Shown here one piece after another: positions 1 through 64,000 of a stretch of DNA of 64,000 nucleotides. The translations under genes were made by a program, and so were the position numbers. This DNA comes from an uncultured Candidatus Binatia bacterium (GTDB lineage Bacteria; Desulfobacterota; Binatia; UBA9968; JAJDTQ01). The notes under the pieces were generated by a model, which ran no database searches, was not told the DNA's origin, and saw nothing but the letters and a program-made list of their open reading frames with translations. The stretch spans positions 1,984,001 to 2,048,000 of the forward strand of contig OZ244070.1 of NCBI GenBank assembly GCA_965215605.1. Direction: 5' to 3'. Each line of letters begins with the position of its first letter. Positions within the stretch are counted from its first letter, which is position 1.

Positions 1-1
1 G

Positions 2-127
2 CTCGGCATCAGTGAGTCCGCCGTGCGGAAGCTGGTCGACCCGGACCACCGGTCGCACATCAGTCAGGTGCAAAAGGCGCTCCGCGCCGTAGGGCAAAAT
101 TTGGTCATCGAAGTAATCGCTGCATGA
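2..127 (+). CDS. Partial (3' end) HicB-family antitoxin, C-terminal HTH
   Basis: Hand translation LGISESAVRKLVDPDHRSHISQVQKALRAVGQNLVIEVIAA* resembles the HicB C-terminal HTH; cut by the window edge. Confidence 0.65.
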   Translation, partial: LGISESAVRKLVDPDHRSHISQVQKALRAVGQNLVIEVIAA

Positions 128-166
128 CGGCGCCATTTCAGGACGAAGTTCATGCCGCCCGACAAA

Positions 167-1216
167 TCAGGCCAACCGCACCCCGAACTCCTCCCGCCCG
201 GTTACATGCCCGACGATGGTGGCCGCCGGCACGTCGCGTTCCACGAGCGCCTTGACCAGGCTCTCGCCGTCCTTTTCCGCCACGGCGATCAGCAAACCGC
301 CGGAGGTCTGGGGGTCGAGGGCGACCTCGGCGAGGGCGTCGGAGACGGTGTCGGCGATGAGGGTCTTGCCGTCGAGGTACTCGCGGTTGCGCTTGCAGCC
401 GCCGGTGAGGTTGCCGCCGGCCTCGGCGAGTTCGGCGATGTCTTGAAACACGGGCAGCCGGGCGGCTTCGAAGACGATGCTGACGCGGCCGTCGAGGGTC
501 ATCTCCAGGCCGTGGCCCAGCAGGCCGTAGCCGGTGATGTCCGAGCAGGCATGGACGTCGTAGTCCTTCATGACCGCGGCGGCGTACTTGTTGAGGGTGG
601 CCATGGACGCCACCGCCTGATCGATGCTGGCCTGGGAGGCGTTGCCGCGCTTGAGGGCGGTGGTGGCGATGCCGGTTCCCAGGGGCTTGGTGAGGATCAG
701 CACGTCGCCTTCCTTGGCGCCGATGTTGCGCAGGATGCGATCGGGGTGAACGGTGCCGGTCACCGCCAGCCCGTACTTGATCTCTTCGTCGATGATGGAG
801 TGGCCGCCGACGATGACCGCGCCGGACTCGATGACCTTGTCGGCGCCGCCCCGCAGCACTTCGCCCAGCACCTCGATCTCCATCTTCCCCTTGGGGAAGC
901 AGACGATGTTGAGGGCGGTGGCGGGCTCGCCGCCCATGGCGTAGACGTCGCTCAGCGAGTTGGTGGCGGCGATCTGGCCGAACATGTACGGGTCGTCCAC
1001 GATGGGCGTGAAGAAGTCCACCGTGTTGACGATGGCCAGGTCGGGACGCAACTGGAACACGCCGGCGTCGTCGGCCGTCTCGGTTCCTACGAGCAGTTCC
1101 GGGGATGCGAACTTGGGAAGTTGGTGCAGGACCTGCACCAGGTCGGCGGGGCCGAGCTTGGCCGCTCAGCCGGCGGCCTTGACTTCCTGGGTCAGTCGGA
1201 TGGCTTCCGTGGACAT
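167..1216 (-). CDS. selD: Selenophosphate synthetase SelD, selenoprotein form (Sec17)
   Basis: ORF 167..1138 has SelD motifs (DDAG, TVDFFTP, GGHS, DPQTSGGLL); extends through in-frame TGA (1168-1166) to ATG at 1216, giving MSTEAIRLTQEVKAAG-U-AAKLGP. Confidence 0.95.
1122..1140 (-). promoter_or_regulatory. Putative bacterial SECIS hairpin of selD
   Basis: mRNA UGGUGCAGGUCCUGCACCA, a 9-bp inverted repeat starting 25 nt 3' of the UGA with G at the start of the loop; resembles the E. coli fdhF SECIS apex. Confidence 0.75.
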
Positions 1217-1256
1217 TCCAGACTCCTTCGGACCGTGGGTCCGGGCCTACGGTCCA

Positions 1257-3167
1257 TCAGCTTCTTCCCGCCTTGAGCTTTCTCACGTCGCCCACCCGCA
1301 TGGTCACGCCGGTACGGTCGAAGTGCTCCAGGACCGGGATGGTGTACTTGCGGCTCGACTGCAGGATGTCCCTGAAGGTGGCCGCGCTCATCTCCTCGTG
1401 GGTCTCGAAGTAGCTATATAAATCGGCCTTGATCCTGTCAATGGAAGCCTTGAGATAGTAGAGCTCGGTGGTCACTCGGACCACTTCCCCCTGCCGTTCC
1501 ATGACCCGGATTACCTCGTTGAGCTTCGGCCGCTGGACGCCCAGGGCCTTCTCGATCTCCTTCAGGTAGGGCGGGGCGAGGGGGTTCCTGGCCAGCGCGG
1601 CGGTGATGTCCGCGGAAAGGGACTTCTCCCGGCCCCCCAACTCCACGCGGTGGTCCGGTAGACGCAGGTGGTTGCCGTCCCGGACGCACACGCCCTCGGC
1701 CGCCAGGAGATCCGCCAGGTCGCGGAACAGCCGCGCCGATACGCCGGCGGCGAGTCTCGCCCGGACCTCCTCCAGGTCCATGCCCGGCGCCAGCGTATGG
1801 CTCTTGTGGAAAGCCTCCAGGGCCGAGCGGAGGCGCTCCCGGAAACCGTTCCACTTGTCCTCGGTGGTGTAGACTCGCTCCCGCTCGGAATCGAAGGAGC
1901 GGAGCCCCTCGGTCCGCTCGAGCCAGTCGCGGGTCTCGTCCCGCTTCAGGTTGAGGAACTGGCAGATGGAGTCGAGTCCCGTGGCCAGGCTGGCGTCCCC
2001 GTCCAGAAAGCCCCGGATCATTTCCGGCGTGTCGCCCTCGCGCAGGGTCCGCAGCCGCTCCTCGACATCCTTCTCCCGGCGCCGGTGCCGCCGCGCCCGG
2101 GGGTCCACGACCTCGCCGCCGCCCAGGGTCCGTTGCGCGGTCTCGTCCCGCACGATGAAATGGTCGCCGCGCATGACCAGCAGCGGCTCGGTCAGCAGCA
2201 CTTGGCAGTAGGCCGTCTCCTTGGGCTCCACCTTCTCGATGTCTCCCAGGAAGATGAGCTTTCCCATGCGTTCGGCGGTGCCCAGGTGGATGCGTACGCG
2301 CTGATGATTATTGATCCCCTTGGCGGCCGCGGGCCGCACTTCCAGGTGCGCGTCGAATCGGGTGGATGCAAGGGTCAGTTCCTCGTGGCAGATCATGTGG
2401 CCGCGTTCCAGGGCGCCGCGGTCCTGGCCGGTGAGGTTCAGGGCCACGCGCTGGCCCCAGCCCGCGGACTCCACCGACTGGCCGTGCACCTGAATGCTGC
2501 GCACCCGGAACTTCTGGCCGCCGGGCACCGCGTGCACGTGGTCGCCGGCGCGCACCTCCCCCGCCAGCCCGGTGCCCGTGACGATGACCCCGTGGCCCTG
2601 GAGCACGAACACCCGGTCCACCGGCAGCCGGAAGAAGCCGCTGGGCGCCGGCCGGTCGATGCGTTCCAGCAGCTCGACGATGCCGCTCCGGACCTGCTCC
2701 AGCCCTTCACCCGAGACCGCCGAGAAGTGCGCCACCCGGGAGCCTTCCAATGCGGTCTCGAAGGTCAGGATTTCGATCTCTTCCTCCACTTCCCGCACCC
2801 TCGCCTCGGAAACCAGGTCCACCTTGGTGATGACGAACAGGGCGGTACGCACTCCCAGGAGATGGACGATGTCCAGGTGCTCCTCGGTCTGCGGCATGAC
2901 GCCGTCGTCCGCGGCCACCGTGAACAGCACCATGTCGATGCCGTGGGCGCCGGCGAGCATGTTCCGGATGAAGCGCTCGTGCCCGGGCACGTCTACGATG
3001 CCTGCCTCGCCGCCGTCCGGAAGCGCCAGGTGGGCGAACCCCAGGTCGATGGAGATGCCGCGTTCCTTCTCCTCCTTGAGGCGGTCGGTGTCTTTGCCGG
3101 TGAGGGCCTTGATGAGGCTCGTCTTGCCGTGGTCGATGTGGCCGGCGGTGCCGATGATAAAGGGCAT
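1257..3167 (-). CDS. selB: Selenocysteine-specific elongation factor SelB
   Basis: GTAGHIDHGKT, RGISIDLGF, DVPGHERF; C-terminal SRKYTIPVLEHFD winged-helix motif. Confidence 0.97.
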   Translation of the reverse strand: MPFIIGTAGHIDHGKTSLIKALTGKDTDRLKEEKERGISIDLGFAHLALPDGGEAGIVDVPGHERFIRNMLAGAHGIDMVLFTVAADDGVMPQTEEHLDIVHLLGVRTALFVITKVDLVSEARVREVEEEIEILTFETALEGSRVAHFSAVSGEGLEQVRSGIVELLERIDRPAPSGFFRLPVDRVFVLQGHGVIVTGTGLAGEVRAGDHVHAVPGGQKFRVRSIQVHGQSVESAGWGQRVALNLTGQDRGALERGHMICHEELTLASTRFDAHLEVRPAAAKGINNHQRVRIHLGTAERMGKLIFLGDIEKVEPKETAYCQVLLTEPLLVMRGDHFIVRDETAQRTLGGGEVVDPRARRHRRREKDVEERLRTLREGDTPEMIRGFLDGDASLATGLDSICQFLNLKRDETRDWLERTEGLRSFDSERERVYTTEDKWNGFRERLRSALEAFHKSHTLAPGMDLEEVRARLAAGVSARLFRDLADLLAAEGVCVRDGNHLRLPDHRVELGGREKSLSADITAALARNPLAPPYLKEIEKALGVQRPKLNEVIRVMERQGEVVRVTTELYYLKASIDRIKADLYSYFETHEEMSAATFRDILQSSRKYTIPVLEHFDRTGVTMRVGDVRKLKAGRS

Positions 3168-3201
3168 GGCGTTGGCGGCGCGGCGCGCGTCAGAGCGGCC
3201 G

Positions 3202-4593
3202 TTACCGGTCCGGGAGGTTGGGCACCAGCGACTCGGGCTCGCCCGCGCTCCTCAGGTCGAGGATGAAGCGGTCGCTGTTGATGCGGCCGATGACGGGCGG
3301 TTCGGCGCGGCGGAAGACGCGAGACACGTCTTCGGCGCTCATGCCGCGGCCGCTCACCGCGATGCCCTTGCTCGGGATCTCTTCGGTGGGGAGGGCGCCG
3401 CTGCCGATCTGGCAGGTGGAGTCCACCATCTCCGCCTCGTAGTCCGGACCCAGCCGGTCCCGCAACAGCGGCAGCACCCTCCGGCCGCCCTCCGCGATCT
3501 CGCCGAGAGGGCGGCTGAAGGCCCGCAGGGTCGGGATCTCGTTCAGCAGGTCCGGGGACTGGACGTAGCTCCGGAGCGTGGCCTCCAGCGCCGCCAGGGT
3601 GAGCTTGTCGCAGCGCAGGGCGCGCTTGAGGGGGTTGCGGTTCATGCGCTCGATCCAGAGTCGGGTCCCGGCCACGAGCCCCGCCTGCGGTCCGCCGAGA
3701 ATCTTGTCGCCGCTGAAGGTGACCACGTCGGCTCCCATGGCCACGCGCTCCGCCACCAGCGGCTCCCGGGGCAGCCCCAGCTTCGACAGGTCCACCAGCG
3801 CGCCGCTGCCCAGATCCTCCATCACCGGCACTCCCCGCTCCCGGCCGATGGCCACCAGGTCCTTGAGCTCCACCTCCGCGGCGAAGCCCACCACCCGGTA
3901 GTTGCTGGTGTGAACCTTGAGCAGCAGCCCGGTGTTCTCGTCGATGGCCTCGGCGTAGTCCCGCGGGTGGGTGCGGTTGGTGGTGCCGACTTCCCGGAGC
4001 AGGGCGCCGCTCTTGGCCATGACCTCCGGGATCCGGAACGAGCCGCCGATCTCGATGAGCTCGCCGCGGGACACGATGACGTGCTTGCCTTCGGCCATGG
4101 AGTTGAGCCCCAGCAGCACCGCCGCGGCGTTGTTGTTCACCACCGCCGCGGCCGCGGCCCCGGTCAGCTCCCGGAGCAGCGACTCGATGGCGTCCTCCCG
4201 CTGGCCGCGCTTGCCCCGGTGGAGGTCGAACTCCAGGTTGACCGGGTGGCGCGCGGCGAGGCTCGCGGCTTCCGCCGCAGCCTCCGAAAGCAGCGCCCGT
4301 CCCAGGTTGGTGTGCAGGATGGTCCCGGAAGCGTTCACCACCCGGACCATGCCCGGGCGGGCGGCCAGAGCGAGCTTCTTTTCCAGGTCCGTTATGATAG
4401 ATTCGTCCTGCAGCCGGTCGGGTGGAAGGCCGTCGCCGGACTTGATGGCCTGCCTCAATTCGTCGATGAGGTCGCGGAGGGTTTCCGTCACGAACGGCCG
4501 GCTGAACCGCTCCAGCAACGGCGCCGCGGCAGGGTGGCTCATGACGCGGTCCACGGAGGGCAGCTCACGCAGCAGGTTCGTTTCCGGTTTCAT
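3202..4593 (-). CDS. selA: L-seryl-tRNA(Sec) selenium transferase SelA
   Basis: NASGTILHTNLGRA, VNNNAAA, SRGELIEIGGSFR, FSGDKILGGPQAG. Confidence 0.97.
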   Translation of the reverse strand: MKPETNLLRELPSVDRVMSHPAAAPLLERFSRPFVTETLRDLIDELRQAIKSGDGLPPDRLQDESIITDLEKKLALAARPGMVRVVNASGTILHTNLGRALLSEAAAEAASLAARHPVNLEFDLHRGKRGQREDAIESLLRELTGAAAAAVVNNNAAAVLLGLNSMAEGKHVIVSRGELIEIGGSFRIPEVMAKSGALLREVGTTNRTHPRDYAEAIDENTGLLLKVHTSNYRVVGFAAEVELKDLVAIGRERGVPVMEDLGSGALVDLSKLGLPREPLVAERVAMGADVVTFSGDKILGGPQAGLVAGTRLWIERMNRNPLKRALRCDKLTLAALEATLRSYVQSPDLLNEIPTLRAFSRPLGEIAEGGRRVLPLLRDRLGPDYEAEMVDSTCQIGSGALPTEEIPSKGIAVSGRGMSAEDVSRVFRRAEPPVIGRINSDRFILDLRSAGEPESLVPNLPDR

Positions 4594-4676
4594 GAGTTCG
4601 TGACGCGGCCCCGGTGTCCTGTCCGGTTCATGCGCACCAAGCTCAAACTAGCCCTTCGGCAGGGTAGACGCAAATC

Positions 4677-5879
4677 TTGACAACCCCCCCTCCAGCCGAG
4701 CCGCGGCGCTGGTTCTTCCTGTTCATCGCCACGCTGTCGCAGACGGCGATGTCCACCATCCACATGGGCATCCCGACCATCGTGCCGCTCATCCAGTCGG
4801 AGCTCGGCCTGAACCTCACCGAGGTCGGAATCCTGGTTTCGATGATCAACGTCGGGGTGGTGGCCGCGGTCCTGGGAATGGGCAAGGCGGCGGACCGCTA
4901 CGGCGAGCGGCGCATCATCGGCTACGGTACCGCGGCGTGCGGACTGCTGGTCCTGAGCGTCCACTTCGCCGGCGGCTTCATCGCGCTGCTGCTGGTGTTT
5001 CTGCTCCTGGGGGTGCCGGTGGCCACCAGCACGCCGGCGGGCAGCAAGGCGGTGGCGGGATGGTTCCCGGACCGGGAACGGGGCATGGCCATGGGCGTGC
5101 GCCAGACCGGCATACCGCTGGGCGGCACCATCGGCGCCCTCACGCTGCCGGCCATGGGCTTGGTCTTCGGCTGGCGGTGGGCGTTGTCCCTGGTGGGCGT
5201 GGTCACCATCCTCGCGGGACTGCTGGTGCTGGTCTGCTACAAGGAACCCCGGCGGCCTCCGGCGGCGGGCGGCGCCGAGCCCGCGGGCGGCCTCAAGGAC
5301 ATCGCGCGGCGCTCGGGCATCTGGGCCGCGGCGTTCTATGCCGCGGTGCTGGCGGGGTGCCAGTGGTGCTACATCAGCTACATCGAACTCTACCTCACCG
5401 AGCACATCTTCTATCCGCTGGTGTTCGCCGCCCACCTGCTGGCGGTGGGACAGGCCTGCGGCGGCACCGGCCGCATCGTCTTCGGCATCGCCAGCGACCG
5501 GGTCTTCTTCGGGCGGCGGGTGCCGGTGCTGGTGATGCTCGGGGTCGTCGGCACCGTCGCCGGAGTGGCCACGGCCCTGCTGTCGCCGGACATGCCGGCG
5601 TGGCTCGTGGCCCTGGTGGTCTGGCTTCTCGGACTCGGCACCATGAGCTGGCAGGGCTTGTATCTCGCCCTGGTCGCCAAGATCGCCGGCACCCGCGTGG
5701 CCGGGGTCGCCATCGGCATGACCAACACCGTGGCGTTCGTGGGCGTGGTGGCGCTGCCGCCCATCTTCGGCTCCATCGCGGACTACACGGAATCCTACCG
5801 GATGGCCTGGATCGCCATGGCCGTCGCCATCGCGCTGCCGCTGCCGTTCCTTTGGAGAGTCAGGGAGGACTCGCTGTAG
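4677..5879 (+). CDS. MFS transporter
   Basis: About 12 hydrophobic segments; GKAADRYGER motif A; WFPDRERGMAMG. Confidence 0.9.
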   Translation: MTTPPPAEPRRWFFLFIATLSQTAMSTIHMGIPTIVPLIQSELGLNLTEVGILVSMINVGVVAAVLGMGKAADRYGERRIIGYGTAACGLLVLSVHFAGGFIALLLVFLLLGVPVATSTPAGSKAVAGWFPDRERGMAMGVRQTGIPLGGTIGALTLPAMGLVFGWRWALSLVGVVTILAGLLVLVCYKEPRRPPAAGGAEPAGGLKDIARRSGIWAAAFYAAVLAGCQWCYISYIELYLTEHIFYPLVFAAHLLAVGQACGGTGRIVFGIASDRVFFGRRVPVLVMLGVVGTVAGVATALLSPDMPAWLVALVVWLLGLGTMSWQGLYLALVAKIAGTRVAGVAIGMTNTVAFVGVVALPPIFGSIADYTESYRMAWIAMAVAIALPLPFLWRVREDSL

Positions 5880-5988
5880 GCCGGATGCGGTGCGAAGGGC
5901 TTCTTCCAAGGCGCCCCTGTCGTGTGTCCATCGTTGGCGTCTGGCGGCCCTCCAGCAATTGGCACGTGACCATCCGAGGACGCGCATC

Positions 5989-6996
5989 GTGAACATCCCC
6001 GTTCTGACATTCTTCAACAACAAGAGTGGTGTCGGGAAAACGTCTCTTGTCTACCACTTGGCCTGGATACTGTCACAGACGGGGCATCGAGTCCTCACTT
6101 GTGATCTGGACCCGCAGGCCAACCTCTCCGCGGCGTTCCTTAACGAAGATCGACTGGAAAGACTGTGGGAAGGGGAAGATGGCGGCAAGACGATTTTCAA
6201 GAGCGTCAAACCACTGTTGGAGGTCGGCGATCTGTTGCCTCCCGTACTTCAGGAAATCACCCCGGAACTCAGCCTGATACCTGGCGATCTGGCCCTGTCC
6301 GGGTTTGAGGACACCTTGTCCGGGCAGTGGCCGGATGCGCTCGGCTCCGGCGACCTGTATCGTCCGTTTCGGATTCTCACGTCGTTCTGGACGGTGATGC
6401 AAGCAGGTGCGAGTGCCATGAAGGCTACCGTCATTCTCGCCGATGTGGGCCCCAACCTGGGTGCCATCAACCGTTCCGCCCTGATCGCCACGGATCATGT
6501 CGTCGTCCCACTCGGATCCGATCTCTTCTCATTCCAAGGGCTCCGCAACCTTGGCCCGACCCTCCGGCGCTGGCGCGAAGATTGGACCAAACGGATGGAC
6601 AACTGGGATTCCCTGCAATTCCCGTTGCCCGGCGGTCGGATGAAACCGCTCGGTTACATCGTTCAACAGCACAGTGTCCGACTGAGCCGCCCGGTCAAGG
6701 CGTATGACCGGTGGGTCAACAGGATGCCGGAAGAATATGGCCGTAATCTGCTTGAACAGGAGGCCCCATTCCCCGCCTCTCCACGGGAGGATGAGCATTG
6801 CCTCGCCACCGTCAAGCACTACCGGAGCCTCGTCCGCATGGGGCAGGAGAGCCGCAAGCCGATTTTCGACCTCACCACGGCGGATGGCGCAATCGGCAGC
6901 CATGCCGCCGCGGTGCACGAAGCACGCCGCGATTTCAGGGCGCTGGCGAAGTTGATTGTCGAGAAAGCGGGCCTCGCGGCCGACGGCGGTTCCTGA
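5989..6996 (+). CDS. Orphan ParA/Soj-like (AAA_31) ATPase
   Basis: FFNNKSGVGKTS deviant Walker A, DLDPQANLS, DVGPNLGAINR; GTG at 5989 is the likely start. Confidence 0.85.
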   Translation: MNIPVLTFFNNKSGVGKTSLVYHLAWILSQTGHRVLTCDLDPQANLSAAFLNEDRLERLWEGEDGGKTIFKSVKPLLEVGDLLPPVLQEITPELSLIPGDLALSGFEDTLSGQWPDALGSGDLYRPFRILTSFWTVMQAGASAMKATVILADVGPNLGAINRSALIATDHVVVPLGSDLFSFQGLRNLGPTLRRWREDWTKRMDNWDSLQFPLPGGRMKPLGYIVQQHSVRLSRPVKAYDRWVNRMPEEYGRNLLEQEAPFPASPREDEHCLATVKHYRSLVRMGQESRKPIFDLTTADGAIGSHAAAVHEARRDFRALAKLIVEKAGLAADGGS

Positions 6997-7053
6997 CAAC
7001 AGACGTGGAACTCCATCCCGCGTCGCTGATCCAGGCTGGCCGGCTCTCTAGGG

Positions 7054-7890
7054 TCAACTCCCCAGACAGTACTCCGCGATCTCTCGGTACGTGGGTTGCC
7101 AGATCTCGTCGAGGTGCCGGTTGACGTACTCGATGATGCGCTCGAAGCCGGCGGCGAGATAGGGCCGGCCGCCCAACTCGGCGTGGACGCAGGCGTCGAT
7201 CATGCCCGGGCGCCCTCGCTGGGCTTCGTCGTAGACAAAGTCGAAACCGTCCTTGAACCCGGTGAAGAACGTGCCGGCGTTGCCCAGGCCGTTGCCCCAG
7301 GCGCGCCAGTCGTTGGCGTACCAGGTCTTGGGAATGACGCAGATGCGCCGGCCGTCGACCGACTCCACGTGGGGGATGTCGTCGTCCGACGGGTCCCCGG
7401 ACCACAGGTAGCCCGCCTCGGCAAGGAGCCCCAACGTGACGTCGGTGTGATGGCCGCCCGGACCGAACCAGCCCACCGGCCGCGCTCCGGTGATATCCTC
7501 CAGTATCCGGGTGCAGGAGGCGATCTCCTCCTTCTGCTCTTCCGGGGTCAGCTCGATCATGCTGACCTCGTTGGTGGTACCGTGGCCGGCGATCTCGTGG
7601 CCTGCCTCGTGCAGCGCGCGCACCGCGTCCGGCCATTTCTCCGCCGCCAGCGAGTTCACCAGGATCATGGCGCGGACCTGCTGCCGTTCGAGGATATCGA
7701 GGATGCGCCAGATGCCGGCGTTGCCCCCGTAGTCCGCATGAGACAGCGAGCTGTAGTTCACGTCGATGCGCGAATCCATCTTGAAGCGGCCGGTCTTGCG
7801 GAAGGCTTCCAGGGCCACGCTATAGGTACAGCACACGAGCTTGCCCTCGGGCCACTGAATGGTGCGCCGGAAAGCGGAGTCGTTCGCCAT
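7054..7890 (-). CDS. Polysaccharide deacetylase family (PuuE-like) protein
   Basis: DYGGNAGIWRIL, GHEIAGHG, RPVGWFGP, DDDIP, HAELGGRP. Confidence 0.85.
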   Translation of the reverse strand: MANDSAFRRTIQWPEGKLVCCTYSVALEAFRKTGRFKMDSRIDVNYSSLSHADYGGNAGIWRILDILERQQVRAMILVNSLAAEKWPDAVRALHEAGHEIAGHGTTNEVSMIELTPEEQKEEIASCTRILEDITGARPVGWFGPGGHHTDVTLGLLAEAGYLWSGDPSDDDIPHVESVDGRRICVIPKTWYANDWRAWGNGLGNAGTFFTGFKDGFDFVYDEAQRGRPGMIDACVHAELGGRPYLAAGFERIIEYVNRHLDEIWQPTYREIAEYCLGS

Positions 7891-7918
7891 GGTGGTTTCC
7901 TTTCGTGACTCGCGGCCC

Positions 7919-7945
7919 CTGGATTCCCGCTTTCGCGGGAATGAC
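7919..7945. repeat. REP-like palindrome, family A (GTCATTCCCGCGAAAGCGGGAATCCAG)
   Basis: ATTCCCGC-N4-GCGGGAAT hairpin; further copies at 9152 and 21867. Confidence 0.85.
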
Positions 7946-7977
7946 GCCCCGGGGCGTGGGTGCTATTGCTCTTGTCG

Positions 7978-9087
7978 TTACGCCGCCCGCGACGACAGCC
8001 TGGCGTAGCGCTTGCGGTGTGAATCGGCGTTGCCATATTGGGCCGACAGCGACATGGCCCGGCGCAGGTACAGGCTTGCGTCGTATTCGTCGGTGAAGCC
8101 GATGGCGCCGTGCATCTGCACCATGGACTTGGTCACGGAGAGCACCGCGTCCGAGGCCCGCGCCTTGACCGCGGCCACCATGGCGCGGTTGCCGCGCCCC
8201 TCGTCCATGGCGACGCACACTTGGTAGAGCAGCGAGCGGGTGAGCTCGATGTCGACGTGGTCGTTGACGGCCCGGTGCTGCAGCGCCTGGAAGGAGCCTA
8301 TGGCCCGGCCGAACTGTTCGCGCGTTCCGAGATAGTCTACCGCCAGGGTCAGCCCCTGCTCCATGATGCCCAGCATTTCCGCGGAGGTTCCCAGAAGCAC
8401 CAGGTCCAGGGTCGCCGCCGCCAGCTCCGTGCCCTGGGCGCCGGACGCGACGACCCGGTCCGCCGGGACGGGGACATCCGCCAGCACCAGCGCCGCGTGC
8501 CCGGTGCCGTCCACGCGGGCGCGCCGCACGATTTCGAGCCCCGGGGCGTCGCGCGGCACCAGGCACACGACGGTGCCGTCCCCGCTCCGGGCGCCGACGA
8601 TGAAGCCGTCGGCCGCGGCCGCGCCGGGAACCGCGTCCTTACGCCCGCCAAGCGTGAAACCGTCACCGGCGGCGACGGCCTGGATACGTGCACCTTCGGG
8701 GTCCTCGGCCGCCGGGTCACTCAGCGCGGGAACGATGACGGCGCGGCCGGCCACCAACGCCTCCAGGGTTGCGTTCATGGCCGCGGGTCCCGCAGCCACG
8801 GCCCGCGCCGCCGCCATCACGGCCGCGACGGGCTCGGTCATGAGGCCGTGGCCCGCCGCTTCCAGCACCAGCGCCGCCTCGGTGGTCCCCAGGCCCAGGC
8901 CGTCGCGCTCTTCCGGCACCAGCAGCGAAAGCCAGCCGGCCTCCGCCACCTCCACGAGCCGCGCCCGGTCGAACCCGTGCTCGGTGGCACGCAGCTCACG
9001 GAACCGGCCCGGTCCCGCGTGCCGCTCGATGAGCTTGTCCGCGCTCTCCCGAAGAATCGTTTGTGCCTCATCAAGGACGAGTTCCAT
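7978..9087 (-). CDS. Acyl-CoA dehydrogenase family protein (short partner type)
   Basis: REQFGRAIGSFQALQH, QMHGAIGFT. Confidence 0.9.
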   Translation of the reverse strand: MELVLDEAQTILRESADKLIERHAGPGRFRELRATEHGFDRARLVEVAEAGWLSLLVPEERDGLGLGTTEAALVLEAAGHGLMTEPVAAVMAAARAVAAGPAAMNATLEALVAGRAVIVPALSDPAAEDPEGARIQAVAAGDGFTLGGRKDAVPGAAAADGFIVGARSGDGTVVCLVPRDAPGLEIVRRARVDGTGHAALVLADVPVPADRVVASGAQGTELAAATLDLVLLGTSAEMLGIMEQGLTLAVDYLGTREQFGRAIGSFQALQHRAVNDHVDIELTRSLLYQVCVAMDEGRGNRAMVAAVKARASDAVLSVTKSMVQMHGAIGFTDEYDASLYLRRAMSLSAQYGNADSHRKRYARLSSRAA

Positions 9088-9151
9088 GCCTTTGCCTTTC
9101 TACGGCCAATACATCTCAATACATCGACCGATGACCCTTGCCCCGCCGCCC

Positions 9152-9178
9152 CTGGATTCCCGCTTCCGCGGGAATGAC
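9152..9178. repeat. REP-like palindrome, family A
   Basis: ctggattcccgcttccgcgggaatgac, nearly identical to 7919-7945. Confidence 0.85.
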
Positions 9179-9270
9179 GATTCGGGGCGCTCGTGCCGGT
9201 TCTCGTTCGGGCGAGGTCTCGAAACAACCTGTTGCGCGGGAATGATCAATTCCAGCCTGGGGCGGACGAT

Positions 9271-11460
9271 TCAACCGCCTGCTCCCGGTCCCACCACCGC
9301 CAGCGCGTCCAGCGCCAGCGCTCCGGCGCCCTGGGGCAGCGCCAGGAACGGGTTGATGTCCAGGCTTTCGATGACGTCGCCGGCCGCGGCCGCGAGCCGG
9401 CCCAGGGCCACCAGCGCGTCGATGACGGCGTCGCGGTCGTAGGGGTCCTGGCCTCGGTATCCGTCCAGCAGCCTGCCGACGCGGGTGGCGTCGATGAGCC
9501 GGGCGGCGCCGTCCCGGCTGATTCCCGGGGGACCGACGGCCACGTCCTTCACCAGTTCCAGCCAGACGCCGCCGGCGCCGAACATCACCACCGGTCCCAT
9601 CTCGGGGTCCCGCTGCATGCCCAGCACCAGTTCCAGGCCGGCCGGCGCCATCCGTGCCACCAGCCAGCCGTCCAGGCGGATGTCCGGGTCGTGGGCGGCG
9701 ACGTTGCGCGCGATGTCGCGGCAGGCCCGCCGCACGGCCGCGGCGTCGCCGACGTGGATGCGCACCGCGCCGGCGTCGCTCTTGTGGGTGAGGTCCGCGG
9801 CCACCCCCTTGACCACCACCGGACAACCGATGCGTTCGGCCAGGTCGCAGGCTTCCTCCTCGGTGCGCGCCAGCCCTTCGTCGATCAAGGGCACGCCGAA
9901 GGCGTTCACCAGTGCTTTCGAGTCCGGCTCGGAAAGGGGGAAGGCAGTGGCGGCCTCCGCGGCCCGCCGTCGTAGCGCCTCCACGCGTGCCGTCAAGGCC
10001 TCCGGCAAGGCGGCGGGCGGCGCAACTTCCGCCTCGCGGCCGCGCCGCCGGTAGTCCTGGACCGCGCGGATGGCGCGGAACGCGCGCTCGGGCTCGTTCA
10101 GGCAGGGAACGTGGGGGAAGCGGCGCCGGGCGCTGCGGCTGAACTCCGTGAGGTCGTAGGACGCCGGCGAGATGAGCACGAAGGGTTTCTGTCCGGGTCC
10201 GAGGAAGCGCTGGTCGATGGCCTCGATGGTGGCCAGCACCCGCGCGGCGCGCCGGCGGTTGGCGTCGTTGATGCCTTCGTGGGGCGGCAGGTCCTCCTGG
10301 AACACCAGCATGTCCACGCCGGGGTCGTTGTAGACCGCGTCGACGACCTTGAGCGCGTCCTCCCTGGGGCGGTTGAGATAGCCGTCGGCGTCCAGGGGGT
10401 TGCTGATGGTCATGCCGTCGCCAAGGAGGTCGCGCAGGCGTGTCCGGGTCTCGGGGGCGAACTCGGGCAGCGGCACCCGGTGCCGGTCCGCGGCGTCTTC
10501 CGCGAGCCCGCGCACCCCGCCGGAGTAGACCAGGCAGCCCACGTTCTCACCGCGCGCCTCGCTGGCGTAGAGCAGCATCTCGATGACGTCCACGGCGCGG
10601 TCGGCGCTGTCCACGCGGATCACGCCCGCGGGGCCGGCCACCGCGTCAAAGGCTTCCACCCGGCCGGCCAGGGAGCCGGTGTGGGACAGGGCGGCCCGGC
10701 GCCCGCCCTCGGACACGCCCATCTTGAGCACCACCACCGGCTTGCCCGCGTCCCGCGCCGCGCGGCAGGCGGCGAGAAATTCCTCCGAGCGGCGCACCGC
10801 CTCCACCAGGCAGAAGATCAGGCGCACTTCCGGGTCGGTGACGAAATAGCGGATGTAGTCCGCGGTAATGAGCCCGGCCTCGTTGCCGCTGGTGATGACG
10901 TAGCTCACGTCGATGCCCCGGTCCATGAGCGTGCGTGCGATGCTGGGCGTGGTGGTGCCGCTCTGGCCCACCATGGCCACCGGGCCCGGCACCAGCTCCT
11001 GCACCCGGTCGTCGGGCAGGGTCAGCACCCGCGCGCGGGCCGACAGGTTGCCGAGACAGTTGGGACCGGAGATGGCGAGGCCGGTGTCCTCGATGGCCTC
11101 GCGCAGTTCCGCCTCGAGGGCGCGGCCGGCGTCGGTGCCGGCTTCCGAGAAGCCGGTGGCGTAGAGGGTGGCGCTGCGCGTCCCCATGGCCGCGGCCTCC
11201 CGCAGGATCCCCGGAACGCTGGCCGCCGCCCGCATGACCACGAGGTGGTCGGGCACCGTCGGGAGCGAGCGCAGGTCGGGGAAGCACTCCATCCCCCAGA
11301 TGCGCTCGTGGTTGGGGTTTACGGGATAGACCGGCCCGTCGAACTTGAAACGTATCAGGTTGGCGAAGATGCGCGCGGTCCATCCGGAGGGGTTTCCCCT
11401 CGCGCCCAGGATGGCGACGCTCGTGGGATTCAGCAGTGCGGCGACCTTGTCGTTGCTCAT
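9271..11460 (-). CDS. ADP-forming acyl-CoA synthetase (acetate-CoA ligase family)
   Basis: GPNCLG, SHTGSLAG phospho-His motif, C-terminal ATP-grasp (HKSDAGAV, LDINP). Confidence 0.9.
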   Translation of the reverse strand: MSNDKVAALLNPTSVAILGARGNPSGWTARIFANLIRFKFDGPVYPVNPNHERIWGMECFPDLRSLPTVPDHLVVMRAAASVPGILREAAAMGTRSATLYATGFSEAGTDAGRALEAELREAIEDTGLAISGPNCLGNLSARARVLTLPDDRVQELVPGPVAMVGQSGTTTPSIARTLMDRGIDVSYVITSGNEAGLITADYIRYFVTDPEVRLIFCLVEAVRRSEEFLAACRAARDAGKPVVVLKMGVSEGGRRAALSHTGSLAGRVEAFDAVAGPAGVIRVDSADRAVDVIEMLLYASEARGENVGCLVYSGGVRGLAEDAADRHRVPLPEFAPETRTRLRDLLGDGMTISNPLDADGYLNRPREDALKVVDAVYNDPGVDMLVFQEDLPPHEGINDANRRRAARVLATIEAIDQRFLGPGQKPFVLISPASYDLTEFSRSARRRFPHVPCLNEPERAFRAIRAVQDYRRRGREAEVAPPAALPEALTARVEALRRRAAEAATAFPLSEPDSKALVNAFGVPLIDEGLARTEEEACDLAERIGCPVVVKGVAADLTHKSDAGAVRIHVGDAAAVRRACRDIARNVAAHDPDIRLDGWLVARMAPAGLELVLGMQRDPEMGPVVMFGAGGVWLELVKDVAVGPPGISRDGAARLIDATRVGRLLDGYRGQDPYDRDAVIDALVALGRLAAAAGDVIESLDINPFLALPQGAGALALDALAVVGPGAGG

Positions 11461-11540
11461 GAGACCGGAGGGCAGTATAGGTCAGGCCTCCCGGCCGTGG
11501 CAACTTTGCAACCGTTGCCGGCTCTGCTAGTGTCGGCGGC

Positions 11541-12701
11541 ATGAGCACCATCAGCTTCATCGCGGACACCCCGGAGGACGCGGCGTTTCGGCTGGAAGTG
11601 CGGAGCTGGCTGGAAGGGAACCTGCCGCGGGAACTCGTGGGCTGGTCCACCCGGCCGCCGCCGGAGATGATCCGGCCATGGCAGCGAAAGCTCTACGACC
11701 GGGGTTGGATCGCGCCCAACTGGCCGAAGCAGTACGGCGGCATGGAGGCGACCCTCAACCAGCAGTTGATCCTGCAGGAAGAGTTCGGCCGGGCCGAGGC
11801 GCCGGTGCTGTCGCGGCAGGCGGTGGGGCACGTCGGGCCGATCCTGATACACCACGGCACCGAGGAACAGAAGGCCGAGCACCTGCCCAAGATGCTCTCC
11901 GGCGAGGTGCTGTGGGCCCAGGGGTATTCCGAGCCGGGTTCGGGTTCCGATCTGGCGAGCCTGCGCACCCGCGGCGAGATCGACGGTGACCACCTGGTCA
12001 TCAACGGCCACAAGATCTGGACCACCGGCGGCCACTACGCCGACTGGATGTATGCGCTCATCCGCACCGACCCGGACGCGCCGCGCAAGCAGTTGGGCAT
12101 CTCCATGGTGCTGATCGACTTGAGGACGCCGGGCATCACCATCCGCCCCATCAGGACCCTGGCGGACGACGAGGAGTTCGCCGAGGAGTTCTTCGACAAC
12201 GTGCGCGTACCCCTCTCCAACGTGGTGGGGAAGCTCAACGACGGCTGGCGCGTGGCCAAGGCGCTGCTGGACTCGGAACGCCTCGGCAATGCCAACCCGC
12301 AACTGGCGCTGGACATGCTGGAGCGGGTGCGCAAGGTGGCGCGGGCCACCGGCGCCTTCGACGACCCGGGGTTCCAGGACCGGCTGACGCAGGCGGAACT
12401 GGATGTGCTGGCGCAGTCGGCCGTGTTCGGCCACGCGGTCCAGATGACCCGGGCCGGCAAGGAGATCGGCGCGGCCTCGTCGTTCATCAAGATCGTCTCC
12501 ACCGACATCGTGCAGCGCATCGCCGACCTCCTGCTGGACGCGGCCGGCGAGCACGCCGCCGATACCGGTCCGCTGGAGACGCCGGAGGGTCCGGTGGACG
12601 TGTCGGTGCTATGGCGCGAGGTCCGGCGCATCTCCATCTACGCCGGTACCAGCGAGATCCAGCGCAACGTCACCGCCAAGCGGGTACTGGGTCTTCCGTA
12701 G
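11541..12701 (+). CDS. Acyl-CoA dehydrogenase family protein
   Basis: WAQGYSEPGSGSDLASL, NGHKIWT, IYAGTSEIQRN. Confidence 0.93.
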   Translation: MSTISFIADTPEDAAFRLEVRSWLEGNLPRELVGWSTRPPPEMIRPWQRKLYDRGWIAPNWPKQYGGMEATLNQQLILQEEFGRAEAPVLSRQAVGHVGPILIHHGTEEQKAEHLPKMLSGEVLWAQGYSEPGSGSDLASLRTRGEIDGDHLVINGHKIWTTGGHYADWMYALIRTDPDAPRKQLGISMVLIDLRTPGITIRPIRTLADDEEFAEEFFDNVRVPLSNVVGKLNDGWRVAKALLDSERLGNANPQLALDMLERVRKVARATGAFDDPGFQDRLTQAELDVLAQSAVFGHAVQMTRAGKEIGAASSFIKIVSTDIVQRIADLLLDAAGEHAADTGPLETPEGPVDVSVLWREVRRISIYAGTSEIQRNVTAKRVLGLP

Positions 12702-12744
12702 CAAAACGGGTTTCAAGCCCGCCGTGCCCGCATCGAGAGGCGCC

Positions 12745-13506
12745 ATGCCCGAGCTCCAGGACGTCCTGCTCTACATCCATGCGCTGGAGCCCCGGGTCGT
12801 GGGCGCGACCCTCGATAAGGTCCGCCTCGCGAGCCCGTTCCTGGTCCGGTCCGTGGACCCGCCCGTGGACCAAGCGGAAAACCGCAAGATCCTGGGCCTG
12901 CGCCGGCTGGGCAAGCGCATCGTGTTCGAGCTGGAGGACGATCTCTTCCTGGTTTTCCATCTGATGATCGCCGGGCGGTTCCGCTGGCGCCCTCCGGGGG
13001 CGCGCATCCCCGGCAAGCTCGGCCTGGCCGCCTTCGACCTCTCCTCGGGCACCCTGGTCCTCACCGAGGCCGCCTCCATGAAGCGTGCGTCGTTGCATCT
13101 GGTACGTGGCGCCGCGGGGCTGCGGGAGCATGATCCCGGCGGCATCGAGGTGCTGGAATGCGGCCTGGAAGAGTTCCGGCGGGCGCTGCGGAGCGAGAAC
13201 CAAACGCTCAAGCGGTCCCTCACCGACCCGCGCCTGTTCAGCGGCATCGGCAACGCCTACTCCGACGAGATCCTGCACCGTGCCCGTCTGTCGCCCATGA
13301 AGCAGACGCGCGGTCTCGACGAAACGGAGACCGAAGCCCTCCACGCCGCCGTGCGGGAGGTGTTGCAGGACTGGTGCCGCAGACTCCGGGAGGGGGCCGG
13401 CGCCGGCTTCCCCGACAAGGTCACGGCGTTCCGTCCGGGCATGGCCGTGCACGGCCGCTACCGCGAGCCGTGTCCCGACTGCGGCGCCCGCGTGCAGCAG
13501 ATCCGT
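12745..13506 (+). pseudogene. Fpg/Nei-family DNA glycosylase, 3'-truncated within the zinc finger
   Basis: MPEL start, HLMIAG, H2TH motif SGIGNAYSDEILH, first CPDC pair only; no own stop, so the frame runs antisense through the next gene to 14316. Confidence 0.75.
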
Positions 13507-14286
13507 TTACCGCAATTTGATACCCCGCTGTCGCTTTTCTTCGGCGACCTCCCAGCCACCCCGCGTGTACCACTCCACCTGCCGGAACAGTCCGCTCAGG
13601 ATCTTCACGTCCCGCTCCTCGAGGCCGGCGCGGCCGAGCACGCGGCGCAATGCCAGGAGGATGTGTTCGGGGTTCTGGGGGTCCAGGAAGCCCACCTTGA
13701 GGAGGGTCTCCTTCATGCGGTCGAACAGGGCTTCCACCGCCTCCGCCGGCGCGCGCTTGATGCGCTCTTCCCGTGGCGGGCCGAGGACGGCGGCCAGGTA
13801 GATCTCGTAGAGACACACCATCACGGCCTGAGCCAGGTTCAGCGACGGCTGGTCCGGATGGCTCGGGATGGTGACGAGGCGCTGGCAGTGCTTGAGGTCG
13901 GCGTTGCTGAGGCCGTGGTCTTCGGGGCCGAAAATGAGCGCCGCCGGCCTGGCGTCTTCGGGCCGCACGGCCGCCGCCAGGTCTTGCGCCGCCTCCCGCG
14001 GCAGTTCGACGTGGTCGCGGTACAGGCCCTTGCGGCAGGTGGTGCCCACCACGAGGCCGCAGTCCGCGACGGCGTCGCGTATGGTTTCGAATCGGTGGGC
14101 GCCGTCCAGGATGTCGCGGGCATGCACGGCCATGGATCGGGCCGACAGGCTGTCGGTGCGACCACCGCCCACCAGCGCCAGGTCCCGGAGGCCGGTGTTT
14201 TTCATGGCCCGGGCCACGGAGCCGATGTTGCCGGACCCCTTGGGCCGCACCAGCACCACGCGAATCTTCTGGAGCGTTTCAGTCAC
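13507..14286 (-). CDS. trmJ: TrmJ/TrmH-family SPOUT tRNA/rRNA methyltransferase
   Basis: VVLVRPKGSGNIGSVARAMKN, FGPEDHGLSN, SLNLAQAV; GTG at 14286. Confidence 0.85.
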   Translation of the reverse strand: MTETLQKIRVVLVRPKGSGNIGSVARAMKNTGLRDLALVGGGRTDSLSARSMAVHARDILDGAHRFETIRDAVADCGLVVGTTCRKGLYRDHVELPREAAQDLAAAVRPEDARPAALIFGPEDHGLSNADLKHCQRLVTIPSHPDQPSLNLAQAVMVCLYEIYLAAVLGPPREERIKRAPAEAVEALFDRMKETLLKVGFLDPQNPEHILLALRRVLGRAGLEERDVKILSGLFRQVEWYTRGGWEVAEEKRQRGIKLR

Positions 14287-14329
14287 GGTGGAATCAGCCG
14301 CGAGCGGGCGCGGTAACGAATCGGCCCGG

Positions 14330-15076
14330 TCAGGAGCCTTTGGATCTGGCCCGGGCGATGAGCGCCGTAAGCTGTTCGATGGGGATGGCGCCCCGGACAA
14401 TCTCATCCCCGACGACCACCGTGGGAGTGCCGTCGATGGCCAGAGCTTCGGCAAGCCGGTGGTTGTTGTCGATGACGTCAAGCACCTTGGGCTTCTCCAT
14501 GTCTCTTTTCAGCCGGCCGGTGTCCAGGCCGACGGAGTCCGCCACCTTCATGAGCACCTCTTCGGTCAACGTCCCGCGGACCTTCATCAAGGCATCGTGG
14601 AACTCCAGATAGTAACCCTGGTTCCGTGCCGCCAGCGCCGCCTGAGCCGCCCGGAACGAGTCCTCGCCCAGCACCGGGAACTCCTTGTAGACCACCCGGA
14701 GCTTCGGGTCCTGCTTGGTGATGCTCGCCAGGGTCGGCGCGAACTGCTTGCAGTAGCCGCAGCGGTAGTCGAAGAACTCCACCAGGGTCACGTCGCCGTC
14801 GGGATTGCCGCCCACGAAGGAGTCCGGGTCCGCAAGGAGAGCTTTCGCGTGTTGCCTGACGGCCGTCCGGTCGCGCTCCGCTTGCCGTCGCTGCTGCTTC
14901 GCCCGGTGTCGCTGAACGGCCTCGAAGATCACTTCCGGGTTCTCGAGGAGATACTCGCGGACGATCTTCTCGATGTCCTCCACCGAGCGTTGCGCCGAGG
15001 CCTGTTGGGCCCCGGCCATGGCGGCCAAACCGAGAAACAGCAGCAATGCCGCGATGCGGAGCATTTGGCGTGGCAT
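14330..15076 (-). CDS. DsbA-family (Com1/ScsC-like) thiol oxidoreductase
   Basis: Signal peptide, EFFDYRCGYCK, GTP cis-Pro motif. Confidence 0.9.
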   Translation of the reverse strand: MPRQMLRIAALLLFLGLAAMAGAQQASAQRSVEDIEKIVREYLLENPEVIFEAVQRHRAKQQRRQAERDRTAVRQHAKALLADPDSFVGGNPDGDVTLVEFFDYRCGYCKQFAPTLASITKQDPKLRVVYKEFPVLGEDSFRAAQAALAARNQGYYLEFHDALMKVRGTLTEEVLMKVADSVGLDTGRLKRDMEKPKVLDVIDNNHRLAEALAIDGTPTVVVGDEIVRGAIPIEQLTALIARARSKGS

Positions 15077-15198
15077 GGGCGTCCTTCCTTGAATGACGGA
15101 AACAAGCCTGAAACGGATCGGCTCAGTCTACAGGACATCCCCGTGCCCTGCCAGCGGCCAGGGCACGGGAGGCCGCAATTCAGGGTGGGAGCCCGCCC

Positions 15199-15232
15199 TT
15201 GAAACTCTCATTAAGATTCCATAATACTGGAA
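15199..15232 (+). promoter_or_regulatory. ars promoter with likely ArsR operator
   Basis: TTGAAA at 15199; inverted repeat TTCCA-taatac-TGGAA (15217-15232) overlaps the -10 region just before the ATG at 15235. Confidence 0.6.
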
Positions 15233-15234
15233 AT

Positions 15235-15612
15235 ATGGAACATAAGGACGCGGTGGGCGCGCTGGCCGCGCTCGCGCAGGACACACGGCTGGATATCTTC
15301 CGCCTGCTGGTGGAGGTGGGGCCGGAGGGGCTGCCCGCCGGCCAGATCGGGAAGCGGCTCGGGCTGCCGCTGGCCACCCTGTCGTTTCACCTCAATACGC
15401 TGAAGCAGGCCGGGCTGGTGGAGTTCAGGCGGGAGTCGCGCTCGCTGATCTACCGGTCCAACTTCGCAACCATGACCGAGTTGCTCGGCTATCTCACGGA
15501 GAACTGTTGCGGCGGTAACCCGGAGGCGTGCGGCGTACCGGTCTGTGAGCCTTCCCGGGACGATCCATGGAACAACCCGAAACCAACCCGAAAGACTTCC
15601 CGCGTCGCCTGA
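15235..15612 (+). CDS. arsR: ArsR-family arsenite-responsive repressor
   Basis: ALAQDTRLDIFRLL, TLSFHL, C-terminal LTENCC As(III) site. Confidence 0.9.
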   Translation: MEHKDAVGALAALAQDTRLDIFRLLVEVGPEGLPAGQIGKRLGLPLATLSFHLNTLKQAGLVEFRRESRSLIYRSNFATMTELLGYLTENCCGGNPEACGVPVCEPSRDDPWNNPKPTRKTSRVA

Positions 15613-16304
15613 CCGCCGAGGCCGTCGGCACGGCGTTCCTGCTGGCCGCGGTGGTGGGCTCGGGCATCATGGGGGAGCGGCTGGCCGGCGGCAACGTGGC
15701 GGTGGCGCTGCTCGCCAACACCGTGTCCACCGGCGCGGCGCTGACGGTGCTGATCCTGACCTTCGGACCCATCTCCGGCGCCCACTTCAACCCGGCGGTG
15801 ACGGTGGCCGAGGGTTTCCTGGGCGGGCTGGCGTGGCGTGACGTCCCCGGCTACGTGGCCGCGCAGATCATCGGCGCCGTCGCCGGCGTCATCGTCGCCA
15901 ACCTGATGTTCGACGAGCCCGCGGTGTTCTTCTCGCAGAAGCATCGTGTCGGGGCGGGGCAATGGCTCGGCGAGTTCGTCGCCACCTTCGGGCTGCTGTC
16001 GGTGATCCAGGGCTGCGTCAGGCTCCGGAGCCCGGCGGTGCCGTTCGCCGTGGGCGGCTACATCACGGCGGCCTACTGGTTCACGTCCTCCACGTCGTTC
16101 GCCAATCCGGCGGTGACCATCGCCCGCACCCTCTCGGACACCTTCGCGGGGATCTACCCGATGCATGCGCCGGCGTTCATCGTCATGCAGTTCATCGGCG
16201 CCGGCGCGGCCACGGCGTTGTTCTGGTGGCTGGTGCCGCCACCGCGGCCGGCCTTGTCCGAAAGGCCCGCAAGAACCCCCCAACCGTTGAGGAGGTCCGT
16301 ATGA
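15567..16304 (+). CDS. MIP/aquaglyceroporin arsenite channel (AqpS-like)
   Basis: SGAHFNPAVT and SFANPAVT NPA boxes; lies in the ars operon. Confidence 0.9.
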   Translation: MEQPETNPKDFPRRLTAEAVGTAFLLAAVVGSGIMGERLAGGNVAVALLANTVSTGAALTVLILTFGPISGAHFNPAVTVAEGFLGGLAWRDVPGYVAAQIIGAVAGVIVANLMFDEPAVFFSQKHRVGAGQWLGEFVATFGLLSVIQGCVRLRSPAVPFAVGGYITAAYWFTSSTSFANPAVTIARTLSDTFAGIYPMHAPAFIVMQFIGAGAATALFWWLVPPPRPALSERPARTPQPLRRSV

Positions 16305-16846
16305 GTGAAGACAAACCGAGCAACGGGAAACTGTTCAACGTGCTGTTCCTGTGCACCGGGAACTCCGCCCGCAGCGTCATGGGCGAGTGCATCCTGAACC
16401 GCCTGGGGCGGGGGCGGTTCCGGGCGTTCAGCGCGGGGAGCCACCCCAAGGGCGAGATCAACCCGCACACCATCGAGACGCTGAAGAAGCTCAACTACTT
16501 GACCGACGATCTCCGTTCCAAGAGCTGGGACGAGTTCGCGGCCCCCGGCGCTCCCGAGCTGCAGTTCGTCTTCACGGTCTGCGATCAGGCGGCGCAGGAG
16601 GTCTGTCCGCTCTGGCCGGGCCAGCCGATGTCCGCCCACTGGGGCATTCCCGACCCGGCGGCGGTGGAAGGCAACGAGGCCGAGCAAAGCATCGCTTTCG
16701 CGGATGCCTACCGCATGCTTTTCAACCGCATCTCGATCTTCGTGAACCTGCCCCTGACCTCTCTCGACCGGCTGTCGCTGCAGCGGCGTCTGGACGAAAT
16801 CGGCGAGGAAGGCAAGCCGCGGAGCGCCGCCGCGCCCTCGGCGTAA
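16301..16846 (+). CDS. arsC: Arsenate reductase, LMW-PTPase fold
   Basis: LFLCTGNSARS, TVCD...CP, HWGIPDP; ATG overlaps the upstream stop. Confidence 0.92.
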   Translation: MSEDKPSNGKLFNVLFLCTGNSARSVMGECILNRLGRGRFRAFSAGSHPKGEINPHTIETLKKLNYLTDDLRSKSWDEFAAPGAPELQFVFTVCDQAAQEVCPLWPGQPMSAHWGIPDPAAVEGNEAEQSIAFADAYRMLFNRISIFVNLPLTSLDRLSLQRRLDEIGEEGKPRSAAAPSA

Positions 16847-16907
16847 CGGGCGCGCTCCGGGTCACTTCGCTTTCCCGCCTCTTCCGGGGCCCTCGCGCCC
16901 CGGTCCC

Positions 16908-16962
16908 CTGTAACAGACTCGTAACAATCGTTTAATTCCGCTGTGATGTAGCCGTCATACAG
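16908..16962 (+). promoter_or_regulatory. Pho-box array upstream of pstS
   Basis: Five units at 11-bp period: CTGTAAC, TCGTAAC, GTTTAAT, CTGTGAT, CCGTCAT (PhoB consensus CTGTCAT). Confidence 0.8.
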
Positions 16963-17067
16963 TGATAATCGCCGTCGGATAGATTCCTGCCAACACTGGC
17001 GCGGTCATGGGACCCTTCGGTCGGTGATCGGGCTGCGACAAAGGTTCAACCAAAGGAGGGTTTCCCC

Positions 17068-18111
17068 ATGTACCGGAAAGCCATGTTGACGGCGGCGGCC
17101 GTTGCACTGGCCGTGGCGGGTCTCGCGACCTCGGCGGCGGCGCAGCAGCGCGACTACATCCAGATCGTGGGATCGTCCACGGTCTATCCGTTTACCACCG
17201 TGGTGGCCGAGCAGTTCGGCAAGACCACCAAGTTCAAGACCCCCAAGGTCGAGTCTACCGGCTCCGGCGGCGGCCTCAAGCTCTTCTGCGCCGGCGTCGG
17301 CGTCGAGCACCCCGACCTGACCAACTCCTCGCGGCGCATCAAGAAGACCGAAGTCGAGCGTTGCGGCAAGAACGGCGTCAAGGAAATCGTCGAGCTGAAG
17401 GTGGGCTACGACGGCATCGCGGTGGCCAACTCGAAGAAGAGCAAGGCGCTGAGCCTCACGCCGCGCGACCTCTTCCTCGCCCTGGCCAAGGACGTGCCGG
17501 CCAACGCCGACGGCAGCAAGCGCCAGGCCAACCCCCACAAGACCTGGAAGGACGTCAACCCCAAGCTTCCGGCCCTGAAGATCGAGGTGTTGGGCCCTCC
17601 GCCCACCTCCGGCACCCGGGACGCCTTCGTCGAGCTGGTGATGGACGCGGGCTGCAAGGAGTTCGCCGCCATCAAGAAGATGTCCAAGAAGCCCAGACGG
17701 GCCGCTTGCCGCACCATGCGTGAGGACGGCGCCTTCGTCGAGGCCGGAGAGAACGACAACCTGATCGTGCAGAAGCTGGACGCCAACCCCGACGCCTTCG
17801 GGATCTTCGGCTTCAGCTTTCTCGACCAGAACACGGACAAGCTCCAGGGCGCGTCCATCAACGGCGTCAAGCCCGAGTTCGAGACCATCGCCGACGGCAG
17901 CTATCCGGTCTCGCGTCCGCTCTACGTCTACATCAAGAAGGCCCATCTGGACGTGATCTCCGGCATGCGCGAGTTCCTGGTCGAGTACACCAGCGAAAAG
18001 GCCTGGGGCGAAGACGGCTATCTCTCCGACAAGGGACTGATCCCGATGCCCGAGCAAGAGCGCCGGCAGTTCTCTTCGGACGTGAAGAACCTGAAGAACC
18101 TGGCTCTGTAA
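17068..18111 (+). CDS. pstS: Phosphate ABC transporter substrate-binding protein
   Basis: Signal peptide, GSSTVYP, STGSGGG, SGTRDAF, YPVSRPLY. Confidence 0.95.
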   Translation: MYRKAMLTAAAVALAVAGLATSAAAQQRDYIQIVGSSTVYPFTTVVAEQFGKTTKFKTPKVESTGSGGGLKLFCAGVGVEHPDLTNSSRRIKKTEVERCGKNGVKEIVELKVGYDGIAVANSKKSKALSLTPRDLFLALAKDVPANADGSKRQANPHKTWKDVNPKLPALKIEVLGPPPTSGTRDAFVELVMDAGCKEFAAIKKMSKKPRRAACRTMREDGAFVEAGENDNLIVQKLDANPDAFGIFGFSFLDQNTDKLQGASINGVKPEFETIADGSYPVSRPLYVYIKKAHLDVISGMREFLVEYTSEKAWGEDGYLSDKGLIPMPEQERRQFSSDVKNLKNLAL

Positions 18112-18221
18112 CCGTTACCTTATCCGGGTCCGGCCGCGGCGAGAGTGATCCGCCGCGGCCGGGCTCCCAACCCGGCCGCCGTCGACGGCCGGCATGAACC
18201 GGCGAAGGTTCCCCTGACGCA

Positions 18222-19601
18222 ATGGGCTCCCCAAGTCTGATACTCGCGCTGCTGGGCCTGAGCTCCGTAAGCTACTACCTCGGCTGGCGGCGCTCCATCT
18301 CCCTGGCCCAGGGGACCGTCCGCAACCTGCACTCCCTTCCCGGATACCATGGCCTCTACACCGCCCTCTGGGCCGCGGTCCCGGCGCTCTTGCTGCTCTG
18401 CATCGGCGTGACCCTCAAGGGTCCCATCGTCACCTCGATCGTGGTCTCCGACCTGCCGGCGGAGGTCCAGAGCCTGCCGCCGGAACGGCTCAATCTGGTC
18501 ATCAACGACATCCGGAATCTGGCCTCGGGGAACATTGCTTCCCGGAAGAGCCCCGCCATGGTGGCCGCGGCGGACCGTTACGTCCGTCTCCAGGGATACG
18601 CAGCCATCGCCGTCACCGTGGCCGTCCTGGTATTGGGCGTGTTCTGCGGCGCCATCGCGTGGCGCACCATCCAGCCCGGGAAGCGGGCCCGAAACGCGGT
18701 CGAACGAACCATCCTGGGCTTCCTCATGGCGAGCTCCACCATCGCGATCCTCACCACCGTGGGGATCGTGCTTTCGGTGCTGTTCGAGTCGCTCCGTTTC
18801 TTCCAGGCGGTGCCGGTGACCGACTTCATCTTCGGCACCGAGTGGAGCCCGCAGATGGCCATTCGAGCCGACCAGGTGGGCGCGTCCGGCGCCTTCGGCG
18901 CCATTCCGTTGTTCGCCGGCACGCTGCTCATTTCCTTCATCGCCATGGTGGTGGCCGTACCGGTAGGCTTGATGTCGGCCATCTATCTGGCCGAGTACGC
19001 GCGGCCGCGGGTGCGGGCGGTGGTCAAGCCGTTGCTCGAGGTGCTGGCGGGCATCCCCACCGTGGTCTACGGCTTCTTTGCGGCCTTGACGGTGGCGCCG
19101 TTCATGCGTGGAATGGGCGAGAGCCTGGGCCTCGACGTGGCCTCCGAGAGCGCCCTGGCCGCCGGCCTGGTCATGGGGGTGATGATCATCCCGTTCGTTT
19201 CCTCGCTTTCCGATGACGTGATCAACGCGGTGCCGCAGGCCATGCGCGACGGCGCCTACGCGCTCGGCTCCACCCGGTCCGAGACCATCAAGAAGGTGGT
19301 CATCCCGGCGGCGCTCCCGGGCATCGTCGGCGGCGTTCTGCTGGCGGTCTCGCGCGCCATCGGGGAGACCATGATCGTCGTCATGGCCGCCGGCCTGGCC
19401 GCGAACCTCACCGCCAATCCGCTCAAGGCGGTGACCACCGTCACGGTCCAGATCGTGACGCTGCTGACCGGCGATCAGGAGTTCGACAGTCCGAAGACGC
19501 TGGCTGCATTCGCGTTGGGCCTGATGCTCTTCGTCGTCACCCTGGGCTTGAACGTCATCGCCCTGCAGGTGGTGCGCAAGTACCGCGAGCAGTACGAGTA
19601 G
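18222..19601 (+). CDS. pstC: Phosphate ABC transporter permease
   Basis: LAGIPTVVYGFF, SRAIGETMIV. Confidence 0.95.
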   Translation: MGSPSLILALLGLSSVSYYLGWRRSISLAQGTVRNLHSLPGYHGLYTALWAAVPALLLLCIGVTLKGPIVTSIVVSDLPAEVQSLPPERLNLVINDIRNLASGNIASRKSPAMVAAADRYVRLQGYAAIAVTVAVLVLGVFCGAIAWRTIQPGKRARNAVERTILGFLMASSTIAILTTVGIVLSVLFESLRFFQAVPVTDFIFGTEWSPQMAIRADQVGASGAFGAIPLFAGTLLISFIAMVVAVPVGLMSAIYLAEYARPRVRAVVKPLLEVLAGIPTVVYGFFAALTVAPFMRGMGESLGLDVASESALAAGLVMGVMIIPFVSSLSDDVINAVPQAMRDGAYALGSTRSETIKKVVIPAALPGIVGGVLLAVSRAIGETMIVVMAAGLAANLTANPLKAVTTVTVQIVTLLTGDQEFDSPKTLAAFALGLMLFVVTLGLNVIALQVVRKYREQYE

Positions 19602-19603
19602 TC

Positions 19604-20893
19604 ATGACAACGCCCCCGAAAAGCACCATCGAACGCGTACGCGCCACCCTGGCCCGCCGGAACCGGGCGGAACGCCGCTTCAAGAACATGGGGCGCGGCG
19701 CGGTGCTCCTGGGGCTCGTGTTCCTGGTGCTGATGTTCGTCAACATCATCGCCACCGGCTACCCCGCCTTCTGGCAGACCTACGTGAAGCTGCCGGTCCA
19801 CTTCGACCCACAGGTGATCGACCCCCAGGGCCGGGGTGATCGTGAGACCCTCGGGTCCGCGGACTACGGCGCCCTGGTCAAGACGTCGGTGCGTTCGCTC
19901 TTCCCCGAAGTGAAGGGGAGACGGGACCGCCGGGACGTCGCCAAGCTGGCGAGCCGGGGAACCGTTTTCCAGCTTCGCCGCATGGTCCTGGACGATCCCT
20001 TGCTGGTAGGCGTCAGGACCGAGATCTGGGTGCCCGTCGACGACGACTACGACATGCTCCACAAGGGTAACGTCGACCGGACGCTGCCGGAGGCGGACCG
20101 GCGGCTGTCCGACAGAAAGATCGGGTGGTTCGATCGGCTCATCGCCGAAGGGCGCATCGAGTCCCGTTTCAACGCCACTTTCTTTCAGGCGGGCGACTCC
20201 CGGGAGCCGGAGCTTGCCGGCATCTGGGGTGCGGCCATGGGGTCGTTCTTCACGCTGCTGGTGACGCTGTCCTTGTCGTTCCCGCTCGGCGTGGCCACCG
20301 CCGTCTATCTGGAGGAGTTCGCTCCCAGGAATCGCGTGACCAGCCTGATCGAGGTCAACATCAACAACCTGGCCGCGGTGCCGTCCATCGTCTTCGGACT
20401 GCTGGGCCTGGCGGTGTTCATCAACCTGTTCGGCTTCCCGCGCTCCGCGCCGCTGGTGGGCGGGCTGGTCCTTACGCTGATGACCCTTCCCACCATCATC
20501 ATCGCCGGCCGGGCGGCGCTTACGTCGGTACCGCCCTCGATTCGGGAAGCGGCGTTGGGAGTGGGCGCGTCCAAGATGCAGATGATCGTGCACCACGTGT
20601 TGCCCCTGGCCATGCCCGGCATGCTGACCGGCACCATCATCGGCATGGCCCGGGCTCTGGGAGAGACCGCGCCGCTTCTGATGATCGGAATGGTGGCGTT
20701 CGTGGTGGATATCCCCGAGAGCGTGACGGATGCGGCGACCGCGCTGCCCGTGCAGATCTTTCTATGGTTGGACAGCCCCGAACGCGCCTTCGTGGAGCGG
20801 GCTTCCGCGGCGATCATGGTGCTGCTGGCGTTTCTCATCGCCATGAACGCCCTGGCCATCGTGCTGCGGCGGCGCTTTGAAAGACGCTGGTAG
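19604..20893 (+). CDS. pstA: Phosphate ABC transporter permease
   Basis: [22 protein letters not shown]. Confidence 0.95.
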
Positions 20894-20943
20894 CAAGAGG
20901 CTGGCAAAACTGGCACAAACAAGCAGTTCAGGAGACGCCGATT

Positions 20944-21822
20944 ATGGCCGATCAACTGGGTGTCGCAGTCATGGAGGCAGGCGCGTTGGAGTTCCGGGCA
21001 GCCGAGGTGGAGGACATCGACGAGCGACGGGAGAGCCGCGAGACCGTGGGCACGCCGTTCGCGGACGACCCCCGCATGACCTGCCGCGACGTCAACGTCT
21101 ACTACGGTGACAACCACGCCATCAAGAACGTCAGCCTGGACATAGGCCGCGAACAGGTGCTCGCCATGATCGGGCCGTCGGGGTGCGGCAAGTCCACCTT
21201 CCTCCGGGCCCTCAACCGGATGAACGACACTATCGACGGCTGCCGCATGACGGGTGAGATCAGGCTCGACGGCCAGGACATCTACGACAAGGACATGGAC
21301 GTGGTGCCGCTGAGGGCGCTGGTGGGCATGGTGTTCCAGAAGCCCAATCCCTTCCCCAAGTCGATCTTCGACAACATCGCCTACGGCGTGCGCATCCACG
21401 GTTTGGCGGAGTCCAAGTCCGAGGTCGAAGGGATCGTCGAGCACAGCCTCAAGCGCGCCGGCCTGTGGGAAGAGGTCAACGACCGGCTGGACCAGCCCGG
21501 CACGGGCCTCTCCGGCGGGCAGCAGCAGCGGCTGTGCATCGCCCGGACCATCGCGGTGAGTCCCGAGGTCATCCTCATGGACGAGCCCTGCTCGGCCCTC
21601 GACCCCATCGCCACCGCCCGCGTCGAGGACCTCATCAACGAGATCGGCCAGGACTACACCATCGCCATCGTCACCCACTCCATGCAGCAGGCCGCTCGGG
21701 TGTCGCAGCGGACCGCCTACTTCCACCTGGGAGACTTGCTGGAGGTCGGCCCCACGGACCAGATCTTCACCAACCCCATCCACCCCCTCACCGAGGACTA
21801 CATCACCGGGCGTTTCGGCTGA
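20944..21822 (+). CDS. pstB: Phosphate ABC transporter ATPase
   Basis: [31 protein letters not shown]-terminal YITGRFG. Confidence 0.97.
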
Positions 21823-21866
21823 TCGCCGGTCCCAAGATCCGGAACGGCATCCCCACACCCCTCTCC

Positions 21867-21917
21867 GTCATTCCCGCGAAAGCTTGTCCTCGACCCCGAT
21901 CGGGGACGGAAATCCAG
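21867..21917. repeat. REP-like palindrome, family A, with an internal hairpin insert
   Basis: gtcattcccgcgaaagc + ttgtcctcgaccccgatcgggga + cggaaatccag. Confidence 0.75.
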
Positions 21918-21941
21918 GCGGGGTGGGGCGGTCGTGTGCGA

Positions 21942-22868
21942 TCAGTTGCCGGTCACCGAGTCCACGTCGCCGAACAGCGCTCCGAGCCGTTCCAGCGCTT
22001 CGGACGGCAACGGCGGCATGAGCGCGGCCGCGATGTTGGCCTCCAGGTGGCCCTCGTCGCCGGTGCCGGTCAGCACCACGTCGGCGCCCGGCTCGTGCAC
22101 GCAGAAGCGGTAGGCCGCCTCCGTGAGGCTTTCGGCGCAGCCGTTGTCGGTAAGGAACCCGAGGTCGGCGCCGGGTGCCAGGAGGGCGTTCCGCTCCATT
22201 TCCCGCAGCAGCTTCGCGAGGCTCGCCGGCTGGCTCAGCGCCCGCCGCACCGCGAACATCACCAGGGTCCCCACGCCCTTCTCCCGCGTGAGCGGGAACA
22301 CACTGTGGCGCGCCGACGGATTCAGCAGGTTGAACCCCACCATCACCACGTCCCACCAGGGGTCGCGCAGCCCTCGCCGCAGCATCTGGTGACGCGGGTT
22401 GGCCGGAAACTCCTCGGTGATGCCCACCGCGCGAATCTTGCCCTCCTCCCTCAACGCCATCAGGACAGGCGCCATCACACTCGCCGCGAACTCATAACGC
22501 TTCTCACTCACGCCGTGGAGATGAAAGACGTCCACGTAATCCGTGCCCAACCGCCGGAGGCTCGCCTCCACGCCAGCGCGCATGAACCTCGCCGGGTCCG
22601 GATCATCCGGCTCCGGCATGATTTTCTTGGTGGAGATCACCACCCGGTCCCGCGGCACGCCGCGGATGGCCGCCCCCACGATTTCCTCCGTGCCGTAGTT
22701 CTCCGCGGTGTCCAGGAAGTTCACTCCCAGGTCCAGCGCCCTCCGCACCAGCCGGACGGAATGTTCAGGGCTTTTGCCGGCACGCTGTCCGAGCCGGCTC
22801 GGACCGCCGCAACCCAGCCCGACGACGCTTACCCGGAGCCCGGTGTTGCCGAGATTGGTGTAGTTCAT
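21942..22868 (-). CDS. Aldo/keto reductase
   Basis: LGNTGLRVSVVGLG, DTAENYG, SLRRLGTDYVD. Confidence 0.9.
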   Translation of the reverse strand: MNYTNLGNTGLRVSVVGLGCGGPSRLGQRAGKSPEHSVRLVRRALDLGVNFLDTAENYGTEEIVGAAIRGVPRDRVVISTKKIMPEPDDPDPARFMRAGVEASLRRLGTDYVDVFHLHGVSEKRYEFAASVMAPVLMALREEGKIRAVGITEEFPANPRHQMLRRGLRDPWWDVVMVGFNLLNPSARHSVFPLTREKGVGTLVMFAVRRALSQPASLAKLLREMERNALLAPGADLGFLTDNGCAESLTEAAYRFCVHEPGADVVLTGTGDEGHLEANIAAALMPPLPSEALERLGALFGDVDSVTGN

Positions 22869-22960
22869 GGTACTCCTTCGTTGGTCTGGACGCCCACTCG
22901 TTAGCAAAAGCAATCCGGAATTGCCCTTGTCTCGCTTTTTGTATGGTGTATTATGGGTGT

Positions 22961-23161
22961 ATGGTACGCACTAATATCAACATCGACGACGAGGCTTGTG
23001 CGGAGGTCATGCGCCGCTATCGCCTGAACACCAAGCGTGAAGCCGTGAACTTTGCGCTCCGAGCCCTTGCGGTAGAACCCTTCGGCGTCGACGAGGCTCG
23101 GCGTCTTCGTGGGTCAGGATGGGAGGGCGACCTCGACGACATGCGGACCGGCCGCTCGTGA
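22961..23161 (+). CDS. vapB: VapB antitoxin
   Basis: RTNINIDD...TKREAVNFALR...GWEGDLDDMR; overlaps the PIN gene start; TGTATGG repeats upstream. Confidence 0.88.
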   Translation: MVRTNINIDDEACAEVMRRYRLNTKREAVNFALRALAVEPFGVDEARRLRGSGWEGDLDDMRTGRS

Positions 23162-23544
23162 TCCTGATCGACACTTCCGCGTGGGTCGAGTTTCTTCGCG
23201 ATACGGGCTCGGCGACGTGTAGTCGCGTCGACGCGGTACTCGATGACGAGATCGCGATCTGCGACGCCATTCGGATGGAGGTGCTCGCCGGAGCGCGCGA
23301 CGAGCGACATCTACAGTCACTCCGGCGTTTGCTTGCGCTTGCCACGGTGTTGCCAACGGAACCTGCCCACTACGACGACGCCGCAAGTCTCTACCGCGCC
23401 TGCCGCCGAAGAGGGGAGACCGTTCGCAAGTTGATCGATTGCCTTATCGGCGCCGTTGCCATCCGCGCCGACGCGCCTGTACTCCACAGCGATGCCGACT
23501 TTGATATCCTGGCTCGCCATACGGAACTGAAAACAGCAACATGA
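23158..23544 (+). CDS. vapC: VapC PIN-domain toxin
   Basis: ILIDTSAWVE, E, DCLI, HSDADF acidic PIN residues. Confidence 0.9.
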   Translation: MILIDTSAWVEFLRDTGSATCSRVDAVLDDEIAICDAIRMEVLAGARDERHLQSLRRLLALATVLPTEPAHYDDAASLYRACRRRGETVRKLIDCLIGAVAIRADAPVLHSDADFDILARHTELKTAT

Positions 23545-23557
23545 TAGGGACTTGGCA

Positions 23558-25054
23558 TCAGCCGGCCTCCTCGAACGCATACGCCGCTCGATAGATCGTG
23601 ATCTCGTCAAAGAGCCGGCCCACCAGCATCATTCCCACGGGCCGTCCGTCCTTGGTGGCGCCGCAGGGCAGGGAGATGGCCGGGTGGCCGGTGACGTTGA
23701 AGGGGCCGGTGTTGGCCAGCATTTCGCTGGCGCGCCGCGCGCGCTCGGCGGCATCGGCGCCGGCGGCGGGCAGGGGTGTGGCTGCCATGGGCGTGGTGGG
23801 CATGAGCAGCAGGTCGTGATCGGCGAAGACCTCGTCATAGCCCCGGCGGATGGCGCGGCGAAGCTGTTGCGCCTTGACGTAGTAGCGTCCCGGGTGGCGG
23901 CGCCGCACGAAGCCGCCGAACAGGAGCAGGGCCATCACGTTCTCGGGCAGCTCCCGCCAGCGTTGACGCCAAGCGGCGAAAGGCTCGGCAGGGCTTGACG
24001 AACCGAGACCCTCCGCGCCGGGCATGATGCCGCACATGCCCAGTGAGTGGGCCAGGCTCTCGACGTAGATGGGCTGGGCCAACAGCCAAGCCCGTTTGTG
24101 AACGGGCGCCGATACCTCGGCGACATCGAGACCGGCGGCAGCCAGGGCGCCGGCCGCGGCCCGCACGCTCTCGTCCACCTCGGCTTCCGTGTTGCGGTGT
24201 CCGAAGCCTTCCTTTACCACGGCCACTCGCAAGCCCTTGGCGCCGGCCCGGCGCGCGTGGGTGTATCGCACCGGTTGCCAGGAGCCGGGTTGACGCGGGT
24301 CCATGCCGTCGCGTCCGGCCAGGACTTCCAGTAGCAGGGCGTTGGTGTCCACGTCCCGCGTCATGGGGCCGCAGTGGTCCACGGCCGGGTCGAGGCCCAG
24401 GATGCCGGTGTAGGGGACCAGCCCGTGGCTGGGCTTGAGCCCGACGATGCCGCACCAGGCCGCCGGCACCCGGATGGAACCGGCTTGGTCGCAACCCAAG
24501 GCCATGTCCGCGTCGCCGGCCGCTACGGCCGCGGCGCTGCCCGATGACGAGCCGCCCGCGGAATAGCCGGCCTTGTGCGGATGGACGACGGGTCCATTGG
24601 CGCCGCTATGGCTGCCGCCCGAGAGGGACAAATACTCGCAGTTGGTCTTGCCGACGATCTCGGCGCCGGCGCGGAGCGCCCGGGTGACCACGGTGGCGTC
24701 GACGTCGGGTACGTAGCCCTCGACGAACGAGGCGCCGTTCATCGTGGGCAACCCTGCCACGCAGATGGAGTCCTTCACCGCCAGGGTCTTGCCCGCGAGC
24801 CGGCCGCGGTACGCTTCCCGGATGGACGTCTTCACGAACCAGGCGTTGCAGCGGTTCAGGTCCGGCTCCGGACGTTGCCAGGAGCGCCGCCGAGCCGTCG
24901 GCGCCGGTTCCGGTTCCTCGTCCACCGCCGCATAGGCGCGGGAGAGTCCTTCCATCCGCTCCAGATAACCGGCCAGTTCGTCGTCCGACAAATCAATGCC
25001 GAGATCGCCGGCCACGGCCCGCATCTGCTCCAGCGTCGGTCTGATGAAGGTCAC
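23558..25054 (-). CDS. Amidase (amidase-signature family)
   Basis: AVKD, GGSSSGSAA, DQAGSIRVP. Confidence 0.92.
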   Translation of the reverse strand: MTFIRPTLEQMRAVAGDLGIDLSDDELAGYLERMEGLSRAYAAVDEEPEPAPTARRRSWQRPEPDLNRCNAWFVKTSIREAYRGRLAGKTLAVKDSICVAGLPTMNGASFVEGYVPDVDATVVTRALRAGAEIVGKTNCEYLSLSGGSHSGANGPVVHPHKAGYSAGGSSSGSAAAVAAGDADMALGCDQAGSIRVPAAWCGIVGLKPSHGLVPYTGILGLDPAVDHCGPMTRDVDTNALLLEVLAGRDGMDPRQPGSWQPVRYTHARRAGAKGLRVAVVKEGFGHRNTEAEVDESVRAAAGALAAAGLDVAEVSAPVHKRAWLLAQPIYVESLAHSLGMCGIMPGAEGLGSSSPAEPFAAWRQRWRELPENVMALLLFGGFVRRRHPGRYYVKAQQLRRAIRRGYDEVFADHDLLLMPTTPMAATPLPAAGADAAERARRASEMLANTGPFNVTGHPAISLPCGATKDGRPVGMMLVGRLFDEITIYRAAYAFEEAG

Positions 25055-25140
25055 CGCTTTGACACCACCCGCGTGCCCACGTCAGCCTCCCCGCGCAGGT
25101 TCCGCACGTACAACTCGTCGATGAAGCCGGAGTCGTCCGG
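25051..25140 (-). pseudogene. 3' remnant of a probable ABC substrate-binding protein gene
   Basis: PDDSGFIDELYVRNLRGEADVGTRVVSKR*; its TGA overlaps the amidase GTG; SGFIDELY resembles NMT1/TauA-type C-termini. Confidence 0.5.
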
Positions 25141-25158
25141 ATCCCAAACTTCGAAGGA

Positions 25159-25701
25159 TCAGCTCAGTAGCCGGGTGTTTGCCGTCAACATAGTCAGTCC
25201 TTCTCCGGCAAAGTCCCCGTCGTCCGTCACAAGCTTCATGCCTGTCCTCCTGCATGCTTCCCCGATAACCTGATCATTGAAATCGGTTCCGCCTTTCCCA
25301 TACTCGGTGGTCAACGCCTCCATGTCCAATGCCGTGAAGCCACTTTCCATGGGTATACATTGCTTAAGAATACGCCGAGTGTCGGCGGCGATGCCGGAAG
25401 CGCCCGACTTGAAAGCGTCGCTGTTGCGGAACGTCTTGAAGTTGACAACGGAACCTTGGTGGAATTTATGATAGTGGAATCTGGCCCAGCGGTTGATGAT
25501 CTCGGACAAGACAACCACGTCGATATGGATGCGGCTTCCCGCCTCCAGGATGCGCCGAAATGCGGAGGAGTAGTAGTCTTTTCTAACTCCAGCGTGGGGC
25601 CTCTGCGGCCCATAAATGTAAAGCCAGACATTGGCGTCAAAAAACAGGTCATCCTCCGACGTAAAACGGTAGTCTTCCACGTGCAGCACCTCACCTGCCA
25701 T
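25159..25701 (-). CDS. PIN-domain nuclease
   Basis: FFDANVW, VLSEIIN, DFNDQVI, LVTDDGDF. Confidence 0.88.
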   Translation of the reverse strand: MAGEVLHVEDYRFTSEDDLFFDANVWLYIYGPQRPHAGVRKDYYSSAFRRILEAGSRIHIDVVVLSEIINRWARFHYHKFHQGSVVNFKTFRNSDAFKSGASGIAADTRRILKQCIPMESGFTALDMEALTTEYGKGGTDFNDQVIGEACRRTGMKLVTDDGDFAGEGLTMLTANTRLLS

Positions 25702-26062
25702 TGCCGCCGTCCTCGTCCTCCAAAGTCTCACGAGCCGCTTGCTTGAATCTCTCAGGGTCGCTGAAGTACAGTTTCGCGGTGTCGACGACACGCTTCAAGA
25801 GGGCTAGATCTTCGGCCTCCATGTCTTCGACCCTGAGCAATTCACGAATCTGGTTTTCCCCGAACTCACCGTACAACTGCCCGATAGCCGTGTTGAGGAA
25901 GGCTGACGTCAGCGTCGAGACGTTGAGAAACGACAGCACGACGTGGCGATTTCGCCTGAGCGTGGCTTCTAGCCGGTTGTAGACTTTCTGTCCGTCACCC
26001 GAGGCGACGCACAAGGGGCTACCGACCACACCGAATACGGATATCGCAACACTATTGTTCAT
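25691..26062 (-). CDS. STAS-like (DUF4325-type) protein
   Basis: GQKVY...VVLSFLNVSTLTSAFLNTAIGQLY, the anti-anti-sigma-like signature. Confidence 0.82.
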   Translation of the reverse strand: MNNSVAISVFGVVGSPLCVASGDGQKVYNRLEATLRRNRHVVLSFLNVSTLTSAFLNTAIGQLYGEFGENQIRELLRVEDMEAEDLALLKRVVDTAKLYFSDPERFKQAARETLEDEDGGNGR

Positions 26063-26071
26063 CGGAGGACC

Positions 26072-26944
26072 TCAAAAAATATCGTCTGTCTCGGGTTCGG
26101 AGGAAAGGCTGTAAGAACTCCGATCCGAGGTATCGATTTCGATACTCACAACGGTGCCGGGGAACGCAGTCCCCAGTTGCCCCTTGTTGTTACGTCCGTC
26201 TTCCCGTCGCCAATAGCCGGCGTCAGACACGATCTGGAGGAAGCCGCCGTTCAGATCTACGAACTCGCGCAGCAATTTCAAACCCAATCCCCCAGGGACA
26301 CCGCCGCGTTTTGTCGTGTTGTTAGCTTGGGTCGCCCATTCGATGGCGTCCTCCGGATTCAAGTCAACTCCGATATAACGGTGTACGTTACTATGTATCC
26401 CTACTCCTAAATCGGCCACACAGAAGTTAAGTTTAGATCGGGTTGGAAAAAGTTGTCCGCAACTGAAGATGCCCAGTTTTGTCCGGGAATGTAGGACGGC
26501 GTTGCTGAATATCTCGAAGATGCTCTCGCAAAACTTCTTTCGGAGGCCGGTGGACATCTCCGGTATTTCCGAGCGCTGGATGAATTCGTCCTCAATGTAA
26601 CGAGCAAAGTAGCGATCATCGTCAGCGTCGAATCGTTTGTAGGAGATCGTCGTCCCCCAGTAATCGGGAATCTTGGTGCGGCCGTAATGACTGAGGAAAC
26701 CGTTTTTCTTGAGGACGCTTTCGATCATTGGGTGGATATGGGTCAAGCGGACTGTGTTCAGATTGTCTTCCATTCCGTACAAGATTGCGCCAAAAGCGGC
26801 GCACATGTCGGCGTCAAGCCAATCCGTCGCACGCATGTCGATCTCGATATCTTCCAGGAAACAGTCCGAGGTCCGGGCATGAAGATCTGCAAGGACCCGA
26901 AATCCAGAGGAACTGTGGTGGATCGCGGACAAAGGGATTCTCAT
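26072..26944 (-). CDS. N-terminal STAS-like plus HATPase_c (anti-sigma-kinase-like) protein
   Basis: N box EIFSNAVLHS, G1 DLGVGI, G2 GGLGL, PGT; no HisKA domain. Confidence 0.82.
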   Translation of the reverse strand: MRIPLSAIHHSSSGFRVLADLHARTSDCFLEDIEIDMRATDWLDADMCAAFGAILYGMEDNLNTVRLTHIHPMIESVLKKNGFLSHYGRTKIPDYWGTTISYKRFDADDDRYFARYIEDEFIQRSEIPEMSTGLRKKFCESIFEIFSNAVLHSRTKLGIFSCGQLFPTRSKLNFCVADLGVGIHSNVHRYIGVDLNPEDAIEWATQANNTTKRGGVPGGLGLKLLREFVDLNGGFLQIVSDAGYWRREDGRNNKGQLGTAFPGTVVSIEIDTSDRSSYSLSSEPETDDIF

Positions 26945-26978
26945 GCCTGCATCCGGGCCGTTGTTGACGCGGTCCCGC

Positions 26979-28607
26979 TCACCCCCGCAGCCGCCGGTAA
27001 CGCCGGATCAACGCGTTGGTGGAGCTGTCGTGATCCAGCTCCGGCGCATCCTGGCTTTCGAGCTCCGGAACGATGCGCTGGGCCAGGGCCTTGCCGAGCT
27101 CCACGCCCCACTGGTCGAAGGAGTTGATGCCCCAGATGGAGCCCTGGACGAACACCTTGTGCTCGTAGAGGCCGATGATCTTGCCGAGGGTCTCGGGGGT
27201 CAGCCGCTCCGCCAGGATCGTGTTGGTGGGACGGTTGCCCTCGAAGGTCCGGTGCGGCACCTGGAAGTCCGGCATCCCTTCGGCGGCTGCTTCCACGCCG
27301 GTCTTGCCGAAGGCCAGCGCCTCAGTCTGCGCGAACAGGTTGGCCATCAGCAGGTCGTGGTGGTTCCCCAGGGGATTCAGGGTCCGGCAGAAGCCGATGA
27401 AGTCGCACGGGATGAGCTTCGTGCCCTGGTGGATCAACTGGTAGTAGGCGTGCTGGCCGTTGGTGCCCGGCTGTCCCCAGATGATCGGGCCGGTCTGGTA
27501 GTCCACGGCCTCGCCTTCCAGGGTGACGTGCTTGCCGTTGCTCTCCATGTCGAGTTGCTGGCAGTAGGCGCTCAGGCGCCACAGGTACTGGTCGTAGGGC
27601 AGGATGGAATGGGTCTCGGCGCCGAAGAAGTTGTTGTACCAGATGCCCAGGAGCCCCAGCAGCACCGGCAGGTTCTTCTCGAAGGGGGCAGTGCGGAAGT
27701 GCTCGTCCATGGCGTGGAGTCCGCCCAGCATGGACCGGAAGTTGTCCGGGCCGACCGCGATCATCAGCGACAGGCCGATGGCGGAGTCGTAGGAGTAGCG
27801 TCCCCCCACCCAGTCCCAGAAGCCGAACATGTTGTCGGTGTCGATGCCGAAGCGCCGTACTTCGTCGTGGTTGGTGGACACGGCCACGAAGTGACGGGCC
27901 ACGGCGGTCTCGTCCTTGAGGGCGGCCAGGCACCAGTCCCGCGCCGTGTGGGCGTTCTTCAGGGTCTCCAGGGTGGTGAAGGTCTTGGAGCTGACGATGA
28001 ACAGGGTCTCCGCCGGGTCCAGGCCCTGGGTGGTCTCGGCGAAGTCGGTGGCGTCGACGTTGGAGACGAAGCCCAAATCGAGGGAGCGGTCGCTGTAGTG
28101 GCGGAGGGCCTCGTAGGCCATCACCGGCCCCAGGTCCGAGCCGCCGATGCCGATGTTGACGACGTTGCGGATGCGCTTGCCGGTGTGACCTTTCCATTCA
28201 CCGGAGCGGACGCGGTCGGCGAAGGATGACATCCGGTCCAGCACGGCGTGCACGTCCGGCACCACATCCTCGCCGTCCGCCAGGATGCTCTGGCCGCGCG
28301 GCGCCCGCAGCGCCACGTGCAGCACCGGCCGCCCCTCGGTGACGTTGATCCGCTCGCCGCCGAACATGGCGTCGACGCGTTCCTTGACGCCGGTGGCCCG
28401 CGCCAGCTTCAGCAGCAGGCCCAGGGTCCCGTCGGTGATGCGGTTCTTGGAGTAGTCGAGGTAGAGCCCCGCGCCCTCGACGGCGAGCCGCTCGCCGCGG
28501 CTTGCGTCTTCCGCGAACAGCGCCCGCAGGTGCACGTCCTTGATCTTGTCGTAGTGCGCGGCGAGATCCTGCCACGCCGGCAGCTCGGTCAGGCGATGAG
28601 TGGCGAT
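26979..28607 (-). CDS. pgi: Glucose-6-phosphate isomerase (apparent ATC start)
   Basis: [37 protein letters not shown]; conserved N-terminus [10 protein letters not shown] lies upstream of the track's GTG. Confidence 0.95.
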
Positions 28608-28623
28608 GGCGGCTCCTCCTGCT

Positions 28624-30084
28624 CTATTCGGCCCGGTTCAGCGTTACCGAGACGTCGCCCTTGGTCACCCGCACGTGCGCCAAGTCGGATTTCCTGGCCA
28701 GTTGCTCCACCAGCGCCACCATCGGCGGGGTGGTGCTCACGTAGGCCTGAGGCGGCGCGGCCGCGCGCATCTGGGCGATCTCGTCTTCGCTCAGCAGCCA
28801 GCGCAGCAGCAGCTCTTCGTCCGAGACACCGTCGCCGCCCAGGCGGGCGCGCATTTCGGAGAGGGGCGTCTCCTCCGGCTCCTGCGCCGCGATCTCCCGG
28901 GCCCGGGGCCGGTCCAGGATCTTGTCCTTGACGTTGGGGTCCATGAGCCGGCCGCCTTCCTCTCCGGCCCGCCCCAAGGCGTAGCGGATCACCTGGTCGG
29001 TGACCTCCTTGTAGCGGTCGCCCACGATGACGTTGAGCGCCGCCTGGCTGCCCACGAACTGGGACAGCGGCGTCACCATGATGGGATAGCCGAACTCGGC
29101 GCGGACCTGGATGGACTCTTGCAGGGCCTGAGGGAAGCGGTCTCCGAGGCGGACCTTGTCGAGCTGGTGCTGCAGGTTGGACAGCATGCCGCCGGGCACC
29201 TGGTGCTGGTACTGGGCGTAGTCGTACTCCACCGGCTTGCCGATGGGGAAGCCCTCGCGCCGGGCGATGGTCATGAAATGCTCGGAAACGGGTTCCAGCA
29301 CCGACTCGTCCACGAGCGGGTTGTAGCCCAGCGCCCGGGCGTTCCGGGCGACGTTGAAGACGTTGGGATTGGAGGAGCTGTCCGCCAGCGGCGGCACCGC
29401 GGTGTTGACGCTCCGGATCCCCAGGTCCATGGCCTCCAGGCAGCACAGCGGCCCCAAACCGGTGGTGCAGTGGGTGTGCAGCTCGATGGGGATGCCGTTG
29501 CAGTTCTCGAACATCACCGGCACCAGCGTGCGCATGCGCTCGGGCGTCAGCAGGCCGCCGGGATCCTTGAGGCAGATGAGCGGCACGTCCAGCGAGGCCG
29601 CTTCGCGGGTCTTTCGGGCGAAGTACTCGTCGTTGTGCTTGGGCGACACCGAGTAGATCATGTTGATGATGGGCTTGATGCCCACTTCCCGCGACACCTG
29701 CACCTTGCGCGTCCACCCCGCCAGGTCGTTCCACTCCTCGGAGATGCGCGCCTCCCGGATGCCGTTGGCGGCCATGCGCTCCATGAACAGCCGGTACATG
29801 CACAGCGGGTTGAACTCGAAGGTGTTGACCCGCCCGGCGATGACCCGGAGCGGCGTCTCCGTGATTCGCTGCGCCACCAGCCGCACCCGCTCCCAGGGGT
29901 CCTCCTTCAGCTCCCGCACGCATTTCTTGAGGTGCGACCCGGAGATCAGCTCCATGGCCTCGAACCCCGCCCGGTCCATCTGCTCGGCCACGGAAAGCAT
30001 CATGCCCGTGGTCATGTTCTCCGCCCACAGGCTCTGGTGCCCGTCGCGCAGGGTGGTGTCGACGAAGGTGATGTCCTTGCTCAT
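28624..30084 (-). CDS. Carboxyltransferase of the PycB/OadA/transcarboxylase 5S family, no biotinyl domain
   Basis: [44 protein letters not shown]. Confidence 0.88.
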
Positions 30085-30174
30085 GTGGTCCTCCAAACCT
30101 GCACCTGAACTTATTGCGGCGACGGGTAAATCTCAACCGCTCCGACTGTGGAGTGGGTTGCCGAGTCGGCTGTT

Positions 30175-30513
30175 CTATGGCTTCGCGGGGCGGGCTTCGT
30201 TGTCGAGCGTGGCAATGCCGGTCAACGTAATCGGAGGACGGTCAGGGAATTCCGCCACAAGGCTTAGCTTGCCACCCATTGCTTCAACGTAGCCGCTGAG
30301 CGTGGATATCAGCAGGTCGCTGCGTTTCTCGATTCGCGACACGTTTTCCTGCTTGATTCCGAGTTCCTTGGCCACGTGCACTTGTGTCTTCTTGCGCGCC
30401 TTACGCAGGGCTTGTAAGGACATTTCCTCTGCGATCAGTATCTTCGCCCGCTCTTCTACTTTCTTCCGGCGTGCCTTCGGCAGCTTCTCAATTCTCTCCG
30501 CGAGGGTCGTCAT
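30175..30513 (-). CDS. XRE/HigA-like antitoxin
   Basis: SLQALRKARKKTQVHVAKELGIKQENVSRIEKRSDLLISTL..YVEAMGG. Confidence 0.9.
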   Translation of the reverse strand: MTTLAERIEKLPKARRKKVEERAKILIAEEMSLQALRKARKKTQVHVAKELGIKQENVSRIEKRSDLLISTLSGYVEAMGGKLSLVAEFPDRPPITLTGIATLDNEARPAKP

Positions 30514-30581
30514 AATATAATCTTTCAATATATGGCTGGGTTTAGAGCCCTATTGTCCCAGTGTTCACTACGCCAGTTTTG

Positions 30582-30954
30582 TCATCGCGACCTCCTTCCC
30601 TGCGCTAACCGGTCCAAATGCGCGTCGAACCTCTCGTCAGCCTTCTTGATCAGCGCCCTATAAAAGCGTCTTGCGTTCACGCCCGACCTGCTTGTCACCC
30701 GCCACGAGGACAATCGCTTGCCGCCGCGGATCAAACGCGAAAGCGACTCGCCAAACTCCGTCATCGGCTTGAAAGCGCAACTCCTTCATGTTGGTGTGGC
30801 GTGATCCCTTCAGAGCGTCCACCTGGGGGCGACCCAGCGTCGGCCCAAACGCTTCCAGACGCCTCGCTTGTGCGAGCAGTTCATCCTGTACGGAGTTGGC
30901 CAAGGAATCGAATTCCGGGTCGAATGCAGGATCGAATTCGACTTTCCAAGCCAT
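30582..30954 (-). pseudogene. RelE/HigB-family toxin, frameshifted
   Basis: GPTLGRPQVDALKGSRHTNMKELRF...VAGDK continues in another frame as SGVNARRFY...ADERF; extra CAGG at 30687-30690. Confidence 0.85.
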
Positions 30955-31012
30955 GTTGAATTATGCCGCAGGAGGCATATGCTGTCAAGGTCATATTATG
31001 GGCCTGTGTCTC

Positions 31013-32128
31013 TCAGTCGAGCCCGTAGAACCGGCGCGGATTGTCGCAGAGGATCTTCTCCACCACCTGCGGGGGGACGTTCTCCTTGCGCCGCATCACC
31101 GCCACCATGCCGTCCTCCCGGGACTGGTCCTGGTGGCCGTAGTCGGATCCCATGATGATGTGGTCCTCGCCGATGTGGGTGAGCAGGTAGGGCAGGTCCT
31201 CGTCGGCTTCCGCGGCGACGTAGAGCCGGTAGTCCCGGAACAGGCCGGGTCCCCAGTCGAGGTTCGCGTCGGCGTCGCCGCCGGCGTTGAGGCGGGCGCC
31301 GCTGGCCCGTTGCAGGTGGTGCAGCACGTAGGGCACCCAGGAGGCGGAGGCCTCGATGAAGCCGAAGCGTAACGCCGGGAAACGCTCCGGGATCTTGTGG
31401 GCCACGAGGTCGCGGAAGGCGAACAGCGGCAGCGAGCGTACATGGGGCAGGTTGTGGCTGAAGTTCCGGTCGAACACCTTGGTGATCTCCGGGGCGCCGG
31501 CGCCGGTATGGATGCAGATGGCCATGTCCAGCCGGTTGGCCGCCTCGTACACGGGGAAGAAGTACGATTCCGCCAGCGAGCGGTCGCCCTCGACGCCGCG
31601 GAAGAACACCCCCACCGCGCCGTGGTCCCGTGCCGTCTCGATCTCCCGCACCGAGGCGTCCATGTCCCTGAGCGGCGGCACCACCACCCAGCGCAGCCGG
31701 TCCCCGGCCGTCTTCCAGGCCTCCGCGAGATAGCGGTTGTAGGCTTGGCAGATGGCCACCTCGAGGGCTACGTCCACCTCCAGGTAGCCCAGCAGCAGGG
31801 TAGGGTACACCACCTCCGCATCCACCCCGCGCTTGTCCATGTCCCGCACCCGCTCCACCGGATCGGTGACATACCGCACCGCCGCCGCGATGTCCGTCCG
31901 GGCATTCTCTCTGTCCGAGCCGCCCACCGCCACCAGCGCACTCCCTTTGCCGAAGCGCTTCGGCACCGCCGTGCCGTCGATGAGCCAGACTTGGTTGTTC
32001 TCTCCGTAGACGCTGTTCTCGGTGGTGGACGCCAGCACCGGCCGCCGCTGGTACAGCTCCGGATCGAACAGCTCCCACATCTCCGGATGCTCGATAATGT
32101 GCGTGTCCGCATCGACGACGCCTGGCAT
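31013..32128 (-). CDS. Amidohydrolase_2-family protein
   Basis: VDADTH, CIHTG, FGFIEA, MGSDYGH. Confidence 0.9.
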   Translation of the reverse strand: MPGVVDADTHIIEHPEMWELFDPELYQRRPVLASTTENSVYGENNQVWLIDGTAVPKRFGKGSALVAVGGSDRENARTDIAAAVRYVTDPVERVRDMDKRGVDAEVVYPTLLLGYLEVDVALEVAICQAYNRYLAEAWKTAGDRLRWVVVPPLRDMDASVREIETARDHGAVGVFFRGVEGDRSLAESYFFPVYEAANRLDMAICIHTGAGAPEITKVFDRNFSHNLPHVRSLPLFAFRDLVAHKIPERFPALRFGFIEASASWVPYVLHHLQRASGARLNAGGDADANLDWGPGLFRDYRLYVAAEADEDLPYLLTHIGEDHIIMGSDYGHQDQSREDGMVAVMRRKENVPPQVVEKILCDNPRRFYGLD

Positions 32129-32181
32129 GGTGACCTCCTTCGGGTGGGTGTTGATTTGCTGTGTGATGGGGATGACCCGTA

Positions 32182-32412
32182 TCAGATGGGTTGCGAGGCG
32201 GTAAGCTTTTCGAGGATTTGCGTCCGCACATTCTTGCCGCCTACCGACCTTTCTGCCAGCACGACGACGCCGCTGCCGTTGCTCTTGCGTTGCCACAACT
32301 CGCCGACGGTGCGTTTCTCCGCGGTGTCGGGGCCTTCGGCGATGTGGGCGCCCTTGTACTCGACCACCAAAAGGCGGTCGTCATTCATGCGGGCGACGAA
32401 GTCGGGGTAGAA
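32182..32412 (-). pseudogene. 3' remnant of a type III restriction (Res) endonuclease
   Basis: FYPDFVA...LLVVEYKG PD-(D/E)xK motif, AEKRTVGELW; cut at the IS end. Confidence 0.75.
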
Positions 32413-32475
32413 TGAGGTGGTCCTGGTTTGTAGGACAGGAAGGCGGCGGAGATAAGGTGTATTCCAGACGTTCGA

Positions 32476-33399
32476 TCATGCCGCCAAGGTCCCGTTTATC
32501 ACGTCTTCGTGTTCCGATGGAACTGACAGAGGGGCGGGCGGGGTGTGAGGTCCGGCCTGCCTCTTGAGTCCTCGTTCGTAGGCCTCGGCCGGGGTGGAGC
32601 CGGCGAGGGCGGAATGAGGCCTTTGGGTGTTGTAGAAGTGGAGCCAGTTGGCGATGGTCCTTTGGGCGGCGAAGCCGTCCGAGAGCTCGTGCAGGTAGAC
32701 GGCCTCGTACTTGAGGGAGCGCCACAGGCGCTCGATGAAGATGTTGTCCATGCACCGGCCCCTGCCGTCCATGGAGATGGCGACGCCGGCGTCCTTGAGC
32801 ACGGAGGTGAACTCCAGGCTGGTGAACTGGCTGCCCTGGTCGGTGTTGAAGATCTCGGGAGGGCCGTAGCGTTCCAGAGCCTCTGAGAGGGCCTCGACAC
32901 AGAAGCGGGCATCGAGGGTGTTCGACAGCCTCCAGGAGAGCACCCGGCGGGTGGCCCAGTCCATCACCGCCACCAGGTACAGGAAGCCCTTCTGGACAGG
33001 GATATAGGTGATGTCGGAGGTCCACGCGTGATTGGGCCGTTCGATGGCGACCCCCTTGAGCCGATAGGGGTAGACCCGGTGCTCGGGGTGCGGTCGGGTG
33101 GTCCGCGGCGCCTGGTAGATGGCCTGGAGACCCATCAGGCGCATCAGACGCCGCACCCGGTGACGACCCACTCGGACTCGCTCCCGCCACAGATGGCGGA
33201 CCATCTGGCGGCTGCCGTAGAAGGGGTACTCCAGAAACAACTCATCGATCCGGCGCATCAGCGCCAGATTCTCCGCGCTCTCGCCCTTGGGCCTGTGGTA
33301 CACGGAGGATCGACTCACTCGAAGCAGATGGCATTGACGGCTCAAGCTGAGCTTGGGATGGCCGGGCTCGATCATCCCCCGGCGCTTCTCCCGGCTCAC
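32476..33399 (-). CDS. IS3 transposase OrfB (DDE)
   Basis: YGSRQM, WTSDITY, NTDQGSQFTS, DNIFIERLWRSLKYE; T-TTT-TTG slippery site at 33417-33423 and GTGA overlap with orfA. Confidence 0.92.
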   Translation of the reverse strand: MSREKRRGMIEPGHPKLSLSRQCHLLRVSRSSVYHRPKGESAENLALMRRIDELFLEYPFYGSRQMVRHLWRERVRVGRHRVRRLMRLMGLQAIYQAPRTTRPHPEHRVYPYRLKGVAIERPNHAWTSDITYIPVQKGFLYLVAVMDWATRRVLSWRLSNTLDARFCVEALSEALERYGPPEIFNTDQGSQFTSLEFTSVLKDAGVAISMDGRGRCMDNIFIERLWRSLKYEAVYLHELSDGFAAQRTIANWLHFYNTQRPHSALAGSTPAEAYERGLKRQAGPHTPPAPLSVPSEHEDVINGTLAA

Positions 33400-33677
33400 C
33401 ACTTGAGCCCTTTGGCCAAAAAATCCCGCTCCACCGTCAACTCCCCGATCTTCGCGTGCAGGTCCCGAATCTCCCCCTCGTGGTCGCCCCTCGTCCGCTC
33501 CGCACCCTTCGTGAAAACCTCCTTCATCCCCTCCACCGCACGCTGCTTCCACGTGCTCACCTGGTTCGGATGAACCTTGTGCCGCACAGCGATCTCCTGG
33601 ATCGTCTTGTCCCCCCGCAGCGCCTCCAGCGCCACCTTCGCCTTGAACTCTCCGCTGAACCTTCGTCGTGTGCTCAT
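33396..33677 (-). CDS. IS3 transposase OrfA
   Basis: RRRFSGEFKAKVALEAL...HPNQVSTWK HTH. Confidence 0.92.
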   Translation of the reverse strand: MSTRRRFSGEFKAKVALEALRGDKTIQEIAVRHKVHPNQVSTWKQRAVEGMKEVFTKGAERTRGDHEGEIRDLHAKIGELTVERDFLAKGLKW

Positions 33678-33744
33678 TGCGTATCCCTCCCTAAGTCGGT
33701 GGAATACACCTTAGCAACCTGTCCGATTTTCCAGGACCACCTCA

Positions 33745-34051
33745 GCGGAGCGTCAATGCCTTGCGCGCGCGACCAACGCTCGGCCAATTTTTTCAGTTCC
33801 GGAAGTTGGACAGGCCAGTCGTGCAAGGTGGCGGGGTCGAAGTCGGCGCCGTTCGGCCAGATCAGGGTATGGACTTCCGGATCGATTCGGACTTGTTCGA
33901 AAAGGGACGGATCACGAAGGGGACCGAACAGTTCGCCCTCCAATACGTCCTGGAAGTCTATGACCTGTTCCGTCTCATCGTCGAAACGAATGCGAAGCGT
34001 GTACGGTGCTTCAACTTCAAAGGAAATCACACGATAGATGGGGTGACTCAT
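33745..34051 (-). CDS. DUF2442-family protein; 3' end abuts the IS
   Basis: YTLRIRFDD...GELFGPLRD..LF..V...TLIWPNGADFDPATL. Confidence 0.8.
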
Positions 34052-34062
34052 CGGCGCCTCCC

Positions 34063-34176
34063 TCATTGAAGAGGATCTATCTTAAAGGGCATCCGCCCTG
34101 ATTGAAGTCGTCGCCAGTCGGTCAGTAATTCTTCGTGATGCAATTCCACCCAAGCCTCGACCAAACGCTGCTGTCG
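34063..34176 (-). pseudogene. 3' remnant of a DUF4160-family gene
   Basis: RQQRLVEAWVELHHEELLTDWRRLQSGRMPFKIDPLQ*; usual upstream partner of DUF2442. Confidence 0.75.
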
Positions 34177-34245
34177 CTACATTTCCGGATGTTCGATAAT
34201 GTGCGTGTCCGCGTCCACGACTCCCGGCATGAGTTTCTCCTTCGG
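34177..34245 (-). pseudogene. Orphan 5' end (RBS plus 17 codons) of the amidohydrolase at 31013..32128
   Basis: Same peptide MPGVVDADTHIIEHPEM with only synonymous differences, then TAG. Confidence 0.85.
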
Positions 34246-34253
34246 GCGATTAG

Positions 34254-34276
34254 TTGACTCATACTATATGAGTTAA
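34254..34276 (+). promoter_or_regulatory. Palindromic operator of the vapBC-like pair
   Basis: TTGACTCATA-cta-TATGAGTTAA near-perfect inverted repeat just before the antitoxin. Confidence 0.7.
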
Positions 34277-34283
34277 ATATACT

Positions 34284-34535
34284 GTGCCAATGACTAAGCG
34301 GCTACAGGTCCTTTTCGATGAGGAAGAATATCGAGAGTTGCGGGAGTGTGCCCGTAGCCAGAGGATGACTGTAGCCGAATGGGTTCGGCAGGCGCTGCGC
34401 AAGGCGCGAAGCGACGATCCTGGAAGCATCGACACCAAGCTTCGCGCCATCGCGGATGCGTCGCGGCATGAGTTTCCGACCGCAGACATTGACGTGATGC
34501 TGCAGGAGATTGAATCCGGGCGACGAATCACGTGA
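34284..34535 (+). CDS. RHH/CopG-type antitoxin
   Basis: [12 protein letters not shown]...[11 protein letters not shown]; overlaps the PIN gene start. Confidence 0.82.
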
Positions 34536-34927
34536 TCTTCATTGACTCCAACGTGCCGATGTACGTGGTGGGTGCTCCACATCCCAACAAAGACCGTGTT
34601 CTCGCGTTGCTGGCCCAGTTCGCCGGGGACAGGGAACGGCTCGTCACTGACGTGGAAGTCTACCAGGAGATACTTCATCGGTACACGGCGATCCGACGGC
34701 TCGACGCCATCGACGTGGCATTCCGAAGCCTGGATGCGATCACCGATGAGATCCTGCCCTTCGGAATCTCCGAGGTTCGTGCTGCCAAGGGGCTCCTCGA
34801 TACCGTGGAGGGGCTTTCTGCTCGTGATGCACTTCACGTGGCCGTGATGCGTCGAGCCGGGATTCATCGGATCCTGAGTTTCGATCGAGGCTTCGACAAC
34901 TGCCCGGGTGTCGAGCGTTTGAGGTAG
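34532..34927 (+). CDS. vapC: VapC PIN-domain toxin
   Basis: [32 protein letters not shown]. Confidence 0.9.
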
Positions 34928-35010
34928 GCCAATTCCGGTTGACGGGCTCGCTTCAACCCGGATAATCTCGGACCGTATCTCACAGCTATCCACGGAAGGA
35001 GAGCGATCCA

Positions 35011-36087
35011 ATGGGATGGGTAGACGCTGACGCGCATGTCGTCGAGAGTCCGCGTACTTGGGACTATCTCACGCCCTCGGAACAGAAGTACCGGCCGGCT
35101 CTGTTCGACCCGAACGACGGGACGCAGCGGCAGAACTGGGTCATCGACGGGAAGATCCGGGGGCTGTTCCGGTTCGCGTTCACCGAGGAGGCGCTGGTGG
35201 AGCGCTCGCAGAGGGTCGGCAGGCAGATGACCACCTCCATGGAGACCCGCGACGTGGCCAACGTGGGGGCGCGCCTGGCCCACATGGACGAGCTGGGCAT
35301 CGACGTGCAGATCCTCTACACCAGCATCTTCCTGGACCAGTGCACCGAGCGGCCGGAAGTGGACGTGGCCCTTTGCGGCGCCTACAATCGCTGGCTGGCG
35401 GATATCTGGAAGGAAGGCAAGGGGCGGCTGCGCTGGATGTGCGTGCTGCCGTTTCTCAGCATGCCGGACGCCATGGACCAGTTGCGCTTCGCCAAGGAGA
35501 ACGGCGCCTGCGGCGTCTTCATGCGGCCGATGGAGGGTCCCCGAAGCGTGGACGACCCGTACTTCTTCCCGTTCTACGAGGAGGCTTCGAAGCTGGACCT
35601 GTGCATCGGGCTGCACCAGTCCAACGGCAACGCCAACCTGGTGGACATGCTGGCCAACCCCGACGGCACCCGCGACTTCTTCAACCAGTACCGTATCTTC
35701 AACGTCGGCGCCTTCTTCCGGCTGGTGAGCTCCGGCGTGCCCAAGACCTTTCCCAGGCTGCGGTTCGGGTTCATCGAGACCGCGGCATCGTGGATACCCT
35801 GGGTGGTCTACGAGTTGCGCCGGCGGCTGGATACGGTGGACAACAAGCTGCCGGAGGACCTGCTGGACGAGTACAACCTGTACGTGACCTGCCAGATCGG
35901 CGACGACGTGCCGTACCTGCTGCAACAGGCCGGCGACGGCGCGTTGATGATCGGCACCGACTACGGCCACGCCGATTCCTCCACGGAACTGGAGGCCCTC
36001 ACTTCGCTCAAGGAGGGCGGCGGCATCAGCAATGAGATGCACACCAGGATCGTGGACGACAACCCGCGGCAGTTCTACGGGCTGTAA
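35011..36087 (+). CDS. Amidohydrolase_2-family protein
   Basis: VDADAH, GLH, FGFIE, GTDYGH; TTGACG-16-GATAAT upstream. Confidence 0.9.
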   Translation: MGWVDADAHVVESPRTWDYLTPSEQKYRPALFDPNDGTQRQNWVIDGKIRGLFRFAFTEEALVERSQRVGRQMTTSMETRDVANVGARLAHMDELGIDVQILYTSIFLDQCTERPEVDVALCGAYNRWLADIWKEGKGRLRWMCVLPFLSMPDAMDQLRFAKENGACGVFMRPMEGPRSVDDPYFFPFYEEASKLDLCIGLHQSNGNANLVDMLANPDGTRDFFNQYRIFNVGAFFRLVSSGVPKTFPRLRFGFIETAASWIPWVVYELRRRLDTVDNKLPEDLLDEYNLYVTCQIGDDVPYLLQQAGDGALMIGTDYGHADSSTELEALTSLKEGGGISNEMHTRIVDDNPRQFYGL

Positions 36088-36102
36088 ATGCGATGTGGGC
36101 GC

Positions 36103-36137
36103 GGGCGGGTTTGAAACGTTCGAAACCCGCCCCTACA
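36103..36137. repeat. GTAG-type REP-like palindrome, family B
   Basis: gggcgggttt...aaacccgcccctaca; related copies at 50553 and 55524. Confidence 0.75.
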
Positions 36138-36168
36138 GAGGACAGCGGACGGCAAGGGAGAGCATGGA

Positions 36169-37206
36169 ATGATCGGATATCCTGTCATCGACGCGGACGG
36201 CCACCTGACGGAGCCCATGACCGCTTACCGGGAGCGGATTCCGGAGCCCTACAGCTCGGCCCGGGAGCTGTTCCCCCAGGACGGCTGGGATCGGGACCTG
36301 GGGCGCATGGGGCACCGGGTGGCGGAACCCGAGCGGGAGCTGGCGGACATCGACGCCGAGGGCATCGACAGCGCGGTGCTGTTTCCTACGGCCGGGCTGA
36401 GCATCGGCAACGTGCGCGATCCGGCCCGGGCCCGGGTTCTGGCCACGGCCTACAACGGTTGGCTGCATGAGTTCTGCAGCGCGTCGCCGGAGCGCATCAA
36501 GGGCGTGGGCATCGTCGGGCTGCAGGAGGTCGAGAGCGCGGTGGACGAGCTGGAGCGGCTGGTGGAGCTGGGCATGGTGGCGGTGCAGGTGCCCACCTAC
36601 GTGGCTTGGCGCAAGCTCTCGGACCGGGAGCTGGATCCGTTCTACGCCGCGGTGGAGCGGTTGGGCGTGCCCGTTGCGGTCCACAGCCAGCCGCGGGACG
36701 CGGCCGGCACCGACCGGTTCGACAAGTTCCTGGCCATCCACGCCGTGACCCATCCGTTCGAGCAGATGATCGCCATGACCCAGCTCATCTTCGGCGGCGT
36801 GCTGGAGCGCTATCCCAGGCTGAAGGTCGGGTTCCTGGAGTCCGGCGCCGGCTGGGTGCCTTACTGGATGGACCGGCTGGACGAGGAGTGGGAGAAGCGG
36901 GGCGACGTGGAGGCGCCGCTATGCACGCGGCCGCCCAGCGAGTACGTGCGCCGCGGCCGCTGCTACTTCGGCGTGGAGTGCGAGGAGCTCACCATCCCCG
37001 ACGCCATCCGCCACATCGGCGACCGCTGCCTGCTGTACTCGTCGGACAACCCCCACTGGGACACGGACTGGCCCCATTCGGTGGAGAAGCTGCGCAAGCG
37101 CGACGACCTCACCGAGGAGAACAAGCACCGCATCCTGTGCCGGAATGCCGCCGATTTCTATGGCATGTCGGTAAGCGAGATCGCCGCCGTGCCGGCGCAA
37201 GCGTAG
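36169..37206 (+). CDS. Amidohydrolase_2-family protein
   Basis: IDADGH, AVH, GFLESGAGW, SSDNPHWD. Confidence 0.9.
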   Translation: MIGYPVIDADGHLTEPMTAYRERIPEPYSSARELFPQDGWDRDLGRMGHRVAEPERELADIDAEGIDSAVLFPTAGLSIGNVRDPARARVLATAYNGWLHEFCSASPERIKGVGIVGLQEVESAVDELERLVELGMVAVQVPTYVAWRKLSDRELDPFYAAVERLGVPVAVHSQPRDAAGTDRFDKFLAIHAVTHPFEQMIAMTQLIFGGVLERYPRLKVGFLESGAGWVPYWMDRLDEEWEKRGDVEAPLCTRPPSEYVRRGRCYFGVECEELTIPDAIRHIGDRCLLYSSDNPHWDTDWPHSVEKLRKRDDLTEENKHRILCRNAADFYGMSVSEIAAVPAQA

Positions 37207-37223
37207 TTTCAGGGAAGTATCAA

Positions 37224-37267
37224 GGGGTCAGCCCCGCGTGTCCCGTTCGGGCGCGAAGGCTGACCCC
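37224..37267. terminator. GC-rich hairpin between convergent genes
   Basis: GGGGTCAGCC...GGCTGACCCC perfect 10-bp inverted repeat with an inner stem. Confidence 0.5.
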
Positions 37268-37295
37268 GAGAAAACCACTCCGTCGGTGGACCGCT

Positions 37296-37616
37296 CTACA
37301 GCGTTCCCGAGCTCTTGACCGGAGGCATGTGCATCTCCGGTCCTTCCTCCTCGTCGACCCACCCCCCCTGTTCGGCCTCGTTCAGCACGTTGAGGATGGT
37401 ATCCACGAGCTTCCGGGCCGAATCGACGCTGAGTTCCACGGCCACACGCGCGCCCGGGCCCTCGGCCTCGTTGACGAAGTCGATGTTGAGGGAGTGCTCA
37501 CGGAAGACGTGGTACGGATGGTCATAGGCCACGTTGGCCTGGTTGACCTTGAACCAGTCTTCGGAGTTCTTGCCGCTGCCCTCCATCACGACTTTCTTGG
37601 CGATCATGGTGCACAT
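37296..37616 (-). CDS. Conserved hypothetical protein (DUF6295-like)
   Basis: MCTMI...GSGK...YDHPYH...EHSLNIDF...RVAVEL; family recognised from memory. Confidence 0.7.
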   Translation of the reverse strand: MCTMIAKKVVMEGSGKNSEDWFKVNQANVAYDHPYHVFREHSLNIDFVNEAEGPGARVAVELSVDSARKLVDTILNVLNEAEQGGWVDEEEGPEMHMPPVKSSGTL

Positions 37617-37643
37617 GGTCGTCTCCTTTCGCGGCCCAGTGTC

Positions 37644-38402
37644 TTAGCCGAGCTGTGTCTCGAAGAACCCGAGGAGTTTCTTCCAACCGTCCACCGCCTG
37701 CTCCTGACGGTAGTTGGGGCGGTCGTAGTAGAAGAAGCCGTGGCCGGCGCCGTCGTAGCGATGGAACTCGTAGTTCTTGCCGTGCTTCTTGAGCTCGGCC
37801 TCGTGCTGGTCCACCTGTTCCGGCGACGGGCTCTTGTCGTCGTTGCCGAAGATCCCCAGGATCGGGCAGGAGAGGTCGGCGGTATAGTCGATGGGTGCGA
37901 CGGGCTGCTTTGCGTTCAGGTCGTCCCCGCTCGCCACCACGCGGCCGCCCCAGCACTCCACCACCGCGTCGAAGCCCTGGGAGCGGCAGGCGGTGAGAAA
38001 GGCGTGGCGTCCACCCGAGCAGGTCCCCCAGATGCCGACCTTGCCGTTGTGGTAGGGCATGGAGCGCAGATACTGCATGGCGCCCGCCAGGTCGCCAACC
38101 ACTTGGTCGTCGGCCACGCCGCCGTCGGCCCGGATCTTGGCGGCCACGTCCTCCGGCGTACCGGGGCCGGCCCGGTGATAGAGGTCGGGCGAGATGGTGG
38201 CGAAACCGTGGTGCGCGAGCCTGCGCGTCGCCTCGCGGTACCACTCGTCCCAGCCGGGCAGATGGTGGATCGCCACCACGCCCGGGAACGGGCCCGCGCC
38301 CAGCGGACGCGCGTAGTAGGCGTTGATGGTGTCGCCGTTGTGGCCCTGGATGGTGATGGTCTCGGCCAGCATGCCTTCGTATTGGTCGGTCGTGTACATC
38401 AT
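37644..38402 (-). CDS. Dienelactone hydrolase family protein
   Basis: GTCSGG nucleophile elbow, FGNDD, YDGAGHGF. Confidence 0.88.
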   Translation of the reverse strand: MMYTTDQYEGMLAETITIQGHNGDTINAYYARPLGAGPFPGVVAIHHLPGWDEWYREATRRLAHHGFATISPDLYHRAGPGTPEDVAAKIRADGGVADDQVVGDLAGAMQYLRSMPYHNGKVGIWGTCSGGRHAFLTACRSQGFDAVVECWGGRVVASGDDLNAKQPVAPIDYTADLSCPILGIFGNDDKSPSPEQVDQHEAELKKHGKNYEFHRYDGAGHGFFYYDRPNYRQEQAVDGWKKLLGFFETQLG

Positions 38403-38667
38403 TTCCTCCTTGAGATTTTCTTCTTGCGGATCCGACTTCGTCACGCCGCGACGACCTGCCGGGCGTTCCCATTCGCTGACAGAACTAATAACAAGGCGCG
38501 GTGGAATTCAACCCCGGCTGTCTTGACGGGGCGGCGGCGCCTTCAGTAGGATGGACAGGAAGGCGTGACGAAGTGTAGGGGCGGGTGCCGGACCCGTCCG
38601 TGCCCGCAATCCGTGGCAGAACACGGAAAGACAACCCCATTGACACACCGCTAGCGCGAAGGAGGAC

Positions 38668-39786
38668 TTGCTCATGTACGTCTGTCTATCCCCTGGAGGC
38701 CAGTTGTTGACCCAAGGCGAAGCCGCCCGCGAAAAGTTGCTGGTGGGCACCGTCGACGGTGTGTTCTCGTTCCACCGGGCCGACGGCTCGTGGCAGCAGG
38801 ACAACGTGCACCTGCCCGGAAAGCACGCGAGTTCCGTCATCTTCGAACCGACCACGGAGACGCTGTTCGTCGGCACCTACGGCTGCGAGATCTATGCCAG
38901 CGCCGATCAGGGAAGCACCTGGGAGAAGCGGGACAGCGGCATCGGCGACAAGGAGATCTACTCGCTGGGGACGCAGTTGGTGGACGGCAAGCCCAGGGTC
39001 TACGCCGGCACGCAACCTGCGCATCTGTACTACAGCGACGACCTCGGCAAGAGTTGGACCGACCTGCCGGGTCTGCGCCAGGTGCCGGGCGTCGAGAAGT
39101 GGACTTTTCCGGGACCGCCGCATCAGGCCCACGCCAAGAGCATCACGTTCCATCCCACCGACCCCGACATCATCCACGTGGCGGTGGAGGTGGGCGGCTT
39201 CCTGCGCACCACCGACGGCGGCCAGACCTGGAGCGCCATCCCCAACATCAATCCCGATGCGCACCGGGTGTTCATTCCGTCCAACGATCCGGACAAGCTC
39301 TACGGCACGGCGCCCACCACCAACTGCGGGCCGGAGGTGACGGCGGGTTTCTGCGTGAGCGGCGACGGCGGCGCCACCTGGAAGAGCATGACGCCGCGGG
39401 ACTTCCGCATCGGCTACGTGGACCCGTTCTTCGTCCACCCCCAAGATCCCAAGCTGCTGTTCGTGGCCGGCGCCAAGACCGGCCCCGGCACCTGGCGCAA
39501 GCTCCACACCGCGGACGCCCGGGTGGCGCGCAGCCGTGACGGCGGCGAGACCTGGGACATCCTGGGCGAGGGACTGCCCGAGCACATCCGCGCCAACATC
39601 GAGGGCATGTGCATGGACGCGTGGAACGGCGGCTATGCGATCTTCGCCGGCACAACCGACGGCGACATCTTCTACAGCGACGACGAAGGCGAGCACTGGA
39701 CCACCATCGCCAAGGGCATCGGCCCGGTGTCCAAGTCCCATCACCACATCAACCTCTCCCTGGAGGGCGAGGCCGCGCACCACTAG
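38668..39786 (+). CDS. BNR/Asp-box beta-propeller (sialidase-like fold) protein
   Basis: Repeated S-x-D-x-G-x-T-W Asp boxes. Confidence 0.85.
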   Translation: MLMYVCLSPGGQLLTQGEAAREKLLVGTVDGVFSFHRADGSWQQDNVHLPGKHASSVIFEPTTETLFVGTYGCEIYASADQGSTWEKRDSGIGDKEIYSLGTQLVDGKPRVYAGTQPAHLYYSDDLGKSWTDLPGLRQVPGVEKWTFPGPPHQAHAKSITFHPTDPDIIHVAVEVGGFLRTTDGGQTWSAIPNINPDAHRVFIPSNDPDKLYGTAPTTNCGPEVTAGFCVSGDGGATWKSMTPRDFRIGYVDPFFVHPQDPKLLFVAGAKTGPGTWRKLHTADARVARSRDGGETWDILGEGLPEHIRANIEGMCMDAWNGGYAIFAGTTDGDIFYSDDEGEHWTTIAKGIGPVSKSHHHINLSLEGEAAHH

Positions 39787-39829
39787 CGCGGGTCCCGCGT
39801 GAACCCGCGAGGAAATCGACAAGGCTTCC

Positions 39830-39857
39830 CGTAGCCGGCAACAGCGCCGGCTACGGG
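39830..39857. terminator. Hairpin after the BNR gene
   Basis: cgtagccggc-aacagc-gccggctacg inverted repeat. Confidence 0.45.
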
Positions 39858-39913
39858 GAGTTGTCGATGTCGCGGCTCGCAGCAACGGGCACCATGCCGG
39901 CGGGGCTCCGCCC

Positions 39914-41050
39914 TTGTTCATCCTTTCATACGTTCGGGTTGCGTTCCTGAGCCTGACGCTGTTGCTTCATCTGTTGGGCGGCGAGGGCTTGAGGAAGCTT
40001 CTGCGGGGTTTGCGCCGGCGCGGACCAACCGTGCGGACCCTGGCCATTGCCGCGGGCGACCGGCGGATGGCCGCTGATCTCTATATCGTGCCGGATGCCC
40101 GGCCACGCGCCGGTTTGCTCGTCACCCACGGGGTGCTCGAAACGGGCAAGGACGACCCGCGTCTGGTGGCGTTGGCGAAGGAACTGGCCGGCTGCGGATT
40201 CGCCGTGCTGGTACCCGAGCTCGACGGCCTCAAGTCGCTTCGGCTGGAGATGAAGGAGGCCGACGACATCGTGGCGGCCTTCCGCTTCCTGCTGTCGATG
40301 GAGGACGTGGACAGCACCCGCGCGGGCCTGTTCGGGATCAGCTTTGCCGCCGGTCCGATTCTGAAGGCCGCGGCCGACCCGTCCATCCGGGAACGGGTGA
40401 AGTTCGTGGTGTCCTTCGGAGGCTACTACGACACCGTCAACGTGGTCCGCTACCTCACCACCGGCCGGGACGAATACCAGGGCTACCGGCACCTCCAGGC
40501 ACCTGATATCTATGCACGGTACGTGTTCGTGAAGAATCTCCTGGTCCATTTGACGGTGGAGGAGGATCGCCGGGTGCTGTCCGGTCTGCTCGATGCCATG
40601 GAGCGGGAAGCCGATGCCGGCGCCACCAACCGGGAAGGGGAGGCGCCGATGATCGCGCCGGACCGGCTCACCGAAGCCGGACGGGCCGTCTACGGCCTGA
40701 TCCGCAACCAGGACCCGGATCGGGTCCAGAGCCTGATGGAGGCGACGGAGCCCGCCGTGCGAAGCTATCTGGAGAGCCTTTCCCTGCGCGCGATCGTGCC
40801 GCGGGTCGGGGCGCGGTTGCTCATCGGCCACGGCGACACCGACCCGCTGCTCCCTTCGACCGAGAGCCTGCGGCTGGCCGACGCGGCGCCCGACCCGAGC
40901 CGCGTCCACGTCGCAATCCTGAAGGTCGTGAGCCACGTGGACGCGCGGCTTTCCGTGCGCTCGGTCCGCGAGTTCGTGACGACGACCCTGCCGTCCTGCT
41001 GCTGGTTCTACGGGCTGATCTTCCGGATCCTGCGGCAGCAACTCGATTAA
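39914..41050 (+). CDS. Alpha/beta-hydrolase fold protein
   Basis: THG, GISFAAG, HGDTDPLLP, SHVD. Confidence 0.75.
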   Translation: MFILSYVRVAFLSLTLLLHLLGGEGLRKLLRGLRRRGPTVRTLAIAAGDRRMAADLYIVPDARPRAGLLVTHGVLETGKDDPRLVALAKELAGCGFAVLVPELDGLKSLRLEMKEADDIVAAFRFLLSMEDVDSTRAGLFGISFAAGPILKAAADPSIRERVKFVVSFGGYYDTVNVVRYLTTGRDEYQGYRHLQAPDIYARYVFVKNLLVHLTVEEDRRVLSGLLDAMEREADAGATNREGEAPMIAPDRLTEAGRAVYGLIRNQDPDRVQSLMEATEPAVRSYLESLSLRAIVPRVGARLLIGHGDTDPLLPSTESLRLADAAPDPSRVHVAILKVVSHVDARLSVRSVREFVTTTLPSCCWFYGLIFRILRQQLD

Positions 41051-41186
41051 TGACCAGTTAGGGCGCGGACTAAATTTAGTTGCCCGTATAAATTTGGTCT
41101 CGTTTCTTACTTTTGGTGGACGAAACCCTTAAGATCACCTCCCATCCCGTTTCGACGCGAACATCACACAGGAGGAAACCACACCC

Positions 41187-42449
41187 ATGAGCTTTGAGCC
41201 CAAAACACCGGCGTTCTGGGAAAAGGGTGCCCTGCGCAAGGAACTCGATCGCGTGTTCGACATCTGCTATGGCTGCACCCTTTGCCACACCCTCTGTCCG
41301 TCGTTCGTGAGCCTGTTCCAGATGATGGACGAAAACTTCGGTGACGCTACCGCGCTCAAAGACGAGCAGATGAAAACGGTGGTGGACCAGTGCTACCAGT
41401 GCAAGCTGTGCGATCCCATTTGTCCGTACGTGCCGCCGCACGAGTGGGATATCGATTTCCCCAGGACCATGATGCGGGCCACCCTCGTGGAGGCCAGGGA
41501 CAAGGGGGTGAGTTGGGCCGACCGGCTGATGGGAGACACGGACCGGGCCGGGCGGATGGCGAGCTGGATGGCGCCCTTGGTCAACTGGGCCAACCGGACC
41601 CCGTTCGTGCGCCGGCTGATGGAGAAGTACCTGGGGGTGCACCGCGACCGGCTTCTGCCCACGTATCACGGCCAGACCTTCGCCAAGTGGAACGGCAAGC
41701 GTCCGGCCGCCGCCAAGGGCGACGGCGAGGAGAAGGCGGCGCTGTTCTACACCTGCACCGTCAACTACAACGAGCCGGACATCGGCAAGGCGGCGGTGGG
41801 CGTGCTGGAGAAGAACGGCGTCGAGTGCGTGGTCCCCGAGCAGCAGTGCTGCGGCATGCCGTTCATCGACGTGGGCCTGCTGGACGAGGCGGTGAAGAAG
41901 ATCGAGGCCAACGTCAAGAGCCTGAGCGCGGCGGTGCGCCAGGGCTGCAAGATCGTGGTGCCTACGGCGAGTTGCAGCTACATGCTCAAGCAGGACTACC
42001 CGCGCATGCTGCCCACCGACGACACGAAGCTGGTGGCGGAGAACACCCTCGACCTGTCGGAGTACCTGGTGAAGCTCAACGAGGCCGGCAAGCTGGACGT
42101 GAACTTCTCACAGGCGGCCGGCAAGATCCGCTATCATCAGCCGTGCCATCTCAAGGCCCAGGACATCGGCTTCAAGGCCCAGGAACTGATGCAGCTCATC
42201 CCGGACACGGAGGTCTCCCGCATGCAGTGCTGCAGCGGGCACGACGGAACCTGGAGCGTCAGGAAGGAGAACTTCGAGGCGTCGATGCAGGTGGGCAGGC
42301 CGCTGTTCAAGTTCATGCGGCCCGACGACGCGTGCACGGTGACGGACTGTCCGCTGTCGGCGGTTCAGGTGGAGCAGGGCACCGGCAGAAAGCCGGTGCA
42401 CCCCATCGTGGTCATGGCGCGGGCCTACGGGCTCGAGGTCGAGTCGTAA
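41187..42449 (+). CDS. Fe-S oxidoreductase, GlpC/HdrD-like with CCG domains
   Basis: CYGCTLCHTLCP, CYQCKLCDPICP, CCGMP, HQPCH, CCSGHDG. Confidence 0.88.
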   Translation: MSFEPKTPAFWEKGALRKELDRVFDICYGCTLCHTLCPSFVSLFQMMDENFGDATALKDEQMKTVVDQCYQCKLCDPICPYVPPHEWDIDFPRTMMRATLVEARDKGVSWADRLMGDTDRAGRMASWMAPLVNWANRTPFVRRLMEKYLGVHRDRLLPTYHGQTFAKWNGKRPAAAKGDGEEKAALFYTCTVNYNEPDIGKAAVGVLEKNGVECVVPEQQCCGMPFIDVGLLDEAVKKIEANVKSLSAAVRQGCKIVVPTASCSYMLKQDYPRMLPTDDTKLVAENTLDLSEYLVKLNEAGKLDVNFSQAAGKIRYHQPCHLKAQDIGFKAQELMQLIPDTEVSRMQCCSGHDGTWSVRKENFEASMQVGRPLFKFMRPDDACTVTDCPLSAVQVEQGTGRKPVHPIVVMARAYGLEVES

Positions 42450-42486
42450 GCCGCGCGCCTTTCTCGGTTCAGTTCCGGTTTCCGGA

Positions 42487-43602
42487 CTACCTCGGGTCGA
42501 GAATCCAGCCGCCTTCCTTTTCCAGGCCGATGACGTACTCGTCGTCGGCCTCCGAGGGAAGGACCTCCGCCAGGTGCTTCGGGTAGTCCTCTTCAGAGAG
42601 CAACTCGCCGGTCACGCTGTAGGGCTGGCCGGCGTAGTTGCCGATGTAACGCCGGAACTTGTCGCTGGGAATCGTCAGTTGCGGCTGGTCTCCGGGGATG
42701 TTGTGATTCAGCGCATCCACGAGCGCGGAGACCTCTTTGAAGAAGGTCGTGCGCGACAGCTCGTTCAGCCGATCCATGTCCGCCGGCTCGTCGTACAGGT
42801 GCTCGTCGTAGCGCCCCTTCAAACCCCAAACGTAGGCCCAGTGAGCAGAGCTGGATTCGTCCTGTCCGAACAGGTCGTAGGCGGTGGAGATCCACTTGTT
42901 GAAGTACTTCTGCATCATGGTCATGGGGATCTTGCCGGCCTTGACGATGCGCATCAGGCCGATGTTTCCCTGGGCCAGGTGATAGGCCTCTTCCTTCAGC
43001 ATGGGCAGGGTGCTGCGGCCCAGCGGGGCGAAGGCGCTGCGGCTGAGCATGTTCAACTGGTACTTGCCGTCGCGGTCGATGAAGCTCGTGTAGGTGAAGA
43101 AATCCAGCCAGTTCCGCACGGGCTGGTTGAAGGAATCCAGCAGACGGCTGCCTTCGCCCGCGCGCCGCTCCAGCAACCGCTGGGACTGGCGCTTGCCGGC
43201 GTCGCCGAACTGGGTGATCAGTACGTAGGCCATCTGCCAGCCGTGCCGCATCTCTTCCCGGTTGATACGGATCAGGTTTTTCAGGTCCACTTCGGTGGGG
43301 GCCCGCTCGATGAGATTGGTTTGCTGCTCCACGGAGGCGAACTCCGTGTCCCCCTGGAACTCGATCAGGTGGGCCAGCGCGTCCTGGATACGCTGGTCGG
43401 GGATGTCCGTCACCTTCTCCCACTTGGGCCGTCCGGCATACTCGCCGAACTCGATCTCGTTGCTCTCGACGTCATCGAGCTTGGTCTCGAAGGTATAGTC
43501 GCCGCCGATGAGCTCCGTCGGGTAGCCGATGTCGTCGTGCCACTGATGGAACGCATCCACCCAGTCGTCGAAGGTGTCGATCCTCTCCTTCTTTATCAAC
43601 AT
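42487..43602 (-). CDS. BoxB/PaaA-like diiron aryl-CoA epoxidase family protein
   Basis: QGDTEFASVEQQ, EEMRH, DRDGKYQL, EEAYH, WGLKGR. Confidence 0.8.
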   Translation of the reverse strand: MLIKKERIDTFDDWVDAFHQWHDDIGYPTELIGGDYTFETKLDDVESNEIEFGEYAGRPKWEKVTDIPDQRIQDALAHLIEFQGDTEFASVEQQTNLIERAPTEVDLKNLIRINREEMRHGWQMAYVLITQFGDAGKRQSQRLLERRAGEGSRLLDSFNQPVRNWLDFFTYTSFIDRDGKYQLNMLSRSAFAPLGRSTLPMLKEEAYHLAQGNIGLMRIVKAGKIPMTMMQKYFNKWISTAYDLFGQDESSSAHWAYVWGLKGRYDEHLYDEPADMDRLNELSRTTFFKEVSALVDALNHNIPGDQPQLTIPSDKFRRYIGNYAGQPYSVTGELLSEEDYPKHLAEVLPSEADDEYVIGLEKEGGWILDPR

Positions 43603-43713
43603 GATCCTGCTCCTTTCCTAATGAACGCTCGTACGAATTTGTGCCGTAAAATGAGCCACCGAGACCGTGCAGCCGTAACAAAGTTCGGCCTGTGAGGTTC
43701 GATGGCTGTCCGA

Positions 43714-43742
43714 ATTCTAATGCGCGCGGCGCCATTTTGCAA
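43714..43742 (-). promoter_or_regulatory. Sigma70-type promoter of the BoxB-like gene
   Basis: TTGCAA-17 nt-TAGAAT on the minus strand. Confidence 0.65.
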
Positions 43743-43957
43743 GCCCAAAATGCCGTGTGTTAGGGCAAAGCGATAATGTCCTACTACACGTTTGTCGGGG
43801 GTTTTCAATCGGCGGTCTGTCAACGCCGTGGAGCGCCGCCCGGGACTACGGTGTCGGACGGTTGATTGGGAAGCGTCCAGCGCCGTTCCAGCAAGCGGAC
43901 GCCGCCGCGGCTCCGGCGATGCCCAAGAGCAGGCCGCCAGCGCGGCGTTGAGGCGAA

Positions 43958-44932
43958 ATGAACCGCGCGTTCCTTGAAAGCACCGTGAGCGCGTTGCCCG
44001 GTGACTGCGGATTTGGTTTACTACTACACATGAAGTGGAGGGGCACTGGAGCATGGCAAAGGATATACGCCGCGTTGGGCAGCGCGTGCCTGGGCACGCT
44101 TGCAGTGACCTTCCTCCCATCTAGCGCGGCCGCGGGAGACGGGCGGCTGCAACTCGCCTACAAGATCTATTTCGCGGGCGTCCACGCTGCAAATCTCGGG
44201 CTCGGCGTCCGTTTCGACGCGGCAGCGTATGACACCGACGCCGCGGCCTATGACCTCCATGCAACCGCCTACGCCGTGCAGGCGCGTTTGAAGACCACCG
44301 GTCTGGTCAAGGCGGTCACCCGTTGGAAAACCACGGCGTATTCGCACGGCGCGCTTGTTGCAGGGGACGTGGTGCCGGTGCGGGCAGGGTATCGGAGCAA
44401 ACGATGGTGGAAGAAGCGTCTGGTAGATCTCGGTTTCGACCGGGGAACCCCGAAGCTCGTGCGCATGAAGCCGCACAAGGAGCCCAGGGTTTCCCCCTCC
44501 CGGCTCAAGGGAGCTCTCGACCCCGCCGGCGCCTTTCTCGCGGTGCTCGCCAGCTTCGACGCCGGTGAGGAATGCAGCCTGCGTATTCCGGTCTTTGACG
44601 GGCGCCGTCTCTATGCGCTCGTAGGCGAAGCCGATGGGGCGGGGCATCTCGAGGCCGGTCGGCATTCGCCCTATGCCGGAGCCACGGTCAACTGCCGCGT
44701 GTGGCTCGAAAGGAAAGCCGGGTTCAAGAGGCAAACCGGCAACGGCGCCGCACACGATGACACCGTGGTGCAACTCCGTATGGCGCGCGTGTTCGACGAG
44801 ATGCCGCCGGTTCCGGTGCGTTTCGCAAGCGACACCGGATACGGTTCCCTGGTCGCGCATCTCTTCCGGGCGGAACTGTACGCGGACGGCCTCAAGCGGG
44901 ACCTGCCTCCGAGTCCCGAAAGACGCTGGTGA
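43958..44932 (+). CDS. DUF3108-like exported protein (start uncertain)
   Basis: Signal-like segment, LAYKIYFAG, ALDP, IPVFDGRRLY, PVPVRF...GSL. Confidence 0.7.
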   Translation: MNRAFLESTVSALPGDCGFGLLLHMKWRGTGAWQRIYAALGSACLGTLAVTFLPSSAAAGDGRLQLAYKIYFAGVHAANLGLGVRFDAAAYDTDAAAYDLHATAYAVQARLKTTGLVKAVTRWKTTAYSHGALVAGDVVPVRAGYRSKRWWKKRLVDLGFDRGTPKLVRMKPHKEPRVSPSRLKGALDPAGAFLAVLASFDAGEECSLRIPVFDGRRLYALVGEADGAGHLEAGRHSPYAGATVNCRVWLERKAGFKRQTGNGAAHDDTVVQLRMARVFDEMPPVPVRFASDTGYGSLVAHLFRAELYADGLKRDLPPSPERRW

Positions 44933-44953
44933 GGGGAAGTTCCGGGGAGGTGA

Positions 44954-45088
44954 GGGGAAGAAGACCAGCCTGACCAGCAGGGCCAGAACGGCAGGAGCGA
45001 ATGCGAGCGTCGGAACCGCCATGTCCCGCTTCAGGCCGCCGATGTCTTCCTTGAGTTCGGCCAGGCTCTGTTTGAGCTCGGCCTTGAG
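44954..45088 (-). pseudogene. 3' remnant of a coiled-coil/TM protein homologous to 55621..56100
   Basis: LKAELKQSLAELKEDIGGLKRDMAVPTLAFAPAVLALLVRLVFFP versus LEKQVAVLRFAVFSFGPTILALLVKLTFFP. Confidence 0.7.
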
Positions 45089-46241
45089 TACCGGCTGTTT
45101 CGCCGGACTCCTGCTGCTGGGCGCCTGGGCGGCGGCTTCCGCCGCCGACCGTAACTTCTCGCAGTATCCGGGCTTCGCCGAGTACTTCGCCGCCAATCCA
45201 CCGGCCGGAGCGGCGGGCCCCGCCGAACGGGCGCTGGCCCGCCGCAACACGCCGCGCTTTCACCTGCCCGCGGGCCATGAGGGGCCCATCGACTTCTACC
45301 GCGACTACATCGCGCACGGTTACTTGGTGACTGGTGACGGCGTCCGCATCGACGGGCCCACTCAAGCGGAACTGAACCGGCACCGGGATGACGTCCAGGC
45401 CGAGTTCACCCACGTTCCGGACGGCGCCGAGCCGCGCCCTGTGGTCTACGCTGCAGTGGAGCGCACGGGCCTGTGGGCGCCACGGGAGGAAGGGCGCGAA
45501 ACCGAGGAGTTCACCGTCATCACCTACCACCTGGTGTTCCGGGTAAGCGGCCTGCCCGCGGGGCTGTCCCTGGCCGCGGCCATCCCGCTACGGCTGGTGG
45601 CGGATCTGGACGACTGGCACCAGCTCGACCACTACACCGCCGCCTTCGTGGTGCTGGACGCGGCGGAGCGTCCCGTCGCCCTGACCCTGCAGCAGCACAA
45701 CTACCTGCGCACCTACTTGGTGGGAGAATCGGTGGAGCCGGGAGAGGACGGGCGGTTCGACATCGACGTCGCCATCCGCTCCAACGAGCTCTACCCCCAC
45801 GTCCCGGACCGGACCGAGCGGCGCGCGGTGCGGTTCCTGGACGCCGACGCCAGGGCCTTCATGATGGGGTTCGGCGAGCGGCCGATGATGTCGGCGGACG
45901 ACGTCACCGATCCGGCCGGGAGCGTCGAGTATGAGTTGGCGTTCCTGCCCGGCTCGGACGCCTTCTATTCCTTCCACGGTTTCCTCGGCGAACGCCGCCG
46001 TCTGCCCGGCCGCGACGGCCCGCCGGGGGCGCGCTACAATACCCTGCCCGCGCTCAAGCCGCTGCCGGCGCAGGTCCTCGACGGCTACTGGCGCGACGCC
46101 AACGCCGGCGACTGGGAGCGGTACCAGCGCAGCCGGGAAGGCGGTTCCGGCCGCGCCGGCTTCGCCCGCGCCCAGGCGGGAGTTTTCCACCAGAACTTGG
46201 ACTGCCTGCGCCGCGGGCGCCAAGGCTGCACGCTGCGGTAG
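45042..46241 (+). CDS. Hypothetical exported protein (start uncertain)
   Basis: Signal-like LLLLGAWAAASAA; host-like codon usage; DDWHQLDHY. Confidence 0.65.
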   Translation: MSSLSSARLCLSSALSTGCFAGLLLLGAWAAASAADRNFSQYPGFAEYFAANPPAGAAGPAERALARRNTPRFHLPAGHEGPIDFYRDYIAHGYLVTGDGVRIDGPTQAELNRHRDDVQAEFTHVPDGAEPRPVVYAAVERTGLWAPREEGRETEEFTVITYHLVFRVSGLPAGLSLAAAIPLRLVADLDDWHQLDHYTAAFVVLDAAERPVALTLQQHNYLRTYLVGESVEPGEDGRFDIDVAIRSNELYPHVPDRTERRAVRFLDADARAFMMGFGERPMMSADDVTDPAGSVEYELAFLPGSDAFYSFHGFLGERRRLPGRDGPPGARYNTLPALKPLPAQVLDGYWRDANAGDWERYQRSREGGSGRAGFARAQAGVFHQNLDCLRRGRQGCTLR

Positions 46242-46279
46242 CCGGGGTGCGGCGGTGGGCGCGGCGACCCCGGTCGCCC

Positions 46280-47038
46280 CTACACGTTGTCGCGCGTCGT
46301 CATGCAGGCGTTGAGGATGTCTCCGTGGAGGTCCACCGCGGTGAGCCCGCAGTAGTCGAGGTCGTAGCCGGCGCGCACCTCGATGCCGTCCTGCAGCAGC
46401 CGTTGCAGCACCAGGCGCCGGAAACTGCCGTGGCCCATGACCCCGTCCTCGTGCTCCTTCAGGTCGGCCTCCTCGTGGGTGGAGAAGTAGACCGCCTGCT
46501 CGGGGGTGAGGCCGTAGTGGGTGGTGAGGGCCTTGAAGAAGTCCGCGGACCAGTACCCGGTCTGCTCCTCGGTGGCCCCGGCCGCGTAGAACTCGGCAAC
46601 GGTTCCCTCCCAGAGGATCGTCCGCTTGAAGTCGATCTTGGCCCGGAACTCGGCCAGCATCGGGTCCAGGTAGACCTCGTCTTCCACGATCCCCAGGGCC
46701 TTGGCGGTCTCCAACACCACGTGGATGTGCCCCGGCGGCTCGGGATGGAGCAGCTCGTCGGCGAGCTTCCGGGCCATGGGCGCCATCAGGTCGCGGTTCC
46801 GGCGGAAGAAGGCGATGTGCCTGTGGTAGGATGCCGCCTCCACCGTGTTGATCTCGATGGTGTAAGACGCCCAGTTCTTGAAGAACGTCCGCAGCGCGGC
46901 GCGCGGCAGCCGGCCCTCCATGAGCCGGCTCATGAAGGGCGACTCCGTCACCCGCTCGCGCCACCGCTGCGCCACCTTCCGGTAGTGTTCGTCCACACGG
47001 GCCTTGGCCTCGGCGGGTTTCATTGCGGGAATGATCAT
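46280..47038 (-). CDS. Heme-oxygenase-like (TenA/PqqC/CADD) iron-containing redox enzyme
   Basis: Helical; ELLHPEPPGH, TEEQ, YFSTHEEADLKEH. Confidence 0.72.
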   Translation of the reverse strand: MIIPAMKPAEAKARVDEHYRKVAQRWRERVTESPFMSRLMEGRLPRAALRTFFKNWASYTIEINTVEAASYHRHIAFFRRNRDLMAPMARKLADELLHPEPPGHIHVVLETAKALGIVEDEVYLDPMLAEFRAKIDFKRTILWEGTVAEFYAAGATEEQTGYWSADFFKALTTHYGLTPEQAVYFSTHEEADLKEHEDGVMGHGSFRRLVLQRLLQDGIEVRAGYDLDYCGLTAVDLHGDILNACMTTRDNV

Positions 47039-47054
47039 GGAGGTTCCGGTCCTT

Positions 47055-47513
47055 TCAGTTTCGGCGGGGAAGGAGAAGGGTGCATTGCCCGGTCAGTATT
47101 CGCCGCCCCTCCTGGTTGGCGCCTTCCAACTCGCACACGATCCACGGTTCTTCGGGGTCGCCGCTCTTCTCGGTAGCCCGCGCGGTGAACCGCATGGTGT
47201 CGCCCTCGAAGGTGGAATGGGTGTGCCGGATGCCGAGCTTTCGCAGCCGGCCGCGTGGGCCTGCCCAGTCCGTCAGCATGCGCATCAGCAGCGCCTGCCG
47301 GTAGGCGCCGCTGGCGATGAAGGCGCGGAGGCCGGCGTGCTCCCGCACCCAGTCGCGGTCGTAGTGGAGCTGTTGGGTGTTCTCCTGGAGGCCGGCCCAG
47401 CGCACGGTGTCGATGACGGTCAGGGGGCCGAACTCCCGGGTCACCAGTTGGGCGCCCGGCTGGACGTCCTCGAAGAACTTGTCTCTGGTCGTTGCGGTGT
47501 TCGCGCCGTTCAT
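47055..47513 (-). CDS. MaoC-family dehydratase subunit
   Basis: FFEDVQPG, ENTQQLHYD, TFEGDT hot-dog fold. Confidence 0.82.
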   Translation of the reverse strand: MNGANTATTRDKFFEDVQPGAQLVTREFGPLTVIDTVRWAGLQENTQQLHYDRDWVREHAGLRAFIASGAYRQALLMRMLTDWAGPRGRLRKLGIRHTHSTFEGDTMRFTARATEKSGDPEEPWIVCELEGANQEGRRILTGQCTLLLPRRN

Positions 47514-47549
47514 GTTCGCTCGGATCCGATCGCGCTTGCGCCGGTGCCG

Positions 47550-48665
47550 TCAGACGGCGCCGGCCTCCAGCAGCTCCCGACGTTCCGCCTCGGAGTAGCC
47601 CAGCTCCCCCAGGACCTCCGCGTTGTGCTCCCCCAGCGTGGGCGCGGGTCTCATCTCCTGGCCCCGCACCCGGGCCACGGCGCCGCGCGGGAAGGGGATG
47701 CGCCCGAAGCGTGGATCATCCTCTTCGGCGAGATATCCCCGCGCCACGAGCTGCGGATCCCGGGTCAGGTCCAGCGGCGTCGACACCGGCGACGACGGGA
47801 ACCGCCGCCGCTGCCCCTCCTCGACGATCTCCGACTTGGTGAACTGCCGGGACCAGGCCAGCACCCGGTCCATGATGAAGTCCTTCTTCTCGCGCTGCGC
47901 GTCGTCCGACGCCAGGGAGGGGTCGGCCATGAGCTCGGGGTCCCGGACCCATTCCATGAACTTCTCCCAGCGGCCGGGCCGGTTGATCTGGCTCACCACC
48001 CAGTGGCCGTCCTTGCACGGCAGCGCTCCCGAGATGGCGGTGATGGTGCCGCGGTTGCCGCGCCGTTCCGTACGGGTGCCCGAGAAGGTGTACTCCACCA
48101 TGGCCTGCTCCACGAAGGTCTCCAGACAGTCCTGCATGGAGATCCGGACGCGCTGGCCCTGTCCCGTGCGTTCGAGCACGTGAAGGGCGGCGGCGGTGGC
48201 GACGGCCGCCTGGACGCCGGTGGCCAGATAGATCATGTGGCCGCCCAGCAGCGTGGGCCGGCCGTCCCGCTGTCCGGTGAGGGAAAGCAGGCCGGAGCGG
48301 GCATAGGCGCACAGCTCGTCCTCTTCTTCCTCCACGTCGGTCCACACGAGACCGGCCCTTGCTGCGTCCTGGTCCATGGGCAGCGGCCGGCTGGTCACCA
48401 CGGCGCCGGCCGTCCGCACCAGCTTCAGGAACACCGGCCATCCCGTGGCGGACTCCAGGTCCAGGGAGACGCTGCGCTTGCCGGCGTTCAGGAAGCGGTG
48501 GAACGCTCCCTGCTCCGGGTCGGGGCTTTCCCCCAGGAACGGTCCGGTCCGGCGCACCGCGTCACCGCCCGGAGGCTCGACGCGGATGACGTCATGGCCG
48601 GACTCCGCGAGCAGCCGCGCGGCATAGGCGCCGGCCAGAGCTCCGATATCGATGATGCGCGACAT
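47550..48665 (-). CDS. Family III CoA-transferase subunit (probably non-catalytic)
   Basis: DVIRVEPPGGD, LNAGKRSVSLD, APTLGEHN; no Asp at the expected site. Confidence 0.85.
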   Translation of the reverse strand: MSRIIDIGALAGAYAARLLAESGHDVIRVEPPGGDAVRRTGPFLGESPDPEQGAFHRFLNAGKRSVSLDLESATGWPVFLKLVRTAGAVVTSRPLPMDQDAARAGLVWTDVEEEEDELCAYARSGLLSLTGQRDGRPTLLGGHMIYLATGVQAAVATAAALHVLERTGQGQRVRISMQDCLETFVEQAMVEYTFSGTRTERRGNRGTITAISGALPCKDGHWVVSQINRPGRWEKFMEWVRDPELMADPSLASDDAQREKKDFIMDRVLAWSRQFTKSEIVEEGQRRRFPSSPVSTPLDLTRDPQLVARGYLAEEDDPRFGRIPFPRGAVARVRGQEMRPAPTLGEHNAEVLGELGYSEAERRELLEAGAV

Positions 48666-48667
48666 GC

Positions 48668-49246
48668 TCAGTCCGTCCGGCGGTCCTTGGACTTCCCTTG
48701 GCCATGCCCGGGACCAACGGGAACGGTTTCGACCGCCCGTTCCGGGAACAGCGCCACGGTGTGACGCCGCGTGAACACCAGCTCGCCCCCTCCGTTGCGC
48801 ACCTCCTCCAACTGCGTCACGTAGATTCCCACGCCCATCTTCCCCTCCCGGGCCGTGATGTCGACGATATGGCTCTGGCAGGAGAGCGGCTCGCCCAGGT
48901 GGACGGGCTTCAGCCACTCGGTCTCGCTGCCGGCGTTGCGGACGTTGGTATAGGCGGCGGGGACGGGAAGATGACGACGCACGTCGATCGAGGCCCCTTT
49001 CCCATCCTCCGGCTCCTTGAGGCTGAAGGGAGTCCAGCCCACCAGGATCGGCGGCAGGAGACGCCCCGCGTAACCGGCCGAGCGGGCGAAGCCGTCATCC
49101 AGCCACAGGGGATTGGCATCGCCGGTGGCGTCCACGTAGCGGCGCACGTCCGAGGCGCTCAGGGGCTCCAGGGAACGTACCGGGCCTCTATGGCCGATGC
49201 AGCGGCGGAGCTCGTCGGTGATGATGGTTTCGGCGGATTCGCTCAT
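48668..49246 (-). CDS. MaoC-family dehydratase, N-terminal-type subunit
   Basis: VRRYVDATGDANPLW, NAGSETEWLKPV. Confidence 0.82.
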   Translation of the reverse strand: MSESAETIITDELRRCIGHRGPVRSLEPLSASDVRRYVDATGDANPLWLDDGFARSAGYAGRLLPPILVGWTPFSLKEPEDGKGASIDVRRHLPVPAAYTNVRNAGSETEWLKPVHLGEPLSCQSHIVDITAREGKMGVGIYVTQLEEVRNGGGELVFTRRHTVALFPERAVETVPVGPGHGQGKSKDRRTD

Positions 49247-49294
49247 AGGAACCGCGGTGTCGTGAGCATCGCTTTCGGATCGGGCCGGGGGCGC

Positions 49295-50536
49295 CTACAC
49301 CAGCGCTCCTTCGTCATCCAGTTCCGCCCAGCCGCTTTCCGAGAGGTCGAGCCATTCCCGGAGCACCTCCCGCGTGTGCTGGCCCAGGCCGGGGGCCGGC
49401 GTTGCGGCCGGCAGCGCGCTCCCGGAAAACTCCATGGGCAGCGCGGTGGTCAGCATGGAGCCTACCCTGGGCTCGGCCATCCTCTTGTAGGCTCCCGACG
49501 GTGTTCCGTTTTCCACCAGCTCCTGGACCCTGCGCATGCGCGCCGCGGGGACACCGGCCCGTCCGAGGCGCGCCTCGACGTCGGCCCTGTCGAGTCCCCC
49601 GGTCCAGGCCTCGATGCGCTCGTCGATCTCGTTGTGATGACGCATCCGTCCCGACACGCCGGCGAACCGGGCGTCACTCGCCAGAGGCGCATCCGCGGCG
49701 CCCTCCTCCACGACCCGGGCCAACGCCCGCCACTGGACGTCGTCACGGACGCTCACGGCGCACCACTCGTCCTGCCCCGCGCAGCGATAGACTCCCTGCG
49801 GCGCGAACCGGTCCGAGCGGTTGCCCATCCTGTCGGGGTTCCCCTGCTTCACCCCGCTGAACATCAGCAGCGGCGCGATCATCGACACGCTGCACTCGAA
49901 CTGGCCCATGTCGAGATGGAGGCCCTTGCCGGTGCTCTCCCGCTCGGTCAGGGCGGCGATGATGGCGTAGCAGGTGTGGAGCCCGCCGATGTAGTCGTTC
50001 CAGGAGTTGGAGATGGCGGTGGGAGGGTCTCCCTCGGCGCCGGTGACCTGCATGAGACCCGCGCACCCCTGCAGGTTCATGTTCATGCTGGTCCAGTCGC
50101 GGCGCGGGCCGCTGTGGCCGTAACCCGACATGCTGGCGAATATCAGTCCGGGGTTGGCTTCCCTGAGGCTTTCGTAACCCAGCCCCAGGCGGGACATGAC
50201 CCCGGCGCTGAAGTTCTCCACCACCACGTCGGCGGCAGTGGCCAGGCGCCGGGCGATGTCCCGGCCCGCGGGGTGCTTGAGGTCGACGGCCACCGAGCGC
50301 TTGTTGCGGTTGGTGTTCAGATACGAGGCGTGGCGTCCGTCCGTGTGCCGGTAGGACGACGGCCACGGAAAATCGGGATGCTTGCTGCTCTCGACCCGCA
50401 CCACGTCCGCGCCCAGGTCCGCCAGCAGCCGGGTGCAGAACGGCGCCGCCAGCACGTGGCCGAAGTCGAGGACGCGGACTCCCGACAACGGCGGTCCGCC
50501 GTCGTTCGCCGTCTTTCTGCTCCTCTCAAGGTCCAT
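49295..50536 (-). CDS. Family III CoA-transferase (CaiB/BaiF)
   Basis: PLSGVRVLDF, LADLGADV, NRNKRS, VENFS, WNDYIGG catalytic Asp. Confidence 0.9.
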   Translation of the reverse strand: MDLERSRKTANDGGPPLSGVRVLDFGHVLAAPFCTRLLADLGADVVRVESSKHPDFPWPSSYRHTDGRHASYLNTNRNKRSVAVDLKHPAGRDIARRLATAADVVVENFSAGVMSRLGLGYESLREANPGLIFASMSGYGHSGPRRDWTSMNMNLQGCAGLMQVTGAEGDPPTAISNSWNDYIGGLHTCYAIIAALTERESTGKGLHLDMGQFECSVSMIAPLLMFSGVKQGNPDRMGNRSDRFAPQGVYRCAGQDEWCAVSVRDDVQWRALARVVEEGAADAPLASDARFAGVSGRMRHHNEIDERIEAWTGGLDRADVEARLGRAGVPAARMRRVQELVENGTPSGAYKRMAEPRVGSMLTTALPMEFSGSALPAATPAPGLGQHTREVLREWLDLSESGWAELDDEGALV

Positions 50537-50552
50537 GCCACGTGATCCCATA

Positions 50553-50579
50553 TGTAGGGGCGGGTTTCAAACCCGCCCT
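50553..50579. repeat. GTAG-type REP-like palindrome, family B
   Basis: tgtaggggcgggtttcaaacccgccct. Confidence 0.8.
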
Positions 50580-50615
50580 GTCCCTTGGCCGGCGCGCCGG
50601 GGCTCGGTCCCGGCG

Positions 50616-50646
50616 TTGACAGCCATCCACCGGGAACCTATATAAT
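50616..50646 (+). promoter_or_regulatory. Sigma70-like promoter of the Rieske operon
   Basis: TTGACA at 50616 and TATAAT at 50641, 19-nt spacer. Confidence 0.55.
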
Positions 50647-50696
50647 CGCCACGGAATCGCCCGGCGCATCGACGGACGTGAGGCGAAAGGTCTAAG

Positions 50697-51932
50697 GTGA
50701 ACGAAATGAACCGCATGAACGAATTCGTTGACGCCGAAGGGGGCTTGCTGAATCGGCAGGTCTTCGTCTCCCAGGATATCTACGAGCAGGAGCTGGAGCG
50801 GATCTTCGCGCGCTGCTGGCTGTTCCTGGGACACGAGACCCAGATTCCCAATCCCAACGACTTCCTCGCCACCTACATGGGCGAGGACCCGGTGCTGCTG
50901 TGCCGGAGCGCGGACGGGAAGGTGCGGGCGTTTCTCAACATGTGCCGTCACCGGGGCAACCGGGTGTGCCGCGCCGACCAGGGCAACGCGAGCTCGTTCA
51001 TGTGCACCTACCACGGCTGGTGCTACAGCAACGACGGCAAGCTCATCGGCGTGCCGGGCATGAAGGAGATCTACAGCGGCGAGCTGGACATGACGCAGTG
51101 GGGTCTGGTGGAAGTGGCCCAGCTCGAGATCTACAAGGGGCTCGTCTTCGCCACCTTCGACCCGGACGCCCCGCCGCTGCTGCAGTACCTCGGCGGCCAG
51201 GACCAGGAACTGAGCTTCATGTTCGACCGCCGCGCCGGCGGCACCGAGATCATCGGCGGCGTGCACAAGTGGGTGATGAACGCCAACTGGAAGTACGCCG
51301 CCGACAACTTCTTCGGCGACGACGGCCACCACACCGTGACCCATGCGTCCGTGCGCCGCGTGCCCGTGGACGTCCGGTACTACCCGCAGACCAACGACGA
51401 TGCGCGCCCCGATACCGACCGGGGGCTCTCCCGGGTCGCCGAAGGTATCATACGGGACTACCACCACGAGCATTTCGACGAGCTGATCGAGCGCATCGGC
51501 CCCGACTTGGCCGACCGCCCCGGACTGGTCACCACCGTATTCCCCAACCTGTCGCCGAACTTCAGCCGGCACATGATCCGGTTGTGGCACCCCAAGGGCC
51601 CGGACAAGACCGAGATCTGGTCGTATTGCGTGGTGGACAAGGACGCGCCCGAGGAGGTGAAGACCGCCATGCGGCTGCACCTGACCCAGACCTTCGGCCC
51701 GGCCGGGAACCTGGAGCAGGACGACATGAACAACTGGATCCAGTGCACCGATACCGCGCGCGGCGTCATCGCGAAGCGCTACCCGCAGAACATCCAGGCC
51801 CATCTCGGACACGAGGACCGTTGCCCGCCCATCGGCGGCGGCCGGCGGCTGCGAGCCTTCTACTCCCGCTGGGAGATGATGATGAAGGCCGACACCTGGT
51901 CCGACGTCGACCTGGAGACCCGGTACTGGTGA
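50697..51932 (+). CDS. Aromatic ring-hydroxylating dioxygenase alpha subunit, copy 1
   Basis: Rieske CRH...[15 protein letters not shown]...H, EQDD. Confidence 0.93.
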
Positions 51933-51981
51933 CGGCGCCGCAAGCTCCTGCGCACGGGACAACAGGGAAGGCGGAAGCAAC

Positions 51982-52494
51982 GTGAACGACCACGATCTTT
52001 GGCATGAGATCCAGGACTTCCTCGTCCGCGAGGCGCGGCTTCTGGACGACCGCGCGTTCGAGGAATGGCTGGAGCTTTTCACCGACGACATCGTCTACTG
52101 GATGCCGGAACGGACGAATCCCTGGGAAAGCGACGATCCCGCGGACAGCGTGTCCAAGCCCGGTGAGCTGGCGCTCTTCGAGGAGACCAAGGAGACTCTG
52201 CGCACCCGGGTGGCGCGTCTCGCCACCGGCATGGCGTGGTCGGAAGTGCCGCCGTCGCGCACGCGCCACCTCGTTACCAACATTCAGGTGGAACCCGGCG
52301 AGACGGACTCCGAGCTTCGCGTACGTTCGTATTTCATGGTGTACCGGACCCAGCTCGAGCACAGCCAGGACGTGTTCGTGGGGGAGCGGGACGACGTGTT
52401 GCGAAAGGTCGGCGATAAGTGGAAGATCGCCCGCCGCACCATCGTGCTGGACCAGGCAGTGCTCCAGTCGCCCAACCTGAGCATTTTCTTCTAG
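51982..52494 (+). CDS. Aromatic ring-hydroxylating dioxygenase beta subunit
   Basis: EARLLD...YWMP...PPSRTRH...NLSIFF. Confidence 0.93.
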
Positions 52495-52505
52495 GGGGTA
52501 GCGGG

Positions 52506-53741
52506 ATGAACCAACTGAACGATCTCGTGGACACCCGGCAAGGGTTGCTGGACCGCCGGATCTTCGTCTCCAAAGACGTCTACCAGCAGGAGCTGGAACG
52601 GATCTTCGCCCGCTGCTGGCTGTTCCTGGGACACGAGACCCAGATCCCCAACCCCAACGATTTCCTCGCCACCTACATGGGCGAGGACCCGGTGCTGCTC
52701 TGCCGGGGAGGAGACGGCACCATCCGGGCGTTTCTCAACATGTGCCGTCACCGGGGCAACCGGGTGTGCCGCGCCGACCAAGGCAACGCCAGCTCGTTCA
52801 TGTGCACCTACCACGGCTGGTGCTACAGCAACGACGGCAAGCTCATCGGCGTGCCGGGCATGAAGGAGATCTACAGCGGCGAGCTGGATATGACGCAATG
52901 GGGGCTGGTGGAAGTGGCCCAACTGGATGTGCACAAGGGGCTTGTCTTCGCCACCTTCGATCCCAAGGCGCCGCCGCTGCTGGACTACCTCGGCGGCCAG
53001 GAGCAGGAGCTCGGCGTCATGTTCGACCGCCGCGCCGGCGGCACCGAGATCATCGGCGGCGTTCACAAGTGGGTGATGAACGCCAACTGGAAGTACGCCG
53101 CCGACAACTTCTTCGGCGACGACGGCCACCACACCATCACCCACGTGTCGGTGCGCGAGGTGCCGGTGGACGACCTGTCCTACCCCCGCACCAACGAGGA
53201 GCCCCGCCCCTATTCCGACGACATCGGCTTCACCCGGGTGGCCGGAGGCATCATCCGGGACTACCTGCTTGACCACTTCGACGAGGCCGTGCAACGCATC
53301 GGCCCGGACCTCGCCCAGCAGGCCGGGCTCGTCACCACCGTCTTCCCCAACGTCTCCCCCAACTTCATCCGCCACATGATCCGCGTCTGGCACCCCCGGG
53401 GCCCGGAGAAGACCGAGATCTGGTCCTACTGCGTCGTCGACAAGGAAGCGCCCCCGGAGATCAAGACCGCCATGCGCCGCCACCTCACCCAGACCTTCGG
53501 CCCCAGCGGCAACCTCGAGCAGGACGACATGAACAACTGGGAGCAGTGCACCGGCACCGCCCGCGGCGTCATCGCCCGCCGCTACCCCCAGAACATCCAG
53601 GCCCACCTCGGCCACGAGGAAAAGTCCGGCGCCTTCGGCGGCGGCAAGCGCCTGCGCCAGTTCTACGCCCGCTGGGCGACGATGATGGAGGCGGAGAGCT
53701 GGGGGGAGGTGGATCTGCCCTCCGAGAGTCGGTCAGTTTAG
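52506..53741 (+). CDS. Aromatic ring-hydroxylating dioxygenase alpha subunit, copy 2
   Basis: Same motifs as copy 1; close paralog. Confidence 0.93.
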
Positions 53742-53768
53742 CCACCGTTTCGGGTTTCCTTGAGAGAC

Positions 53769-53844
<76 letters not shown>

Positions 53845-53941
53845 GATGAGGGTCTGGGTGGGCGGGTAATTACCAATTTAACAGTCGGTTGCGCGGGTGG
53901 GCAAGCCATTCCGCGTGGTTCTCGAGAACCCTGACGGGGCC

Positions 53942-54739
53942 TTACCGCGCCGCCATCCGCCCTCCCTCCACGGGCAGGTCCGCGCCGGTGATGTAGTCGG
54001 CCCAGCGGGAGGCCAGGAACAGCACCGGACCGACGAAGTCTTCGACCTCGCCTTTGCGTCCCAGGGCGGGCGGGGTGAACTCCCCGGCGGTGATGGAGGG
54101 CTCCGGTCCCGGCCCCTGGCCTTTCGTGTGGGCTTCGTACTCGTAGATGGTGGTGAGGCGGTTGGGGGTGAAGCCGGGGCTGACGGAGTTGACGTTGATG
54201 TTGTCGCGGCCGAGCTCCACGGCCATCTGTCGCGTGAGCATGACGACGCCGCCTTTGGCGGCGCTGTAGGCGGAGCCGCCGGCGCTGCCCCGGTGTCCGG
54301 CGATGGAGGCGATGTTGACGATCTTGCCGCCGCCCTGGCGCTTCATCACCGGGGCCACGTGGCGGGTGGTGAGGTAGGCGGCCTTGAGGCAGATGTCGAG
54401 CACGAAGTCCCATTCGCCGGGCTCCATCTCGATGATGGTCTTGGGCGGGTAGATCTGTACGGCCGCGGCGTTGACCACCACGTCGATGGTGCCGAAGCGC
54501 TCCACCACGCCGGCCACCATGCGGGCCACGTCGGCGTCGTCAGAGATGTCGCCCGGGGCGGGAACCGCCGTTACGTCCCCGTTGAGCTTGTCGATGCACT
54601 CCAGGGCCTTCTCTTCCTTGAGGTCGTTGATGGCCAGCTTGGCGCCGTGATCGGTGAAGCCCTGCGAAAAGGCGGTGCCGAGCACGCCGGCGCCGCCGGT
54701 GATCAGAACCACCTTGTCCTTGAGTCCGAGATCTCTCAT
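53942..54739 (-). CDS. SDR-family oxidoreductase
   Basis: ITGGAGVLG, NAA, YSAAK; ATG at 54739. Confidence 0.9.
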   Translation of the reverse strand: MRDLGLKDKVVLITGGAGVLGTAFSQGFTDHGAKLAINDLKEEKALECIDKLNGDVTAVPAPGDISDDADVARMVAGVVERFGTIDVVVNAAAVQIYPPKTIIEMEPGEWDFVLDICLKAAYLTTRHVAPVMKRQGGGKIVNIASIAGHRGSAGGSAYSAAKGGVVMLTRQMAVELGRDNINVNSVSPGFTPNRLTTIYEYEAHTKGQGPGPEPSITAGEFTPPALGRKGEVEDFVGPVLFLASRWADYITGADLPVEGGRMAAR

Positions 54740-54768
54740 TGAATGTCTCCTGCGCCTTGAAACGCCCG

Positions 54769-55476
54769 CTACCGCTGGGCCGCCCGGAGCCGCGGGACGG
54801 CTCGCAGCGACTCGACGTGCGCCAGGGCCTCTGCCCGGGTCACCACGGTGGCGTACTTGCTGTTCATCTCGTAGAGGTTCACGAGATGCGAGAACTGCGA
54901 GCGGTCGAACGTGCCTTCCTCCACCACGAACACATTGTATCCGTTGGAATAGCCGTCGATGACCGTGGAGCGCACGCATCCGGAGGTGGAGGCGCCGGTG
55001 ACGATCAGCGAGTCCACGCCCTTGCGCGTCAGATAGGTGGTCAGGTGGGTGCCGAAGAACGCGCTGGCGCGGGCCTTGTGAACCACCCACTCGTCCTTTC
55101 GCGGACGGATCATCTGCGGGAACTGCACCGCCTGTTCGCTCGCGGTGGTGGGTTCCGCGGCGCGCTTGGTGGCGTTTCCGAAGACCGCCTTGAAGTCGGG
55201 GTCGCTGGTGGAATAGACCACCGGCACCTTGCTCTTGCGGCACGCCACCAGCAGCTTGCGGATGTGGGGCAACGCCTGCCACGCGGCCTTGCCGCAGCTC
55301 GACCGAAACTCGTCGATGGCGTCCAGGGTTTCCATCGGTTTGGTCCCGGTGAAGGCGGTGATGACGTCGATGATGAGCAGCGCGGGCCGCTGTCCGAACG
55401 GCTGCTTGCCCTTGTAGCCGGCCTTCTCGTAGATCCGGCGGTCGTATTCCGGGACGATCTTTTCCCAATCTCTCAT
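54769..55476 (-). CDS. Isochorismatase-family cysteine hydrolase
   Basis: ALLIIDV, K..ASAFFGT, GASTSGCVR. Confidence 0.88.
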   Translation of the reverse strand: MRDWEKIVPEYDRRIYEKAGYKGKQPFGQRPALLIIDVITAFTGTKPMETLDAIDEFRSSCGKAAWQALPHIRKLLVACRKSKVPVVYSTSDPDFKAVFGNATKRAAEPTTASEQAVQFPQMIRPRKDEWVVHKARASAFFGTHLTTYLTRKGVDSLIVTGASTSGCVRSTVIDGYSNGYNVFVVEEGTFDRSQFSHLVNLYEMNSKYATVVTRAEALAHVESLRAVPRLRAAQR

Positions 55477-55523
55477 GTTGTGCCTCCTGGGAGTTTCGGG
55501 GCTGCGTGCCGGTCCCGGCACGA

Positions 55524-55547
55524 GCGGGTTTGAAACCCGCCCCTACA
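55524..55547. repeat. GTAG-type REP-like palindrome, family B
   Basis: gcgggtttgaaacccgcccctaca. Confidence 0.8.
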
Positions 55548-55620
55548 CATACCCCAACCGCGGATGACACTCAAATGTGGAGCGGAGAAGGGTTGTCCGA
55601 TTACGCCGCGTTGTTCCGGC

Positions 55621-56100
55621 CTATGGGAAGAAGGTCAGCTTGACCAGCAAGGCCAGGATGGTCGGGCCGAAGCTGAACACGGCGAAACGGAGGACGGCGA
55701 CCTGCTTCTCGAGTTTTGAGAAGGTTTCCTTGGTGGTGAGCTCAAGTCGCGCAAGGTCTTCTTTGGTGGCCATGTTGGTTTCGACCTTGGTGATGCGGGC
55801 TTCGAGTTCGGCGAAGTCCTCCTTGGTGGCGGCCTCAAGTCTGGCGAACTCCTCCTTGGTGGCGGCCTCAAGTCTGGCGAACTCCCCCTTGGTGGCGGTC
55901 TCAAGTCTGGCGAAGCCCTCCTTGGTGGCAGCCTCAAGTCTGGCGAACTCCGCCTTGGTGGCGGCCTCGAATCTGGCCATGTCTTCTTTGGTCGCCATGC
56001 TCTCGGCTGGTGGTACGGCACCGGCAGCAGCCTTCGCTCGGTCCGGGGAAGCTCCGGCTTCGATCAGCGCATCGTAGACTTCGGAAACGATCAGGCCCAT
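55621..56100 (-). CDS. Coiled-coil protein with 11-aa repeats and a C-terminal TM anchor (DUF1640/CCDC90-like)
   Basis: YDALIEAG head, ATKED neck motifs, repeated ATKEEFARLEA, hydrophobic tail. Confidence 0.75.
   Translation of the reverse strand: MGLIVSEVYDALIEAGASPDRAKAAAGAVPPAESMATKEDMARFEAATKAEFARLEAATKEGFARLETATKGEFARLEAATKEEFARLEAATKEDFAELEARITKVETNMATKEDLARLELTTKETFSKLEKQVAVLRFAVFSFGPTILALLVKLTFFP
55810..55995. repeat. 33-bp coding tandem repeat, about 5-6 units
   Basis: Repeated ccttggtggcggcctcaagtctggcgaactcct. Confidence 0.9.
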
Positions 56101-56300
56101 CATTGCATCTCCGGACGCGATGCTGGCGCGTGTACGGTTCGTTCCAGAACATGACGCCAAGAAACGACGGTAAAGTCAAGAATGGTCATGTAGAGAACAA
56201 TCGGCGTTCGGTGGGAGTTCTTTAGCCTCCACTCGGGCCACTCCGCCTGGTTTCGCGCTCGCGGGAGCTACGGAGCGGTGGCTCGGCTGGGAAGCCGCGG

Positions 56301-56927
56301 TCAGGCCCGTAGCGCCGCCATCATGTCCCGGGCCGCGGCCTTGGGGTCGGGGGCTTCGGAGATGGCGGAGATGAGGGCGATGCGGGCGGTGCCGTGGGCC
56401 TTGATCTCGGGGATGTGGTGCGGCTTGATGCCGCCGATGGCGAAAACCGGGACGGTCGCCGCGTCTGTGACGACCTTGAGCGCGGCGGGTCTCTGGGGGT
56501 CGCCGAACGCGAGCTTGGAGCTGGTGGGGTAGACGGGTCCGAACAGGACGAAGTCGGCGCCCGCCGCGGCGGCGGCGAGCACTTCCTCCAGTGAATGCGT
56601 GGAGACGCCGAGCCTGCGGTCCGGACCCAGCAGTTCACGAGCCACCTCGACGGGCAGGGAGTTCGCCGCCAGGTGCACGCCGGCGGCGTCCGCGGCCAGC
56701 GCCACGTCCACGCGGTCGTTGATGAAAAGCGCCGCGCCGTAGCGGTCGCACAGCCGCTTCACCGTGCGGGCCAACTCCAGCAGTTCCCGTCCTCCCAGGT
56801 CTTTCTCCCGGAGTTGTACGGCCCGGATGCCGCCCTCCAGTGCCTGCTCCAGCATCCACGGGAGATCGCGGCCCGCCGTGGCGTGGCGGTCCGTGACGAG
56901 ATAGAGGTCGAAGTCGATGGAATTCAA
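56301..56927 (-). CDS. thiE: Thiamine-phosphate synthase
   Basis: LYLVTD, VQLREK, FINDR, GVSTH, FAIGGI. Confidence 0.9.
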   Translation of the reverse strand: MNSIDFDLYLVTDRHATAGRDLPWMLEQALEGGIRAVQLREKDLGGRELLELARTVKRLCDRYGAALFINDRVDVALAADAAGVHLAANSLPVEVARELLGPDRRLGVSTHSLEEVLAAAAAGADFVLFGPVYPTSSKLAFGDPQRPAALKVVTDAATVPVFAIGGIKPHHIPEIKAHGTARIALISAISEAPDPKAAARDMMAALRA

Positions 56928-57002
56928 GGGCTTCTTGCCGCACGGACAGCGAAGTCGACGGATCTCACGGGTTGCCGTCCGACGGCCCCTCACGGCTTCC
57001 GG

Positions 57003-57812
57003 TCAGTGAAGCAGCCCCTCGATGGGACTGGAGGCGGTGGCGTAGAGCTTCCTGGGAATGCGGCCGGCCAGGAAGGCCTTGCGCCCGGCCTCGACGGCCT
57101 GCCTCATGGCGTCGGCCATGAGCACGGGATCCTTGGCGCCGGCGATGGCGGTGTTCATGAGCACGCCGTCGCAGCCCATCTCCATGACGATGGCCGCGTC
57201 GGAGGCGGTGCCCACGCCGGCGTCGACGATGACCGGGATGGAGACGTTCTCCTGGATGATGCGGATGTTGTACGGGTTGCGGATGCCCAGGCCCGAGCCG
57301 ATGGGCGCGGCCAGGGGCATCACCGCGGCGCAGCCCATGTCTTCGAGTTTCTTGGCGGTGACCACGTCGTCGCTGATGTACGGCAGCACGGTGAAGCCGT
57401 CTTCGATGAGCAGGCGGGCCGCCTCCAGGGTCCCCGGCGTGTCCGGGAACAGGGTCTTGTCGTCGCCGATGACCTCGAGCTTGACCATGCTGCCGACCCC
57501 GGCCTCCCGCGCCAGGCGGCAGGTGCGCACGGCTTCCTCCGGGGTGTAGCAGCCCGCGGTGTTGGGCAGAATCGTGAACTTCCCGGGGTCCAGGTAGTCG
57601 AGCAGGTTCTCCTGGTCCGGATCGGTGATGTTTACGCGCCGGACCGCCACCGTGACGATCTCCGCCCCGGAGACCTCGATGGCCTTGCGGGTCTCTTCGA
57701 AGTCGCGATACTTGCCCGTCCCGACGATCAGCCGCGACCGGAATTCCTTTCCGGCCAGCCGCAGGCAATCGGACGATGCCGCCTCCGGGACTTGCGGTTT
57801 GGGTTCGGTCAT
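57003..57812 (-). CDS. thiG: Thiazole synthase
   Basis: [36 protein letters not shown]. Confidence 0.97.
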
Positions 57813-57816
57813 GGCT

Positions 57817-58017
57817 CTATCCGCCGCCGACGAACTGGACGATCTCCACCTCGTCGCCTTCCTTCAATCGCGTGGCGCCGTGCGCGTCCCGGGAGACGAC
57901 CTCGGCGTTGATCTCGACGACCACGCGTCCGGGCCGGATCTCAAGGTCCTCCAGGAGTTGGGCGACGCTCAAGTCCGGCGTCACTTCGCTGTCCTTGCCG
58001 TTGATACGGATGACCAC
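57817..58017 (-). CDS. thiS: Sulfur carrier protein ThiS
   Basis: IRING...[14 protein letters not shown]; only the last ~66 aa of the long track ORF. Confidence 0.93.
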
Positions 58018-58115
58018 CAAGAAATCCTCGCGGGCAAGATCCCGCGCAGCTACATTATCGCATATCCCGAGCGGGACGCCAGTGATCGGTGCGGGTCGAA
58101 CAGCCGGTCCTGCCG

Positions 58116-59063
58116 CTACCGAGCGGCTGCGATCTTCACCTCCAGCACGCCGATGCCCTCCACCTCGCCTTCCACCTTGTCGCCGACGTTGAGGAAGATG
58201 GGCGGGGTGCGGGCAAACCCGACACCCGACGGCGTTCCCGTGCTGATGATGTCGCCCGGCTCCAGAGTCAGGCCGTCGGACAGCGACTCGATGGTCGCGG
58301 GGATGTCGAAGATCATGTCCCGGGTGTTGCCGTCCTGCATGGTCTCGCCGTTGACGCGGCACTGCAGCCTGACCGCCTTCGGATCGGGCATGGCGCTCTT
58401 GTGCACGATGCTGGGCCCCAGCGGGCAGAAGGTGTCCAGCGACTTGCCCTTCCACCACTGGAGGTGGCGGCGCTGCAGGTCGCGTGCGGTCATGTCCAGG
58501 CAGACGGTGTAGCCGAAGATGTAGTCGTTGGCCTTGGCGGGGGGGATGTTCCGGCCCTTCCGGCCGATGACCACGGCCAACTCCACCTCCCAGTCGATCT
58601 TGCTGGTGGCCGAATGCGCGAGCACCTTGCCCTGGTCGCCGATGACCGCGGTGGCGGGCTTGGTGAAGAACACCGGCACCTCGGGCGTGTTGAGTTGGAC
58701 TCCCCGTGCGCGCACGCCTTCGTCGATATGTTCCTGGTAGTTGACTCCCAGGCAGATGACGTTCTTCCGGGGCTCGGGGATCGGCGACAGCAGCCGGACG
58801 CGGTTCCGTTTCACCAGCATCTCCGCCTGGGCGAGTCTCCGGAAGCCCTTGGAATCCAGCCCCTCCACGTACCGCGCCGCCTTCTTTGCCGTAGTGACGG
58901 CCTTGGCGCCTGCTTCGATGAAGGTCTGCATGCTGTCCAGATACGAGGCGGTGCTTCCCGGCAGGTAACGCCTGCTGACCTCCCGTAGATCGATGATCTG
59001 TTCGTCCTCGGTCATCATGCCGAGGCGGGTCTTGCCGCGAAAAGTGTAGGTGACGAAGCGCAT
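58116..59063 (-). CDS. Fumarylacetoacetate hydrolase family protein
   Basis: CLGVNY, DWEVELAV, DMTARD, GKSLDTF, STGTPSGVG. Confidence 0.92.
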   Translation of the reverse strand: MRFVTYTFRGKTRLGMMTEDEQIIDLREVSRRYLPGSTASYLDSMQTFIEAGAKAVTTAKKAARYVEGLDSKGFRRLAQAEMLVKRNRVRLLSPIPEPRKNVICLGVNYQEHIDEGVRARGVQLNTPEVPVFFTKPATAVIGDQGKVLAHSATSKIDWEVELAVVIGRKGRNIPPAKANDYIFGYTVCLDMTARDLQRRHLQWWKGKSLDTFCPLGPSIVHKSAMPDPKAVRLQCRVNGETMQDGNTRDMIFDIPATIESLSDGLTLEPGDIISTGTPSGVGFARTPPIFLNVGDKVEGEVEGIGVLEVKIAAAR

Positions 59064-59300
59064 CGACGAACTCTCCTCCCTTCCGGTCTCTCGGCCGGAA
59101 CTTTCGCGGGGCCTCTCCCGCCTCTTCTGAATATCCGTGTGGACTGGCGCTCGGAAAAAGCGCCATATCCTCATAGGAGAAGCGCCGTACCGTTGTCAAC
59201 CCGCTGGCACACCCGCACCGGGCGGCCCGCGAAATTGCGCGGATGGGTAGGTGGTGGTACCTTTCGTCATGTGAAACGGACCAAGGGACAGCGCGCCGCC

Positions 59301-59498
59301 ATGGAGGTCGGCGACCGCGTGATGGTAAAGGGCGACTTGCGCAGGCAGGTCATGCTGGTGGCCAGGACGGAGATTCCCCACTCGACCCAGAAGGTCTTCG
59401 TCACGCGGTCGGGCGGGGACTTTACCGTGGGGCTGAAGCTCTGGAAGTCGGACTACATCTGGAGCGAAAAGAACCAGATGTGGGTTTCGAAGCACTGA
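59301..59498 (+). CDS. Small hypothetical protein (65 aa)
   Basis: MEVGDRVMVKG start resembles SH3/KOW barrels; host-like codon usage; directly upstream of holA. Confidence 0.6.
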   Translation: MEVGDRVMVKGDLRRQVMLVARTEIPHSTQKVFVTRSGGDFTVGLKLWKSDYIWSEKNQMWVSKH

Positions 59499-59522
59499 CG
59501 GCCCGTTCTGCGGTGCGGCTGG

Positions 59523-60839
59523 ATGGCGCAAGACCTCGAAAAGCTCCTGGAGAGCCTCCGCGAAGGGAAGGGGCCTCCCATCATTCTGCTCCACGGCGAC
59601 GAGTTCCGCGTCCGCGGGGCGCGGCGCGCCATCCTCAACCTCATCGCCCCTGATTCCGACCGCGCCCTCGGCACCGCGACGTTCGACGGCCGGACCGCTT
59701 CCTGGGACGAGGTCGAGGCCGCCCTCATGACCCCGTCGCTGTTCACCCCTGCCTGCACCGTGGTGGTGGAATACGTTCCCTGGTTTGCCCCCGCCGAACG
59801 CAAGGTGGATCTGCTGGACAAGTGCCTGGGTCTCTGGGAGGAGGGGCGCCGCGACGACAGCGGACGCGCCTTCATGGCGTTGCTGCGATCGGAAGGGTGG
59901 ACGCGGGAGCGCTGGTTGGAGGCGACGGATGCGTCGGAGCTGGCGGCAACCCTCAAGAACTACCGGGCGCACGAACGGGAGCTCGGGGCCGTCTGGCAAT
60001 TCTGCCGCGAGCAGGAGCTGGTTCCCGGAACTCCCCGGGCCGACGAGCAGGGAAGAGTCCTGCAACTGCTGGAGCGGGGGTTGCCGGACGGCGCGCGCCT
60101 GCTGCTCCTGGCGCCTCAGGTGGACAAGCGCGGGCGCGGCTACAAGCAGTTGAGCCGCCACGGCTGCGTCGTCGATCTGTCGGTGGAACGGGACCGGAGC
60201 GGACGCATCCGCCGGGAGTCTCTTGCCGGCTTTCTCGACCAGCGCCTCCGGCGGGCGCGCAAGCGCATCGATCCGCAGGCCCGGGAGGCGGTGCTGTCCC
60301 GGTGCGGCAATGAGCTCTGGGCCGTCCACCAGGAGATCGAGAAGCTGCTGCTGTACGTGGGGGAGGCGGAGACCGTGAGTGTTTCCGACGTCGAGGAGAT
60401 CTTCACGGACCAGTCGGAGAGCTGGGTGTTCGACCTGACGGACGCCTTGGGCGAGAGGGATGCGCTCCAGGCCCTGGGCTTTTTGCGGCGGCTCATGGCC
60501 AACGGCGAGTACCCGCTGCGGGTGTTGGGCGCCATCGCCAGCCAGGTGCGCCGCCTGCTGGGCGCCCGGCAGCTCCTGGACCGCGGGCTGGCCAGGGTCT
60601 GGCACGGGCGCATGTCCTACACCGAGTTCCAGCAACGGGTCCCCGCCGACACCGAGGGGCTCCCCACCAAGAGCGCCTACGCCAACTACCTCACGCTGCA
60701 GCGGGCCGAGCGGTTCACCCTGCCCGAGCTCAAGGGCTTTCTCCGGTCGATCCACGACACCGACGTCCGGCTCAAGTCGTCCGGCCACCAGCCCCAGGCC
60801 GTCATGGAGCGGTTGATCCTCGAGATGTGCCGTCCCTGA
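59523..60839 (+). CDS. holA: DNA polymerase III delta subunit
   Basis: ILLHGDEF, QEIEKLLLY, VFDLTDAL, TDVRLKS. Confidence 0.85.
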   Translation: MAQDLEKLLESLREGKGPPIILLHGDEFRVRGARRAILNLIAPDSDRALGTATFDGRTASWDEVEAALMTPSLFTPACTVVVEYVPWFAPAERKVDLLDKCLGLWEEGRRDDSGRAFMALLRSEGWTRERWLEATDASELAATLKNYRAHERELGAVWQFCREQELVPGTPRADEQGRVLQLLERGLPDGARLLLLAPQVDKRGRGYKQLSRHGCVVDLSVERDRSGRIRRESLAGFLDQRLRRARKRIDPQAREAVLSRCGNELWAVHQEIEKLLLYVGEAETVSVSDVEEIFTDQSESWVFDLTDALGERDALQALGFLRRLMANGEYPLRVLGAIASQVRRLLGARQLLDRGLARVWHGRMSYTEFQQRVPADTEGLPTKSAYANYLTLQRAERFTLPELKGFLRSIHDTDVRLKSSGHQPQAVMERLILEMCRP

Positions 60840-60890
60840 AAAGTTCTTCCTCCGCTAAGGTTTCCGCCCGTCCCGCCGATTACTGGAGGT

Positions 60891-61373
60891 ATGGCGCGAG
60901 AATTCTTGCGACGGCTCTCCCTCCCCTTGGCCGCGCTCGTGATCGGGGCGTTCCTTTCCGGCTTCTTCGTTCATTTCCTGTACGGACGCTGGAGCGGGGT
61001 GTGCGCGGAGCTCCCGGCCGGGGCCTCGGCCGGCGCCCCCGATGCATCGGCCAACGGCCTGCCGTTGGTGGACGTGATGGAGGTGGAACGGCTGAAGGAG
61101 CTGGCCGGGGTGATGGCGCGGGTCCGGGGCCGGGTCTTTCGCGTGGGACACTCGTCCAAGAGCAACACCTACTTCCTGGATTTCGGCCCTTCCCGATCCG
61201 CTTTCACCGCCGTCATCTTCTCCTCCACGGTGGACGCATTCCTGCGCGAGAACGCCCACCCGAAGCAGTTCCGGGGAAAGGAAGTGGAGCTCACCGGACG
61301 GATCAAGGACGATCCCAAGTACGGCCTGGAGATGATCCTGGAGAGCCCGGCTCAGATCAAGGCGCTGCCCTGA
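60891..61373 (+). CDS. Membrane-anchored OB-fold hypothetical protein
   Basis: N-terminal TM; VRGRV...FLDFG...FTAVIF...GKEVELTG. Confidence 0.65.
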   Translation: MAREFLRRLSLPLAALVIGAFLSGFFVHFLYGRWSGVCAELPAGASAGAPDASANGLPLVDVMEVERLKELAGVMARVRGRVFRVGHSSKSNTYFLDFGPSRSAFTAVIFSSTVDAFLRENAHPKQFRGKEVELTGRIKDDPKYGLEMILESPAQIKALP

Positions 61374-61499
61374 AGTCAGCCGAACGCCGGACGCAGGAGC
61401 CGGTCTCGAACACGCCCGCGCGCCGGCCGGGCACTTGCCACGGTCCGGCTTTTCTTGGATCGTCCGGTGTTTTCGGATAATATCCGCGCTGGCGGCAGA

Positions 61500-62114
61500 A
61501 TGACAGGCGACCCCAGACACTTCGAATCCATCGGCAACCGCCTCGGATTCCGCCCGATACCCTCGGGCGACGACGAGATCCGGCTGGTCTGGCGCGGCGG
61601 GCGCTTCCCGGCGCTGCTGTGCCTCGGCATTGCCTGCTTCCTGTTGCTGCTCTCGGTGCCGGTGTCCCTGGCTATTCGCGCCCATGGGCTCGACAGCACG
61701 GTGGGGAACCTGTGGTATTTTCCGGCCATGAACGTGGTGTTGTTCGGGGTGGTGGTGTTCCTGTTCACCCTCAAGCGGGTGATACGGATCGACCGGCTCG
61801 CCGGCAAGGTCCACCTGTCCCGCAGCAGCCTGTTCATGCGGCGCCGGCTGACGCTGGAGTTCGACGAGGTCCGGACGGTGACGCTCGGCGAAGACCAGGT
61901 GTACAGCGGCTTCGCGGTGGCCGGCTCCACGGCCGGGCAGAAGTCCTTCCCCGCCCGTTCCCTTCGCCTGCTCCTTGCCGGCTCGCGGTCGGTGCTGCTG
62001 GACCGGGGCGGCGGAAGGCGGCTCGACGAGCTCGCGGCGCGCATCGGCTGGTTCATGGGCAAGCCGGTGGAAGGGGTGTCGCCGGGGAACCCTCCGGCCT
62101 CGGGCGGGGGTTGA
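61500..62114 (+). CDS. Hypothetical two-TM membrane protein
   Basis: Two hydrophobic segments followed by a beta-rich domain. Confidence 0.65.
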   Translation: MTGDPRHFESIGNRLGFRPIPSGDDEIRLVWRGGRFPALLCLGIACFLLLLSVPVSLAIRAHGLDSTVGNLWYFPAMNVVLFGVVVFLFTLKRVIRIDRLAGKVHLSRSSLFMRRRLTLEFDEVRTVTLGEDQVYSGFAVAGSTAGQKSFPARSLRLLLAGSRSVLLDRGGGRRLDELAARIGWFMGKPVEGVSPGNPPASGGG

Positions 62115-62219
62115 CCGGCTACGGGATTCTTCCTATAAACAGGGCGTCGTTCGGGTATCTTCACGGACCCTGCCAATAACGAGCCAAGTAACGAATCTCA
62201 CGATCGGAGACGGATTTTC

Positions 62220-62687
62220 ATGGACAAGAAGATCAAGTTTCGCGTCAACGGGACGGAGCATGAGATGGAGGTGCCCACCAACCGGCTGTTGGTGGACCTG
62301 CTCCGGTACGATCTGGGCCTCACGGGAACCAAGGAAGGCTGCAGCGTCGGCGTGTGCGGCGCGTGCACGGTGCTCGTCGACGGCGAGATGGTGAGCTCGT
62401 GTCTGGCCCTGGCGGTGTTCGCCGACGGCCGTGACGTGACCACGGTGGAAGGCCTGGCCCAGGACGGCGAGCTTCACCCGGTGCAGCAGAGCTTCATCCG
62501 CTACGGCGGCTTCCAGTGCGGCATCTGCACCCCGGGCCAGGTGGTGGCGGCCAAGGCGTTGCTGGACCACAACCCCAAGCCCAATGAAGAAGAGATCAAG
62601 GACTGGATGATGGGCAACCTGTGCCGTTGCACCGGCTACTACAAGATCATCGAGTCCATCGAGAAGGCGCACGAGTTCGCCAAGTAA
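62220..62687 (+). CDS. (2Fe-2S) small subunit, CoxS/XdhC family
   Basis: GCSVGVCGACTV, QCGICTPG, NLCRCTGY. Confidence 0.93.
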   Translation: MDKKIKFRVNGTEHEMEVPTNRLLVDLLRYDLGLTGTKEGCSVGVCGACTVLVDGEMVSSCLALAVFADGRDVTTVEGLAQDGELHPVQQSFIRYGGFQCGICTPGQVVAAKALLDHNPKPNEEEIKDWMMGNLCRCTGYYKIIESIEKAHEFAK

Positions 62688-62699
62688 GGGGTTCAAGGA

Positions 62700-63566
62700 A
62701 TGATCGCTTTTGACTACCGTACTCCCGGAAGCCTCGAAGAGGCCTACGCGGACCTCAAGGAGCTCGGCTCCGACGGCAAGATCATCGCCGGCGGCACCGC
62801 GCTGGTCATCATGATGAAGCAGCAGTTGCTGCAACCGACGTGCGTCATCAGCCTGCGCAACGTGGCGGGGCTGAGCGACATCTCGGAGAACAACGGCAGC
62901 GTGCACATCGGCGGCCTCGTGACCCACGCCCATCTGGACGCGTCCGACGTGGTGCAGGGCAAGCTCCCGGTGCTGGGCGCCACCTACCACCACGTGGCCA
63001 CGCAGCGCGTGCGCACCATGGCCACGGTGGGCGGCGGGCTCGCCCACGCCGACCCCAACCAGGATCCGCCGCCGACCTTCATCGCCCTGGGCGCGAGCTT
63101 CGAGCTGAGTTCCGCGGGCGGCACCCGCTCGGTGGCGGCCGAGGACTTCTTCAGCGACTACTATGAGACGGTGCTCGAGTCGGAGGAGATCGTTACCGGC
63201 GTGAGCGTGCCGCTCATGGCGGCCAACAGCGGCGCGGCCTATCTCAAGTTCCTGCCGCGCTCGGCCGACGACTACGCCACCGTCAGCGCGGCCGCGGTGG
63301 TCACCCTCGACGACGCCAAGACCACGATCCAGGACGTCCGCATCGCCATGGGCAGCGTCAACACCACGCCCGTCCGCGCCACCGCTTCCGAGGACGTGCT
63401 CCGTGGGCAGCCGGTGAAGCCCGAGGGCTTGCGCGAAGCCGGCGAGAAGGCCAAGGACCACACCGACCCGGTCAGCGACTTCCGCGGCTCGGGCTCCTAC
63501 AAGACGCAGATGGCCGCCGTGTTCGTCCGGCGGGCGCTGGAGCAGGCCATCGCCAACGCGGGCTGA
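62700..63566 (+). CDS. FAD-binding medium subunit, CoxM family
   Basis: IAGGTAL, ATVGG..AHADP, DFRGS. Confidence 0.92.
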   Translation: MIAFDYRTPGSLEEAYADLKELGSDGKIIAGGTALVIMMKQQLLQPTCVISLRNVAGLSDISENNGSVHIGGLVTHAHLDASDVVQGKLPVLGATYHHVATQRVRTMATVGGGLAHADPNQDPPPTFIALGASFELSSAGGTRSVAAEDFFSDYYETVLESEEIVTGVSVPLMAANSGAAYLKFLPRSADDYATVSAAAVVTLDDAKTTIQDVRIAMGSVNTTPVRATASEDVLRGQPVKPEGLREAGEKAKDHTDPVSDFRGSGSYKTQMAAVFVRRALEQAIANAG

Positions 63567-63587
63567 TCACCGGAACGGAGGACAGAG

Positions 63588-64000
63588 TTGAAATTCAGTC
63601 AAAGCGCAACCGTGCCCGCGGGCCGCGAGCCCCTGTGGCAGCTTCTCATGGACATTCCCAGGGTCGCCACCTGCCTGCCCGGAGTCGAGGGCGTTGAGCA
63701 GTTGGACGGCGAGACCTACCAGGGGACCCTGAAGGTCCGGGTGGGTCCCATCGCGTTGAGTCTGCAGGGCAAGATCGTGCTGGAGGAAAAGGACCAAGCA
63801 GCGTGGCGCGCCGCGCTCCGGGCCGAGGCCGAGGACCGGCGCGTGGCCGGCGCCATGCGCGGCAAGTCTACCATGGAGCTCAAGGAGCTGAGCGCCGAAG
63901 AGACCGAGTTGACCGTAGAGACCGACGTCAACATCCTCGGCAAGATCGGCGAGTTCGGCCAGCCCATCATCCGCAAGAAGGCCGACCAGATGCTCACCAA
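63588..64000 (+). CDS. CoxG/SRPBCC-family protein, partial
   Basis: Hand translation MKFSQ...LWQLLMDIPRVATCLPG...KVRVGPI...GKIGEFG; GGAGG RBS; cut by the window edge. Confidence 0.85.
   Translation, partial: MKFSQSATVPAGREPLWQLLMDIPRVATCLPGVEGVEQLDGETYQGTLKVRVGPIALSLQGKIVLEEKDQAAWRAALRAEAEDRRVAGAMRGKSTMELKELSAEETELTVETDVNILGKIGEFGQPIIRKKADQMLT

Follow-up and report, generated by a model that had tools for sequence, protein, structure and literature searches.

A probable vapKSC operon in an uncultured Binatia-like bacterium and the type III restriction–modification context of its relatives

The locus

The window, meaning the whole 64,000-nucleotide stretch of DNA that was analysed, belongs to an uncultured bacterium and carries a compact three-gene cassette on its minus strand. 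The genes are named here after the VapKSC system of Escherichia.

26072–26944, minus strand: vapK (gene 1), 290 aa; STAS-fold domain at about residues 1–90 and GHKL (Bergerat-fold) kinase/ATPase domain at about 125–285
25691–26062, minus strand: vapS (gene 2), 123 aa; DUF4325 STAS-like antitoxin with a conserved C-terminal helical tail; predicted phospho-acceptor S53
25159–25701, minus strand: vapC (gene 3), PIN-domain nuclease toxin, 180 aa from the ATG; start 11 nt inside vapS
25054–26982, no strand: low-GC inserted island, approximate extent; the cassette plus spacers of about 104 and about 34 nt, from the GC profile and the same-genus comparison

Genes 1 and 2 are separated by a 9-nt gap, and genes 2 and 3 overlap by 11 nt. 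The mechanical ORF list also holds a longer, GTG-started frame for gene 3, from 25791. The upstream neighbour, immediately adjacent to the cassette, is pgi (PF00342, E=2.6e-223), and the downstream neighbour is an amidase gene (PF01425, E=7.5e-94). The GC content of the cassette region (25200–26999) is 0.50–0.56, against 0.65–0.72 in both flanks. In the same-genus genomes G022, G014 and G024, the cassette is absent and pgi directly abuts the amidase gene; in these genomes, homology with the window breaks off at about 25043–25053 and resumes at about 26972–26983. An earlier note, made from the raw sequence, had described three coupled genes in an AT-rich insert behind pgi, and the ORF coordinates, the GC profile and the pgi–amidase junction of the same-genus genomes bear this out. 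The cassette can also be lost, since G021, the closest relative, retains only a deletion scar in its place. A repeat search at the island found no terminal repeats of note bounding it, and a promoter and terminator scan gave background level only.

The VapKSC system of Escherichia

VapKSC of Escherichia sp. E4736 was described by Chambers, Rani, Min, Villa and Corbett (EMBO J 2026, PMC13373217; PDB 9z7o; bioRxiv preprint February 2026). In their model, VapS is the antitoxin of the nuclease VapC, which is freed when VapK phosphorylates VapS. In vivo, Escherichia VapS is sufficient to neutralise VapC, which it inhibits by binding; the solved complex (9z7o) is VapS2VapC2. The phosphomimetic variant VapS S48E has lost both VapC binding and neutralisation. 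E. coli carrying the cloned operon alone is protected about 100-fold from phage Bas42, an effect that each of the three point mutations abolishes. Escherichia VapK was reported to be insoluble, and the phosphorylation of VapS by VapK, the single-stranded DNA (ssDNA) trigger and the RNA substrate are inferences in that paper too (PMC13373217).

The three proteins of the window

In Pfam, VapS matches DUF4325 ('STAS-like', PF14213, E=2.6e-16) and no HTH or other DNA-binding family. Its sole significant PDB match is 9z7o_A, Escherichia VapS, with E=1.2e-15 for the single sequence (residues 12–116 aligned) and E=5.9e-21 for the family profile, in which the helical tail aligns to the tail of the Escherichia protein. 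About 40% of the positions are identical, judged by eye. Residue S53 aligns with the Ser in the 'FASPFF' stretch of 9z7o_A, at chain position 66; by arithmetic from the lengths, this position would be native S48 if the 134-residue chain includes an 18-residue tag. Within the family, T52 is found in 73/73 sequences, and position 53 is Ser in 71/73 and Thr in 2/73. The C-terminal residues D85, L89, R91, V92, A96, K97 and F100 are invariant among 37 sequences.

VapC belongs to the PIN family (PF01850, E=1.9e-6). Among PDB chains, 9z7o_C (Escherichia VapC) ranks first; this match is not significant for the single sequence alone (E=0.085) and becomes the only significant one with the family profile (E=1.1e-10), over the full length (173 positions). 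The identity to Escherichia VapC is low and the relationship detectable only with the profile; VapS and VapC are nevertheless both detectably homologous to their Escherichia counterparts over their full length. Residue D22, which aligns with position 28 of 9z7o_C (the catalytic D28 tested in the paper), is present in 73/74 family members, and E67, D140, D143 and D161 are each present in 74/74. In NCBIfam, VapC has sub-threshold, irrelevant matches only (aspartate kinases).

VapK is more difficult to place by sequence comparison. Pfam returns only HATPase_c, weakly and below the cut-off (E=1e-3), with no HisKA and no HTH family match; NCBIfam gives only sub-threshold, irrelevant matches (histidine kinases), and the profile finds only a plant histidine-kinase domain in the PDB (4pl9, E=2.4e-4). 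The AF2 model of the full-length protein (pLDDT 74, pTM 0.79) matches GHKL proteins in Foldseek and opens directly with the first STAS strand. When residues 1–105 are modelled alone (pLDDT 79.7), the top 25 VIA-align rows are nearly all STAS proteins (Z 10.8–7.2), fitted with an rmsd of about 2 Å over 86–89 residues, and Foldseek aligns the model to RsbV (6m36_D) with TM 0.69/0.72 and rmsd 2.1. A comparison of the VapK and VapS families by hhalign detected no relationship (probability 0.4%), so the N-terminal STAS domain is assigned by fold only.

The N-box (E144/N148), G1 box (D178/G180) and G2 box (G218/G219/G221) of the VapK kinase domain are each kept in 80/80 family members. N148, in the E-x-x-x-N motif, is equivalent to CapK N218 by motif and not by an alignment with CapK. 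The STAS acceptor position is occupied by D44-A45-D46, with A45 in 79/80 and D46 in 80/80. Candidates for the conserved aromatic residue of the putative ssDNA site (F54 in Escherichia VapK) are W42 (79/80), Y56 (72/80) and F51, which is Phe in 68/80, Leu in 11 and Ile in 1. Predictions of a VapK–VapS complex from alignments A1 and A2, made without controls, scored 0.24, 0.47 and 0.21 (mark 0.32) and speak neither for nor against binding. In the models, VapK shows the domain layout that was published, a STAS domain followed by GHKL and no HTH, and it is likened to Escherichia VapK (WP_135559716.1) by architecture and motifs, not by alignment.

The domain assignments of the earlier note are in agreement with these results. 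It had seen in gene 1 a STAS-like region with DAD in place of the phospho-acceptor, joined to a complete GHKL ATPase without HisKA, in gene 2 a lone STAS-like protein with LTSAF at the equivalent site, and in gene 3 a PIN domain with its acidic residues intact and no VapB-like partner. Judged by alignment and motif, the residues corresponding to those tested experimentally are conserved in the family, namely VapS S53 (as Ser/Thr), VapC D22 and the kinase N-box N148.

Relation to known systems

The cassette resembles Escherichia VapKSC in having three genes in the same order, a VapK of STAS and GHKL domains without an HTH, a VapS in which a short C-terminal region follows the STAS domain and which has a conserved Ser/Thr, and a PIN-domain VapC with an Asp equivalent to D28. 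It differs in that the window copy is divergent and resides in an uncultured, high-GC, Binatia-like host, and in that its clade is often nested in type III restriction–modification (R-M) operons.

The related CapK/CapS pair also combines a GHKL kinase carrying an internal STAS domain with a STAS substrate phosphorylated at a conserved Ser (PMC13373217), and both systems are linked to defence loci, often adjoining R-M systems. However, CapK begins with an HTH and CapS ends in a wHTH, and the two jointly repress transcription. Neither HTH occurs in the window pair, where VapK starts with the STAS domain, VapS ends in a short helical tail and the output is a nuclease rather than transcription. 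No HTH family matches either protein, which sets the pair apart from CapK/CapS.

Canonical VapBC is similar in that a PIN toxin is neutralised by the product of the gene just upstream, a C-terminal part of which nears the active site. In contrast to VapB, the window antitoxin has a STAS fold and is not a DNA binder of the RHH, AbrB or VapB type, and toxin release in VapKSC is proposed to occur via phosphorylation instead of proteolysis. The gene upstream of the PIN toxin encodes DUF4325 only, which sets the cassette apart from canonical VapBC. The pairing of vapS with vapC has been noted before, for the PIN.4 subgroup of Matelska, Steczkiewicz and Ginalski (NAR 2017, PMC5499597), whose account of this subgroup proposes no kinase or function. 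No system model of PADLOC-DB 2.0.0 (2023, predating the VapKSC paper) matched the cassette; VapS and VapC had no matches in it, and VapK had only a weak DrmA match to its GHKL domain (E=8.1e-5).

The vapKSC family and its spread

In a survey of 81 related loci from more than 10 phyla, the trio was kept in essentially all of them; the earlier note had named a lack of such conservation as an argument against its proposal. A STAS gene lies beside vapK in 81/81 loci and a PIN gene in 79/81, and the two loci without a PIN gene end at a contig edge. The order is K-S-C in 79/81 and S-C-K in two. The gap between vapK and vapS is 7–15 nt in 64/81 loci, and the overlap between vapS and vapC is exactly 11 nt in 46/78. 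One sequence, L004 (26% identity, GHKL domain only), is no relative and was excluded from all counts. The proteins across the 81 loci are 56–66% identical to the window copy. This identity over more than 10 phyla, combined with the near-fixed spacing, suggests that the unit is often transferred horizontally as a whole.

The system is seldom carried by mobile elements: a single plasmid record of 72,556 (Deinococcus) matches, and three phage records of 50,697 match weakly. The Deinococcus plasmid copy, 32% identical, retains the order ATP-binding, STAS-like, PIN. Clustered at 50% identity, the VapK family comprises 577 clusters at E<=1e-30 and 1445 at E<=1e-10. It is much larger than the 289 instances reported by Chambers et al. 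(PMC13373217).

Type III restriction–modification context

In 43/81 loci, the cassette adjoins a type III R-M operon or lies within it (mod-vapKSC-res); a complete operon of this kind is found, for example, in Nitrosomonas nitrosa Nm90 (L029). A mod gene is found upstream in 42 loci and a res gene downstream in 27, and both are full length in 13. PADLOC labels these neighbours MTase_III (E=1.7e-117) and REase_III (E=6.9e-17). Where vapK starts at locus position 6001, all the full-length mod ORFs listed beside it end at 6004, which is a 4-nt overlap, and in seven loci compared, res starts 1–6 nt past the vapC stop. Some loci show a variant layout, mod-vapKSC-PD-T4-4-res. At least 12 loci contain an intact trio flanked by short mod/res remnants, while 34/81, like the window copy, have no adjacent mod or res.

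It is possible, and we propose it tentatively, that vapKSC forms a built-in, translationally coupled middle of type III R-M operons in the clade of the window copy. The DNA processing of the operon's own Res, or its failure, would then feed VapK and link restriction to a second-line nuclease, and the cassette would later outlive the R-M genes. Such survival would follow from the toxin–antitoxin nature of the cassette and would explain both the stub-flanked and the clean solo copies. The window copy and the 34 loci without mod or res imply that the cassette must work, or at least persist, without these genes. An analogy exists in PrrC of EcoprrI, an anticodon nuclease that lies within a type I R-M locus and is restrained by the R-M enzyme of that locus. 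It too is an RNA-cleaving suicide effector housed within an R-M operon, where it forms the second line of defence, but its protein families are unrelated to VapKSC and the likeness is one of analogy only.

The main text of Chambers et al. contains neither 'Type III' nor 'methyltransferase' (PMC13373217), and the R-M context is a modest new observation relative to it. As about half of the loci are joined to type III R-M genes, they provide a natural system for testing the coupling between restriction and a kinase-gated toxin.

Proposed mechanism and alternatives

The cassette of the window is probably a vapKSC operon that was gained by horizontal transfer and has stayed intact, with three components making up a toxin–antitoxin and anti-phage module. 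This interpretation is supported here by the homologies and the domain architecture, by the conserved order and spacing of the genes, by the conservation of the experimentally tested residues and by the horizontal spread. The toxicity of VapC, its neutralisation by VapS, the loss of binding in S48E and the phage protection are carried over from the Escherichia orthologue and would be expected here by analogy. The PIN nuclease VapC would be kept inactive in a complex with the STAS-like antitoxin VapS, which would grip it via the STAS domain and extend its C-terminal helix toward the nuclease active site. A stress signal, which in the published proposal is ssDNA arising from DNA damage or phage infection, would activate the STAS-GHKL kinase VapK. 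Active VapK would phosphorylate VapS at the conserved Ser (S53 here), causing VapS to leave VapC, and the freed VapC would cleave RNA and arrest growth.

In the clade of the window copy, the nature of the signal may be different. Instead of general DNA damage, VapK may sense the DNA ends or ssDNA made by Res, or the failure or inhibition of R-M in the manner of a PrrC-like guard. The position of the trio beside mod, res or both, the short overlaps and gaps joining them and the PADLOC calls all favour such a trigger, as does the R-M coordination that Chambers et al. proposed for the related CapKS (PMC13373217). Yet adjacency is no proof of signalling, the solo copies have no R-M partner next to them, and the Escherichia operon is protective when cloned alone. 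An R-M-tied trigger is possible, though less likely than not. The trio might also serve mainly for the post-segregational stabilisation of itself and the neighbouring island, with no meaningful phage defence in the host. In favour of this, type III R-M operons have often decayed around a cassette that alone stayed intact, the window copy sits by itself amid housekeeping genes, and the scar in G021 shows that the cassette can be lost. Such a role is unlikely to be the main one, given the phage protection by the Escherichia operon and its loss in the three point mutants (PMC13373217), and a kinase input appears elaborate for pure addiction; addiction and defence are, moreover, not mutually exclusive.

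A strict switch of the SpoIIAB/SpoIIAA kind is very improbable. In it, the GHKL protein would bind the PIN protein stoichiometrically as its anti-factor, with the STAS protein as a competitor for GHKL binding and not as the antitoxin. The GHKL and STAS folds do match those of SpoIIAB/SpoIIAA and RsbW/RsbV, where the GHKL Ser kinase likewise targets a Ser located where helix 2 of the STAS protein begins. However, the solved complex unites VapS with VapC, VapS neutralises VapC on its own (PMC13373217), and the translationally overlapping pair is vapS and vapC. Furthermore, no gene for a sigma factor target or for a PP2C phosphatase was found in the cassette or its flanks, and the kinase of the window module carries a STAS domain of its own that is non-phosphorylatable, with D-A-D at the acceptor.

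With the VapKSC interpretation preferred, the proposal of the earlier note can be judged. Its central idea, control of an RNase by a kinase–STAS pair, with release once kinase activity, ATP level or a phage trigger alters the phosphorylation of the STAS protein, is essentially the published VapKSC model, and a reading of the raw sequence thus arrived at the same mechanism as an experimental paper. The STAS protein is, however, a direct antitoxin and not part of a SpoIIAA-type kinase/sigma switch. The note had also considered the system possibly undescribed and had stated that a match to a named system would remove its novelty; since the system is published and named VapKSC (PMC13373217), the idea, although correct, has lost its novelty. 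The trio is an already known system with a modest new observation on its context, and the window copy alone matters little, being one further orthologue of a system published in 2026.

Apart from the cassette, the window contains a canonical VapBC pair at 22943–23544 (PF09957 and PF01850), 1.6 kb away.

Identity of the operon

The three genes in the window are a copy of VapKSC, a kinase–STAS–PIN system that has already been described, as a preprint in February 2026 and as a paper in June 2026. They encode the following products:

26944..26072, minus strand: vapK (gene 1), kinase, 290 aa
26062..25691, minus strand: vapS (gene 2), STAS-like antitoxin, 123 aa
25701..25159, minus strand: vapC (gene 3), PIN protein, 180 aa counted from ATG

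As had been noted from the sequence alone, genes 1 and 2 are separated by a 9-nt gap, genes 2 and 3 overlap by 11 nt, and the trio is lower in GC (0.50–0.56) than the DNA on either side (0.65–0.72). The flanks are housekeeping genes: pgi (PF00342, E = 2.6e-223), an amidase gene (PF01425), a carboxylase subunit and an aldo-keto reductase. Pfam assigns gene 2 to DUF4325, "STAS-like" (E = 2.6e-16), and gene 3 to PIN (E = 1.9e-6); gene 1 matches HATPase_c only weakly (E = 1e-3) and HisKA not at all. PADLOC-DB 2.0.0 returned nothing for the trio except a weak DrmA match on the GHKL part of gene 1, and NCBIfam gave no useful match.

VapKSC is defined as a three-gene operon of VapK, a CapK-like STAS+GHKL kinase without an HTH; VapS, a STAS protein whose C-terminal region is short; and VapC, a VapC-like PIN protein (Chambers et al., EMBO J 2026, PMC13373217). 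The same paper reports 289 instances, 36% of them no more than 10 kb from another defence gene. In Escherichia sp. E4736, from which VapS and VapC were crystallised as a 2:2 complex, VapC is toxic and D28A abolishes this toxicity. VapS neutralises VapC; neutralisation is lost upon deletion of the VapS C-terminus or with S48E, which also abolishes co-purification of VapC. Against phage Bas42 the operon protects by about 2 logs, an effect that is gone in VapC D28A, VapS S48A and VapK F54A. Phosphorylation of VapS by VapK and activation by ssDNA were inferred from experiments on the related regulators CapK and CapS and from AlphaFold 3 models, because VapK was insoluble (PMC13373217). This published mechanism agrees with the one predicted by the earlier note, in which a GHKL kinase and a STAS protein control a PIN nuclease. 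In the searched library, the name VapKSC occurs only in Chambers et al. and in the preprint posted on bioRxiv on 5 February 2026; a search with domain words for the trio returned only a 2017 PIN classification (PMC5499597), which lists the subgroup PIN.4.

Homology to the Escherichia proteins identifies genes 2 and 3. Against the PDB, the sole match of gene 2 is 9z7o_A, "Escherichia VapS" (E = 1.2e-15, residues 12–116), and the profile of its family (37 sequences) matches this chain with E = 5.9e-21. The single sequence of gene 3 likewise has one match, 9z7o_C, "Escherichia VapC", which is weak (E = 0.085); its family profile (38 sequences) reaches E = 1.1e-10 over 173 positions, with the next match at E = 0.37. 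Residue S53 of the window VapS aligns on the serine corresponding to S48, assuming an 18-residue tag (the chain has 134 residues against about 116 in the native protein), and D22 of the window VapC aligns on position 28 of the 9z7o_C chain. In the VapS family, S53 is Ser in 71 of 73 sequences and Thr in the other 2, next to a T52 present in 73/73. The acidic residues of the PIN domain, described earlier as intact, are conserved throughout the VapC family (D22 in 73/74; E67, D140, D143 and D161 each in 74/74). Judged by its intact reading frames and the conservation of every tested residue, the window copy looks functional.

Architecture of VapK

A STAS-like region joined to a complete GHKL ATPase had been proposed for gene 1, and both parts are borne out, the first by the fold of a model and the second by motifs invariant in 80 VapK sequences (E144/N148, D178-x-G180 and G218-G219-x-G221). 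The AlphaFold2 model of the whole protein (22 homologues; pLDDT 74, pTM 0.79) has a β-α-β-α-β-α N-terminal domain followed by a Bergerat fold, and Foldseek relates it to generic GHKL proteins (Hsp90/TRAP1, histidine kinases, Topo VI-B and GyrB). Residues 1–105, modelled separately (41 homologues; pLDDT 79.7), match almost exclusively STAS proteins. When this model was compared with 48,161 chains by VIA-align, the top 25 rows were nearly all STAS (SulP STAS domains, RsbV, SpoIIAA, RsbS and MlaB), with Z of 10.8–7.2 and an rmsd of about 2 Å over 86–89 residues; Foldseek placed RsbV (6m36_D, TM 0.69/0.72) and SpoIIAA near the top with weak E-values of 0.04–0.1. Profile–profile comparison detected no relationship between gene 1 and the family of gene 2; the assignment of gene 1 to STAS is thus purely structural, by the fold predicted for its N-terminal domain. 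At the site of the acceptor serine of SpoIIAA-type proteins, gene 1 has D44-A45-D46, the DAD pointed out in the earlier note, with A45 in 79/80 and D46 in 80/80 sequences. F51, a Phe in 68/80, is a candidate counterpart of F54, the residue at the predicted ssDNA site of Escherichia VapK.

Distribution and conservation

A word-based search with VapK yielded 1368 proteins at E ≤ 1e-3; the best 120 of these share at least 63% identity, and almost all measure 290 aa. Searching 1.84 billion cluster representatives exhaustively with a profile gave 3035 clusters at E ≤ 1e-3, of which 1445 reach E ≤ 1e-10 and 577 reach E ≤ 1e-30. A scan of species-representative genomes turned up 170 relatives, from which 80 loci were kept; together with the first scan they make 81 related loci, L004 of that first scan being left out as unrelated. 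According to record titles, the hosts include Binatia, Nitrospirota, Chloroflexota (Caldilineaceae, Dehalococcoidia, Anaerolineales), Nitrosomonas, Methylomonas, Legionellaceae, Zetaproteobacteria, Thermodesulfobacteriota, Leptonemataceae, several Acidobacteriota, Latescibacterota, Planctomycetaceae, Poribacteria, Entotheonellaceae, Sumerlaeota and Hydrogenedentales.

Gene order, a survey of which the earlier note had proposed, was examined in these loci by tblastn with the three window proteins and proved conserved. The STAS gene adjoins the kinase gene in 81/81 loci and the PIN gene is found in 79, the other two (L016 and L062) reaching a contig edge directly after the STAS gene; the order is K-S-C in 79 loci and S-C-K in 2 (L039 and L050). 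Spacing is strikingly fixed: the K-to-S gap is 7–15 nt in 64/81 loci and exactly 10 nt in 43, and the S-to-C overlap is exactly 11 nt in 46/78, with start codons set by heuristic. The same order is kept in a copy only 32% identical on plasmid P5 of Deinococcus gobiensis, annotated as ATP-binding protein, STAS-like domain protein and PIN domain protein.

Some copies are decaying. In L003, vapK is truncated to 145 aa; in L030 and L041, the PIN gene is truncated to its C-terminal part; and in L052, vapK is interrupted by an internal stop and the K-to-S gap is 286 nt.

Acquisition and loss at the pgi–amidase junction

The window cassette was acquired horizontally, into a variable site. A DNA search of 40 relatives for the amidase–trio–pgi stretch found the trio in only 3 of the 24 other genomes of the genus (G009, G012 and G004; 83–87% nucleotide identity). 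Three others (G022, G014 and G024) have an empty junction, with 17–64 nt between pgi and the amidase gene; their homology to the window ends at 25043–25053 and resumes at 26972–26983, which gives the insert a size of about 1.93 kb. In the closest relative, G021 (amidase 97% identical; L089/L110, G021:C1 near 2643824), window 25192–26856 is missing, and a deletion scar remains, made up of 33 nt from the end of vapC and 88 nt from the start of vapK. Since these ends persist, the cassette was lost in G021 rather than never gained.

At least 12 other members of the genus carry 3–17 kb of differing cargo at this junction (L097–L109), which marks it as a variable site, often with defence genes. Among 86 ORFs scanned from this cargo were five N6_N4 DNA methylases, two ResIII proteins, SNF2, GmrSD, NERD, ParB_N, HicB and three PD-Lambda-2_B matches, with metabolic genes mixed in.

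Association with type III restriction–modification

Clustering of up to four neighbouring genes per side in the 81 loci revealed two recurrent families, one directly upstream (32 loci), the other directly downstream (17 loci). The first is a DNA methylase of about 750 aa (mod; PF01555, E = 5.5e-42; PADLOC MTase_III, E = 1.7e-117); the second is a ResIII helicase-nuclease of about 892 aa (res; PF04851, E = 2.7e-14; PADLOC REase_III, E = 6.9e-17) with a weak TnsA-like match at its C-terminus. By a stricter recount, 43/81 loci have mod directly upstream and/or res downstream (mod in 42, res in 27, both full length in 13). Twelve loci have just a short mod remnant, 7 a short res remnant, and several are cut by contig ends. 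Neither gene is present in 34/81 loci, and in another 4 at least one side is too short to judge.

Where vapK starts at locus position 6001, every full-length mod ORF listed next to it ends 4 nt inside vapK, and res starts 1–6 nt past vapC in the seven loci compared. A PD-T4-4/PDC-M47 gene pair directly follows vapC in seven loci (PD-T4-4_A, E = 9.8e-159). In one of these, from a Caldilineaceae MAG (L045:3857-12492), mod, vapK, vapS, vapC, PD-T4-4/PDC-M47 A and B, and res lie on one strand with short gaps, mod and res being type III. In L041, L042, L046 and L065, res lies upstream of mod, and vapKSC and the PD-T4-4 genes lie downstream.

The window copy has no trace of mod or res. Chambers et al. 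describe adjacency to restriction–modification for capKS, not vapKSC, and "Type III" and "methyltransferase" are absent from their main text, though Dataset EV3 may list such contexts (PMC13373217). The residual novelty is contextual: this clade is often nested in type III restriction–modification operons, and solo cassettes persist beside stubs of them. Nesting and solo persistence are compatible with functional coupling to restriction and with addictive persistence of the cassette, and demonstrate neither.

Other defence-type neighbours are a Schlafen/AlbA_2 + HATPase_c_4 protein in 4 loci (L060:8237-9553) and a SLATT/DUF4231 membrane protein in 4 Poribacteria loci (L067:211-669).

Other elements in the window and its genome

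A canonical VapB–VapC pair (22943–23544, plus strand) lies just past the amidase gene, 1.6 kb from the VapKSC cassette, and a second short low-GC patch (30175–30954, minus strand; GC 0.53–0.57) holds two small ORFs, candidates picked by eye:

22943-23161, plus strand: VapB (PF09957, E = 1.4e-14)
23119-23544, plus strand: PIN protein of the VapB–VapC pair (PF01850, E = 2.6e-16)
30954..30658, minus strand: candidate Gp49/HigB-like toxin, 98 aa
30528..30175, minus strand: candidate XRE-type HTH antitoxin, 117 aa

The window's own genome encodes a second DUF4325 protein (L084:655-1698, plus strand; G000:C1 near 3.93 Mb). This single 348-aa chain has a weak MarR-like HTH match, HATPase_c_2 (E = 2.2e-5) and, at its C-terminus, DUF4325 (E = 2.9e-15); VapK has its kinase-like and STAS-like parts joined the other way round.
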